NCBI GenBank assembly: GCA_904063045.1
Contig: CAJFCJ010000002.1
Coordinates: forward strand, 2,068,422 to 2,132,421
Reading direction: 5' to 3'
DNA: 64,000 nucleotides
Source of the DNA: Dimorphilus gyrociliatus
Taxonomy: Eukaryota > Animalia > Annelida
A model generated the notes under the pieces. It saw only the letters and a list, made by a program, of their open reading frames with translations, was not told the origin of the DNA and made no database searches. Both the position numbers and the translations under genes were made by a program. Positions within the stretch are counted from its first letter, which is position 1, and each line of letters opens with the position of its first letter. This document shows positions 1-64,000 of this stretch, piece after piece.

Positions 1-3000
1 GAGGAGCTACGAAAAAATTTCTACGAAAGTATAGGAAGAGAGAGAAAGAGAGAGGGAGGAGAAAAAGCGTAGATAAAAAATACATGAAGTAAATGATAGC
101 TATTCATTTTCCTATTTTTCCGTTTTGTCGTTTTGCTATTGTTTTACTTAAACCCCTTATTGAAATACCAGTTTAGGCAAGAACAAATTTTACTTCTGTT
201 TATTATTGTTGGTTAATCTTTTATTATTCTCTCCTTCTAGTTCTCCTCCTCCTCCTTCTCTTTTCTCCTTTCCTCTGAGATAATTTAAATATTTTTTCAA
301 TAGAAAAACATCATACATTAAGTAAATATTTTATTACAAATTAAAACGAATCTATTAAATATAATAAAAGGCATTTTGCATAAAATGGTCACGATTATAA
401 CTATTACAAAAAAAAAACCTTAAATGAAATCAGACAGAAATAGACAGGGATGGAGAAAGAGAGAGGGAAAAAAGTACATAATATAATGGATTTCATATAG
501 GAAATTTATATCAATGTGAAGCGATATTTGTTATTTCCCTTTTACTTTATAGTTTAAAATAATAGACTTAAAAACTAGAGAGTTCTCTATAGGAATAGTC
601 AAATTTCATTAGGTCTATTTATATATACATTACAGTAGATATTATTATATATTGCATATAATTCTCATAATAAATATGAGTATATATATATATATATATT
701 TCTATAGCTTTACAGCATTTAAGTCATTTAATATACCTAATGCTATAGATAATTTATTATCTCTCTAAATGACTGTATTCAGTTTTATGTATTGTCAGTT
801 TAATGGTATGTTTTTACAAGGTATCTGATGGATGTCACCAACTGAAAACAGAGAATCAGTATAGTGACAAAAAGGCTGTACATTAAATAATAAAGTAACT
901 TTTATTAATATATTTCAAAGATTTTAATACTGCGAGAAAAAAAATTGTATGACACCAAAAGAATTAGAAGAAAAGTAGAGGGGTCATCGTACGGGAATAT
1001 TCAGGGTAAAATAAGTGTAAATTTCTTTAATTGCCTTCTATAAAGTGGACTAATTGATAACTTTTCACAAGTCTTGGAAATGGAAAAAAAAACTATTATA
1101 ACATTCAAAACGATCTTTTACCCCTTTTTCCTTCAAGTCTCATGAGAATTGTTATAATGATTTTAGAATTTATAATAGCAGGATGTCGTTACATATTTAA
1201 AGTAAGAAAATCTTAATGACATTACCCACATTCTCATTTTATTTGAATCTTAAGTGATATTGCGATATTTATCTCACAAAACTTGTATTCGCCTTGTATT
1301 TATAAATAATAGCGTTAATTTATAGATACTCATTTACAGGTAGAAAGCTGTTATTGTAAACAATAGAAAAGATATCTTTTTTAACAAACCTCTGAATGTC
1401 GCTTTTATTAATCGATCACTCTTTCCAGTCAAATTTTCAATATTTTGCAGTTTTAATACTAATGCCATATTGATAATCTCCCTTTTTTACGGTTAAATTC
1501 TAAAAGACAATTCCATAATGATGCAGAAAACAAACCTTACAGATCCGTTTTAGTCGGCCAGAGAATGCCAACTGCAAACTGGTCGCTGCGGCGTCTCTTT
1601 ATTATTCATGTAGATGGCTCACGCCAGTTGTGACGTCACTATTCAACTTTAGCTTGTCGTTCGTACAAAACATCGCATCTTATGTTACACTCACTACACT
1701 CTTTATTCGTAACAGTCATTAAAAAAAATAATAAAACATATATCATAAAAAAATGAAAGAGGGCACTTTTTTTATCAATTAATTTTAGAATGCAAGATAC
1801 GTTTTAAAATCCTAAATCGCAAATAAAAAGCAGTTAGCGGTTACTTTTAACATCAAGGAACGACTTTGAGCTAAAATTTCATCTTGGACTTAGTGTCTCC
1901 TGAGGATCGTATAATTCTGTTGCTAATCAAACGTTGCACCGTTGTGCCGTATGTATTTTCTTTCCTCTTCTTCTTCTTCTTCTTCTTCTGCTTGCTCATT
2001 TATAAAGAAAAACAATCGAAAAAAATGTAGAAGTGAAGATTTTCTTCCTCTTGAAAATAAAAATCACGAAAAACTAGAAAAGGAAAACTTCAAATAGAAG
2101 GCAGGAAAGAAAAATCATGTATTCTCTTTCAATGTTCCTTCGCTCTCCTAACTTTGATTTGATTAACTGCAACTATAAAAAGAAAGGTAAATTTTTCTTC
2201 AAGGCTATAATTATAAAACTTATCCTTAAGTTCAAAAAAGAAAAATCTTTACTATCCCTATACACGGCTATTTGTCGGTTTTCAGAACGGAAGACTGGGA
2301 AAATGCAGGTTTTTGTTATGACGTCATTCGTGTTTCGGTACTAAAGTCAATAGAGATGAGTAGCAAGTGCGATAACATATTTTCTTTGTATCCTGTTTAA
2401 CATTAAACAGACCTATGCTTTTTTTTTAAATTGCAGTTATTTTAAAATAATAATTGGTATTCCTTTTTTAGAATAAAAAACTCTCACTGAGGGGTTAATG
2501 GAATGACAAACTTAACTTTTTCTTTACCGTAAAGTCGGACGTATCTTTTATTGCTTAGGGCTAATTGTACCCTAAAAAAAACGACATATAGAGAGACATA
2601 TATATTAATATAATATATTCAAACCGTAAGGGAATGTGTCATTACACTTTGACGTTTGAAGAAGCAAACTTAATTTGTTTTCTTCTTTTATGTAATTATA
2701 ATGAAAATATCTAGTTAATTTGCAACGTTTTCTACTGTTTTCCTTAAAATTGAAAATCATTATACGAGATGTGTTACGATGCCTTTGGCAATCGACGTAA
2801 AGTAGCTTTATACATCTCTTGCAGCTGCCTCTTTTACTCTAACCTAAAGTCCTTTTCTAATCGCTTTTTTTCCACTTTTTTCCTGCCAAATTGCCTCCTG
2901 TTGTATCACTCTAATGCATAATGAGGCGTTGAGAGAGACAGTAAGGGTGGAAATAATAAACCTAACTCCTTTCCTCTCATCTCGGATGAGGCCTATTAAG

Positions 3001-4240
3001 AAAAGAGAGGATAACAATAAGCATTTTCAGCTTCGTTTCCTACTTGTACATGGTAATACTTAACAGGAAGACTTTCTGACACTTACTTCTACGGTTGCGT
3101 GCTCATTAATCCCCTTAAGGAATCAATATCTTCAACAAACGAATGTTTCTATAATCAATGATGATTCGCATCTACTTTCTCTATTTATTTACTAAAAAGT
3201 TAGAAAGTTGAAATAAATATACCTAAACGCGAAAATTTTATTCTAAATACGTCATAAAAACTGTATGGAACAAAACCATATAGATTTACACCAATTTCTC
3301 GTCAGCTTTATGTCGAGTGAACATTTTTTTACAATCTTTGTGACATTTAATATCAAAATTGGTGTTTTAGTTTTTTTTTAAATTATAGAAACTAGATGTC
3401 ACTTTATGCACTTATCGATATTTGTCACCTTTTTTAACCAAACATTTGTATATGCACTGCCGACGTGGAGATCATATTTGTACTGTATAAATTCATTAGG
3501 CCTATGACTAACCTAATTAAACTAAAACAATCAAGACATTAAAAAATCCTATTTCATGAATAAAAATTATAGTAATAAATTTATTATTTCAATTAAATGT
3601 GAAATGCTTTATAAACCACTTTGACATAATTTTTTTTATAAGTTTTTTTCATTCTCAAAGATAAAGTACCGCACAAAAAAACGTAATAATTGTTTCAATA
3701 TTTTTTCCATTCAGTTTCTTCCGCAACGATATTCCTACAGAACAATATAAAAGTTGAACATACGTATGTGAAAATAATTGTCAAAATCACAGTAAATATT
3801 GCAGTAGAAGAAATTAAAAGTTAGCAATCTTAAAACTGCAAAATACGAAACAAAAATTAAACATTTAATAGTTGATTATACGCATACATATACAGTATAT
3901 ATATATATATATATATATATTTATGAATATGACATATGTTTACGAATTGATTGTATCTTTTAATATATTAACTTGCTTCTTTTCTTTCATAATAATCAGA
4001 GTATAAAATTAAATGAATCATAAAATTTGTTTTTAATTTGTTTTTTTTTGTAGTTTTTAAACAAAAAAAATACTTTATAAAAATATTCTGGATATAAATG
4101 GCATATGTAACCATCGAATAAGGGTTGATATATACGTTAGTATATATATGTATATACACTGTATATATATATATATATATATACTAATAAATATATTAAC
4201 TCTTTACTAATTTTAATGAAGTCTGGAAAAAAAGAGACTA

Positions 4241-6715
4241 CTAGTAACCAAACTGCTGTTGTGGTATGTTATTGTGTGCATAATGTGCTGGAGCATTGGG
4301 CGGAGTTTGGTACTGTTGATGATAGCTGGGTGGTGGTTGAGCATGATGAGGAGAAGTAGGATGAGGATTGTACGCCGCATTATCATGTTGAACGTACGGT
4401 TTAAAATCGTCAAAACCATCTTCTTCATCGTCTTGCTTTTTATAAAGATTATTTAGAACAATCGCAACAATAAATGCTGGAATCATAAAAAATAGCTGCC
4501 AACCCAAACTGAACCAAAAGGCATTGAATGGATCAACAGTTTTTGGGCATAGAGTGTCAACTCCGCCGCTAATGGCCTTGTAGAGTTTGTTACACTTACC
4601 CAAACCCACTATCTCTTTAATAAGAATATTTATACTGTCCTTGGTGAAAGTTATAAAGGGTTGCAAAGCTCCCTTCACAACAATTTCCATGGTTAATGTC
4701 AATTTCGATGGAATATTCGACTCTGTCGATTGAGCCTTTTGTTTCAAATCATCCCAGGCCTTATCTATTCCAGCTTTCTTTTCGTTTATTAAATCATCAT
4801 GTTTAATCAAGTCATTTTGTAATTTTTCATACTTTTTTATCCATTCCTCAAATTCTTTCGCTTTGTCGCTACTTTTCAATTGTGCAAGATCAAGTTTACC
4901 TTTCCAATTACTTCCAGTGTTAATATTTTCTATTTTGGCTGCCTTTATTGCTGTGTATGCATCGTTCATATCATTGTTCCATATGACCACCGCCGGTTTA
5001 GAATTTTTAGTGTTGTTTATAGCTTTATCAATCAATCCTTCAAAATCATATTCTGTAAACTTTAGAATTTTCTTTAAATCAATAATCTGGTCTAATTTGA
5101 ATGCATCATAAATTGGTTCGTCCTTTTTACATTCGCTCATTGTGAATTTTAAATCAATAGTTAAATTCATATCATTTCCTTTTAACATTCCAATTCTGAT
5201 TAACTTGTTTAAACTTTCAATAGTATCAGATTCTTCTATTTTAGGCGTCAATGGTCCACATATTTCTCCTTGGGCAAACATTCCAACGGTAAATAAGATA
5301 ATTAAAGCGACCATCAATATTTCAAAGAAAAGAAACGTAAACGTAATGCCTGATACAAGAAAATTACCTCCAACGGATCGATTGCATGATCCTTCATTTG
5401 GAGCGGCTCCGCAACAACCGCTCAACAGACCAATATAATATAATAAACAGATAAGAGCTCCAATACTGCAAACCCCGATACCAGCGTAAAAGATAATATT
5501 TTTTATTCTATCAATTGTATCTAGAGTGTCGGGATCATTTAAATCAACAATAATATCTTTCAAAGGTTTCTGTATATCTTTATAATTTTCGTCTAGTTGA
5601 CTTTTCTTGTCTGAAACTGAAATTTTAATTTGATCAACTTCCCCAAGTAATTTATTTATTTGTTCTTCCATGTCCACGAAAGCTTCGTCAGTTACATTTT
5701 TAGTACCATTTTTAAAGTTAGCATCAACTGTTGTCCCCAAATCTTTTACAATATTACTTAAAGTAGTAGCTTCAGCTTCTAAATTAGACAATTGAGTTGG
5801 CCCAGTAAAATCTGGACAATTAGAACAGCCTGATGAAGTTTTAAGACTGTTATAGTCATTGACTAAATTCTGTAATTCGTTAGTAGGTTTTCTTTTACTT
5901 TCAAAAAATGTTACTCCTTCGCTTATGATTTTCATGCGTTCACTTAGAGCTACTGCTTCATTAGTAATTTCAGTGATATCCGTCTCAAGTCTAAACTTAT
6001 TTTCAATATCTTTTGGTAGCCCACGAATTTTAGATTTTAATTTATTTACCTCTGAAATGAGGATACTATCTATAGCATTATCAACATCATCCAAGACAGT
6101 GTCCATATATGAGTCAATTAAGTTTAAATGACCTTTAATTTGAGAAATTGCTCCGTCAGAACTTTTTGTATCTAATTGATTATGGATTGCTTTATTAGCT
6201 AAAAATCCTAGTATTGAACCCGCCAGAATCATTGTAACAAAGCAAAAGAAAAGTAGCCCACATACAATTCGACAAGATTTGTCTTTTGGAGAAGGATATT
6301 CATCGTTAGAACAGTCGTGACAACAACACTTTCGGCAACAGCACGTGCAACATAAAATGAAGCCGGTAAACAGCATAATGACAAATGCGACTACTCCACA
6401 AACTACACAAGCCGCATACCGTTTAAAGAATTTTAACCATTTCTGCCAATCTGAGAAACTATCCTGTAAATCATCCAAGGCTTTATCTGCTTGCTCCGAA
6501 GTTTCAACTTCTTGTACTTTAATATCAAGCTCCTCAGTCATAAATTCGACGATAGTTTTAGGATAGATAAGCTTAATAAATCCATGTGTTAGTTTAAAGA
6601 AAGGGTCTAAACCGGAAATCAAAGGATCAGACTCATCGTCTGTGATAGTTGTATTTGATGAAAATACGTAAGGTAATATAAGAATTACGGAAAAGAAGAG
6701 AATCGTCCACCGCAT
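4241..6715 (-). CDS. PROM: Prominin-family pentaspan membrane glycoprotein, single-exon, 824 aa
   Basis: Uninterrupted ORF with signal peptide and five hydrophobic segments. Has the Cys-rich stretch after TM1/TM2 (CCTCCCRKCCCHDC), two large helical extracellular loops, and the prominin-type C-terminal CPKTVDPFNAFWFSLGW before TM5. Confidence 0.9.
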   Translation of the reverse strand: MRWTILFFSVILILPYVFSSNTTITDDESDPLISGLDPFFKLTHGFIKLIYPKTIVEFMTEELDIKVQEVETSEQADKALDDLQDSFSDWQKWLKFFKRYAACVVCGVVAFVIMLFTGFILCCTCCCRKCCCHDCSNDEYPSPKDKSCRIVCGLLFFCFVTMILAGSILGFLANKAIHNQLDTKSSDGAISQIKGHLNLIDSYMDTVLDDVDNAIDSILISEVNKLKSKIRGLPKDIENKFRLETDITEITNEAVALSERMKIISEGVTFFESKRKPTNELQNLVNDYNSLKTSSGCSNCPDFTGPTQLSNLEAEATTLSNIVKDLGTTVDANFKNGTKNVTDEAFVDMEEQINKLLGEVDQIKISVSDKKSQLDENYKDIQKPLKDIIVDLNDPDTLDTIDRIKNIIFYAGIGVCSIGALICLLYYIGLLSGCCGAAPNEGSCNRSVGGNFLVSGITFTFLFFEILMVALIILFTVGMFAQGEICGPLTPKIEESDTIESLNKLIRIGMLKGNDMNLTIDLKFTMSECKKDEPIYDAFKLDQIIDLKKILKFTEYDFEGLIDKAINNTKNSKPAVVIWNNDMNDAYTAIKAAKIENINTGSNWKGKLDLAQLKSSDKAKEFEEWIKKYEKLQNDLIKHDDLINEKKAGIDKAWDDLKQKAQSTESNIPSKLTLTMEIVVKGALQPFITFTKDSINILIKEIVGLGKCNKLYKAISGGVDTLCPKTVDPFNAFWFSLGWQLFFMIPAFIVAIVLNNLYKKQDDEEDGFDDFKPYVQHDNAAYNPHPTSPHHAQPPPSYHQQYQTPPNAPAHYAHNNIPQQQFGY

Positions 6716-7976
6716 ATTTAATTATATGGAATGTAAATAACTTCTCTTTAGAATTAATGATTCATCCACCAAACCAGGTGAGTTCACTCGGAGTTTTTCT
6801 GAATCTACTGCGGGGTGTGGTAATGTTAGTGAGCCGCCATATTACTGCCCACGTGACAGGTGTTTCAATCGGGTGGCTCTTTCCGCTAGGGGTTTTTTTT
6901 TATTAAAACTAAACTGAAACTAATAGTTGTCCTATGGCCTACTTATTAGACTAATAAAATACAATCTATTGAAATTTTAAAAAAAAAACAAATAAACAAC
7001 TACTGTTCGATTAATTATATAAAACAAAAAAAAACACCGTAAATTTTAATGCATATGTATAAATTTATGCGAATTGAACTATAAGAATAAAATTATAATA
7101 TTAATTAGATATCGTTACTCAACAATAAAAAATGAATCATCATTCTATAAAAGAAAAAAAGGGCAGGTAGACCAGGAAAAGAATCTTACATTACATAAAC
7201 TTTACTTCAAATATACATACGTTACACAACAAAAACAAAAAAAGACCTCTATCAGTGTACATTGTTCTAAAAATAGACTTTGTTTTGTTTCTAATTCCAC
7301 AAATAGGTTTAATATATATTATAGTACAAACTAAGTGTATATAATAAATAAAAAAAAAACAGTATAGGCTTATAAAAAGTAAAATGATTGTTTCGTAAAA
7401 GTTTCCATTACACCAATAGTGAATGGAAGCTGGTTTTAAATAAAAAATAGAAAAAAAACTACTGCTGCCTATGTGCCATTTGTTCAATAAATTCGTTCTA
7501 GAGAGAGAGAGAGAGAGAGAGAGGGAATGGAACTACCATCACACGATTTTTGAACACACACGTATAATAAAATAAATATTAAACTGGTCGTATAGACCAA
7601 TGTATAAACAATCAGTCTAGTAAAATGTCTCTTACAATATAAGCCCTTGTAGGCAGAAGTATTAACTACTGAAGTTTAATAGGTCTAAGGTAATCATACA
7701 AAAAAATAAAATATAGGAAGCTTTTCTACTTTTCCTTTATATTTTTTATATAATTGTATTGTGAAAATCGCATAGCTCGTTATGTTAGAAAAAGCTTTAA
7801 AATATGAAAATAATAAAAGGAAAGAAAAAATTATATAACTGTATGACAATCAGAAATTAGTCATAATCTATTGTTATGTGTTGTAGTCTAATTGGTAAAT
7901 ATATATATTTGTATTAAAAATATATTGATTAATGTAAATGTATGCTTCAGGTTTCTTATATTTTGATTCTTTTCGT

Positions 7977-10900
7977 TTAATTTCCAAATGCATAATTGTC
8001 CACTCCACTTCCCTTCATATCTTTGCCCTATAAAATAAATTAAACGATCGTTATTACCTTTTAGCCATTTTTATATAATTTCCCAAAGGTTTTTACTTAC
8101 AGTATCCGGTGCTTTTTCTTTCTCCGGAAGGGGATCGTAGCCGGCTAATAGTCTATGCTTGTTCAAGGCCGGACCCCAAACTTCGGTTGGCGAGGCGGCC
8201 TCTCTTAACTTTTCTAAGCAGCTACCATTCGATCTTAAAACTCGCCAGATGGCATACACAGGAATTGGTATGACAACAACTACAGTGATGCAAAAGCCTA
8301 TAACCTCGGCATATTTGGGATATTCGTAGTCTCCAAATTTTGCAGGGCTATAATCAATCCAGGAGAAGAACAGGACAAACTATTGTTTTAAAGGAAAAAC
8401 GTAAAAGTTAATAAATTCTAAAATATTATTTATAAAAGTGAAAAATAAAAATTACAAGTAAAATTGCAGGTGTCATAAAAGACCAACAAAGCCTCCACCA
8501 TATCCATGGCTTTTTACCTAACATTGCCGAAATATCATTGGAAAAGTGTGACCATCCATATATAAATGTTAATGATATTGTCTCGCATAAGCCTATTATT
8601 ATAACTGCCCAACCTCCTGCATATGCGTCCATGAGCTCCAGAATATAGGCTCCACCCTATTTTATGATCAAGATTGAAGATAAGAACAATATAAATATAT
8701 CATGTGGGCGGAGCGGAGTCAACAACTCCACTCTAAAACTTACATTTGTGCATAAAAATAAACCAATTAGATAGAAAAGCACGCAAACAGCTAAAATGAT
8801 ATACGTTTTACGCTTCCGGTCAAATTTGTCAGGCCATCTATCCATTACTGCTGTCGTAACTGTTTCAAGTAAGGCGAATTGCGAGTCTAGACCTAATGTT
8901 AATAGCATAAGGAAGAATAATATAGCCCATACTGGTGGACCAGGCATTTGGGTAACAGCGAATGGATAGACAACAAAAGCTAATCCAGTTCCACCATCAA
9001 CCACTTTGTCAATATCAGTATCCACCTAATAAATAATTTTTTAGTATGCTAATGACTCTTGCTGCTGGTTTGCATTATTTATTCAATTTACCTTATGAGC
9101 CATATAGCCAAGGAAGGAGAAGATTACAAAACCAGCAAAAACACTTGTTAAACAATTTCCAACAGATACAATAAGAGTATCCCTATCAGAATTATAGATA
9201 TATAAATTTATAAATAATTATCAACTACTTATTAATATATTATCACTTGAGTAAATTATTCCTAAATCGATTGTAGCTGGATAACGTTATCAGTCCTCCC
9301 CAAGACGCGGATAAAGAAAAAAATATTTGATTAGCGGCATCATTCCATACTTTTGCCTTTTTTAGCTTATCCCAATCAGGTGTTAAATAGAATTTTATAC
9401 CCTCCTTCATACCTTCCAAAGTCATACCTCTTATAAAAAGTATTACTAGTACTGCGTACGGGAAAAGAGCCGTAAAGTAGACGACCTTTCCAGATGATTT
9501 TACTCCTTTGCATAGACAAAGAAAAACTATGACCCAGGCTCCTAGGAGGCATAGTGCTAATTCCCATTTCAGACCACCTAAATTATCTACTCCGTCGCTT
9601 ATATCCAACACTTTATTACTGTATAATAAACAATAAAAATTAATGATACTTATTCGTTAAAATCATTTATTAAGTATGATAATGATATTACTAGTAGTAT
9701 TCTTCACTGGCAAAGCGCTTCTTTATACCAGCAGCCTCAGCGGCAGTGAGATTCCAAAACCCGTTTCTCTTCTGCGTACCATTTATAGTCTTGTAACAAG
9801 TTCCATTGGGATTTTTATAATATTCACTTCCGTTGCATGTTTTTAACTCCTCAAAACAATCTATTTTTAGAAAATGCACATTATGTTATATTAATATTGA
9901 TATATCAATTTCCATTATTATTATATACTTTCAGAATTCCACTCCTGCTCGCAGTTATCCCAGGGTAAGCCTGGTAATTTTGTGAAAGAGGCAACGAGAT
10001 AATAAATCGACCATGCTATTATCATATTATAGTAGATACCAACAAAACCAGAAACGATAACCATTCCCCAACCAACCCCTGTAAACATTGGTGAATATTT
10101 CCAACAAGTTAGTGGACCATTACTCGAAAATTGACCGAGGGATAGTTCCAGGAAGAAAATAGGCATTCCAACAAAGATAAGCATTATAACTATTAATGAA
10201 AAAGTGTCAGTTTTTTTAATTATAAATTAATGACATTTTAGGTTTTTTTTAAACAAAATTTACCATATGGGATGAAAAAAGCACCTAAAAAGACAAACAT
10301 TTAGGTTAATTTATTCAGGATAAAAGTAAACATGAGAATATATTATCTCACCTCCACCATTCTGATAACACTTGTATGGAAATCTCCAAACATTTCCCAA
10401 ACCAACAGCATATCCTAAACAAGATAGGAGAAAATCCAATCTGCCCGACCAATTACCTCTCTCTTCATTTTCATCTTCACCAAACGTGATGCTATTCGAA
10501 TCCGAATCCCCGTCAGGTTTCTTACTAACCTGGAGAAAAAAGTTAAAAGGAGATCTTAGTTTTATATTCAAGTAATTGATTAAGGATGTTATATAAACAT
10601 CTAAAGGAAATCGTGTATTAAGTCAAATATGACGAATAGTCTTAGTCATTGTAAAAACTTTAAATAGATTCACTCTAAAAGGAGATAGTGTAAATACTTT
10701 GAGGAGAAATTGAGTAGGAAAATTGGTAAACTTAAAGCAATCAGTTAAATAAATAAAGCGCTGGTTTCTTTTTTTCTGTTATAATCTCCCTCTCCGTCTG
10801 TCTGTCTGTCTCTCTCTCTGCCTCTCACTTTTCTCCAGTTGGATCTCAAACATCTTTTTCTAAACGACTATTTGTATTGTCCTATATTTAAAAGCTTATT

Positions 10901-12034
10901 GCTATAATAGTATTATAGAGCTTTTATTATTACAACAGTAAAACTGTTGTAATCCGTTCTAGCCTTTTTTCTCCCTCCCACTCTTCTTTAATCTCTTTTT
11001 CAGCCAAGAATTAACTACTCGCTTAGAATGAATAAGTTATTGGCCTTTTCACACTACTAGTAGAGACATCTTGTTTTTGACTTTATCGTCTGCTGCAAGG
11101 TCATAGTGAATGAAACGGTGCTTCAACTTTTTAGTTCATTTTACTGAATGTATATAAAAGACATTTAAAATGACGATTAAAAATGAAAAAACACATCTCA
11201 AAGAAAGTGATAAAACTCAATTTGTAGAGGATCGGAGGGAAAATGAAGATATATTTCGTGATACTTGGATTCGTTATATGGGATACGCTAACGAAGTAGG
11301 TGAAGCCTTCCGTGGAATTATATCAAAGAGAGCTGTAGGTCTTTCTTACATTGTGGCTAGTGGCTATGTTGTTGCTGATGCTAGTTCAAAAGCAATAAAT
11401 ACATATGAAGAAAATAAAAGCGTTCAAGAAGCTACTATTGCTGGTGCTGATTGTTTCTTATGGCAAGCTTTGGCATCCGTAGCCATCCCCGGCTTTACAA
11501 TAAATAGATTATGTGCTGGAAGTAAATTTGTGTTACATAAGAGTAGATTATCATCTGGTAAAGTCAAATGGATAACAACTGCCTTAGGTTTAGCAGCTAT
11601 TCCATTTATCATAAAACCAATTGACGTGAGTGTTGACTTTATCCTCGATAAAACTGCTAGGAAATTGTACTTTAAGGAGAAAGAGTAAAAAGACTCTGGA
11701 AAAGAGTCAAATGAATAACAAACCAAAAGAATTAAAGCCAGAGGAAATTGTTGAATATTTTTGCATTATTTAGATAATTAATGAATTCAGTCAAAAAATA
11801 ATTCCTTCCACATTGTTTTTAGGAAAGAACACTATTGTTTTCTTTAAGTTTGAATTGAATAAAATACAGAGAAGGTGTCAAATCGAAAAGACATATATGT
11901 TGTGTTTATTTTTTTTTGCTTACCTTGAGCTTTTTGCTTAAAGTTGAGTCTTCAAGATTCTGCGATAATCGATTTACTGTGTTAGTTAAAGTATCTATCC
12001 TTATGGCGAGATCTTCCGTAGAAACGGCCGTCAT
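7977..12034 (-). CDS. SLC6 Na+/Cl- dependent transporter, glycine/amino-acid (GlyT-like) subfamily, multi-exon
   Basis: Motifs [37 protein letters not shown] (about 10340-10470), [26 protein letters not shown] (about 9270-9350) and GPGLAF-like [10 protein letters not shown] (about 8960-8995). Stop TAA at 7977-7979. The first coding exon 12034-11924 (37 codons, GTAAGC donor, phase 0 into the acceptor at 10529) is inferred; the 10529-7977 core is solid. Confidence 0.9.
11170..11688 (+). CDS. MTFP1: Mitochondrial fission process protein 1 (MTP18), single exon, 172 aa
   Basis: [22 protein letters not shown] and [18 protein letters not shown] match MTFP1/MTP18 as I recall the family. Confidence 0.93.
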   Translation: MTIKNEKTHLKESDKTQFVEDRRENEDIFRDTWIRYMGYANEVGEAFRGIISKRAVGLSYIVASGYVVADASSKAINTYEENKSVQEATIAGADCFLWQALASVAIPGFTINRLCAGSKFVLHKSRLSSGKVKWITTALGLAAIPFIIKPIDVSVDFILDKTARKLYFKEKE

Positions 12035-12994
12035 AATGTCTCTAACAAGAGTTTAACTAGGGTATTGAAGTTTTGAAAATTTTATATTTCTTTTCTCATT
12101 AGAGAAAGCAATAAACAAGAGAGATAAGCTATCAAGAGAGAGAGAGAGAGAAAGACTGAGAGTGAGTGATCAGAAGAAAATGGGAAGCAATGGGGAGGGG
12201 CGTAATGAAAGATAGTATTAAAAAGAAAATACATACTCAACTTCTATCCGTTCAACTGTAATAAAGAGAATGTTCAAACAAAACACTCGTTCGCCCAACA
12301 ATAGCCCTATCAAGACAGCAAATACAAAAGCGTATGTCAAACTTAAAGAACGTGTCCCCGAACATAACGTTACTTTATTATTTTGGGATATTTTATTCAA
12401 ATAATCAAATTACTAAACTTTTAACTTAAATAAAACGATAAAAGCACAGTTGAACAAGGAAAAAGTGAATAAGAAAAGAAGAGGAGAGAAGATGAGAAAT
12501 AGAAATACTTTTCAAAGTTTTTTTATAGCTCACCTGTAAAAAAAAGAGTAATGTACAAAAATAAAATCTTAGTTCAGATATGAGTAAGTTTCCTCTTGTC
12601 GCTAAATTGTCAAAAGTACGAAGTAATATTAAAAAAGTGATAGGAGAAGAAAGGAGAGAGAGAGAGCGCGCAAGAGAGAGGCAGGTATATCCTGGTGGTG
12701 AATTCCCTTAGGTACTTTTACCGTGATATCAAATATTTAAACAGTGCTATATTTTTTCAAGTAATGTTAAAAAGAGTTCGTAGTAAACTAGGGCACGTAG
12801 TTTATTTTCTTACCTATAAGAACTTATTCATACATAATACATAAATTAATAAATATTTATACACGCATATAAACTTCATTGATATAAACTTTGTCTTAAA
12901 AGAAATTCATATTAAACATAGAATATTGTTTTTAAATAAAATTTCATTTTTTCCACTTTATTTTCATTTTTTACGACATTCAATACATTTTTTA

Positions 12995-14289
12995 TTAGTT
13001 AAAACATTTAAATGGTGAATGACTAGATTTCCTTCTAAGCCTATGCTGTGTAGGATGAAAAGTAACAGAGAGCTTTTTATTATTGCTACTTTTCTTCTTT
13101 TTTTTCTTCTTTTTCTTTTCTTTCTTGACTTTGCATGAATTTTCTTCGTCGTCTTTTTCCTCATCTTCGTCCTCATCGTCGGCCAAGTCGACATCCCCAA
13201 CTAAAAAAAATTGAATATTTATTTAAGATTATTAATATTTATAATCACAACAGTAGCTGGTGTCACTTTTTGTTTGTTTATTGTTGTTTCATTTATATAT
13301 TACCTTCCTGAACGTAACGATACTGGGATAGTGATGAGTTTCGCGCATTCTCCCTACTAAATTGCATATGACTTTGTGCCAAATATGTAAAAATATCATT
13401 AACATTTTCATTATTTTTTACAGAAGTCTTGAATAATTTCATGTTCATTTTCTTCGCTAAATTATCAGCATCCAATCTTGAAGAGATTTTGTATAATGGT
13501 AGTAAATATAGGGAAGGTAGGAAGAGAATTTAGTGGGACAACCAAAAAAAAAAAATGAATAAGGAAATTAAATAATCATTTAATTCAAAGTTTTCTTATT
13601 ATTTATAAAAGCATACTCAGTTACTAGAGCGCCTCTTATTAAATCCATTTTATTCAAAACTAACACAGTATTTACATGACCCACTTCATCGATTACCTTA
13701 ATAAAGAAATATTTCGTTTTTTAATGATCATATGTTTATTTTAAAAGATCGAATAGAGGGGGAAAACCTTTTGATTCCATATTGGTACAGCTTCAAATGA
13801 ATCACTGTCAACAGTTGAAAATACTATAATGCATGCTTGAGCACCTGGATGAATACAATTCTTCTCTCAGAAAATATCGATATTATAAAGTAAAGATTAT
13901 GTAACCTCTATAGTATGATTTTGTTATTGCATCGTACTCTTCTTGTCCAGCAGTATCCCATAGCATAAGACGAAATAAATCCTCTTCTATTCTGCTCAAA
14001 CAGATAATTTCTATAATTAATCCCTATTTTACATTCACTATGGATGCTTACTCTATTTCCTTCTCTAAGAAATCAACTCCTATAGTCTTTTTATAATTCT
14101 TAGTAAAAAATCCTTTGCAATACCTTTTTAAATATAGAATTCATAAGAATCATGTAAATATTGAGGTATTTATGCTTCAGAAATTCATAAAATAGTCAAT
14201 GATTACCTTTGAATCATAGAGCTTTTTCCAACGGCACCGTTGCCGACTATTATGACTTTTATACAAACCTCGAAATCCTCTTCAATCAT
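12995..14289 (-). CDS. RAB23: Ras-related protein Rab-23, multi-exon
   Basis: ATG at 14289 gives MIEEDFEVCIKVIIVGNGAVGKSSMIQ. Later exons give YCKGFFTKNYKKTIGVDFLE, LMLWDTAGQEEYDAITKAYYRGAQAC, NKMDL and KTSVK. The last exon ends FKCFN*. Confidence 0.93.
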
Positions 14290-14930
14290 ATTTGTACCTG
14301 AAATTAGATATAAGAAAAATATTAACTAAAATAAACCATTTTTCTCTTCGTTAAGCGATTCATAGTAGTATGGATTAAGATTAATGGCTCGGAATTCAAG
14401 TAAACTTTAACTTGCATATCCAACCAACGTAAAACATACATATATCTACTGTATAATTTTTATATATATATACATTGAAATGTAAATATACAAGCTTTTC
14501 TGTAGTAAAATATGAATATTGTATAAATAATAATATTTATTACTTTAGCGCAAATGTATAAATCCAATTGGAATTTTGAGGCGGTATGAACAGATTTTCC
14601 AATAGATTTTTAATCCCAAAAGATTATTCTATAAGGATTAACTAGTTCTACTCTGTTATAGCTGCAGGCCAATCTTTAAATTGGCAATTATGCTAATTAG
14701 ACTATTTAATTCTAAAAAAAATCCTTTATTTTACGTAATATAGGGACTCATTAAAATTTTCTCTATCTGTAGCATTTTATACAGTATTTATTTAGTTTTA
14801 TTTAATGAATTTAAAATATAGCTAAAATTTTGGCGCCCTATTATTACCAGTTTTCAAAGCCGAGTATTCGTTATATTTTACTTTTGTAACCGGTTAACTT
14901 GTATTTCCTGTTAGTCATCATTCTCACGAA

Positions 14931-18168
<3,238 letters not shown>

Positions 18169-18265
18169 AAATAGTAAAAATGTATACCAATAACTCAGAA
18201 AAAAGGACGAGAAACAGCATTTTTGTAAGATACATTTATTCGACGGTTAAATAAAGTTCTATTGT

Positions 18266-19659
18266 TCAATCATCAAGTTCACTCTTATTTAAGTCACGTT
18301 TCAAGGGTTCTATTTCCGGTATATTTGACCTCATTCCGCTTTCATCGACCTCAGGAGTGTTAACGGCCTTTCGTAGCAAAAATCTATAGAATACAGTTGC
18401 CAATCCTGATCCACCTATGGGCCCCAACCAATAGATCTAAATTTACAGTGGAAGCGAATAATTTTACAATTAACAGGCTTATTTGAAAGATTTTACCCAA
18501 TGACTTTCCCAAATTCCTCGTACAACCGCAGGGCCTAATGTTCTTGCAGGATTTAAACTACCGCCACTATAATTCCACTGAAATTATTACACCATAGCAA
18601 GTTAAAATATTTTAGGAATTTTAAAAGTTTACTGACCCCCGTTAAAATACCAACTGTCACAGAAAAGCCTACAGGTAATGCTGGCATTCGAACCTAATTG
18701 AATTTGTGTTGGTTATTGTAGCTGGAAATAACGTATTTAAAGCAGTAGACCTAACCTTTCGACGATGATCATCAGTGCTTGCCAAAATGACAAATACCAA
18801 CTGGCCAGTTACCCACATTTCCACTATCAAAGCTTTCCAAGTAGGAACGTCGACTGCAGGAACGGTTGCTCCTAGATTACCTATTTTTTCTATAGGTGTC
18901 ATACTGTTAAGTAAAAAAGCGAAAGATATAGTAATGACGGGATTTCGGGTTTCAATATATCATCTTTATGCGTCTCAGTAACGCGCTATAATACTCTAAC
19001 AATTATATTTTTAAGCGAAAATGGTGAAAAGAGTTTTGAAAAGAATAAAGAAATTTTCGATAGCAATATTGATATATGAGATAGTTGTTGTCATCATTTG
19101 GAAAAGTATTTAAGAGATCTTCAAAAATAGACTTACAATCTAATGAAAAACGAACCAGCTACAGCACCCATACATTGTGAAAAAGTATAACATATTCCTG
19201 GAAAAAGAGGAAGACCTTGCAATCGTTAATAGTATAGAATATCATCGGGATTCAATCACCTTTTAATATCGTTATATTCTTAAATAGAACAAAGCTAAAT
19301 GTTACTGCTGGATTTAGATGAGCTCCTCCCAAATGTCCGAAGCTTTCTACTAGAAATGCAACTGCTAAACCAACAATTAAACCACACTGAAAGAAAGAAG
19401 AGAAATTTATCCTATTTTACAAAAATACTATATTCTCTATAAAAGACATTTACAAAAGAACCATAATTACTTTCACCGTCTTAATAGTGAACCTACCTAC
19501 CTCAAGGGGAGTAGATTTTGTATCTTTCTCAAAATTTAAACTAATCGCACATATGCAAGCCAAGAGAAGAAATGTTGCCAAGAATTCGGCGAAAATATCT
19601 CTCCAAAAGGTTTTCGAAGCAATTTCAAGTTTCATTCGATTGCAGTATGAATTTGTCAT
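18266..19659 (-). CDS. Aquaporin (classical, AQP4-like MIP), multi-exon
   Basis: TM1 FWRDIFAEFLATF, first NPA in GHLGGAHLNPAVT (about 19300-19345), second NPA in GSLNPARTLGPAVV (about 18525-18565). Stop TGA at 18266-18268. Confidence 0.92.
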
Positions 19660-21088
19660 TTTGATATCGTCTTAAGTCTTTAAATGTATTTACTGCAAAG
19701 AAAGAAATATGACAAATTTTAACAAAAGTTCAAAAATAATTACTTACATATATACATATATATATATATATAAATATATATATATTATCTTTCTAAGTAT
19801 ATAGAGGAAAAACGCTAGATAGCTTCAACGATTTTTTTTTGCAGACTACTACAATCTACTGCAATAGTCGAATGACGTCGCCTCGTATAAATCAATGGTC
19901 TGGCGTCTGCGCTGTTTTTTTTTCCTGACAAATTTTTCAGTAGAGAACTATTTTTTCATTTTATAAATATACCATTGTATATCGCAATCTTAATTATTAC
20001 GATTATTCTTATTCATACCTCTATGAATAGAATGATCTAGGGAATGATTGACGAGGAGTATTCAATTGTTACTTTCCATATATATATATATATAAAATAC
20101 AATTTCTATGAGCAATATAAATCCTAGATAAAACTATACGTCTACTATATAAATAAATATATATATATATACTGTATATATATAATATATATGCATTATT
20201 TGAACTGATAAAGGAATAACAACAATAAAAAATAATATAATAACTTCAAACCAATACTTACATGCAAGAAAGTTAAAAGTAAAAGTGATTATTGAATAAT
20301 ATAAATATATAATAAAAAAAGAATAATTCGCGTTTTTCTGCTTCTCTTCAAACGTCAATCTTCAAGTTAAGAGACGAATTCGATCTCAATTGGCTTATAT
20401 CAAGTATTAAAAGATCTTAATGTTACATTATTTACTTTTCAACTAGTTAAATTAAACATGTTTGTCATTTTGGTTTTGTTCACTAATTTCATTAGAAAAT
20501 AAGTTATTAACAATTAAACTTACTAAGGCTTCCTTAAAGATGATAAGTTTCTTCTCTTCCCGCCCCCCTGCCGTTTCTTTCTTCGCTATAAAGTAGATGA
20601 TATCTTTTACTGGTTAGTAGCGAATAAAAAATGGAAGAAGCGGAATGTGTTAAATGAGATTTGTTGCAGCCTTAACTAGTTTATTTTGTTAAATGAACAA
20701 GCTTTAATAGTCAGGCCATCCTCTTTTATATGTAAAGTAGAAAAAAAAAAGAATAGATTGGGCCTACTCCGAGTAGAATTTTTAAAATTGATTTTCTTTT
20801 CTTACAATTCCCTTTATTACATTTTCTTTTGTGTTTTATTCATTTTTCTTCAGAACTGATAGGAGCATTTATTTCTATAGTTTTCAAATAAAACATGAGA
20901 AAGAGTACAACTTTAATTTTCACTATCTATCTGCAAATTGTATTTAAAATACCAAATCCCCTCAACCAACGCCTATTTTTTTTCACACTGCTGAAGGAAT
21001 TAGGCCAGCGTTTTCTCTACATATCTCTCTTTTTTTCTCTTTCTCTCGCTCTCTCTCTCACTCACACATATATACAATCACTCGCACA

Positions 21089-21096
<8 letters not shown>

Positions 21097-21152
<56 letters not shown>
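21097..21152. repeat. (CT)n microsatellite
   Basis: Perfect dinucleotide run. Confidence 0.97.
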
Positions 21153-21160
<8 letters not shown>

Positions 21161-21268
21161 TTCTTTATATCTGTCTATTTCTTTCTTTCCGCCTTCTTTC
21201 TTATTTTCCAATTTATTCTTTTGCTCGTAGTCTTTCTTTACACTAGTAAAGCCGATAGATGGCGGCCC

Positions 21269-22384
21269 TTAGTCAGATATGGGATATTTTGCTGCTTTAA
21301 GTCTATTTTTTTCCAGCCATATCCTGACACCGGCCTCCTTAGATTTTAATTCTGATCTAGGACATATTAATTTAGGTAAATCAATTGAACTGTCTTCATT
21401 AATATCTTCCTCTTCTTGTTCTTCCATATCCCCTTCCTTTTCGTCTCTTTCCGGAGCTTCCGGCTTTTTAACTTCGATTTCTATATTATCTTCCTTCTTA
21501 TTTTCCTCAACAGTGCTAAGACTGGCATTATCAACCCAAGATTTTCTACTGGCAATAGATTTTTTAGGCTTTCTTCCTTGCTCAGTAGATAGTGGCTCTT
21601 CTGCCTCTTCACCTTCCCCCGCCAGCTTATTGATCAGATCAGTCATATTCGATTCATTCTAATAAAAGGGAGGAGCATGAATTTTTTAGTGATAGTAGAG
21701 AGAGAGAGAGAGAGAAAAAAAATGAAGGATTAACTAAGAGAAAAGGAGTGAAAAGCAAATATATTTTTTAATAACTTACCGAATCCTTGTCCAATATTTC
21801 CCTATTTTTGAATAGAAATGTGATAGCGTCAAATTCTTGTATAATGTCATTCTGTTGTCGGTAAAAAAGAGATATTCCATAACGTTCGATAAAATTCGAT
21901 AGGTTATACAAAGATTAATGGAATAATTTGCTATAGTTAAAACATATAAAAATTGTGTAAACTGTGAATTTATTACGTATTTATAGCGTACTCTCGTTGC
22001 TCTTAATTTCGAATAAAATATATCCAAAAGGAAATATAGGGTAATTAAATAAACGTTTCTGTTGTGGAATACCTCAAAGTCATTTTCTTCGCTGTTCTTT
22101 ACAAACATTAGATTTCCTTCCTCATCTCTAACCAATTTGAATTCCTTAGAGTAAAAGTCTAGTCTAGACTTGAAAGATGGTTCCTTTTCCGAATCGATAT
22201 TATTGTTAGGCGTTTTATTGAAATTCTGAAGCAGTTTTGGATCTCTTAAAGAATTTATATAATCTATATTTTCTTGATTAGTTGTAGAAACATCCTCTTT
22301 TTCTCCATTCAAAGTACTGTTGAACTTTTGCTTTGAATATTGGTAAAGATTAGTCGATTCGTCTATTAGCGAAGGGATATTCAT
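21269..22384 (-). CDS. Uncharacterised acidic, largely disordered protein of about 257 aa, 3 exons (22384-22073, 21851-21780, 21658-21269)
   Basis: Both introns are GT-AG and phase 0, joining into one open frame. The start codon is uncertain. The C-terminus is a compact LPKLICPRSELKSKEAGVRIWLEK segment. Confidence 0.6.
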
Positions 22385-23225
22385 TGTCGAGTGGATTTGA
22401 GAATAAACTAACAAAACTGGGACATGTTGTTGCCAAGATATTCTTATTGTACGGATTAATGAACGATCACGCGACGGTTAATGCTCCTCAATGGGACTCT
22501 TTTATTCCCATATCGATTACTTCTCACTGTGATGTAGGATGAATTTAATTCTTTCAAATATTCAAATTTCTTTCTTTAAATACTAATTTTTTCAATTGAA
22601 TTACTTAACAATAACAACAATAGTAAAACCACAATAATAATAATTAGTCTAATTACTTCAATTGTCAAAGCGGATGTCTGCTAGGGATAAAACTAAACAA
22701 ACAGTCAAGTTTTCCAATAGAAATAGATATTTAGAAAATAAAGAGGAGGAAGATGATAGTACGGAAGAATCTTTCACAACTTCCTTTCCACAACATCAAA
22801 CTGCACGTTTTAACGGTCTTCCGAATAAGTCTGGGAATTTTTGACGATAAAAGCGATTTATTGATTTTCCCATTACACTAGGCCTAAGTGCTTTTCGTTT
22901 CTTTTAAATATTTAGATGGCATCCTTTACCATCGTCGGTTAATTAAGCTTTTCTTATGGCAAAGTAAAGACGAATAAATTGAATCTTAGGATGTTCATTT
23001 GTTAACCTTTGTGTTTTGAAATACATGCAGATGGCGCTGTCTATTCTGTTAACTTTTTGTGCAAACAATTAAGAAAATGAATGATAAATAGCGGGAGCCG
23101 AGATAAGACTGTAAAGAAAACTAATTTTTTTGTAAACACTATATTAATAGGCCTACTTAGTTTAATAGAATTCGCCTTTATCGTCAAGTAATCCGATCTT
23201 TCAAAAGTATCCAGCAAAGCAACAT

Positions 23226-25219
23226 ATGAACGTGAACAGTTTGAATGCCGCTTGCGATAAGCAGAGAAAGTACTTAATGAATGTGTTAACTGTAATTGTC
23301 GTCGGGGGTATTATAACTGCAACAGTCCTCCTCCTTAGAAAATCGGCAATAGAAGATATGACAGATAGAAAAAGCAATCAACAATCAACCAATGTCGACA
23401 AATCAAAACTATCTAAACTTAACATGAAAGATAGATGTTATCTTTCTAAAAACAAAACATGCTATCATCCCAATTGTATTATATCATCATCCAATCTGCT
23501 GTCTGGAAGAATTCAAAAGATATCAGCTTGCCAAAATTATTATAAGTATTCTTGTGGGGGTGAAACAATTACACGCCTGGACGCCATCAATTCGAAATTA
23601 ATTAGGATCTTTGATCAAGATTTTCGCTATTTTGTGAAGAGATTTAAGTAATATCATCTTTGCAATTATCCTTTTTATAGATTGAATAACATATATATGT
23701 AATCAGTTTAGTTCTGATTGCATGTTTGTATTACAAAATTCTTTATAAGATCTACAGATGAGGAATTATTTACCGAAATTCGCAAATTTTACTTTTCGTG
23801 CTTGGAATCTGTATTGTCTGAGGAATATATCATTGGAATAATGAGAATCTTCAACAGAAATAGATTAAATCCCTACGATTCTGAATGGGATGAACAAAAT
23901 TGGAACTATAGTAATGCTCTTGGGATAGCTTTAAAGTATGGTTTATTACCAATCAATTTCCAAGAAGAACATGGTGTTCCAGTTGTAGAAATCAAAGAAA
24001 ATTTAAAGGTCAATTTAATAAGGAACTACGCTCTTGTAGAAAGATTTCGAAAGAAGAAGTTACTTTTTATCAAAGAATTAGAAAGGGACAAATTTATAGG
24101 CAAAAGGTCAAATCAAGTGATAGAAAGGGCGATAGTTGAATCTTTTAGGGTTGAAAAACATAGTTTTAAAGTAAATATTCATCCAGAAACAGCTAGTTTA
24201 CTTTCATTTGGCGAGACTTTATCTCCGATCAAAGGCGCGTCTTTACTAATTAGTATAGTCTTATCGGATGCTATTGATAAAGTTTACGATTACGAATTGA
24301 TGGATATTGCAATTAGGTATTTTTTTTTAAAGGATCCCTTTACCATTTTTATTACCCTAAGACTCTTTTTAAAACAACGTTTATGTAATATAGAAAAGAA
24401 CATTGCGCCAGTTACGTAACTAAACTTACACCGCACGTGGCTTTGACAATGATCAACTCTTACGAAATCATTAAAGAGCCAGAACCGCTAAATTTCTTAA
24501 CTGATGTCCCAAAGAAGATCGCTTCTATACTCTTAAAGAAGTGGAAGAAGCATAGTTTTCCGGAAAGGTCCTTTGGGTACATTACAGACTCAATAGGAGA
24601 TTTATTAAAATTTTGGAAAAAACCGGATATTAAGATTGTTTATCGTACATTTAAATTTCCTCGTAGGGAGTTTTCCGAAATGTATTCGTATGCGTTCAAG
24701 AATTATGCTAACAATTGGTTAAATAATCTTAGACAATGGAGTCTTTTGCATATTGGATTAGAGAATTTCGAAAGCGGAAGGGATATGTTGTCCGATATTT
24801 TTCGATATACCCACGCTTTATCGGTTAATCTTGTGAAAGGTCTATTCTCTCTTCATCCGGCGCATCATCCTGAAGTATCAGTCTTCTTAAAATCATTTAA
24901 TAATTGTTTAAAGAGAAAATTCAAAGAACTGTCAGAAAGCGACATGCGGAATACATTAATCGATAAGATCGCTTTCGAAATCGTTTACGAATTTATGACG
25001 AAATACTATGGAGCATCGGCCGTAAAATTACCAGGATTTCAAGGTCTTTACACGCCGGAAAAGGTGGCTTTTCTATTAAATTCTCAATCATTATGTAGAA
25101 TCGGTGGAAGAAAACGAATGGAAAGAGTAATTTACACTTATTCAACAAAATTCAAAGAAACTTTTTCATGTGACAGATCCATTTTGATCAATTTCGCAGA
25201 ATGTTCTATTTTCGAATAG
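23226..25219 (+). CDS. Neprilysin/ECE (peptidase M13)-like type II membrane protein, probably catalytically inactive, 604 aa, 3 exons (23226-23647, 23750-24316, 24394-25219)
   Basis: N-terminal TM anchor, M13-type Cys pattern CYHPNC...CQNYYKYSCGG, KFYFSC, HCASYV, and C-terminal PGFQGLYTPEKVAFLLNSQSLC...KFKETFSC...ECSIF. Two phase-2 GT-AG introns join the three ORF pieces. No HExxH motif found. Confidence 0.72.
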
Positions 25220-25594
25220 AATATTTTATTTTTGTTACCTAATTTGATAAACTGATTATCATGTGTGAATAAAGTTAATTAACTGAAAAAAGGGCTGAAT
25301 CTCGTAAAATCAAATTAATATGTTTATTTGTGAATATAAAATAGAAATTCTTTCAGACAACCGGATATATCGCAACACAAACACAACCTTTCGGATAAAA
25401 TTTGCGTTTTTTTCATACAATCGCCAAAATACAACCCACAAACGAAAAATCTCATTGCAACTTACTTCACATGAGCTGATAAAAATTAAGAGTTTTTAAA
25501 GGATTTCTTGTTTAAACGAGAGATTCGGAGGGAACAGTTAATGGTGGAACTCAAATACTTAAACATCATTCTAAAGACTTCTTTTTCAATATGA

Positions 25595-28500
25595 TTAATA
25601 CAAGAGAATTCTCTTCTCAACGGATTTTCTACAAATCGGACATTCATGCATTCGGTCACCACATAATTGGCATGTTCCGTGCCCGCAAAGGAATATCATA
25701 TTCTTTATCCTATCCATACAAACTGGACAGCAAGTCTGTATAAAAGAGGAAAAGTTAATATCATAATGCGCCAATAAACTTGTATTACGACTGTTAAAGT
25801 AAAAATAAAAGAACCTGATCCTTAATATCTTGCAGCTGTTGCTGTAGCTTTTGAACGTCTTTGATAGAATTATCTGCTCTACCGTTATTCATTATTGTTG
25901 CGCTAGGCGTAGAAGGAGCTGGTGGTGGTGTTCCGCCGCAACATACAACAAATGGCACCATCTTGTCAATATTCGATCGACATTGAACGCATTTCTTCAT
26001 TAGGCTACCGCAGGCTAAATTAAGAAAGCAAATTATTATATAACAGGGCTCTTTGGAAGCGTCCCTATTTGTTTTTAGCTTACTATGACAGGCGCACATG
26101 TGGCCGCAAGGCTTGAAGAGAACGCTAGCCTTCTTGTCCGAGCACACGACGCATTCTTCAATCTGTCAGACACGTGTTTTACTTAAAAAATGAGAAATAT
26201 AAGAATGAGGAAATTTTAAATAACCTTCGTTCTTGATTGTACTGTTTCTTTACACATTAGACACTTTTTCACTCTTGGAGAGCAGAGGGAACAAGTGGTT
26301 ACATGGCCACATGGCCCGAATAAAGTATCTCTTCTTAGGTCTGAACAGACCATACATTCTTCAACGCTTTCGCTTTCGCTACCACAAGATGGCGTGTTCG
26401 CGTGAAGGCTTTGGGGGGCTCTTTCTCTGTGACACTTAACTAGAGTCTTGCACAAATTAGGATCAGGGCATAGATCTAGAGGACTCTGTCCTTTCTTATT
26501 TTTTATTTGTAAATCTGCTCCATTAGCCGCCAAAAAACAGGCGATAGACGCAGAAGACTTTTTGTCTGTCCCTGGTGTTCCTAGTCCCATTAGCAACTTT
26601 CCAACGTCGTGCATATCCTGCAGTTGGCGCAACTGCGATAGCGTATGATGACGTAACGCCTCATGGAGTGGCGTATCTCCATCTTTATCACAAATGTTCA
26701 GATTACAACCTTGTCTTACTAGGAGTCTTACTATCTGCGTATGCTGACGTTCGACCGCAAGATGGAGTGCTGTTTGTTCGTTAACATTCTGAATATCCAT
26801 ATTTGATTTTCCCTGAACAACTAGGAGTTCAGCTACTTCTAAGTGGTTATTTAAAGCTGCTAGGTGCAAAGCTGAAATAGTAAAGAGGAAATGCTTTACA
26901 CTGATAAAATCTCATTTAGTCTAAGACTTATTAAGAACCTGTGTAACCGTCGTCCTTCTTTTCATCCACAAGCCACGGTCTGCTTAGCCTTGATAAGAGT
27001 ATTCTCATGGCACTGTCCGGGATATTTTATAATAAATAAATAGAGAGATGCAGGACTAGAGATTGATAAGCATATGTTTCCTATTAACTAATCTATATCG
27101 ATGATGCAACAAAGGAAAAGAAAGTTGGTTACTTTCTTTGTCTTATTTTATTATCTCTTTATTAGATAATAAAACCAATTGCATGATGGTTTAATCCGAT
27201 CCCGATAAAGCCTTTTGGTTTAATTGCCTCCCATTTTTTAGAAAATCTTTTGGAATATAACTATAGTTCGAGAAATCTGTGAGAGTATGGAAAAACCGAT
27301 CCGTCCCTTAAAAGTGCAAACCTATAGCGGTTACCATAGTTACCATGTGGTACACGGCGGAGGGTCAAGTGTTTATTTTTGGCAAACCGTTCCTTGCATA
27401 GTTCGCAGGAAATATTTTTCTAAATATAGGCCTATGGGGAGAAACGCGGAAAAGAGGCTGGAATCGCAGAAATCGACTATAGGAGGGTGTAAAAAATATC
27501 GTATGGTTATAAATGGAACAGCGAAACGGTTTGTAAGTTTGTAGGCGTTCGCTTTTTATAGACCAAGTTTTTTACAAACAACCTGGCTTTTCAAATATAT
27601 ATATTTATACAATAGCCTTCTAGAATATCTTTTACGCTTCTTAGGCCTCGGATGAAGCCTTCATCGTTAAACAAACCCACCTTTGTTACGGGATGCTATT
27701 GGAAAGTGTCGTTAGAGGACGTCAAACGGTGTACAAACAACTTTCAAATTCAGAACCCTTTTTGGCACCCTCTTATCAGTACTTTTTATATAATATTTTT
27801 AAAAAATCATCATAGATCAAAGACCAACCGCAAAAATAAGTTTATATACGTAACTAAATTCATAGCGTTTTTCGCGCGGTTTTTTTTGCTGTTTACGAAC
27901 CAAATTGAAACCGTATACATTAACAGATTACTCATACATCTCATCGCCGAGAAATCCCGAAAAAAAAAACTTTGGACCAATCAGAGAGATGGAAAAAGCG
28001 GAAACCAGTCTAATATGCAGATTAGACAACGACCCGCGCTGTTGCTATCGCCTTCATTCGACCTCGGCGGACGGCGTTGAAAAGTCAAAATCAATTTGAA
28101 CTGTTCAAACAGTGAACTCTAATCTTTTAGTGTTCATTTGAAACAGAATGGAACCGAATTTGATGTAAGTTTGTGCGATTTTGTTTAACTGTATCGGCCA
28201 TAAAATTTGAGTCTTTGGCTATCTGATATTCTAATTCGAGTCTATTTTTAGAACACCAAACTTTTGCCGCGCCCTCGTTTGTACCAAGATAACTTTAAGC
28301 AGCAGCCCATTCATCCAAACATTGGGTGGCTGTATTTTTAGACTATCAAACTTAAGTTAAAGATGTATTTAAAGTAAAACTAATAGCGATTTTACGATTT
28401 CGATAACGTTTTCATTAACTTGAGCTACCTAAGAAATGCACCATAAAAAAGTACTTTAGTTTAAAAGTCAGTAAAAAGAACTACAAATGGTGTGAAATAA

Positions 28501-30808
28501 GCAGATAAATGTCTTAATTTTTTACCATTGTTCTATTTTTAAAGGAAATATTTTGGATGTTAAAAAAACGAGGAACCGGAACGCCATTTTGTATCACGTG
28601 GTTGAAACCTAACCCGAAACCGTTAAGATAAGACAGAGGTTTGCCTGAGTCTGCTACAAGCATTCGAGTACGAAGGATTGAACCTATTTCAGCGCACTTA
28701 ATGCCCCGTACTTATTTACACTCCATATAAGAGTTATGGAATGTAAAGAAGTATGTCGTGTTTATGCGCAGCATCTTCTAAAACTTGGACAAAAAAAACA
28801 GCACAAAAATGAAAAGATAATTAAAATGCCTTCTTATAAAGACATTTGCACACAAAATGCGCACATTACAAAATAAGGGTAAGCTTTTAATTAGTAATTA
28901 ATTAACACGTTTTCAGGGGATGGAATTGTCAGCAAAACGTGCATTTACATTATTTAGTTTTCCCAAGGTATTTTTCCGCAAACGCAACATAACTCACGCC
29001 ACCTATCGATAGCTATTGCTTTCTAACGCCACCTGTTGGACTGTAAACAGCATCCATCCTCTGCAAAGCAATTTAATCCTAATTTATATGCTAGATTCGA
29101 CTCGTGTGCAAAATTCCCGCTAAATAAAGAGCTTTATAAAGGGAAAAAGGAGAGCAAATTCAAATAGTAGACAGCAATAGAATTGCCTAATTAGGTCAAG
29201 ATATCCCTTGCTGATTTTCGGCGTCGCAACGGCAAAACCGTTCCAGTTGGACGGTCGAACGCGTATATTTACTAGGCTGAGAAAGAAACGCCTAGACTGC
29301 TTAAGATTAGATATATAGTTTCGTATCTGATCGATCTGCACAATGACAGATGAATATCCCGGACTTCTTGGTATGTCCCAAAACAAGCAGTAACAATACC
29401 AGCATAAAAGCGCATCAAAATGCATAAGTTGATTTATCCGCAGATAGGACGATCAGTAATTGCCTTTGGTTGAGATCGTAAAATACATAAAAGTAATCAA
29501 TGGGTAGCGTTAATTTGTGTGTTCTGGGGAATACACGAAATAGAGCGATATCTCTATATTAAATTAATCCTTACACCGTACAATTCTGTTGTTTAATGTC
29601 ATTCGTACTAATCACTAAGTGAACTTGTCATGTCTGAATTTTCAGTTACTGGTCATCTCATCGAAATAAACTAAAATCGTCACGTGACCGTCGAATACGT
29701 AAAGTGAATAGGGCGAGCGCAGTAAATCGAATCAAGCGCTGACAAACAAATGTCGAATGCAAACGTCGACCGTTTCCTACTTCTTTTCTCGATTGTAAAC
29801 ATGAGCTATAAAAATGCGTAGAAAATTGGCAATCGCCAAAAAATCTGCAATTCCTGCCATTTGCAGTTGGGGATTATGGGTCGGTCCGATACAGCATAAT
29901 GACGTTTTCAGCAAAAAAATTGCATATGCATATACGCCCTAATTAGGAGAGGAGCTAGCTTGGTCTAATTTTATAAACCTATATCATATATATATACGCT
30001 ATATAAATAAATTTGGCGCTTATCGACCAATTTAGACAGCGATGCAAAAGTATGAAGCGTTCGCGCGTATACAGAAATAGAGCCGACCGCAACGGCGGCA
30101 GCAATACTGCATCGATTGAGTCAATCTAGTTTTGGCTGTAAAGATGCAGAGCCCTCTGTAGTTGGCCCTCTATTGCAGTTTTTCTCGCACACTTGATGCT
30201 GTCGGATGATACAGCTCATTTCTTATCTTCGTCCAAATTTTTATGTCACTTTCCCCCTCCCCCATTCGCAGTCTAAATGCTATCGTAAGTATAACTAATA
30301 ACGCAAATTTTTTTCAGCAATATCCTCAAAAGTATAAATATTTAATTTGATCATACTGCAAAACTTGCAGGAAAAAAGAACGAATTATTCAGAATAATTT
30401 GTTCTTTTTCTCATTTTTTTCCTTCTTCCCCCTTTTTCTCTTACTCCCTATCTTTATTCCTCTATCTATCTATCTATCTACCCCTCCCTCTTAGTCATTT
30501 ATTCTCCTTTCCTTTCTTTTCGTATATTGGCTATTGCTGATGAATTACAAGTAGAAAAAAAATCTTCCATCTCCCTCATTTTCTATTTATATACAACTTC
30601 ACTTTACGCTCGTTATACATACATAAAATACAATAAGCCGTATCGTACTTTTTGTGAGCTAGAGTCTAAGAATTTTTAGACGTCGCAAATTTATTTTCCT
30701 ACCCGAACCCTCTCGTATAAATTCTACTCATTTCTATTCTATTTTTAAACTCCATCTTTTTTTTTTAAACAAAGATATTTTTTTTCTTTCGACCATACTA
30801 CTTGTATG

Positions 30809-30852
<44 letters not shown>

Positions 30853-33800
30853 TATATCTATATATTTATTTGTATTATATAGGAATTTTCGTTTTTATAT
30901 AAATAACGTTCTAGTGCGAAAAAAAGTAAAAAGACGCTGCTAGGCAGGGTCGTGTAAAAACAAAGCACAGTTCGACAACTGTTCCTAATGAATTAATGTA
31001 TTTTTGTGTCTGTCCCGAAACTCATCAGTTTTGTTTAAAATAGCCTTGCAATTTATCATATCTTTTAATACAGATTCCCTTATTATTATTGTCTGAGAAA
31101 GAAAGAATAATTTCTTTCTATTTATATAGACTTAATATATTACGTAGTGTGTATCTTTACTAAAATATTTAAAAAAGAACGTGAGAAATTGAGAGAGCGA
31201 GAGAGGGTGGGAGAGTGAGTAAGAAAGAGAAACGTTGTGCGCAAATTCCAACTATATCTAACGAATGCATCGGAATTTGAATTATATTATACGTATAATC
31301 ATTATTTTTGTTGTTGAAAAAATGAGTTTATAGTTAACGTTTTACTATTACAATGATGTTAAAGAGGCCGAGAGCATTTGTTAAATTGCAACATTCTTTT
31401 TTCTTCCCATACAGCATCTCAGTGTTCCCAGAGGGAAAGGGGAAATATCGTAAAAAACGCCAACATTATCCCCTTAGATCAGCTCTCGTTTGGGGAGAAT
31501 GAAGAATGAGCGAGGAAAAAACTATATGAGCGATCGAAAAAAATTGCAGCGTTATAAGACGGACGTCTCTTCTGAGTTTGGCGACAGAAATCAATAATTG
31601 CAGATCGGACAAGATCTGCTCTGGATTTCGGTTTTGTTTGTTCGTGTTATTTTTATCGGCGGGCTGACTGGCCGGCTGGCCGGCAGTAGACGCCCTAGTT
31701 TGTCCGAGCTAAATTTCCCAATTGGACGCTCGAAAGGCGTCAGCCGGGATAACGACGCCTATTTTGTAAGTAAGCTGATATTAGACGCCGTCCTACCGTG
31801 CAATTCGTTAATTAGGATTTTGTGTAAAAGAACGATAAGTCGTAGCGCGTTGGGATATCTGTGTACCAATAGCTTAATCAAGCCACTACTATTAATTTTT
31901 ATGTTTTCTCAACAGATGGCGTCATATTTCAAGAAGAAAGTAATGACTATATAAGGGGCATACACTCAGAGTTGGTTGCGATGTGGCCAAATTGTAAGAA
32001 TAGAGCAATTGGTCCCCTTCAACCAGCTGTGTGCATTGCCCGAATTCTTCGGCTTATTTCCGTATGTTTACATTTACATAAATTAAGAGCGGAAATAAAC
32101 GCTTTTCTACAAACCTGGGATTTCCTCTAAGCGCCGCGTGATGTAATGCATTAAATCCGTTATTATTAGCGACCGTCATATCGGCGTGGTGATCTAATAA
32201 CAACGTCAGCATGTCGTCCCTCTTTTTGCTTATCGAGTCGTGCAACGGAGCGTCGCCTTCTATATCCTGTCGGGCGTTCATTCAGATTATAGAATGTCAA
32301 ATGTATTGAGTTGTTCTATTCTTTTTCTTTTCCAATCATTGAACCCAAAAAGATTTAAGACAATGTTACCTGTAAGCTTGGATGACAGCTTAATTTTAAT
32401 AACATCTTCACAACACCAATATGTCCTTTATTCACTGCTATATGTAAAGCGGTTTGTCGTCTCTTATTCCTAGAGTTAAGATCGCATCCGGCACTATATA
32501 GTAACTCTATAGCTAAGGGTTCGTCACCAAAAGCAGCGTGATGTATTGAACGGTCTCCATCCTTATCTTCTACTTCCAAATCGACATTGTACTTTATCAA
32601 TACTTTAATCACATCCAGATGACCATTTTGTGACGCCGCTTGCAGTGCTGTGTGACCAGCAAAGACGCCATTTACATCCGCTTCCGGACACTTTCTTGTT
32701 AAAATATCTTCGACTTTTTGTGAATCTCCATTCGCAGCACTCTTCACTAAATCTTCATTGACATCGCCGCTTACGTGTGTTTCAAATAATTTTTTTAAGA
32801 GGGCTCCCAAACGCTCTAAATAAGAAATTTAAGAGAAGCATAGATTTTACATTAAAGCGTCCTAAAAGAGATCAAAGTCAATACTATTAGTACTATTGTC
32901 GACGCCACCTGACTTTCAAAAGTCTAGTTGCGTGGAAAGCAAGTGTACCACAAGAATATAACCCTAATATGAAGGCTAAGACTTACCTCCAGCTGTATGA
33001 CCGACAGTGGCTCCATCTGCCGAAGCCACTTTCGTGACGGCTAAGGGATTATATGTCCATGAGGTGCCACAAACTTCCACTTTCAAGTCGTTGTCGTGAT
33101 AAATTTGTTGGACTCGGCCAATCTTGCCCAATGTCTTTTAAATAAGGAGATACATATCAAGTTAGATTATAGAAACATAAAAGGACCGAAGGGTTAACAT
33201 ATACGATCAAATTTGACTTACTGGCAGCATAGCCTCTGCCCATTCTCCGTGTCCTCTCTGCAGCGACTTAATCCTTTCAATATCGCTGCAAATCTGAACT
33301 ATATCCCCAACAGAGAAATTCGTATTAGCGGATGAATTTTCAGACGAGCTTGCCGAACTAGGTAAGGTATTAGCTTTGGTCAAGACAGCTGGGTTAAAAG
33401 TCCATCTGCAAAAAGGAAAAGGACATAGAAATAAAAGTATCACTAATAGGCGGCAATTTTTCCGCTTTTATTTAGTCGCGCAGAAAATTTCATATAAGTA
33501 AATCGATTCCATTAGATAAAGACCTTTTTTTCTCTGTTTTATACAAGGACAACGCTGAATCGTCTCTTTGAAGTGCAACGTTTTTTACTGGTGTATCAAT
33601 TCGACGGTCTTTATGTAAACCAAATGAATTTAGTGTTGTAGGTAACGGATAAAAGTTGTTGTACGATCTAGCCATACTAGCTAACGTTTGATCAGACTAC
33701 ACTAGAAGGCCTATGATGTTTACCTCGGTATATTGTTATATTTTAATGGTTACCGTACTTAAAAAGAAGATTAGCAAAGTATGAAGTGCATGTCTTGTCT

Positions 33801-36800
33801 CATAATGAAATGACGATTTTTTAAAATTGATTTGGCAATGTAACAAATATTTTTTTAATTAATATTTCATTCTAATTCTTATCAACTAACCTATTTCCAC
33901 TAGGATAGGAAACAACAATATCGTAGTCTTCGTCAATGCCAACAACGTTGCCAGTAGTTCCCAAGCACTTTATGTGTTAAGGAATAAGGTTGTTTTTATA
34001 TCAAAGTAAAAATATGCTATATGGATTTTTTATTACCTCAAACATGCCATCCGTCCATCCACCGTGACCATGTTGCAGGGTTTGAACAATTTCTAAATCG
34101 AGATCAACATTAACTTGATCTCCCATAGCTAATCCACCAGCTCCAGACCTAGTCCCAGTCGCTTGTTCTCCTAAAATATTATTAATTTTATTAAATTGCA
34201 AACAGCATATTTCATTAGTTTAAATTCAAACTTTGATATAATTAGATTCGCAAATATCAGAAGAATAAATTATACATCTAATACTATCAAGAGATTTTAT
34301 TCGGTGCCAATTATTAAATGATAATAGAAGAGATAAAAGTAAAGAAAAAAACTCAACCTAAAAGTGGAAGATGATCTCTGTAGCATTGTGATCCCTTGGC
34401 ATCGCTAACCACCTTCAGATCAGCCTTAAAAAATATTAAAATAGTCAATAGATTAGTCTTTGATTCTGTGCTACTTGATTATGTATGCAAATTTAAAAAA
34501 CAAGTAAGCTATATAGCAATAATGAATATTTCAAATAGATATACAAAAGAATAAAAGCTTAAGTTTCAATCGACAATAATCCTAGAATGGTTAGAGGAAG
34601 TTCTTTTTAAGACTATTATTAGACTAATCAATCGGATAAAGATTCGGAATAAAGTATCATTTTTAAAGTATTTGGTTTTTGTTTTGGAAAGTTGGAATCC
34701 TTTTTAAAACTTGTAAGGCGGAAACGTCAATTGTAATCCTCCGCCAGTAAGTAACAGTTTAGACGTATCTAAAAGTGAATGTTCATCTTACCATTCCTTC
34801 AAAGCCACTCCTATATAAATTTTTTGTTCCTATGTCCCATAGTACGTAAGCAGCACTACGAGGAGATTGGGCAGCCCAATCTTGAATTTCGCTAACTTTT
34901 CCCCGTCTCCCATTGCCGCCGTCCTGATCTTCCCATTGCCAATCAACTCCCCTAACAACTCTTGCACCAGGGAATATGCCGCGAGTAGTGATTTTTTTAC
35001 TTTTTCGCCTCATTTCCATCAATACCCTAAAAGGAGGAATAAATTTACAGAATGACGTAAAGGGAAAAAGGTTAATAAAAATATATTGAACAGAAAATTA
35101 CCTATCTCCTCCAGGTGTAGCAATCCTATGAAACCTATGTCTAAGATTATGTTTATCGTTGTGATAGCAAACAGAACACAATTCGAAATTAATACAATCG
35201 GAGCATTTCCATCGTATGCCATAAATCGGCTGTTGTCTACAGGAATCGCACGTCGTGCCGTCATGTTTGCTACCTGTTAATTGAATAAAAAATTATTGTT
35301 TGAATGCAAGGCAAAATCTATATTTGTAGATAAAAAAAATATTCAGTATAAAGGCTAAGAATAATTTAGATTATTCATTGAATTTTTGATACCCTGAAAA
35401 ATTGGGGCCAAAAAAGGAAACGACTTAGATATATTCTATGCACTAGTTTAATATACTACTGGAAACGGCAACGTGTAATTTAACCTACTTAAAATAATGT
35501 TATTTATTAGTCTTTTTCTACATCGGGAAAAATCTCACGAAGTGATTCAGTAATACAAGGATGCGTTTCCTTAAAACCAGCTGTAATTTCGATCTATGTA
35601 AGGAACTGCAATCCATCAACACCGACGCCAAAAAGTATTAATTCAGACAGTTGCAATCAAGAAAAACAGAGAAAAACAGGGAATCTTTAAGTATTAAGTT
35701 TATCAACCCTAATATTGAATTAAAATAAAAAATTTAAGTACAATCTAACAAATTTATTAACTTGTAAAAGAAAAGATCAATATTATGTTTGATATTCTAA
35801 AGTTTTTTTACTTCCAGTTATTTTCTATAAATACATAGCAGACCCTTGCTTTTAGAGCAATTTGCTATATAAAATTCGTCCAATTGTTTGTAAGTAGGCC
35901 CAAAGACATAACATTTATCAGCGGGATATTCCCAACTAGATCTAAATTGCAAATCTGTATCCAGAGCTATTAATTTTCCAGTGGATTGGGAATATATTAA
36001 GAAACCTCCATCCATAGTTGGATATATGGAAAAGGTTTGAACACTCGTCTTAAATTCTTTTAATTGCTTCTGAGTGGTGGAACTATATAGAGAAATGGAG
36101 GTCCTCTTTGTTGATAGAATATTAAAAAATTTTGGGTCATTGACGTGAGTTTCAATTAAAACATCTCCACTCTTTGTTGGTAATAAATTTTTGACTGAAC
36201 TCTGCATTTGAAAAGCCTGTATGAACTTTGAACCTTTATATAGCCAAACGGTTTTCTTATCTTCTGACAAACAAGTAATCAAAACCTGACCATTATGCGA
36301 AAGATTTACAGTAAAAGTTGAGATATTTTGCTTGATGAATTCATTACTTTGCAAGCCAAGCATGATATGCCCTTGAGTGATATCATGAACATAAACTTCC
36401 CCTTTAATGACACATAGATCGCCTAATTCTGATTTGGTTGAATATAGCTTGGTGACATTGCCGTCGAAATCTGTAAATTTTATAGAGTAGGTTTTAGAGA
36501 GTGTAACTTGTCTCTTTGAATCGACATTATAAATTCCATCCTCGTTAATAAAAACGCTATCGCACTTCTTAAAATCCATCTGCCTGCTATTTACAAATGC
36601 TCCTAGGTTTCTAAAACCATCTCTTGCTTGGACGAGTGATCCTGATATGTATAATTCTCCAGTAATTTTCGTATCCAAAACGCTTCCTGGGGTACCTGGT
36701 TTGAAATTGAATACCATTTCGGACCTTTTCATATCTTCCCCTGGATTAATACCAGCATTCTGATAGTTTACATATGAATTTTCCAGAATTTCAATTAAAT

Positions 36801-39800
36801 TTCGCTTTTCGGCATTTACATATGCTATGATCTGATCAAAGTGCTCATTAATGCTATTCTCTACTAACGACTTTTGCATGCTAAGGACATCAGATTGATC
36901 AGGTAACTTCGGATACAGACCATCTTCCCTTCTAGCGTAATTTGCAATATCAATAATATTATGACCAATGTGCGAGATTGAAGCACAGATGTTACAAGCT
37001 AGTCTGTAGTCACAATTCAAGCATATATAATTAATTTCGACCAAATGTTGTAGACATAACGCCCGAGCCTCTGTGTCATCTGCAGGTACCTTTGATTCTT
37101 TACAAGACGGGCATAATCCAGTACTATCAGAGTTCATATACCTTTTAAGACAATAGTCACAAAAAGTATGGGAACAGATAAAATTTGTAGGACTGCTAGC
37201 CTTCCATTCCATAAAACATTCACCACATTTCAGAGTACTCTGAGAAAAATTGTTAGACATAGCCATGTTAATGTTGTTCTATAGATGCTCGAAGAGTGTT
37301 TGAACACAAAGTGAGTAATTCTGGTTTATATACCTGGGCTGTGAGTCATAGGTCTTATCATTGTTTATAGCCTGCATGTGTTTCATTTGCACGTCGAAGT
37401 GAGTCATCCGTTACAATATAAGACCGTAGAAAATCGATAAGGTCTACATCTACGTTATACTTTTAATTTTTATTGCTTAATAGAAATAAACATAGAGTTT
37501 ACGCGAACGTCGATTAACTTAATGAGAGGGGAGAATACTTTTGAACCATTCCCCCACCTCTAGAGATTTTACCAATATAAAGTTCTTTTAGTTGACTGTG
37601 CGTTGGAACACATAAAAACGAGGGCTCAGAACTTAACAAAAACGTTGACATAACCCTTAACTTCGAATCAAGAGAATAAACTTTCAATTCATTAATACCC
37701 AGTACTAGGACGCCTCCATCTATCGTTGGCTGAATAAATAATTTCTGCTGAACTGTAGTAAATTCATTTGTTATCTCCTTCGTTGACCTATTAATAATAG
37801 CTATTACTGATTCAGTCGTTTTAAACAACCAGAAGACAGTTTTTCTTCTTTGCTTAACAATAAGAATATCTCCTTTCGACGTGGGGAAAACACTTTCTAT
37901 TCGTTCCTTTAGATGAAATATATCCAGCAACTTTTTTCCTTTGTATAGCCAAACAGTTTGTTTATCAAGTGACAAACAGGTTATTAATATAGCTTTAGTA
38001 GAACTCATTCTCGCCGAAAATGTACTAATCTTTTGCTCAATAACGTCTCCCGAATTTAAACCTAAATGTATGCAACTATTTTTTACGTTATGAACGAATA
38101 CTTCCCCATTTATTGCAAACAATATCCCAAGTTCGTTCTTTGTTTGATAGAGTGTTTCAGTTTTTGACGTTTTAAAACTCAGATAATTTACCTTATAGGT
38201 TTTACTGGAGAATAAATTTTTTATTGTTTCTACTGTGTAAATTCCGTCTTCATTAACGAAGAACCAAGTACACTCTGGTATTGTGGTTGTGTTTTTAACA
38301 ATGAAAGATGAAATATCGTTTAGGGCAGGTGGAGATTTTTCAAATAATTCATCAGGTACTGATACTTCACCGATAATTTTTGCATTTGAAATATCTTCAA
38401 CACAACCTTCTCTGTAATAGAACATGCTATTCAGCGTCTCCTTGTTCAGTATTCTTCTTAGTTCTTTTGATAAATCTACACTATTTTGTCCTTTGGTTTG
38501 AGAGAGTTGAATCAAATAATTTGAATAATTAGACTGAGTATTCTCCAATGAATCTAAAATAGTCTGCTTTTCCTCTTGTAAACGGAGGGTTAACTTTTCA
38601 AAATGACTTTCGACGTTTTTAACTGTTGTCATTTTACAATCAGTTAATACTTTAATTGCATTTTGAATTCTTTGGGCCTTTGGACAATCTTTCACTGCTT
38701 CACGTAAATGTTTCTTTGCTGATTCATTTTCATGTGTTTGATTTAGATGGCTTTCGGAAAGGCAAATGGGGCATGTAATGTTTTCTTTAGGAGAAGCCAT
38801 TATTTGTAGCACACAATCCGAGCAAAATACATGAGAACACGTGCTAAAAGATTGTACAGTGTTATATTCTTGCAAAAGTAGCTGACAAAAACTACAGTTT
38901 TGAGAAATAGCAGATTCAGCCATCACGGTTAAATAATTTCGAGGATAGTATTTCAATATTAAATTTACGATTGATGATATTTCCTTTCTTTCTTAAAGTT
39001 GATATTTAGCCTTTAATACTATCTCGTGTCTGATAATTCAATTTTACCTAGCAGCAATCTAACACACAGCTGTCACGTGAGGGGGGGACTTTTACAGGAT
39101 ATGACGTCATATCAATTTAAAATGGGAAATCTCGTTGAGGTGTTATCATTTAATATGTAATCTTTACGGATTGTTAAATATAAATTTATGATTACTAATT
39201 AGTAACCATTAAAAAATAATGCAAATTTTAAAGTAAAAAAATAAAAGATTCAGATAAAAAAACATAGTTTTAATTTCTCTCTATCTATATATAAATTCAT
39301 TATAAATTCTGTTGTGTAACATTGCAACACAACTTTTTCATTATAAAGAGATTAATTGATCATTTTTTTAATAAACATAGCACAATATATATATATGTAT
39401 ATATATTAAAATAATTAACAACATTCTATTCCCTTCCCTTCTCCCTACAAGCTTTGTAATATTCCTTTATTTCTATCAACGTTACTCAATTTTTTACTGT
39501 TCTATTTAATTTTTCTTATTAAATTAATAATTTGTTAAAGATGAAATACACGAAAGTTAAATATTAAAACGTTCTATATAATTAAAAATGAAGGAAATTA
39601 TAAATAATAGAGAAATATATCTATTAGATCACATCGAAAAAAGAGAACGTTCTTTAAAATGTTATAGAGTAATATCGTTTTCTATAGATATTATAATATT
39701 TCTGGATTAAATGTTACTAGTGTACATTTAAAAAAATTGGAGGGAAGAGGAGAGGCAGTGGGTGATGGGGTGTAAATAGAAAAAATATAAATACATTCTA

Positions 39801-40657
39801 TTGTATGAACAAAAAAGAGAAAAAGAAATATAGAAGAAGAAAGTATTCCTCACATTTATTTGTTTTATATCTATCATTATATGCAGTATATTACTCTTGA
39901 GCACGTATATCCAAAGAGATTTATAATTTTATACCTTTTTAAATGTGTACCGTGAGTATAGGTGTATAAAATTTTATAAATAGATTCTGTATCTTATTGA
40001 ATACATTGATATGTGTACGTCTTTTGTAATTAGAAACATTGGCTGGCTCATAGACTATAAATAACACTTGTAAGTGATGAGAACTATAGAAGAGAGCCAT
40101 TTAGTGGATTTATCTTTAAAATAGTAGAATCAAATATGATATGGAAATTTAAAACGGAATGAACTCTTTTCCAGGGTATACGCTATATAGTTATCTAACC
40201 GTGATTATGATTGTTCAATACAGATAACTCGACGACCTTATTTTTTAACATGTAAATGTTCGTTTTACTAAATTAACTAAAATTTAGTAGTGGTAGTCTA
40301 TTAAATCTGTTAACTGTACAAGATTTAGACAAACCTGTTGGAGCACTGTCGTATATCCTAAGATCATAAGCTCCTGAGCATCGATAGTTAGCAGCTGTTC
40401 CATTATCCCAAACAACAACAACTTCTTCGGGAGACTCAAAATTTCTAACTGTTCCAACATGACCTATATGTGGTTCGTAAAATTTTGTCAAATTATTTTG
40501 GCTGATTCATCGACTGAGTCAAAAAATTATAAAGTTTACCTTCTCCACCGTCCTGTTTCGCCCACTTCCAATCAGGTCCTCTCATAACGCGAGCTCCAAC
40601 GCCTTCCATCATATTCACTCGGACTACTCTACTACTTCCATTACTATTACTTTCCAT
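25595..40657 (-). CDS. MIB1: E3 ubiquitin ligase mind bomb 1 (MZM, REP, ankyrin repeats, three RINGs), multi-exon
   Basis: ATG at 40657 gives [68 protein letters not shown]. Also a ZZ finger exon (35273-35100), [22 protein letters not shown], ankyrin exons (32817-32115, 27012-26220) and the terminal [48 protein letters not shown] ending at 25595. Confidence 0.97.
27513..28341 (+). CDS. Candidate novel 144-aa protein nested antisense in a MIB1 intron, just upstream of miR-1; exons 27513-27532, 27645-27778, 27927-28083, 28131-28164, 28252-28341
   Basis: ATG in A-3/G+4 context with an in-frame stop immediately upstream. Four GT-AG introns (two with GTAAGT donors, two with weak donors) give 435 nt without internal stops. 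No family recognised. Confidence 0.5.
28703..28762 (+). ncRNA. MIR1: pre-miR-1 hairpin; mature miR-1-3p about 28737-28758 (UGGAAUGUAAAGAAGUAUGUCG)
   Basis: The first 20 nt match the canonical miR-1 sequence UGGAAUGUAAAGAAGUAUGU. The complementary 5' arm CCGTACTTATTTACACTCCATA (28706-28727) pairs with it across a short loop. Confidence 0.96.
29186..29195. promoter_or_regulatory. CArG box (SRF consensus) CCTAATTAGG, copy 1
   Basis: Exact CC(A/T)6GG match between miR-1 and miR-133; function untested. Confidence 0.45.
29938..29947. promoter_or_regulatory. CArG box (SRF consensus) CCTAATTAGG, copy 2
   Basis: Identical palindromic CC(A/T)6GG match 752 bp from copy 1; function untested. Confidence 0.45.
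30811..30849. repeat. (TA)n microsatellite in the MIB1 intron between the miRNAs
   Basis: Perfect dinucleotide run. Confidence 0.97.
31966..32036 (+). ncRNA. MIR133: pre-miR-133 hairpin; mature miR-133-3p about 32009-32030 (UUGGUCCCCUUCAACCAGCUGU)
   Basis: Matches canonical miR-133. The 5' arm AGTTGGTTGCGATGTGGCCAAATTG (31970-31994) pairs with it (AGTTGGTTG/CAACCAGCT and GGCCAAATTG/CAATTGGTC). Confidence 0.96.
35818..37266 (-). CDS. Intronless TRIM-like protein A (RING, B-box2, coiled coil, beta-rich/NHL-like C-terminus), 482 aa, nested in MIB1 intron 2
   Basis: RING-HC CGEC...CSHTFCDYC...CPSC and B-box CLQH...YICLNC...CNIC...HIGH. The C-terminal half is beta-strand rich and clearly paralogous to the neighbouring ORF. 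Confidence 0.78.
   Translation of the reverse strand: MAMSNNFSQSTLKCGECFMEWKASSPTNFICSHTFCDYCLKRYMNSDSTGLCPSCKESKVPADDTEARALCLQHLVEINYICLNCDYRLACNICASISHIGHNIIDIANYARREDGLYPKLPDQSDVLSMQKSLVENSINEHFDQIIAYVNAEKRNLIEILENSYVNYQNAGINPGEDMKRSEMVFNFKPGTPGSVLDTKITGELYISGSLVQARDGFRNLGAFVNSRQMDFKKCDSVFINEDGIYNVDSKRQVTLSKTYSIKFTDFDGNVTKLYSTKSELGDLCVIKGEVYVHDITQGHIMLGLQSNEFIKQNISTFTVNLSHNGQVLITCLSEDKKTVWLYKGSKFIQAFQMQSSVKNLLPTKSGDVLIETHVNDPKFFNILSTKRTSISLYSSTTQKQLKEFKTSVQTFSIYPTMDGGFLIYSQSTGKLIALDTDLQFRSSWEYPADKCYVFGPTYKQLDEFYIANCSKSKGLLCIYRK
37325..37406 (-). promoter_or_regulatory. Putative own promoter of TRIM-like A: TATATAAA (37325-37332) plus two AP-1 consensus sites TGAGTCA (37342-37348, 37400-37406)
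   Basis: Exact motif matches 59-140 nt upstream of the ATG at 37266. Confidence 0.45.
37514..38923 (-). CDS. Intronless RING/TRIM-like protein B (RING, coiled coil, beta-rich C-terminus, no B-box seen), about 469 aa from ATG 38923, nested in MIB1 intron 2
   Basis: RING CSFC...CSHVFCSDC...CPIC. Shares blocks with paralogue A: NEDGIY, SKTY, ISTF and [15 protein letters not shown]. Confidence 0.76.
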   Translation of the reverse strand: MAESAISQNCSFCQLLLQEYNTVQSFSTCSHVFCSDCVLQIMASPKENITCPICLSESHLNQTHENESAKKHLREAVKDCPKAQRIQNAIKVLTDCKMTTVKNVESHFEKLTLRLQEEKQTILDSLENTQSNYSNYLIQLSQTKGQNSVDLSKELRRILNKETLNSMFYYREGCVEDISNAKIIGEVSVPDELFEKSPPALNDISSFIVKNTTTIPECTWFFVNEDGIYTVETIKNLFSSKTYKVNYLSFKTSKTETLYQTKNELGILFAINGEVFVHNVKNSCIHLGLNSGDVIEQKISTFSARMSSTKAILITCLSLDKQTVWLYKGKKLLDIFHLKERIESVFPTSKGDILIVKQRRKTVFWLFKTTESVIAIINRSTKEITNEFTTVQQKLFIQPTIDGGVLVLGINELKVYSLDSKLRVMSTFLLSSEPSFLCVPTHSQLKELYIGKISRGGGMVQKYSPLSLS

Positions 40658-40969
40658 ATTTAATAACGAGATCAGACTAAACTAAAATGATGGCTCAATT
40701 AATGCTAGGGTTATTTACATCACGACAAAACGAGAAATCGTGCGAGTTCTCTGATAAGTGGAGTGGCGCGAAACCGTTCACTAGTTTCTTTCTATAGGTC
40801 GTTTTTCACTCGATTAAGCCATTATTAATGTTTAATATTATATTCAAATGTCGGTTTTAATTATAAGAACTCATTTTTTAAACCAATTACTCGGCTGAGT
40901 GGTATTTAGGCTAGTAACCGGTTTTTTCTTCATATCGTGTCGCAGGGGTGATATTTCTAGGAAAATAAG

Positions 40970-43900
40970 ATGGCTACCAGTAAATATCAGTCGAAACGAA
41001 GAATAGCTGCTAAAAATTTTCTATCAAATATAACATTGTGCGAACGATTCCCTAAAATTGATTTGCTTACGGGTAAACCCCAGGAACTGTGTTTAAAGCT
41101 CGACACGAACAAGAATAACGATGATAACGCACTTAAGCAGAGCGATAATGCAAGAAATTTAGTTAACATTCAGGATAAAGAATCAAAAAGCTTAATCAAA
41201 AGTGAGATAACAATTGATACAGAAAAGAAAATCGATACCAAAGTGAACGAAGCCGAAAATTTCCGTAATCAACCTGCACCTATAAATATTGCAAAGTATG
41301 GAATAGGGTTTAGTTTGAATTCAAACGGCTGTTTTTTAACATTTAATTTATAGGCATGAGGAAAAAGATTATCCGAAAAAAGACAAAATTCCCAATAAAC
41401 GTATTTTAAAACACAGTGTATCGCTAAATGAAGAAAGTCAATGCCTTCAAGAAGCAAAAGAAATTTTAGGTAAAATTTTTTGAAACGTCAGCAGTATTCG
41501 TTATTGTCTTTTTACAATAAAATCATTTTGTTCAACAGCTCCCTATAATTCACGAAATCGCCATTTATCTACATCAACGTCAACAAGTTCAACAGACTCT
41601 TCTAAACCTGTAAATAGATTAAGATCGTTCAGAAATGGACCATATACGTCTTCCAGTAGAGCACCAAAACGGTGAGTTAGCTATTCAAATGACGTTAGCT
41701 TTCCTCTCTTACAAATTTTCTATTACTTTTTATAAACAGAATAACCATCGTTACTGCAAATCGTTGTCCCCTTATTTTATTATCAGTTTTACCCTACACA
41801 AAATCTTTAAGGTAAATTTAATATTTTCCTAAGAAATTAATTAAATGTTCCCATCAATAAATATTTATTAAATTAAATAGAGACGGTAACCAAATCGATA
41901 GTTCCCGGAACCGAAATCACTCCGATTCACCAACCAGTAATCCTTTAGGTGTTACGTGTTTGTCGTTGGCGGACGAGGGCCAAGTTAGTATTTATATTCC
42001 CATATTTTTATTTGTTAAAACTAAATATAATATAAATTATTCGAATGTTTTTCAATTAATATTTTTTTTTCTCTTCCTCCGTTTCTCTCTTTCTGTACAC
42101 TCTATTTAGGAAATATCTTATAGTAAATATCTAGTACCATCCACCAATAAGAAGGTTAAAAAGATATCTTGTCAGAAAGCGTACGATGGACTTAGTCTTT
42201 CCGCACCACATGGTTCTCCAGGTTAGTTACGAATTTCTATATTAAACTATAATTTAATTTCTTCTATGTTATTTTATAATTTTCCAACTATTTTATGACG
42301 AAATGTGTGATATTAATGTTTTCGTACAACGCAATTTAGCTTGGTCTAATTTACCAACTAAGGTCAAGTGCGGCCCTTGTTCTTCTAATTATCATCGATG
42401 TTTCTCTGATGAGCAAGCAATTAGAACGGATAAATTATTCAATAGTTTGAATGTAAGCAGCTTGTGCTCATCATGCGGATCAGTCTTGAGTAAAAAAGGT
42501 TATTTAAATTCGATCGTTAATCCATATTTAAAAGTTGAAAAAAATATAAATTTAACCCTATTGTCGTTCTTACGCACGAATCAAAGCTTTATTGTTCTAG
42601 ATAATTTTTCCTCTTATATTCATAAATTCGGATATTTGACTATTGAAATTACCCTCCTCCGTCCGAAAACTTTTTAATATTCTTTCGTATAATACATGTA
42701 TTATTGAAAAAGGATTTAATAATTGATAATTAAAATAAAGCTTCTTCTGTCATGCTCTCTACCTATATATACTGTAATATATTTATATGTATATATAATT
42801 TTTCACCAGCTATTGCGCTATTCGTACTGAATTAGCATTGCCATTATTGAAATATCAATTATTTTGATCTATATTTAAGATAAGAGTCTTTATTCTACAA
42901 TAAAATAAGATTATAATATAAATAGTATCGTTGTCGTTGTTCAAACTATTTTAAATAGAAGTGGAAAATTTATAATATCTCTTTACCTTTATATTTCATT
43001 TTAAAAAATACAGTAATCCTTTTAATTTATTCAAAAAAAAAATTAACATATTTAATAAACATAAAAGGGAGGGGAGGGGAAGGGAGAGGGATAATTAAAA
43101 AAATGTTAAATATCCATATTTTTTCTTCTTTTAAATAGTCAATGTATCCATCCTTTCACCTATTTGTTTTTTTTTTAAATTTTACTTGATTTTATCAACT
43201 TTTCCAATCACAAAAAAATTTAGCAAATCTAATTAGTTACTGTTTGTTTGTTTGTTTTTTCTTCTTCTTCTTCATTTTTAATATTAAAAATCTTATTCAA
43301 TATTTTTTTTTCTATCATATATGTATAGTAAGTAATACAGACATTGGATAGTTGAGACAATGTAATACAGTATTTACAATTGATATACTGTTGTTTTTTA
43401 AAAATAAAAATACAGTATTGTAACTATTGTATTTAATATATTTAGAAAGAGAACTAAGTACTAAAGATATTTTTATATCTATATTTTTGTCATTAGAAAA
43501 ATTACAAGTACATTAGTAAACATTATTCGTTTCTTTCACTTTTTTCATTTCAGTTGAGAAGTCAATAGGTAAAAAAATCTTTTATATATATATATATATA
43601 CATATTTATTTTTTTTAAAAAAAAAGGAAAGAAAGATTTTTAGTTTCTCTCTTTTTTTTGCTTTACATTATTTCATTAAAAAATGAAAATCAAATTTTCA
43701 AGAGACTTTACTTTTTTTTCTTTTTAATGTTTTGGCTTAATTTCTGACTTTTTTTCTAAAAACTAAATGAATAGAATATTAATATTATTAAATAATAATA
43801 TTTATAATAATTAATTAATGAGTCATATGTTTAATGTTTTAACTTTTCAATCTAACGCATCAATCTAATTCAATTTGTCTGTCTCTATCTATATATTTTC

Positions 43901-45396
43901 GCCCTCTTATTATAGTTTTCTTTAGCTCTCCCACTTTATTTTATATAGCATGTATGCAAATATATATATATATGCATATATATGTATTTTTGAAACGGTA
44001 TACATATGTATACATTACTATTTGTGTACGCTAAACAGATAATTAATCTCTTTCTTACGCACCACTTATGAATAACTATATCTATCTTCCCTTTTCTCTC
44101 ATATAATCTATCTATCCCTTATTTTAATCTTTTTTTTGTTTTTGTCGTTATCCTTTCTTTCTTAAATCATATATAATTTGCGTAGATTATCCCTATTCTG
44201 TTCATCCGTTTAAATGAACAATTGTTTATATTGTATCTATGCACTCTTTCAATCTATTCTTCTTCTTCCACTTTTTCTTCCTTAATTTATCTTAAGTACA
44301 TTAACGTGTATAAACTCTAGTTTATAACGATATTTATAGATTATTTCGATGCCGGAACGGATATGTATGATCCACTGGCGCTCGACGATCCGGAATTAAG
44401 ATCGGGGAAGCATAGAACCGTTATGACATTTACGTCTTTTGTGGTAATGTTTCATTTTCTATATGGAAAAAAAATGATTTATTGGGCTTTTTTATTTATT
44501 TTTTCCTTTTTACTTTCACATGAATTGATTTCTATCATATTTTCCTTTCCTAGATGTCAACTATCGATTATGTTAAACCTGGCGATTTGAAGAAAGAGTT
44601 GAATGAAAAATTTCGTGAAAAATTCCCTCAGATTCAATTAACTTTATCAAAATTACGTAGCCTAAAAAAAGATATAAAAAGAATTGCCATTAACGAGGTT
44701 TTACTTGTTTTTATTTCAATATTTTTTTTCAGTTTTCTCTTTTGCAAATGCTTTTATCAATATAAATTATATGTGATAACAGTGTCAGCTTGATTTATGG
44801 GTTGTAGCTCACGCTTACGTCTACTTTGAGAAAATTATATGGAAAGTTTGTATTCTATTTTGTTTCTTTCTCGTTACAGTTTCGCATAGATATACAATTT
44901 TCTTTTTTTTTTCCACCCCCCAACCCCAATAGGGCTTAATTAATAAACCTAATCGTAAATTGGTCGCTGGAGCTTGTTTAATGCTATCGGCAAAGATGAA
45001 TGACGTTAAAAAGGACACTCTTCTATGTCTTGTTCATGTAAGCCTAATCTATTCCAAAACTAGTCTATCAGTCAGCTTTTAAGTTTTTAAGAGAAGGAAG
45101 AGGGGGAGGAGGGGGAGGGGTAAGGAGAAATAAGCCCTCTTATTCTAAAATTAAAGCTATGGCACGTCTTTGCATAATTTCTTTCAAGCAGACTGATAGA
45201 AGTTGCAATTAAATTGATTTTACTTAATTTATTCTGTGATTAATGTTTATATCAGGAAATTGAAGAAGTATTCAAGCTCTCCCGTAAAGATTTATTTACA
45301 TTCGAATTGGCAGTGATCATTTCGTTGGAGTTTTCATTATTTATACCAGATTTGGAAATATATTCCCATTATCAACGCCTAGTCTACGCTTCTTAG
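40970..45396 (+). CDS. CABLES: CDK5 and ABL1 enzyme substrate (CABLES), multi-exon
   Basis: N-terminal [16 protein letters not shown]-terminal cyclin-like exons give [54 protein letters not shown] and [18 protein letters not shown]. Stop TAG at 45394-45396. Confidence 0.92.
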
Positions 45397-46746
45397 CGTT
45401 TCAAATTACTGTGCTCACACTAATTCCTGCTGATTATTAATAATTTTTTTTCTATATTATAAGACTATTATATATAATTATTATAAAAATTATTTTTTTT
45501 TTCTTTTGACAAAGTATTTTGACTGCATTTTTTTTGATTGTTAACTTTTTTTTTTTAAAAAAACAAAAAATCGAAAAAAAGAAAAAAGACAGAAATAGAA
45601 GATTTTAGTGGATATTTTCACGAAGATTTTTTGTTTAAAGTATTTAAAAAATATATATATATATATATATTTGAGAAAAGAAAAACTAGTAATTTTTTTT
45701 TCAAATAAAATTGTTTTACTTTTAAAAAATTTTTCTATTTTCTCACTTCTATTTCCTAGCTTTATCTTCTTTAAATAACATTTTTACTCTGTAAGAAGAG
45801 AGAAACAGAGAGAGAGAGAGAGAGAGAGAGTGAATGGAATAGAAATGAATAAAGGAAAGAGGGACGCATGCGTGATATTATGTAAATATCTGCAGATTTA
45901 ATAATTTAAGGCTAACGTGCCATTCCTCGATCTTTTGTATATCTATTTATGAACAATGTCACCAATTTTTCCAATTTACTTTTATTTAACAAAAGAAAAT
46001 CATACTTTCGTTATTAATAAATCTGAGCATAAAATAATAAATAATGAAGATGGCATTGTAGTAATTTTATATTCTCAAGGTTATACAACTATTTTAATAG
46101 CGGTATTGATATTTTATATAAAGGTTAATAATTACAAGCCTACTAAATATATATAAATATTAAAGGAGAAAGATTGGACTGATTGGAAAAATGTAACTAA
46201 TTAAAATAGACATCTGAATCTATTTTAGTATCTAATTTCAAAAAATAAAAGTTAGCATTGCAACGCTTTATGAATACGAAAACCAGTGTTAGAAAATTAA
46301 TTACAAGTTGACAAAAAACAGACTATTTCATTTCCAGATCAAAAAAGAAAAAAAAACGTCCCCCAGATACTTTTTATTTGTCAATCATAAATCATTTTTT
46401 TTCTACTATTCTATACAATTCTACTCTTTCTCTCTTTTTCATTTTAAATATACAAAAATATATACAATATATATATGTTTTCCTCTTCTCTCCTCCTCCT
46501 CCTTCTCCTCCTTTTTAATAAAGATGAAACATGCATTTAAACAATCAAGGAATTTGTCTAAATAATCAATGTATTTTTTGTATCCAACATTATAACATTT
46601 ATTAAGTAAATATACTATTTAATACAAATATATACATACATTTATGAATGCAATATGTATAAATTTATATTTAATAAATGAACGAAAAAATAAAACAAAC
46701 TAATCAAAGTAACAGTTTTTCCCTAATAGCAGTGGAACAATTTCGT

Positions 46747-48907
46747 CTAGGACGAAGAGGATGCAGGTGATTTTGCTGGAGTATTTGTCCGGCTACTCAA
46801 GCTTCTTATTTCAGCTCGAATTTGCGGATCTCTGTGAAGAGCGTCTATCTCTTCGGGTAGTACGTGTCTATGCTCAGATCTTAATGATTTGGCCGATTGT
46901 CTAGATGTTGCAGATTTTAACGAACTTCGCGTCGATTGTCTTCTCAAGAGGTTCTGACTGATTGTACGATGCAAGTTCTTATTGCTAGCTGTTGCCGCTT
47001 TGGACATGATCCACGAATGTTTTAATGCTTGAGAAGCAGTCATCCGGATATTAGGATCGACGAGTAGAAGATTATCTATAAAATCCTTAGCCTCTTCCGA
47101 GACGTCTTTCCAATACTGCCGATAGGAAAAATAAGAATATTGATTATTATTAAAAAGAAAACAGAGGATATTTTGAGAAGAGTTGAAGAAGCACATTTGA
47201 AAAACACTTAAAAACCATTTGTAATTAATTATTAGAGTGAAAAATTTGTTATCATTTAATTTTCGACCTATAAAGGATTAAAAGAAATGAATTATGCATT
47301 TTTAACCGCCCACCAGAATGGCGTCTATCGATTATGACAACGTTTATTCGGTGACGCCAGTCAACGTGTTGTGACATGGAAGATAAAAAATTGAGTGTTA
47401 TTGAGTAATTCTTTTCTCTATTAAGAGATTTTCTTATTTTCAATTGGAAAGAGAGAAAGTTACAAATGAATATGAAGATATATATATATATATATGAATG
47501 AATAACAAGCATATATGATATATAAAGTTTATATTATAATTTATATTTATGTACGTATATAGTCAGTATATCAATTACAACTATGTAAATTTACTTTTTC
47601 ACCTTCTTGGGTGAAAATCTGCTTTAAAAAAAAGCGTCTAATTAAAAGTGATAATGAAATCTCTCTATTCCAGGAAATCCAAGATCTTCATATACTCCCA
47701 ACAATTATTCTATCGATAGAAAGAACAATGCGAACATTATTATATAGCTGTGCTATATTTTATATATATATACAGTATACAGTATATATAGTGTCTACTA
47801 CTTTTGGAAAACTAATAAAGTACTTTAGAATAAAATAATCAAAAATCCTGCAAATTGTCAAGTAGATAAAAAAAATCGAATCCTATTCATTTAATACATT
47901 TCATAAAGGATTTATGATAAAAGGTTACTTTTCTCTCTCTCTCTCTCTTTCTCTCTCTTTTTTTTTCCTCTTTAAAAAATAAGTGTCACGTGCTATTATT
48001 CAACAAATTAACATGTCATTTTTGAATGGTACATTATGTAGGTTAACAAAACATTTCGTACTTTTTCAATTTAAATTTCCTTTTTTTAATAGTTGCTTAA
48101 AAAGATAGAGGGGGAGGAAGGGGGAAGCTATTTTCTTTCTATCTTTCTTTCTTGCTTTCTATATTTTTCAGTGAAGGGGTGGGAGAAGGGGTGGAGCCGA
48201 GTATTTATCATGGAGCAAAGTAGTAAAGAAAGATGTAAAAACCTACAAATACTGTTTTTAAACTGCGTAAAAAAAAAGCTAAAGAAAGAGTTCAAGAATT
48301 CTCAACCTATCTATCTATCTATCTCTGTATCTTTTGCACTTGCCGTCCTCTTTTCCTTTTCTTCAAATATCAAATATACTAATTATACAATAACTGCCTA
48401 ATGTTGATTATTTTGAAGCGTAGAATTTTCAACCGACTCAGCTGCTTTATGACATTCTTTTAAAAGTCTAGACAAGGGTTCCGTTATCTCAAATGGAATG
48501 TCTTAGGCGTAGAAAGTCTATTTTTAAGTCTTTACTAACGCAACAACTAGGCCAAAAGAACGTCTGTAAATAAAAGACTACAATACCCTACCCTGGCGCC
48601 TGTCGTGACGAAACAATTTTTCTGAAGGGGCGTGAGACACGGGGAATTTCTAGCGCAACCTCCTTTTTTACCCTTCGATAAAAGGCAAAGAGTACCCTGG
48701 AATGATAATTTTTTTCATTCTCTAGATAGTAGCAGTCAACTTTTCTACAACTACTCATAAATCTATATCTTCGTTACAGAGCCATTAGCCCAAAAACGAG
48801 AGAACAAACATAGATATTAATACATAAATATAGACATTAGCAATTAATTTATCTTTTTTCTTTCTGCTCTTTCTTGTTATTATTACAGTTATACGCAATA
48901 ATAAAAG

Positions 48908-48963
<56 letters not shown>

Positions 48964-51900
48964 CGAGAGCAAGTTGTAAACATTGGCTATAGGTATAATT
49001 TATACAGTATTTTATATATATATAATAGGAGTGTTGAGTTAATTACACAGCTTTGTCCATTCAATAGAAAGTTATTCTGATTATTGTCCTAAAAGGAGAG
49101 AAAAACAAAGAAGGAAACCCTTCTACAATAACGTTTATTAATATATAATATTTGAATTTTTAAATCGTATTTATCCTATTTCTAATATTTTTATTTTAAT
49201 ATTTACAAACATAATTTCAATGTTTTTATTATTATTGTTATTTTATTATGAAATAATATTAAAAAAAAGTATAAGTATACGGACATATTTATATATAAAA
49301 TTTTTTCGATCAACTATACTATTCTATACAAATATTAGTTATCTTGGATTAACCAATATTAACTTTCTGATCTCTATCAATTCCTTGTATTTTCATTTAA
49401 AATATTGAACTTAATATTCTGTATATAGATTAGTAAAGGAATATATATATATATATATATATATATCTTAATAAATGAATGAGGGAAATGACGACTTTTA
49501 TATTGAAAAAGTCTGTGTTCCCTTTATTAATCTCTCTCTCTCTCTCTGGTAGGTGAACTCGCCGCCTCTATTATTATTGTTATTATATTTTAAAAAATTG
49601 AATATTTGGAAGGACACGCCCAAATTTTTCTTTTTAAGTATTCATATATTACAACTATCAGTACCACTTATAAAAAAAATAGTTGTAATATAATATTTAT
49701 AGATCTTCTTTATCTTTCAAAACTATTCAAATACCAGTTTTTCCGGGGCGGTAAGATGATAATATATATTAATATTTTCTTTAGCATGTAATTACTATAC
49801 GATTAATATAATTGTTTTTCTTACTAAATATTATTGAAATAAATAAAGTTAATGCTTCTTTCGTATCTTTCAAAATAAAAAAGATTAATTTCCATAAATA
49901 TTCTTTTGGTACAAAGAAAATATTGTTCGATTTTGTTCCAAATTATGGACAAGAAAATTGATAAATTCTATCCCTTTTTTTCGTTATATATTTTATTATT
50001 TAACTTTTTTTTTTAAAAAGAAAACTTTGTATACTAAAGACTTTAAATGATAGAATAAGTAAAGAAGGAAGTCGCCAATGTTGATAATTCAAGGGTGGGG
50101 CAATGAGGATTTTTTAGATTTTACACATTATATTACCTTATGATAAACTGATTTAAATTTACAGGAACCTATGTAGGAGGCTAAAAAAATAAGGACTGGA
50201 TCATTGATTAAATATTTAACTTTTGCAAAAAATATAGGCCTAAAACTTGCTTAACAATATTGTCAATCCATTTAAAATTAGACAGATAAAAAAGCGGATG
50301 TTTAACAGAGCTTTTTAGTTATTTTATTAGTAAAAGAAAACAAGAAATAACAAAAGATTTCCGCAAAATAAGTAAAGTAGAAGATAAGAGAAAAATCTTA
50401 ATATATAGGCTTAAAAAGTTTGTTATTCTTTTTTTATAAATAGTCCAAATATATATATATATATATATATAGTATAGTATTAGTGTATATATAGTAATTT
50501 TTAATTAATTGGTATTCAACAATAGTAAATATAGTATACGATTTTAATATAAAAGTTACTTATTGAAAAGCTCTCTATTTCATAGTAACATTATTAAAAC
50601 TAATAAGATTATCCTCTTTCTAATAGGTTCCCTTATAGATATTTAATTTTACTTTTTAACCAAAGAAAGAGGTCAAAAAAGGATACGTTTGCATAGCGAT
50701 TGCGTAGATCTCCGACGTAATTGAACACTACCGCCGTATTTATACAGCAAAGACCGCATTTACCCTGATCACTCTTCCTTTCAACCTTTTAAAAGGATTT
50801 AAAGAGTTTTCTTACAACAGGCTTAACCTATTTTCTTTTCTTTTTTTTTTAATTTTTTTAAAAAAAAAAAACTTTCTCCTTTTTTTTTTTTTGAAAATAC
50901 GTCAAATTATTGATTTAAGAAGAGAAGAGGAGAAAGGAAGTGTACCTATAATATACAATAACAAATTGGGAATCTTACCCCCACCCCGAAAGAAATATGA
51001 ATATGACACTTTCGTGGTAAAGTCAATAAGAATGAGTTTGTGAACAATTTCGATGAATGTAAACACAGTCTATTACGGTCAAATTGTCAACTGAGACGAC
51101 CTTAATTCTATTCCCTACAATTGGTATTTTATTTTTTATTTTGTTTTTTATTATTATTATTTTTCAGGGGCTGACCTACTTTTTATAATATTACTTTTTT
51201 TTCAATAAAGGATTGAGATACTGCCGCTATAAGTAATTGAATGAATTCAAACATTGCGCAGAGTGAAATTATATCCTTTTGTATAACTGTACAAGTATAA
51301 AGAACCATAGAGAAGTGAAAAAAAAACATGTTGGTATATATAAAAAGAATATATGGAATATTACCTCGCTCTTATATGAATATTTTCCTTTTAAGATGGT
51401 CTTATACAACCGTGACTTGTTGTCGTCATCAAACGGCATAGTCCCTGAGAGGAGTATATAACCGATTACGCCCACAGCCCACATATCCACTTGAGAAGTG
51501 TATGGTTGTTTAGCGAGAACCTCAGGTGCAATATACTCTGAAGTTCCGCATGTTGTATCCATGTGACTATCAGCGCTTTTTCTAGTTGAACTCAATCCGA
51601 AATCAGTTATTAAAATCTTTGAATCGCTACCCGGGTGATAATATAAAAGATTCTCCGGTTTTAAATCCCGATGAGTGATACCTGTTATCAATCATTTATC
51701 CAATTATCGTTGTTGATTTTATCATCATTAATCCGTTATTTTATACAAATTTTTGTAAATTAATCAAAGAAAATTGAGTGTAAAAAATATAATGTCTAAT
51801 AGTAGGTCAGTCTTCTTTCAATGGAGTAGACCAATAAAACTCAAAAGTAAAAATACATAAATCGTACTAACAGTAGCCAAAAATCGCTTAAAGAAAGAAA

Positions 51901-53026
51901 TCGGTCCAAAATTTACATACCCGATTATCGACACTATTAAATGAATTTATAGGTATAAAAGGTTCCATAACACTCTTTAAAGGTGATATTGGAATTGGAA
52001 CATAAACTATACAATAATAGAACAAAATTGTAGTTTTTTTTTCTTTAGATTTTTGGCTAAACACTCTTTAAAGTATATTTCCCTTCGATTTTATATTCTA
52101 ATAAGAAATCTCACCTAAACTATGCAAGTATTTAACACCGTCCAAAACCATATATAGAACTCTTGTTGCATCTGTTTCAGTAAAGGAACCTTTTGCTATT
52201 ATTCTATCAAAAAGCTCTCCTCCAGTAGCCAATTCCATTACCATATAAACTTTACTAGTACTTTCAAACACCTCAATTAGTTGAATTATATATTGGTGAC
52301 TAACCCTTCTAAGGACTTGTAACTCTGATTCAAAAACCTCTTTTCCCCTTACTCTATCTAACATTTTAATAGCATACGGTTGTTTCGTAATCCGATGTTC
52401 CACTCTAACAACTCTGGAGAAACTTCCTTTCCCTATTAGAGCTTTTATATCGTATTTGGCAGTGACCCTCTGGTCGAATTTCACCTTAATCTTTCCTCTG
52501 GGAGCTACTGGACTAGGTTCTTTCTTCTCCGCCTCCTTTTCTTTTCCCTCCTTCTTATTCACCTATAAAGTGTCATCAATCTAGATTAGACTTGAAAGTA
52601 GTTTTAAAATTGTTACACAATCAATTTAAATCCGTTATAGTCTATTTATAGATAAACTAACTACACAGGCATAAAAGTTGAACAACAGTGACATGGTTTA
52701 ATGAACATGTATAATATATCAATTACTATTAGGATAGAAAGGAAACTTAACAACTTGTTGTATATTGCTCCTCCTTCTTTTATTTTTTATCATCGAATCC
52801 TATCCTTTTAATATTCTTCTGTCTCTCTTCCCCTTCCCACTCTTCTTTTGAAAGAGGGAAGGGAGGGAGAAAGAGAGAGATAGAGGAAGACAATTCGTTT
52901 AGTCGACACTGATTTACAAGAAAAACAAGAAAATAGGCAAATACCGTAGATTCATACCTTATAAATTTCCTCTATCTCCTTCGATTTACGGCCCTGTGGC
53001 TCCAATTTCGAACGCCAACATCCCAT
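46747..53026 (-). CDS. PSKH1: Serine/threonine kinase H (PSKH1-like, CAMK group), 4 exons (53026-52958, 52562-52115, 51681-51365, 47115-46747)
   Basis: MGC N-terminus (myristoylation/palmitoylation type), RVTAKYDIKALIGKGSFSRVVRVEH, HRDLKPEN, DFG and GTSEYIAPE. The exon phases are consistent. Confidence 0.92.
48908..48960. repeat. Compound (GATA)n(GA)n microsatellite in a PSKH intron
   Basis: Visible tandem repeats. Confidence 0.93.
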
Positions 53027-53471
53027 AACATGTCATGTCATCGTCACCGCGACTTTTTCCCTATTGAACAGTAAAGTGTTCAAGTCTACGTTTATAATAA
53101 AATAGTTCCATAAGTTTTTAAATATTTTACAACAGTAGCAATGTTAGTATATTTTTAAAAAATTCAATTTTAATTAAAAATAATATGTGACTAAAAATTT
53201 TACAAACTTGACAAACAAATTTCGGTTTTATTCATAAAAAATATAGAATAAAAGTAGTGCGAGGAAAATACTTCAATAATTCAATATTGGAATAACATCG
53301 TCTAGGCCTTTTAATACAAAGACTACACCTTTCGTATGTTTCTTATACTATATGAATTTTGTACAAACAAAAAAAGAAATGTGGGACAAGCTTGAACAAT
53401 TTTTTACACAATCAATATTTCATGTTACATACTACAAGAATCACACACGCAAATACACAGTATATCTATAC

Positions 53472-53473
<2 letters not shown>

Positions 53474-53515
<42 letters not shown>

Positions 53516-53528
53516 TGTATATACTGTA
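53474..53528. repeat. (TA)n microsatellite ending in two TACTGTA units
   Basis: Visible tandem repeats. Confidence 0.93.
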
Positions 53529-53870
53529 CATATGTATCAGTATAGCCCTTACGATTGGGAATTGAAAATTCTATAGCCTAAGATTAAATAGAGGGCGTCA
53601 ACGGGAAATCTTTTCAATTCTCATAATTCTTTCTCTATTCTTCAATGACATTACAAAAAAAAACTAATGCACAGCAAAAATTTGAAGGATTTTTCTCTTC
53701 TTTCTTCTTTTCTTAAAAAATATTATAGGATAAAAAAAGAGTATGTATTTATATCAGCATTTATTTTTCATACACCTAGATCACTTGATTTTATTAACCC
53801 TATATGTGAACTCCACCTCCTCCTCCTCCTCTACCTTCTTCTTCTTCTCCTTCAACTCAATATATATACA

Positions 53871-53912
<42 letters not shown>

Positions 53913-54675
53913 GTATTTATAAAACTGCAGTTTTTCTCTAAAAGAAGATATCAAATAATTGTAACATTACGCAAATGGTTCTCAATTAGAAAAAAGTAAG
54001 TGTTACGATTGGTCTGTATAAAGAAAATGGGAAACACATAAAAAAAAGAAACGGAGGAACAACTATTATTAACTTATTAAATATTCATAAATGAACTACT
54101 TAATTAGAAACGTTTTCTTTATCTTATACAAACAATGGAGAAGATAGCTATTTATAATTTTATACAAATAAATAGTTTGTTTAATTAAATATCTAATTTT
54201 TCTTTATTAAAAAATTCATAAAAAGTAAAAGAATGAAAATGAAAAAGAAACAAATAAATAAACAAGTAAATAAATAAAACTTTCTACTTTTCTCTTCTTT
54301 TAGTGAAAGGAAGAGAAAACTAAGAAGATGAACAAGGGTAAAAGATATTTGTTGGCCTATTTAAGATTTTCCTTTTTAATTAAGACCATCATTGATCGGT
54401 AAACGTAAATGATTTATCATTCGTTTAATCGACGTTTGTCGTTGCATAGTGTTTCTTCAAACTATATAGATCGAGAAGCATTAAAAAATACGGCCTTAAC
54501 TACCATGAAATATTTACTGTTTAAACAAATAGAATAAAAAAAAAGTTATTGAACCCTGGGATATATTCTCTTCAACATTTGTTTTTTGCTTTTTGGACAT
54601 AAACATTTATTTAACTATTTTGATTTTAATCTAATCTAAAAGTCAAAAGTTAGAGATTTAAGCGATAAGAAGAAA

Positions 54676-54706
<31 letters not shown>

Positions 54707-55466
54707 AAAGTTTTCATACCACTTATATTAATTTAGTAAACTTTTTCTATTCTTTATATCTTAAAAGATAATACTCTATTAGTATAAAAATAACCTACAA
54801 AAGCATTTTTATATATACTTTATCAATATTATAATAAAAAATACCAAATACTAGAAAATATCTAATACTTTCTTTTAATATGTACAACTAATCGCCAGAT
54901 GGTCAAAAAGAAAGAAAGAAAAAGAGAAATTAACAGAAGAAATGTTACAGTAAAAAATAAAATAGAACAGTTTCCTGACAAACATCTATTTATAAGTTAT
55001 TTGAATGCACATATGTTGATTAATTTATTAATTAAGGTATCCTTAAATAATTAAAAAAGTATGAAGGTCACATTAATAATTAGTTCATTTTTCTTATATA
55101 TTTATATATTTTTCAATTTTTCTTCATAAAGAATAGCAAAAACTTTCCTGTCTTTCTCTATCTATCTATCTAGCTATCTCTCTGTCTCTCGCTCTATTTA
55201 TCACTCCCCGTTACTGTACATTTTCATAATTCTCCGTTATCTCTTCTTTCATATTCAAATAACATTAAATTAAATTATTTGTTCAATAATTTCTATTTTC
55301 TTTCTTAATATAGAAAAAATTAAATCAACCATGATATTTTAATTATAAAAGTTAGTAACTATAGATGGAGCTACAGTCTAGATAAAATTTAAATATTGCA
55401 ATTAGTATTATTACTTTTAATATATAAACAAAAGAAAAAGAAGGATATATCTTTCATATCTAAGGA

Positions 55467-56538
55467 ATGAAATATCAAAATCTTCTTTTCTTAACCTGGC
55501 AAATTCTTGTTGAAAATTTGAGGATAAATCGTAAAATATATGTACTGGAAAGAGATACCGTGGAACTAAAATGTTTGATGTTTAGACCACAATTAAACTC
55601 TACAATACAATGGTATAAGAACAACTTATTATTAAGGACAAACAAGCATTCAATCATTATAAATAATGTATCGATGAACAAAGTGGGGATTTATAAATGC
55701 GTTGTCAAATCACGAAAACATATCAAACCCATAAGAACAATTCTTTTGACAATAACAGTTCGTTTAGCATTTTATTCCAATAAGGTTATGAATATTTATT
55801 ACACGTTATATCCGAATAAATCAATTTGCGATCATTTATTAGAGAGGAAATATATAAAGAAATTACAAGTAATAATATTTCTTTCTATTATTATATATCA
55901 TTTATTGATAATCCTAACTATTCCCCCCCCTACCCCCCACCCATAAGGAATTAATACGACAATTCCTGACTGTTAGAAATGTTTATGTCAATATTATTGG
56001 CAATTGTCGACGTATTGTGGAGAAATCTTCTTCTAGGAGAATTTTTAATATTAATATTAAGTGGGCTTTCCTCTATGACCGTTACTATTATGAATTAAAT
56101 AAAATATGCGACGAGCAGTGCCATTATCAACTTCTTCTTAGTATTTTTAACCAAATCATGAGAGAGGTCATTAAGAACTTCTTTAAGAACATCAGATCAA
56201 ATTACTCTCTTGGGAAAATTTCTTCAATAATGATGGAAAATGTTTGTCCTGAAGGTAAACAGCTTATATCAGCTTCTCAACTGAATAAGAATGTTTCGGT
56301 TTGCGTTCTCTGCCAACGAGGCTCGTTTAAAAGGGGCGAAAATTCTAAGAAATGCAATTTATGTCCGGATGGTATGTTTCAGAATCAACTGGGGCGGGAG
56401 AAATGTAAAGTCTGTCCTCAAGGATCGACAACGGTTTACAGAGGGGCTGTATTTGAAGCTGAATGTAAGCCGGATAGTGTCGCTTCGGCGTCCATCTTAG
56501 AAAGATACTATAAAAGAAAAAGACTTAATGAAGCCTAA
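55467..56538 (+). CDS. Secreted Ig-domain plus Cys-rich (GCC2/GCC3-like) protein resembling zona pellucida-binding protein (ZPBP/sp38), 330 aa, 2 exons (55467-55868, 55948-56538)
   Basis: Ig pattern LKC...IQWYKN...GIYKC. A phase-0 intron joins KKLQ|ELIRQFL. The C-terminus has CPEG...CVLCQRGSFK...CNLCPDGMFQ...CKVCPQGS repeats. The ZPBP similarity is from recalled architecture. Confidence 0.6.
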
Positions 56539-56667
56539 TTATTGAATGATCTCGTATTTCACATAATTTCAAAGCAAATAATATAACTCAATGTTTCTCC
56601 TTCCTCTTTTTCTTTATTCATCCGTATCTGTAATCTTTATTTTTGCGATAAAGCACGATTTTAGCTT

Positions 56668-57678
56668 ATGATATATATCATTTTGATCATGTACTTGTCC
56701 GCGGAATTTTTAAATCTGTCGGGAGGAGCTTCTGATTCGGCTTTCCTTCACGGTCAGGCTAAAAGACAAATGACAACCGAAAAGCAATTACCCGATGCTA
56801 TCTTCCAATTATTATCAATTACGACCGTCTCTATTGATATAGAAAGGAATTCTGGTCTGCTTGCTTTGTTTTTTATGAAATAATCATCTTGTTTATTTAT
56901 TCGAAAGTTTTCCTTTGCAGAAAAGGCGCATATAGTTAGTTTTAAGGTGAAACAATCAGGAGAGAGTATACTATTCTCTGGTATGCAAGTTCGAGAACCA
57001 ATTTCCAAAGAAGGCCTAACTAGACGGCAAAGTTTTCAATATTTGGTCAGGAAATTTGACAAAAACGATCTAATGGTTGTGAAACCATCAAGTAATAAAT
57101 CAAAAATTGCCGGACTCGTTGTTCAAGCACCAGATGGCAATACTGTCGGTTATATTTCACCTCAGTAAGTTTGATAAAAACGGGATTTAAATGGAATCTT
57201 ATTAATTACATATCATTATATTGTCTAAATCTAGATCAGATAATATGTTTGATTTATACGACTCTTCGGGATGTTTGTTATATACAACAATTCCAAACTT
57301 TGAAGATGTGTCTTGCTCTTGTTTGTCTGCCAAAAGAAAAAACTTTCCTCCTTCTTATGAAGTATAAGCTAAAATCTATTCAATAAAGTCTATTAATACC
57401 GCTTTCATGAATAAAACTAGTCTCATTAAATACAGGTCAAACCTCAAAATTCTAACGAAGCCTGCGCTAATATAGAGATGATTGGACCAAAAGGAAGAAG
57501 GAATGGAGCAACTCTTAGCTGTTTGTTTATATTCTATAATAATTAACATATTCATAAGTAAATTCTTATATTTTTCCTCTGATCAGATACATCACAATTA
57601 GAAGCTAAGCAAATTGTTGCTTTAATTGGTCTTTCAGTAATTCTCTGTACTTGGGAAGAGGAGTCAGTTAAAGTTTAA
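56668..57678 (+). CDS. Divergent phospholipid scramblase/tubby-fold-like protein, multi-exon
   Basis: VQAPDGNTVGYISP resembles the scramblase VQAPPG.PIGYV motif, and the terminal hydrophobic helix LEAKQIVALIGLSVILCTW resembles the scramblase C-terminal helix. Donors and acceptors are present; the start codon is uncertain. Confidence 0.5.
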
Positions 57679-57959
57679 ACAACAATATTGTTGATGAAAC
57701 AAGAATTCTGTGGATATGTTTTATATCAGTTGTAAAGCTTTAAAACAAATAAAACAAAAACAATTATGATAGTGATAAATTCCTTTTTTGTATCTACTTC
57801 TCTCATTTTACATTCTGTAACAAACGAACTAATATAAACAGGCTTATATATACTGTAGATAAAGAGGCACATAGTCTTTATATACAAAGATATACTTAGC
57901 AATGAATCTTATAAAAAGAAATAAAACATTATTAAAATATAAAATTTATAGGTTTCCTA

Positions 57960-58516
57960 TTAAGTTTTGTTATTTATTTGTTGTAGAACACATCCTTTGA
58001 ATGATGAATATCTAATATCAATTTCTCCAGGTTCCAATTCATCAAATCCATATATTTCATTATAACATTTCTCCGACACACATCTGTTTCGAAAATTTAG
58101 AGAACAAAATCACTTAATTTATATGCAGTTTTTCATCGATTAAACTTCGAGTTCCACATTAAATTGAATATATAAAATAGGTAATACTTATAAAAAAAGA
58201 ACTTTAAAAAAATGTTTGAACTAGTTCAATGATAATAAAAAAAACCCCATACTTTCGTATGCAATTCGTCGATTGCAGACCAGCTAGATGTTTACATAAA
58301 TCAGTATATTCGCATTTTTGTATTGCGCTCTTAATTTTTCTTTCCTGTAAATGGAGACTATCGTTTTGTCAAGTGCCCCAGATAACTATATTATATGATA
58401 CTTACATTCGGTTTTTTTTTCCTGTAACTGTATCTAGGAAATTCAAATTCTTTCACGCACCGTATCTCCAAAATTAAGACCATAAACACATAAATAATCA
58501 GAATCTTACTATTCAT
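57960..58516 (-). CDS. Small secreted Cys-rich DUF4787-family protein, 108 aa, 3 exons (58516-58406, 58344-58253, 58083-57960)
   Basis: Absent from the ORF track. Signal peptide MNSKILIIYVFMVLILEIRC, then TNCIRKCVSEKCYNEIYGFDELEPGEIDIRYSSFKGC, which I recognise as DUF4787. Splice phases are consistent. Confidence 0.8.
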
Positions 58517-58978
58517 TGTCAACAGCGAATTTATAGAACCTAACGAATTTGATTACTTCCCGTTTACTTTTATACCCTCCTGTCGTTCTAAAATCACTTC
58601 AACACTTGTACTGTTGTCAATTAGACACTAATCGTCATCACGGTTTCGTCGAATGCCATGTAGACGGCTGAACCAATGAATTATTCTCGATTCTAGACTT
58701 TATCTAGTAGTCAAGTACACAGGCGACGAGTGCCACAGTAATTGAGTGTTTTACGCTCTTATGTTACCTAACTTTGTTATTGATTAGGAGTTAAGAGAAT
58801 AATTGTTTGTTCAAGATCGTATTCTTTATTAAAATGTCAACCGGTTTTTCTTTTGATTTAAAGTTCTGTTCAAACACTTATGTATTCGATACAAAATAAC
58901 ATAAAATATAAATGAACTATAGCGCCAAAAAATGTTCTAAATGATTTGCTTTGCTTTTTTAGTGTGATTTCTAAAAAT

Positions 58979-60526
<1,548 letters not shown>

Positions 60527-60604
60527 TCAAGAAAGTGTTTAAACCGACGGTTAAGAACGGTATGACCACTGCAGCACACAATTTTTGAATATTAACGGTG
60601 ACAA

Positions 60605-60719
60605 CACGTGACGTGGTGGGCTTTCTCAGCCAATCAGCGAGCACCATTCTGTCACCCTGCCTTGCCGAATATGGTAAAAGTGGGAGGAGTCTAAGCATTT
60701 TACCGGTTTCCTTATATGG
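60605..60719 (-). promoter_or_regulatory. Actin proximal promoter: CArG box CCTTATATGG (60710-60719), CCAAT (60630-60634), CACGTG/TGACGT element (about 60605-60614)
   Basis: Exact motif matches 120-230 nt upstream of the actin ATG; CArG plus CCAAT is a known actin promoter arrangement. Confidence 0.6.
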
Positions 60720-62007
60720 TAAAAATTCTGCAGACTATGGTTTTTATTCAGGCATTCGTTTAAATTTGTTTTCAAACTTATTATTCAAACGGATGTAATA
60801 AAAACTGATTTTCTCCCAAATGGTGTATTTTTGCGTTTAAATATCATATCAATTAAGAAGCGTGTACCGATAAGAGAGATAATTCTAATATCAATTAAAA
60901 TAATAGTTGATAACACCAACTTATCTCTTTCCGCTTATGTTTCTGTTATTAATTACAAATGATTTATGATAATAACATATAAGTGGATGAATCTTTTCTA
61001 TCGACTCTTCCAAAAGTATGAGTATTTCGTGGCATTTCGTAGATTAGTCATACCCTCTTCCGTCGATAGAGTTATGTAACCTTGAAATGAGAAAAGAATA
61101 TTCTATTATCTCCTGTCTGTTGACAATACTATTCTTTAAAGACAAAATGTGCACCAAAGGGCAGTGAGAAACATTGATAAAAAATCTGTTTTAATCGATT
61201 CTATTTTAGTTCTTCAAAAGGAGAATTCTCTTTTCCAGACACTAATTCTCTATGAGTCATTTTGTAAATTTAATAAAGACCACAACTGTCATATAAATTC
61301 TTTTACTCTCTTTCTCTTCTCTCTATCTCTTTTTGTTTTATATGCAAATCTGCTTTCTAATGTATAGTTCTGTTTATTTTTTTTTTGCATTTAAGATTTT
61401 TAAGTAAATTTCAAGCCTATGTGGAATAGATTAATTTAAATAGTCACCATTTTTACTTAATCATGAATACTGCTATATGAAAAATCTTATTATTCATAGC
61501 TTCTACTAGTCGACAAAGACGTTGCGAATACACTCAATTCTCTATAATGGACGTTACTGTAGACATATATTTCCAGGCAATAATTGGGGTATTAAAATTA
61601 ATCATTTTTGTATTTTAAAGAAACGCTCCCTCCCCCCGTCCTTAATGATTATTTTATATGTTATTGCATCAGCTAAAATATATAGATTTTAATCGATACT
61701 GCACTAATTAACAAAATATACAGTAAAAATTTCTTGTATAAATGTTATATATTTTTAAATATTCCCTTATATGGACATTGTTAAAACAAAACAACACCAG
61801 GCGAGGCATATTCTTGTATGCAGTTATAGTCCTATAGGCCAACATAGTTCAATAATATTTATATTAAAGAGTAGCAAAACTTCTGTAATAAGAATTTCAT
61901 ATTGAAAGATTGAAAAAAAGACACAGAATTCTAAACTGGTTAGTCGTTTAGTTTACGAATTTCCATTCTATATTCTTTTACTAATAGCTATTCATATTTC
62001 GCTTCAG

Positions 62008-62238
62008 GGATTTTGTAAAGTTTTAGAAATCAAGTCAGGTTCGTATAGGATGCCATTTTTTAAAGGAGGATTAGATATTAAAGAAGACGTATACATTGCA
62101 AAAAATTACTCAAAACTTAGTAATTTCTATATAGTTATATTTTCTTACAGAGGTGTTAGACTGCTTTCTGATCTGTTTAGTAGATTATTTATGTGTTCAT
62201 GCAATACGGTCAATATTCGTTGTTGTATGATCTCGTAA
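62008..62238 (+). CDS. Probable terminal exon of an unidentified gene ending in a CaaX box (RCCMIS*)
   Basis: Acceptor TTCGCTTCAG at 62007, then 77 open codons ending CCMIS-stop. Upstream exons in 60970-61900 were not resolved. Confidence 0.35.
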   Translation, partial: GFCKVLEIKSGSYRMPFFKGGLDIKEDVYIAKNYSKLSNFYIVIFSYRGVRLLSDLFSRLFMCSCNTVNIRCCMIS

Positions 62239-62619
62239 CCCAAGTTCATCCATTCTTGCTGAAGATGCCAACATAGAACCTCCCCCCACCCCCAATCCAT
62301 GTGGATCGATCCCTATTTTCAGCACATTTTCATCTCGACTCTATGCCATTAAATAACGAGCCAGCACCAGTTGCATCATATATTTATAATATATTTCTTT
62401 CTACTGTCATATTTTTTATTACAAAAACTGTCAAGGATTTCATGAATGCCTAATAGACTGTCTCTTCCGATTAAAAGTGCTTGAAAGAGGACTTCTGGTG
62501 CGGTGGATCTTCAATTTTCAATTTTTTTGTTAGTTACAGTTCATCCATCTGGTAATATTAGAACTATGCAATCCACTTCCGTTATCAATAGCTATAGGTG
62601 CTAAACGTTCTCCAGCCAT
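62239..62619 (-). pseudogene. Degraded actin/actin-related pseudogene with large internal deletion
   Basis: Collinear actin-like blocks: MAGERLAPIAIDNGSG, LPDG*TVT, APEVLFQ...LGIHE, ATGAGSLFNGIESR* and DRSTWIGG/GSMLAS. They contain in-frame stops and frameshifts. Confidence 0.75.
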
Positions 62620-63333
62620 CCTTTTGATAGAAATAATGAACAAATTTTCTTCAACAGACGAAGATTTATTAGTGTAGTGATTTCTATTGAATAATTCTTC
62701 AAAAAGTTTTTAACAGTACGTCAGTAATTTGAATCAAAGTTCTTTTTGTTTATTGGTATGTGTAGTCATTAGTTACAACAGAGAGCTAAGTCTTTTGAAA
62801 CAAGTTTCGAAAAAGTACGCAGCAGACAGGTCTTTCTCGTTAAGGCTAATAAAATAGATAAGATCATGCAAATCTCCATCATTGATTATCTGATGACCCT
62901 AAGATGTTTTCTATAGATAAAGCCATCATTTACTTCAAGCTAAGACATATGTACTAGTATCTACTTGATATCTTTAAACCGGTGAAGTTGAAATATTTCT
63001 CATTCGAAAATATTTGAAATTTATTAAAAAGATATGTCTTCCCTTTAAATCATATATTATCGTCTTTGTTCTTAAACACCAAACGAGAAATAGAGTATTT
63101 ACACAATGCTCTATTGAAATAATCTCAATTGATATATATAAAAGTTTACTAATTCATTCGTGATTCAAATTATGCAGATCATTCGGCAGTTGAATCTATT
63201 TAACATTCAATTCTTGATTGCATAAACTTAATACTGTAAATCCAATCTATTCCATCTTTTATATGGAGAATAATTGAAGTATAAAAAGTATTTTCAAGAG
63301 AATTATTTTTCATAGTTGATTTTATAATAAATT

Positions 63334-63478
63334 TCAGAATAAATCTTCAATATTAAAATCATCAAAATCGCTTCCCAATGAGTCGAAGGGTGGTGGAAAA
63401 TCTTTTAAAAAGTTCTCTTCTCCTTCGAATGGTTCATTTTCGTTTGTTACATTCAACAAATTAATATCCTTTTCAGAA
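63334..63478 (-). CDS. Possible acidic terminal exon of a gene whose 5' part lies to the right
   Basis: Acceptor at 63479-63480, then SEKDINLLNVTNENEPFEGEENFLKDFPPPFDSLGSDFDDFNIEDLF*. No upstream exons assigned. Confidence 0.35.
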
Positions 63479-64000
63479 CTGTGTTACCATAATTATTAAT
63501 TTAAAGAAATTATTAAGCTTTCTTTATATATTTAAAACATTGATTTAAAAAGACATGAGTTATAACTGAATAACTATCAGTTCAATGTTCGGTAGGTATG
63601 TCAGATATTGATTAGATAAATATTTTCATTTTCTTGTTTCATCTTATCCCCCTTCCCTTCCCACCCTTGTCCCAAACAGGAAAAAATGACTAATAATCGT
63701 GGGTAAAATTACAAAAGCGCTAAAGTATTGATCACTTTTCTGTTAAATACTGAATAATAAAAAGCTAAAAAAAGACTTTCCTGATTTTTGATACCTGTGA
63801 CTAACTTGATTCTGGGTTAGATGTAGTAATTTTTAGTTGTTAAATGATTAAGAAGCAGTGTAAGCTTCTTTATTAGTTAAAATTAAGCGATTTGTTATAT
63901 TATACTGCATTATGAACATATAAATACGTAAAATAACAGATAACATATTTATATATTTGATGTTGTGAATAATCGTTGATGTAAAAATTTAAAATATATA

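Follow-up and report, generated by a model that had tools for sequence, protein, structure and literature searches.

The window, by which we mean the whole 64,000-nucleotide stretch of DNA that was analyzed, carries on its minus strand a gene for MIB1, an E3 ligase of the Notch pathway. We recognized a MIB1 orthologue by full-length collinear similarity to MIB1, a protein with MIB/HERC2, ZZ, ankyrin repeat, and C-terminal RING regions. Residues 1 to 994 of Lingula MIB1 align in order by tblastn from 40657 down to 25598, with 55 to 94% identity per exon, and homologues of the family carry PF06701, PF00569, PF18346, PF12796, and PF13920. The exons, which were compared one by one, share 80 to 84% identity with MIB1 from molluscs, nemerteans, and annelids and look spiralian. 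Separately, a search with a 215-aa MIB1 exon against 50%-identity representatives returned mostly giant ankyrin proteins, and its usable yield was limited to two long MIB1-like proteins and a few fragments of MIB1. The parts of the gene that matter here are as follows.

25595 to 40657, minus strand: MIB1 (mind bomb 1, E3 ubiquitin ligase) gene with about 16 coding exons, from tblastn with Lingula MIB1
26939 to 27012, minus strand: MIB1 exon 12, from RNA-contig joints 26871->26939 and 27012->32115 and tblastn
27013 to 32114, minus strand: intron 11 of the MIB1 gene model, 5102 nt, GT..AG, phase 2, from splice ends and an RNA joint
32115 to 32266, minus strand: MIB1 exon 11, from RNA-contig joints 32265->32369 and 27012->32115

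Intron 11 begins at a GT donor (32114/32113), ends at an AG acceptor (27014/27013), and splits a Ser codon (CCC AG/gt...ag/T GCC ATG, with slashes at the splice sites). RNA contigs from two studies (X6, in which the contig is 3246 nt long, and X8) contain the spliced joint 27012->32115, which skips 5102 nt and reads CT..AC on the plus strand; the intron is thus removed from MIB1 mRNA by splicing. The remaining introns of the gene, as judged from the ends of the aligned segments, measure about 65 to 480 nt, with reads giving lengths of 67 and 103 nt for two of them, so that intron 11 is roughly 10 to 75 times as long as an ordinary intron of the same gene. The exception in size is intron 2, of about 5 kb, which has two nested RING genes inside it. 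The nested RING protein of that intron has only two relatives, which are 80% identical.

Two microRNA precursors lie within intron 11, on the strand opposite to MIB1.

28697 to 28765, plus strand: mir-1 precursor hairpin, mature 3p arm at about 28737 to 28758, from Rfam RF00103, fold, and alignment
31963 to 32035, plus strand: mir-133 precursor hairpin, mature 3p arm at 32009 to 32030, from Rfam RF00446, fold, and alignment

The mir-1 hairpin scores 46.0 bits over model positions 1 to 79 of RF00103, narrowly above the gathering score of 45.6, and folds stably (-30.6 kcal/mol, z of -5.6) with the seed GGAAUGU on its 3p arm. In the cross-taxon alignment, a 21-nt stretch of that arm is invariant in 6 taxa and the stem shows compensatory changes at 8 pairs. 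The mir-133 hairpin matches RF00446 over its full length with 36.2 bits (E of 1e-6), which is under the gathering score of 55.5, an operational cut-off and not a biological definition; it folds at -34 kcal/mol (z of -3.2), the consensus hairpin has 23 pairs, and the mature sequence UUGGUCCCCUUCAACCAGCUGU on the 3p arm is identical at 22/22 positions in Owenia, Branchiostoma, Oryzias, Lineus, and Daphnia. Both hairpins are orthologous to those of these five taxa. The hairpin starts are 3.27 kb apart with miR-1 upstream of miR-133, and only 84 nt separate miR-133 from MIB1 exon 11. The initial annotation, which had placed both hairpins on the plus strand about 3.2 kb apart within a 5.1-kb phase-2 MIB1 intron in a gene whose other introns are mostly about 50 to 500 nt, is therefore borne out by the Rfam matches and folds and, for the intron, to the base.

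Other readings of sequence inside the intron were discarded. A mir-375-like Rfam match at 31596 to 31652 (23 bits) had no hairpin fold carrying a mature-like segment, the mir-297 matches at 30798 to 30869 lie in a TA repeat, and matches to IRES_APC, SNORD112, and RsaF scored far under their gathering scores. The open reading frames of the intron, including one of 142 aa at 27652 to 28080, have no Pfam match and/or have frameshifting indels in a relative (as do most of the large ones) and are therefore read as noncoding.

We compared the intron with MIB1 from Oryzias latipes (medaka, a teleost), Branchiostoma, Daphnia, Owenia, Lineus, and Drosophila yakuba. An intron lies at the identical codon and in the identical phase in 5/5 of the first five taxa (..RGN[PA] AG/gt..ag/[TC] GCN ATG), and in every one of these it contains miR-1 and then miR-133, antisense to MIB1. 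Branchiostoma and Lineus have it as their 12th MIB1 intron. The orthologous intron measures 24 to 34 kb in the five taxa, 5 to 7 times the length found here, with 2.9 to 12.3 kb between miR-1 and miR-133 and 3.3 to 14.5 kb between miR-133 and the exon. The D. yakuba mib1 locus (8.9 kb) has only 3 introns, none of them at the same codon, and no microRNA lies anywhere within the locus. Blastn of the intron across phyla found no conservation beyond the two hairpins. Since protostomes and deuterostomes share the nesting, it dates at least to their common ancestor. What had first been proposed from human exon boundaries, namely, that this is the intron occupied in vertebrates and that the arrangement goes back to early bilaterians, thus holds for the taxa compared, which represent Spiralia, Ecdysozoa, and Deuterostomia: the mapped intron positions agree in codon and phase in medaka and in the four invertebrates, that is, in all five intron-bearing taxa.

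The implied novelty of finding this nesting in an invertebrate did not survive. Yu et al. (2008; PMC2500172) place the microRNAs in the "same intron (intron12)" in bee, beetle, and vertebrates, and a 2024 paper (PMC11076791) describes the nesting in sea urchins; the portions of these two papers at hand give neither the codon nor the phase of the intron. The arrangement, although genuine and old, is not new, having been known since 2008. The vertebrate miR-1-2/miR-133a-1 cluster in MIB1 "intron 12," for which we used medaka, shares with the present locus the host gene, codon, phase, strand relation, and order, and its hairpins are spaced about as widely (2.9 kb in medaka, against 3.3 kb here). 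The medaka intron is much longer, however (28.6 kb versus 5.1 kb), and miR-133 lies 5.8 kb from the exon rather than 84 nt. Control of the vertebrate cluster by SRF, MEF2, and MyoD is documented, whereas here such control is only suggested by conserved motif matches. Honey bee, Tribolium, and echinoderms provide invertebrate cases of MIB1 nesting that are described as conserved with vertebrates (PMC2500172; PMC11076791). The introns of those animals are very large: the flanking exons are ~142 kb apart in the sea urchin and MIB1 spans 571 kb in Apis laboriosa, in contrast with the compact, spiralian-like version seen here. The Acanthaster MIB1 gene measures 148 kb. In flatworms, another spiralian lineage, miR-133 and miR-1 have also been noticed to be linked with Mind bomb genes, but there >10 kb and several predicted genes separate the two microRNAs, each of which has a different Mind bomb gene nearby, unlike the one intron of a single MIB1 gene described here. 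Drosophila retains the mir-1 and mir-133 families and the mind bomb host-gene family, but the linkage is broken, as seen in D. yakuba.

Conservation within the intron was measured against a single contig from one relative (L008). Overall identity of the intron is 84.8%, with 2950 of its 5102 nt (58%) falling in blocks that are at least 95% identical. For comparison, third codon positions are 65 to 70% identical (67% for synonymous identity), short introns are mostly 50 to 75% identical, and the nongenic part of MIB1 intron 2 is almost unalignable. The conserved blocks alternate with stretches of 44 to 75% identity within the same intron. The mir-133 hairpin is unchanged in the relative (100% identity), and the mir-1 hairpin, at 98.6%, differs by a single change in the loop. 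The surroundings of miR-133 and exon 11 form a single 920-nt piece of ~99% identity. Within exon 11 third positions are identical at 50/51 sites, versus 67% for the other exons (P = 4e-8); synonymous divergence in exons 10 and 13 is ordinary. On this comparison, more than half of the intron is under constraint, and the dense packing of constrained noncoding sequence is probably what keeps the intron long. The initial description of the intron as having resisted compaction is accordingly right in part, in that it far exceeds the ordinary introns of its gene and is more than half constrained, but it is also 5 to 7 times shorter than its counterparts in other taxa.

The conserved sequence outside the hairpins includes a block at 27282 to 27649 and the following three regions.

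27862 to 28313, plus strand: candidate pri-miR-1 promoter and first noncoding exon, proposed from conservation and motifs
29055 to 30240, no strand assigned: cluster of conserved noncoding blocks between the hairpins, candidate intragenic enhancers
31365 to 32114, plus strand: nearly invariant noncoding stretch around mir-133, ~97 to 99% identical to the relative

The first region comprises blocks at 27862 to 27984, 28026 to 28093, and 28239 to 28313 (94 to 97% identical) and contains CCAATCA (27977 to 27983), a donor-like GTAAGT (28165 to 28170), and a MEF2-like CTATTTTTAG (28242 to 28251), all kept in the relative. The second comprises blocks at 29055 to 29307, 29391 to 29540, 29690 to 29936, and 29961 to 30240 (97 to 98% identical), with two CCTAATTAGG palindromes, at 29186 and 29938, that are likewise kept. 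In the third are GTAAGT (31766), an acceptor-like polypyrimidine-CAG (about 31897 to 31915), and AATAAA (32094 to 32099), the last ending 16 nt before MIB1 exon 11; these motifs may belong to a plus-strand transcript. Matches to the MEF2-like and CArG-like consensus sequences occur at chance frequency in the whole window, with no enrichment, so their number is not evidence and only their retention in the relative was counted. RNA-library contigs over the hairpins (X5, records 6 and 11) are low in depth and unspliced, carry no information on strand, ends, or tissue, and could represent pre-mRNA or contaminating DNA; one unspliced contig spans 31877 to 32206.

The nesting of miR-1/miR-133 in MIB1 is among the oldest linkages of microRNAs with a host gene, and the reason for its persistence is unsettled. 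We are confident that the present locus is the ancestral bilaterian miR-1/miR-133 muscle-microRNA cluster, lying antisense in the orthologous phase-2 MIB1 intron of a compact, spiralian-like genome; further literature counts in its support (PMC4177693; PMC3777988). In the mechanism that we propose, plus-strand transcription of the pair would start from one or more promoters of its own and would not depend on MIB1. The candidate promoter is the CCAAT-containing conserved block ~700 nt upstream of miR-1, with its conserved MEF2-like and CArG-like matches, and the transcript would be processed by Drosha and Dicer to yield 3p-arm microRNAs. The intron would have kept its length in a short-intron genome by being filled with cis-regulatory and pri-miRNA sequence of the cluster, MIB1 being a bystander host.

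Inertia alone might account for the linkage, as freeing a nested gene from its host takes two breaks within the intron, and the conserved blocks would then be unrelated to the microRNAs. The detectable conservation of only the two hairpins between phyla fits this idea, as do the unchanged level and splicing of mib1 after deletion of the cluster in mouse (PMC3777988) and the persistence of mib1 in Drosophila after loss of intron and linkage. Inertia does not, however, explain the retained length: neutral sequence is expected to be deleted where introns are typically 65 to 480 nt, yet 2.9 kb here is at least 95% identical against a synonymous level of 67%. We therefore consider inertia by itself a somewhat unlikely explanation. 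It is very doubtful that the identity arose through recent introgression, gene conversion, or a mutation rate that is low in this region, instead of purifying selection. Only one relative was compared, and the ~99% identity of the 920-nt piece would suit such an origin, but the interleaving of conserved blocks with diverged stretches and the ordinary synonymous divergence of flanking exons 10 and 13 argue against it. That the microRNAs entered the same MIB1 intron independently, or that the hairpins are unprocessed relics, is scarcely credible given that six taxa agree in codon, phase, strand, and gene order and that the hairpins are nearly identical in the relative.

miR-1 represses Delta in Drosophila, and functional sense-antisense coupling would tie MIB1, an activator of Notch ligands, to miR-1. 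Under such coupling the 3' end of pri-miR-133 would overlap exon 11 of MIB1 together with the 5' splice site of this exon, and mutual interference would keep the pair together. The short distance from miR-133 to exon 11, the AATAAA just before the exon, the conserved third positions of exon 11, and the unspliced contig over 31877 to 32206 are all consistent with this, and a Notch link is raised by Yu et al. (PMC2500172). That contig is unstranded, though, the synonymous constraint of exon 11 could reflect splicing enhancers beside an unusually long intron, and the mouse knockout was without effect on mib1 (PMC3777988). Moreover, the five taxa compared have miR-133 at 3.3 to 14.5 kb from the exon, which means that the linkage cannot owe its ancestral origin to overlap. 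We regard coupling, including its tie to Notch signaling, as distinctly improbable. A bolder form of the ancestral-cluster reading, which we think unlikely, is that the intron has been squeezed to an almost pure functional noncoding array (~2.9 kb of blocks and two hairpins), with the pri-miRNA ending on or inside MIB1 exon 11 and a dual constraint on the synonymous sites and 5' splice site of that exon.

The agreement in codon and phase provides base-level proof of intron orthology for Spiralia, Ecdysozoa, and Deuterostomia. As a 5.1-kb miniature locus, more than half of it constrained, the intron is small enough for whole reporter or deletion tests, which could show what blocks are responsible for muscle expression and whether MIB1 is anything more than a bystander. 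If the squeezed-array form were true, the locus would be a minimal, dissectable version of the bilaterian muscle-microRNA regulatory landscape and might hold a real sense-antisense coupling of MIB1 and miR-133.

The host intron could be delimited exactly. In a tblastn comparison, residues 1-994 of Lingula MIB1 (mind bomb 1, an E3 ubiquitin ligase) aligned collinearly with ~16 minus-strand exons running from 40657 to 25598, the coordinates of which are approximate except for the exons flanking the miRNA intron. On the donor side, the exon ends in ..HHAALRGNP and then AG|GTTTGT (GT at 32114/32113); on the acceptor side, ..GGACAG| (AG at 27014/27013) precedes an exon starting with T GCC ATG. These exon ends thus define an intron of 5102 nt at exactly 27013-32114, in phase 2, splitting a Ser codon. 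The splice joint 27012->32115 was present in RNA-library contigs from two different studies (one of them a 3246-nt MIB1 mRNA contig), and the adjoining 67-nt and 103-nt MIB1 introns were likewise spliced in RNA-library contigs. The 5.1-kb phase 2 intron proposed in the initial annotation therefore agrees with both its GT/AG ends and its RNA joint, and the other MIB1 introns are indeed mostly short (~65-480 nt, judged from HSP ends), with the exception of intron 2 (~5 kb). The MIB1 exons are closest to mollusc, nemertean, and annelid proteins (80-84%), and coral metatranscriptomes contain near-identical RNA contigs. The annotated MIB1 span is 571 kb in Apis laboriosa, 148 kb in Acanthaster planci, and 15 kb in the window; the genomic extent of one and the same set of exons thus varies ~40-fold. 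Two database proteins (P0014 and P0018) are MIB1 fragments in which the MIB1 sequence starts with (S)AMRILLSK or a little before it and follows unrelated residues; gene predictors have apparently split MIB1 at the giant intron in other genomes, as reported for S. purpuratus.

When the entire window was searched, mir-1 was the sole family to reach Rfam gathering thresholds, and mir-133 was recovered as a full-length match in a sensitive scan around the second site.

28697-28765, + strand: mir-1 hairpin, 46.0 bits (Rfam cut-off, 45.6)
31963-32035, + strand: mir-133 hairpin, 36.2 bits, E 1e-6, under the cut-off of 55.5

Each folds as a single hairpin (mir-1, -30.6 kcal/mol, z -5.6; mir-133, -34 kcal/mol, z -3.2, both versus shuffled controls). 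Fold strength is nearly equal on the two strands, as is usual for miRNA hairpins, and we assigned both to the plus strand because of their mature sequences and higher plus-strand Rfam scores. Their spacing of 3.27 kb matches the ~3.2 kb noted initially.

Through MIB1 proteins that a full-length relative retrieved, we reached and compared the genomic MIB1 loci of Owenia fusiformis (annelid), Branchiostoma lanceolatum, Oryzias latipes (the vertebrate representative, in place of human), Lineus longissimus (nemertean), Daphnia pulex, and Drosophila yakuba. All of these except D. yakuba contain the mature miR-133 of the window with 0 mismatches and its miR-1 with 2-3 mismatches, at the 3' end. In these five loci, both miRNAs are always antisense to MIB1 and miR-1 lies on the 5' side of miR-133; exact protein-to-locus mapping placed them inside one large intron between ..HAALRGN[P/A] and AMR[I/V]LLSK. 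The nucleotide junction is CCN AG|GT...AG|T(C) GCN ATG in all, with identical codon and phase (2), and the intron is the 12th in Branchiostoma and Lineus, in agreement with the "intron 12" of the literature. The intron measures 23.8-34.3 kb in the five other taxa versus 5.1 kb in the window, the distance from miR-1 to miR-133 is 2.9-12.3 kb versus 3.27 kb, and that from miR-133 to the MIB1 exon is 3.3-14.5 kb versus 84 nt. In hairpin alignments of all six taxa, the 3p arms are invariant, and the consensus hairpins carry compensatory changes at 8 pairs (mir-1) and 2 pairs (mir-133). The intron mapping and hairpin alignments thus directly support the orthology of the miRNAs, host gene, and host intron among the taxa compared. 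The mapping of intron positions across bilaterians suggested with the initial annotation hence bears out its claim of an orthologous intron, in Oryzias and four invertebrates. In D. yakuba, none of the three mib1 introns falls at this codon and mib1 carries no miRNA, showing that the linkage can be lost.

Conservation was assessed against one relative, represented by a 21-kb genomic contig (L008) that was reached via an 81%-identical homologue of a RING protein nested in MIB1 intron 2 (35821-37266) and that aligns with 26002-34437 at 82% identity.

Identity to the relative's contig
Third codon positions, MIB1 exons 10 and 13: 65-70%
Eight short introns: 50-85% (seven of the eight, 50-75%)
Intron 2, non-genic part: almost unalignable
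miRNA intron overall: 84.8%
mir-1 hairpin: 98.6% (one change, in the loop)
mir-133 hairpin: 100%

Of the 5102 nt of the miRNA intron, 2950 (58%) belong to blocks that are 40 nt or longer and have an identity of 95% or more, and these alternate with stretches of 44-75% identity; the hairpins make up just 142 nt of what is conserved. In L008, frameshifting indels occur in five of the eight larger ORFs examined in the intron, and neither of the two tested had a Pfam match, so the conserved sequence is non-coding. Conservation is lowest in a part of the intron that holds a TA dinucleotide repeat (30802-30878), the site of weak Rfam matches to mir-297, along with a CT-rich/TCTA low-complexity tract (30451-30492).

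Several motifs lie in the conserved sequence.

27977: CCAAT-box block ~700 nt 5' of mir-1; the conserved segment after it ends in GTAAGT (28165)
28242: MEF2-like CTATTTTTAG, in a conserved block
Between the hairpins: two CCTAATTAGG palindromes, in conserved blocks
Around mir-133: nearly invariant 750-nt stretch; it contains donor-like and acceptor-like sites, and its AATAAA lies 16 nt ahead of the exon

Matches to these motifs occur in the window at chance frequency, and it is only their retention in the relative that is suggestive. MIB1 exon 11 (32115-32266, minus strand), which adjoins mir-133, is identical at 50 of 51 in-frame third positions versus 67% elsewhere (P = 4e-8), and the conserved stretch extends across mir-133 and on into the intron. 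This may reflect overlap with the transcript of the miRNA or its regulatory sequence, or else splicing enhancers beside an exceptionally long intron.

In vertebrates, these families are transcribed independently, driven by SRF, MEF2, and MyoD, and in Drosophila they are driven by Mef2 and Twist. By analogy, one or more independent plus-strand primary transcripts would arise from promoters within the intron and would be processed to 3p miRNAs in muscle. Contigs from one RNA library (X5) cover both hairpins (28624-28781 and 31877-32206), but they are low-depth, unspliced, and strandless and may derive from pre-mRNA or contaminating DNA. As to why the nesting persists, our preferred explanation is that the intron is dense in cis-regulatory sequence and MIB1 is a bystander, while inertia alone and sense-antisense coupling are retained as rivals. 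Deletion of the cluster in mouse affected neither the level nor the splicing of mib1 (PMC3777988), and Yu et al. (PMC2500172) speculate on a link to Notch.

Two intronless tandem RING-finger genes (35821-37266 and 37517-38956, minus strand; 482 and 480 aa) lie inside MIB1 intron 2, on the same strand as MIB1. Their Pfam matches are weak and to RING only, their only database relatives are two proteins of ~80% identity, and the pair is also present in L008. About 7 kb past the MIB1 3' end, a multi-exon gene (~15139-18170, plus strand) encodes an N-terminal ubiquitin-like domain and then UCH protease exons, a USP14-like architecture. In teleosts, Usp14 is reported among the genes kept together around mib1 (PMC4177693); the proximity seen here may be old linkage or coincidence. 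Between this gene and MIB1 are three serial long ORFs (23226-25219, plus strand; 141, 233, and 260 aa), the two longer of which had no Pfam match; the series may be a lineage-specific gene.

The nesting of miR-1/miR-133 in MIB1 is already known, and the window is a further instance of an ancient arrangement. Yu et al. 2008 (PMC2500172) described it in bee, beetle, and vertebrates, and a 2024 paper (PMC11076791) did so in sea urchins. Kusakabe et al. 2013 reportedly described the Ciona cluster. Linkage to Mind bomb genes has been noted in flatworms (PMC4405270), and Mib1 is treated as the miR-1-2/133a-1 host in fishes (PMC4177693). We found no paper giving the intron's codon and phase or describing the nesting in annelids or nemerteans. 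The initial observation was real, with every detail checked being correct, and its interpretation was right. The value added is modest: orthology of the intron is proven to the base across three superphyla, and the miR-1/miR-133 MIB1 locus is seen in a compact and highly constrained form. What is new here is the constraint within the compact intron.
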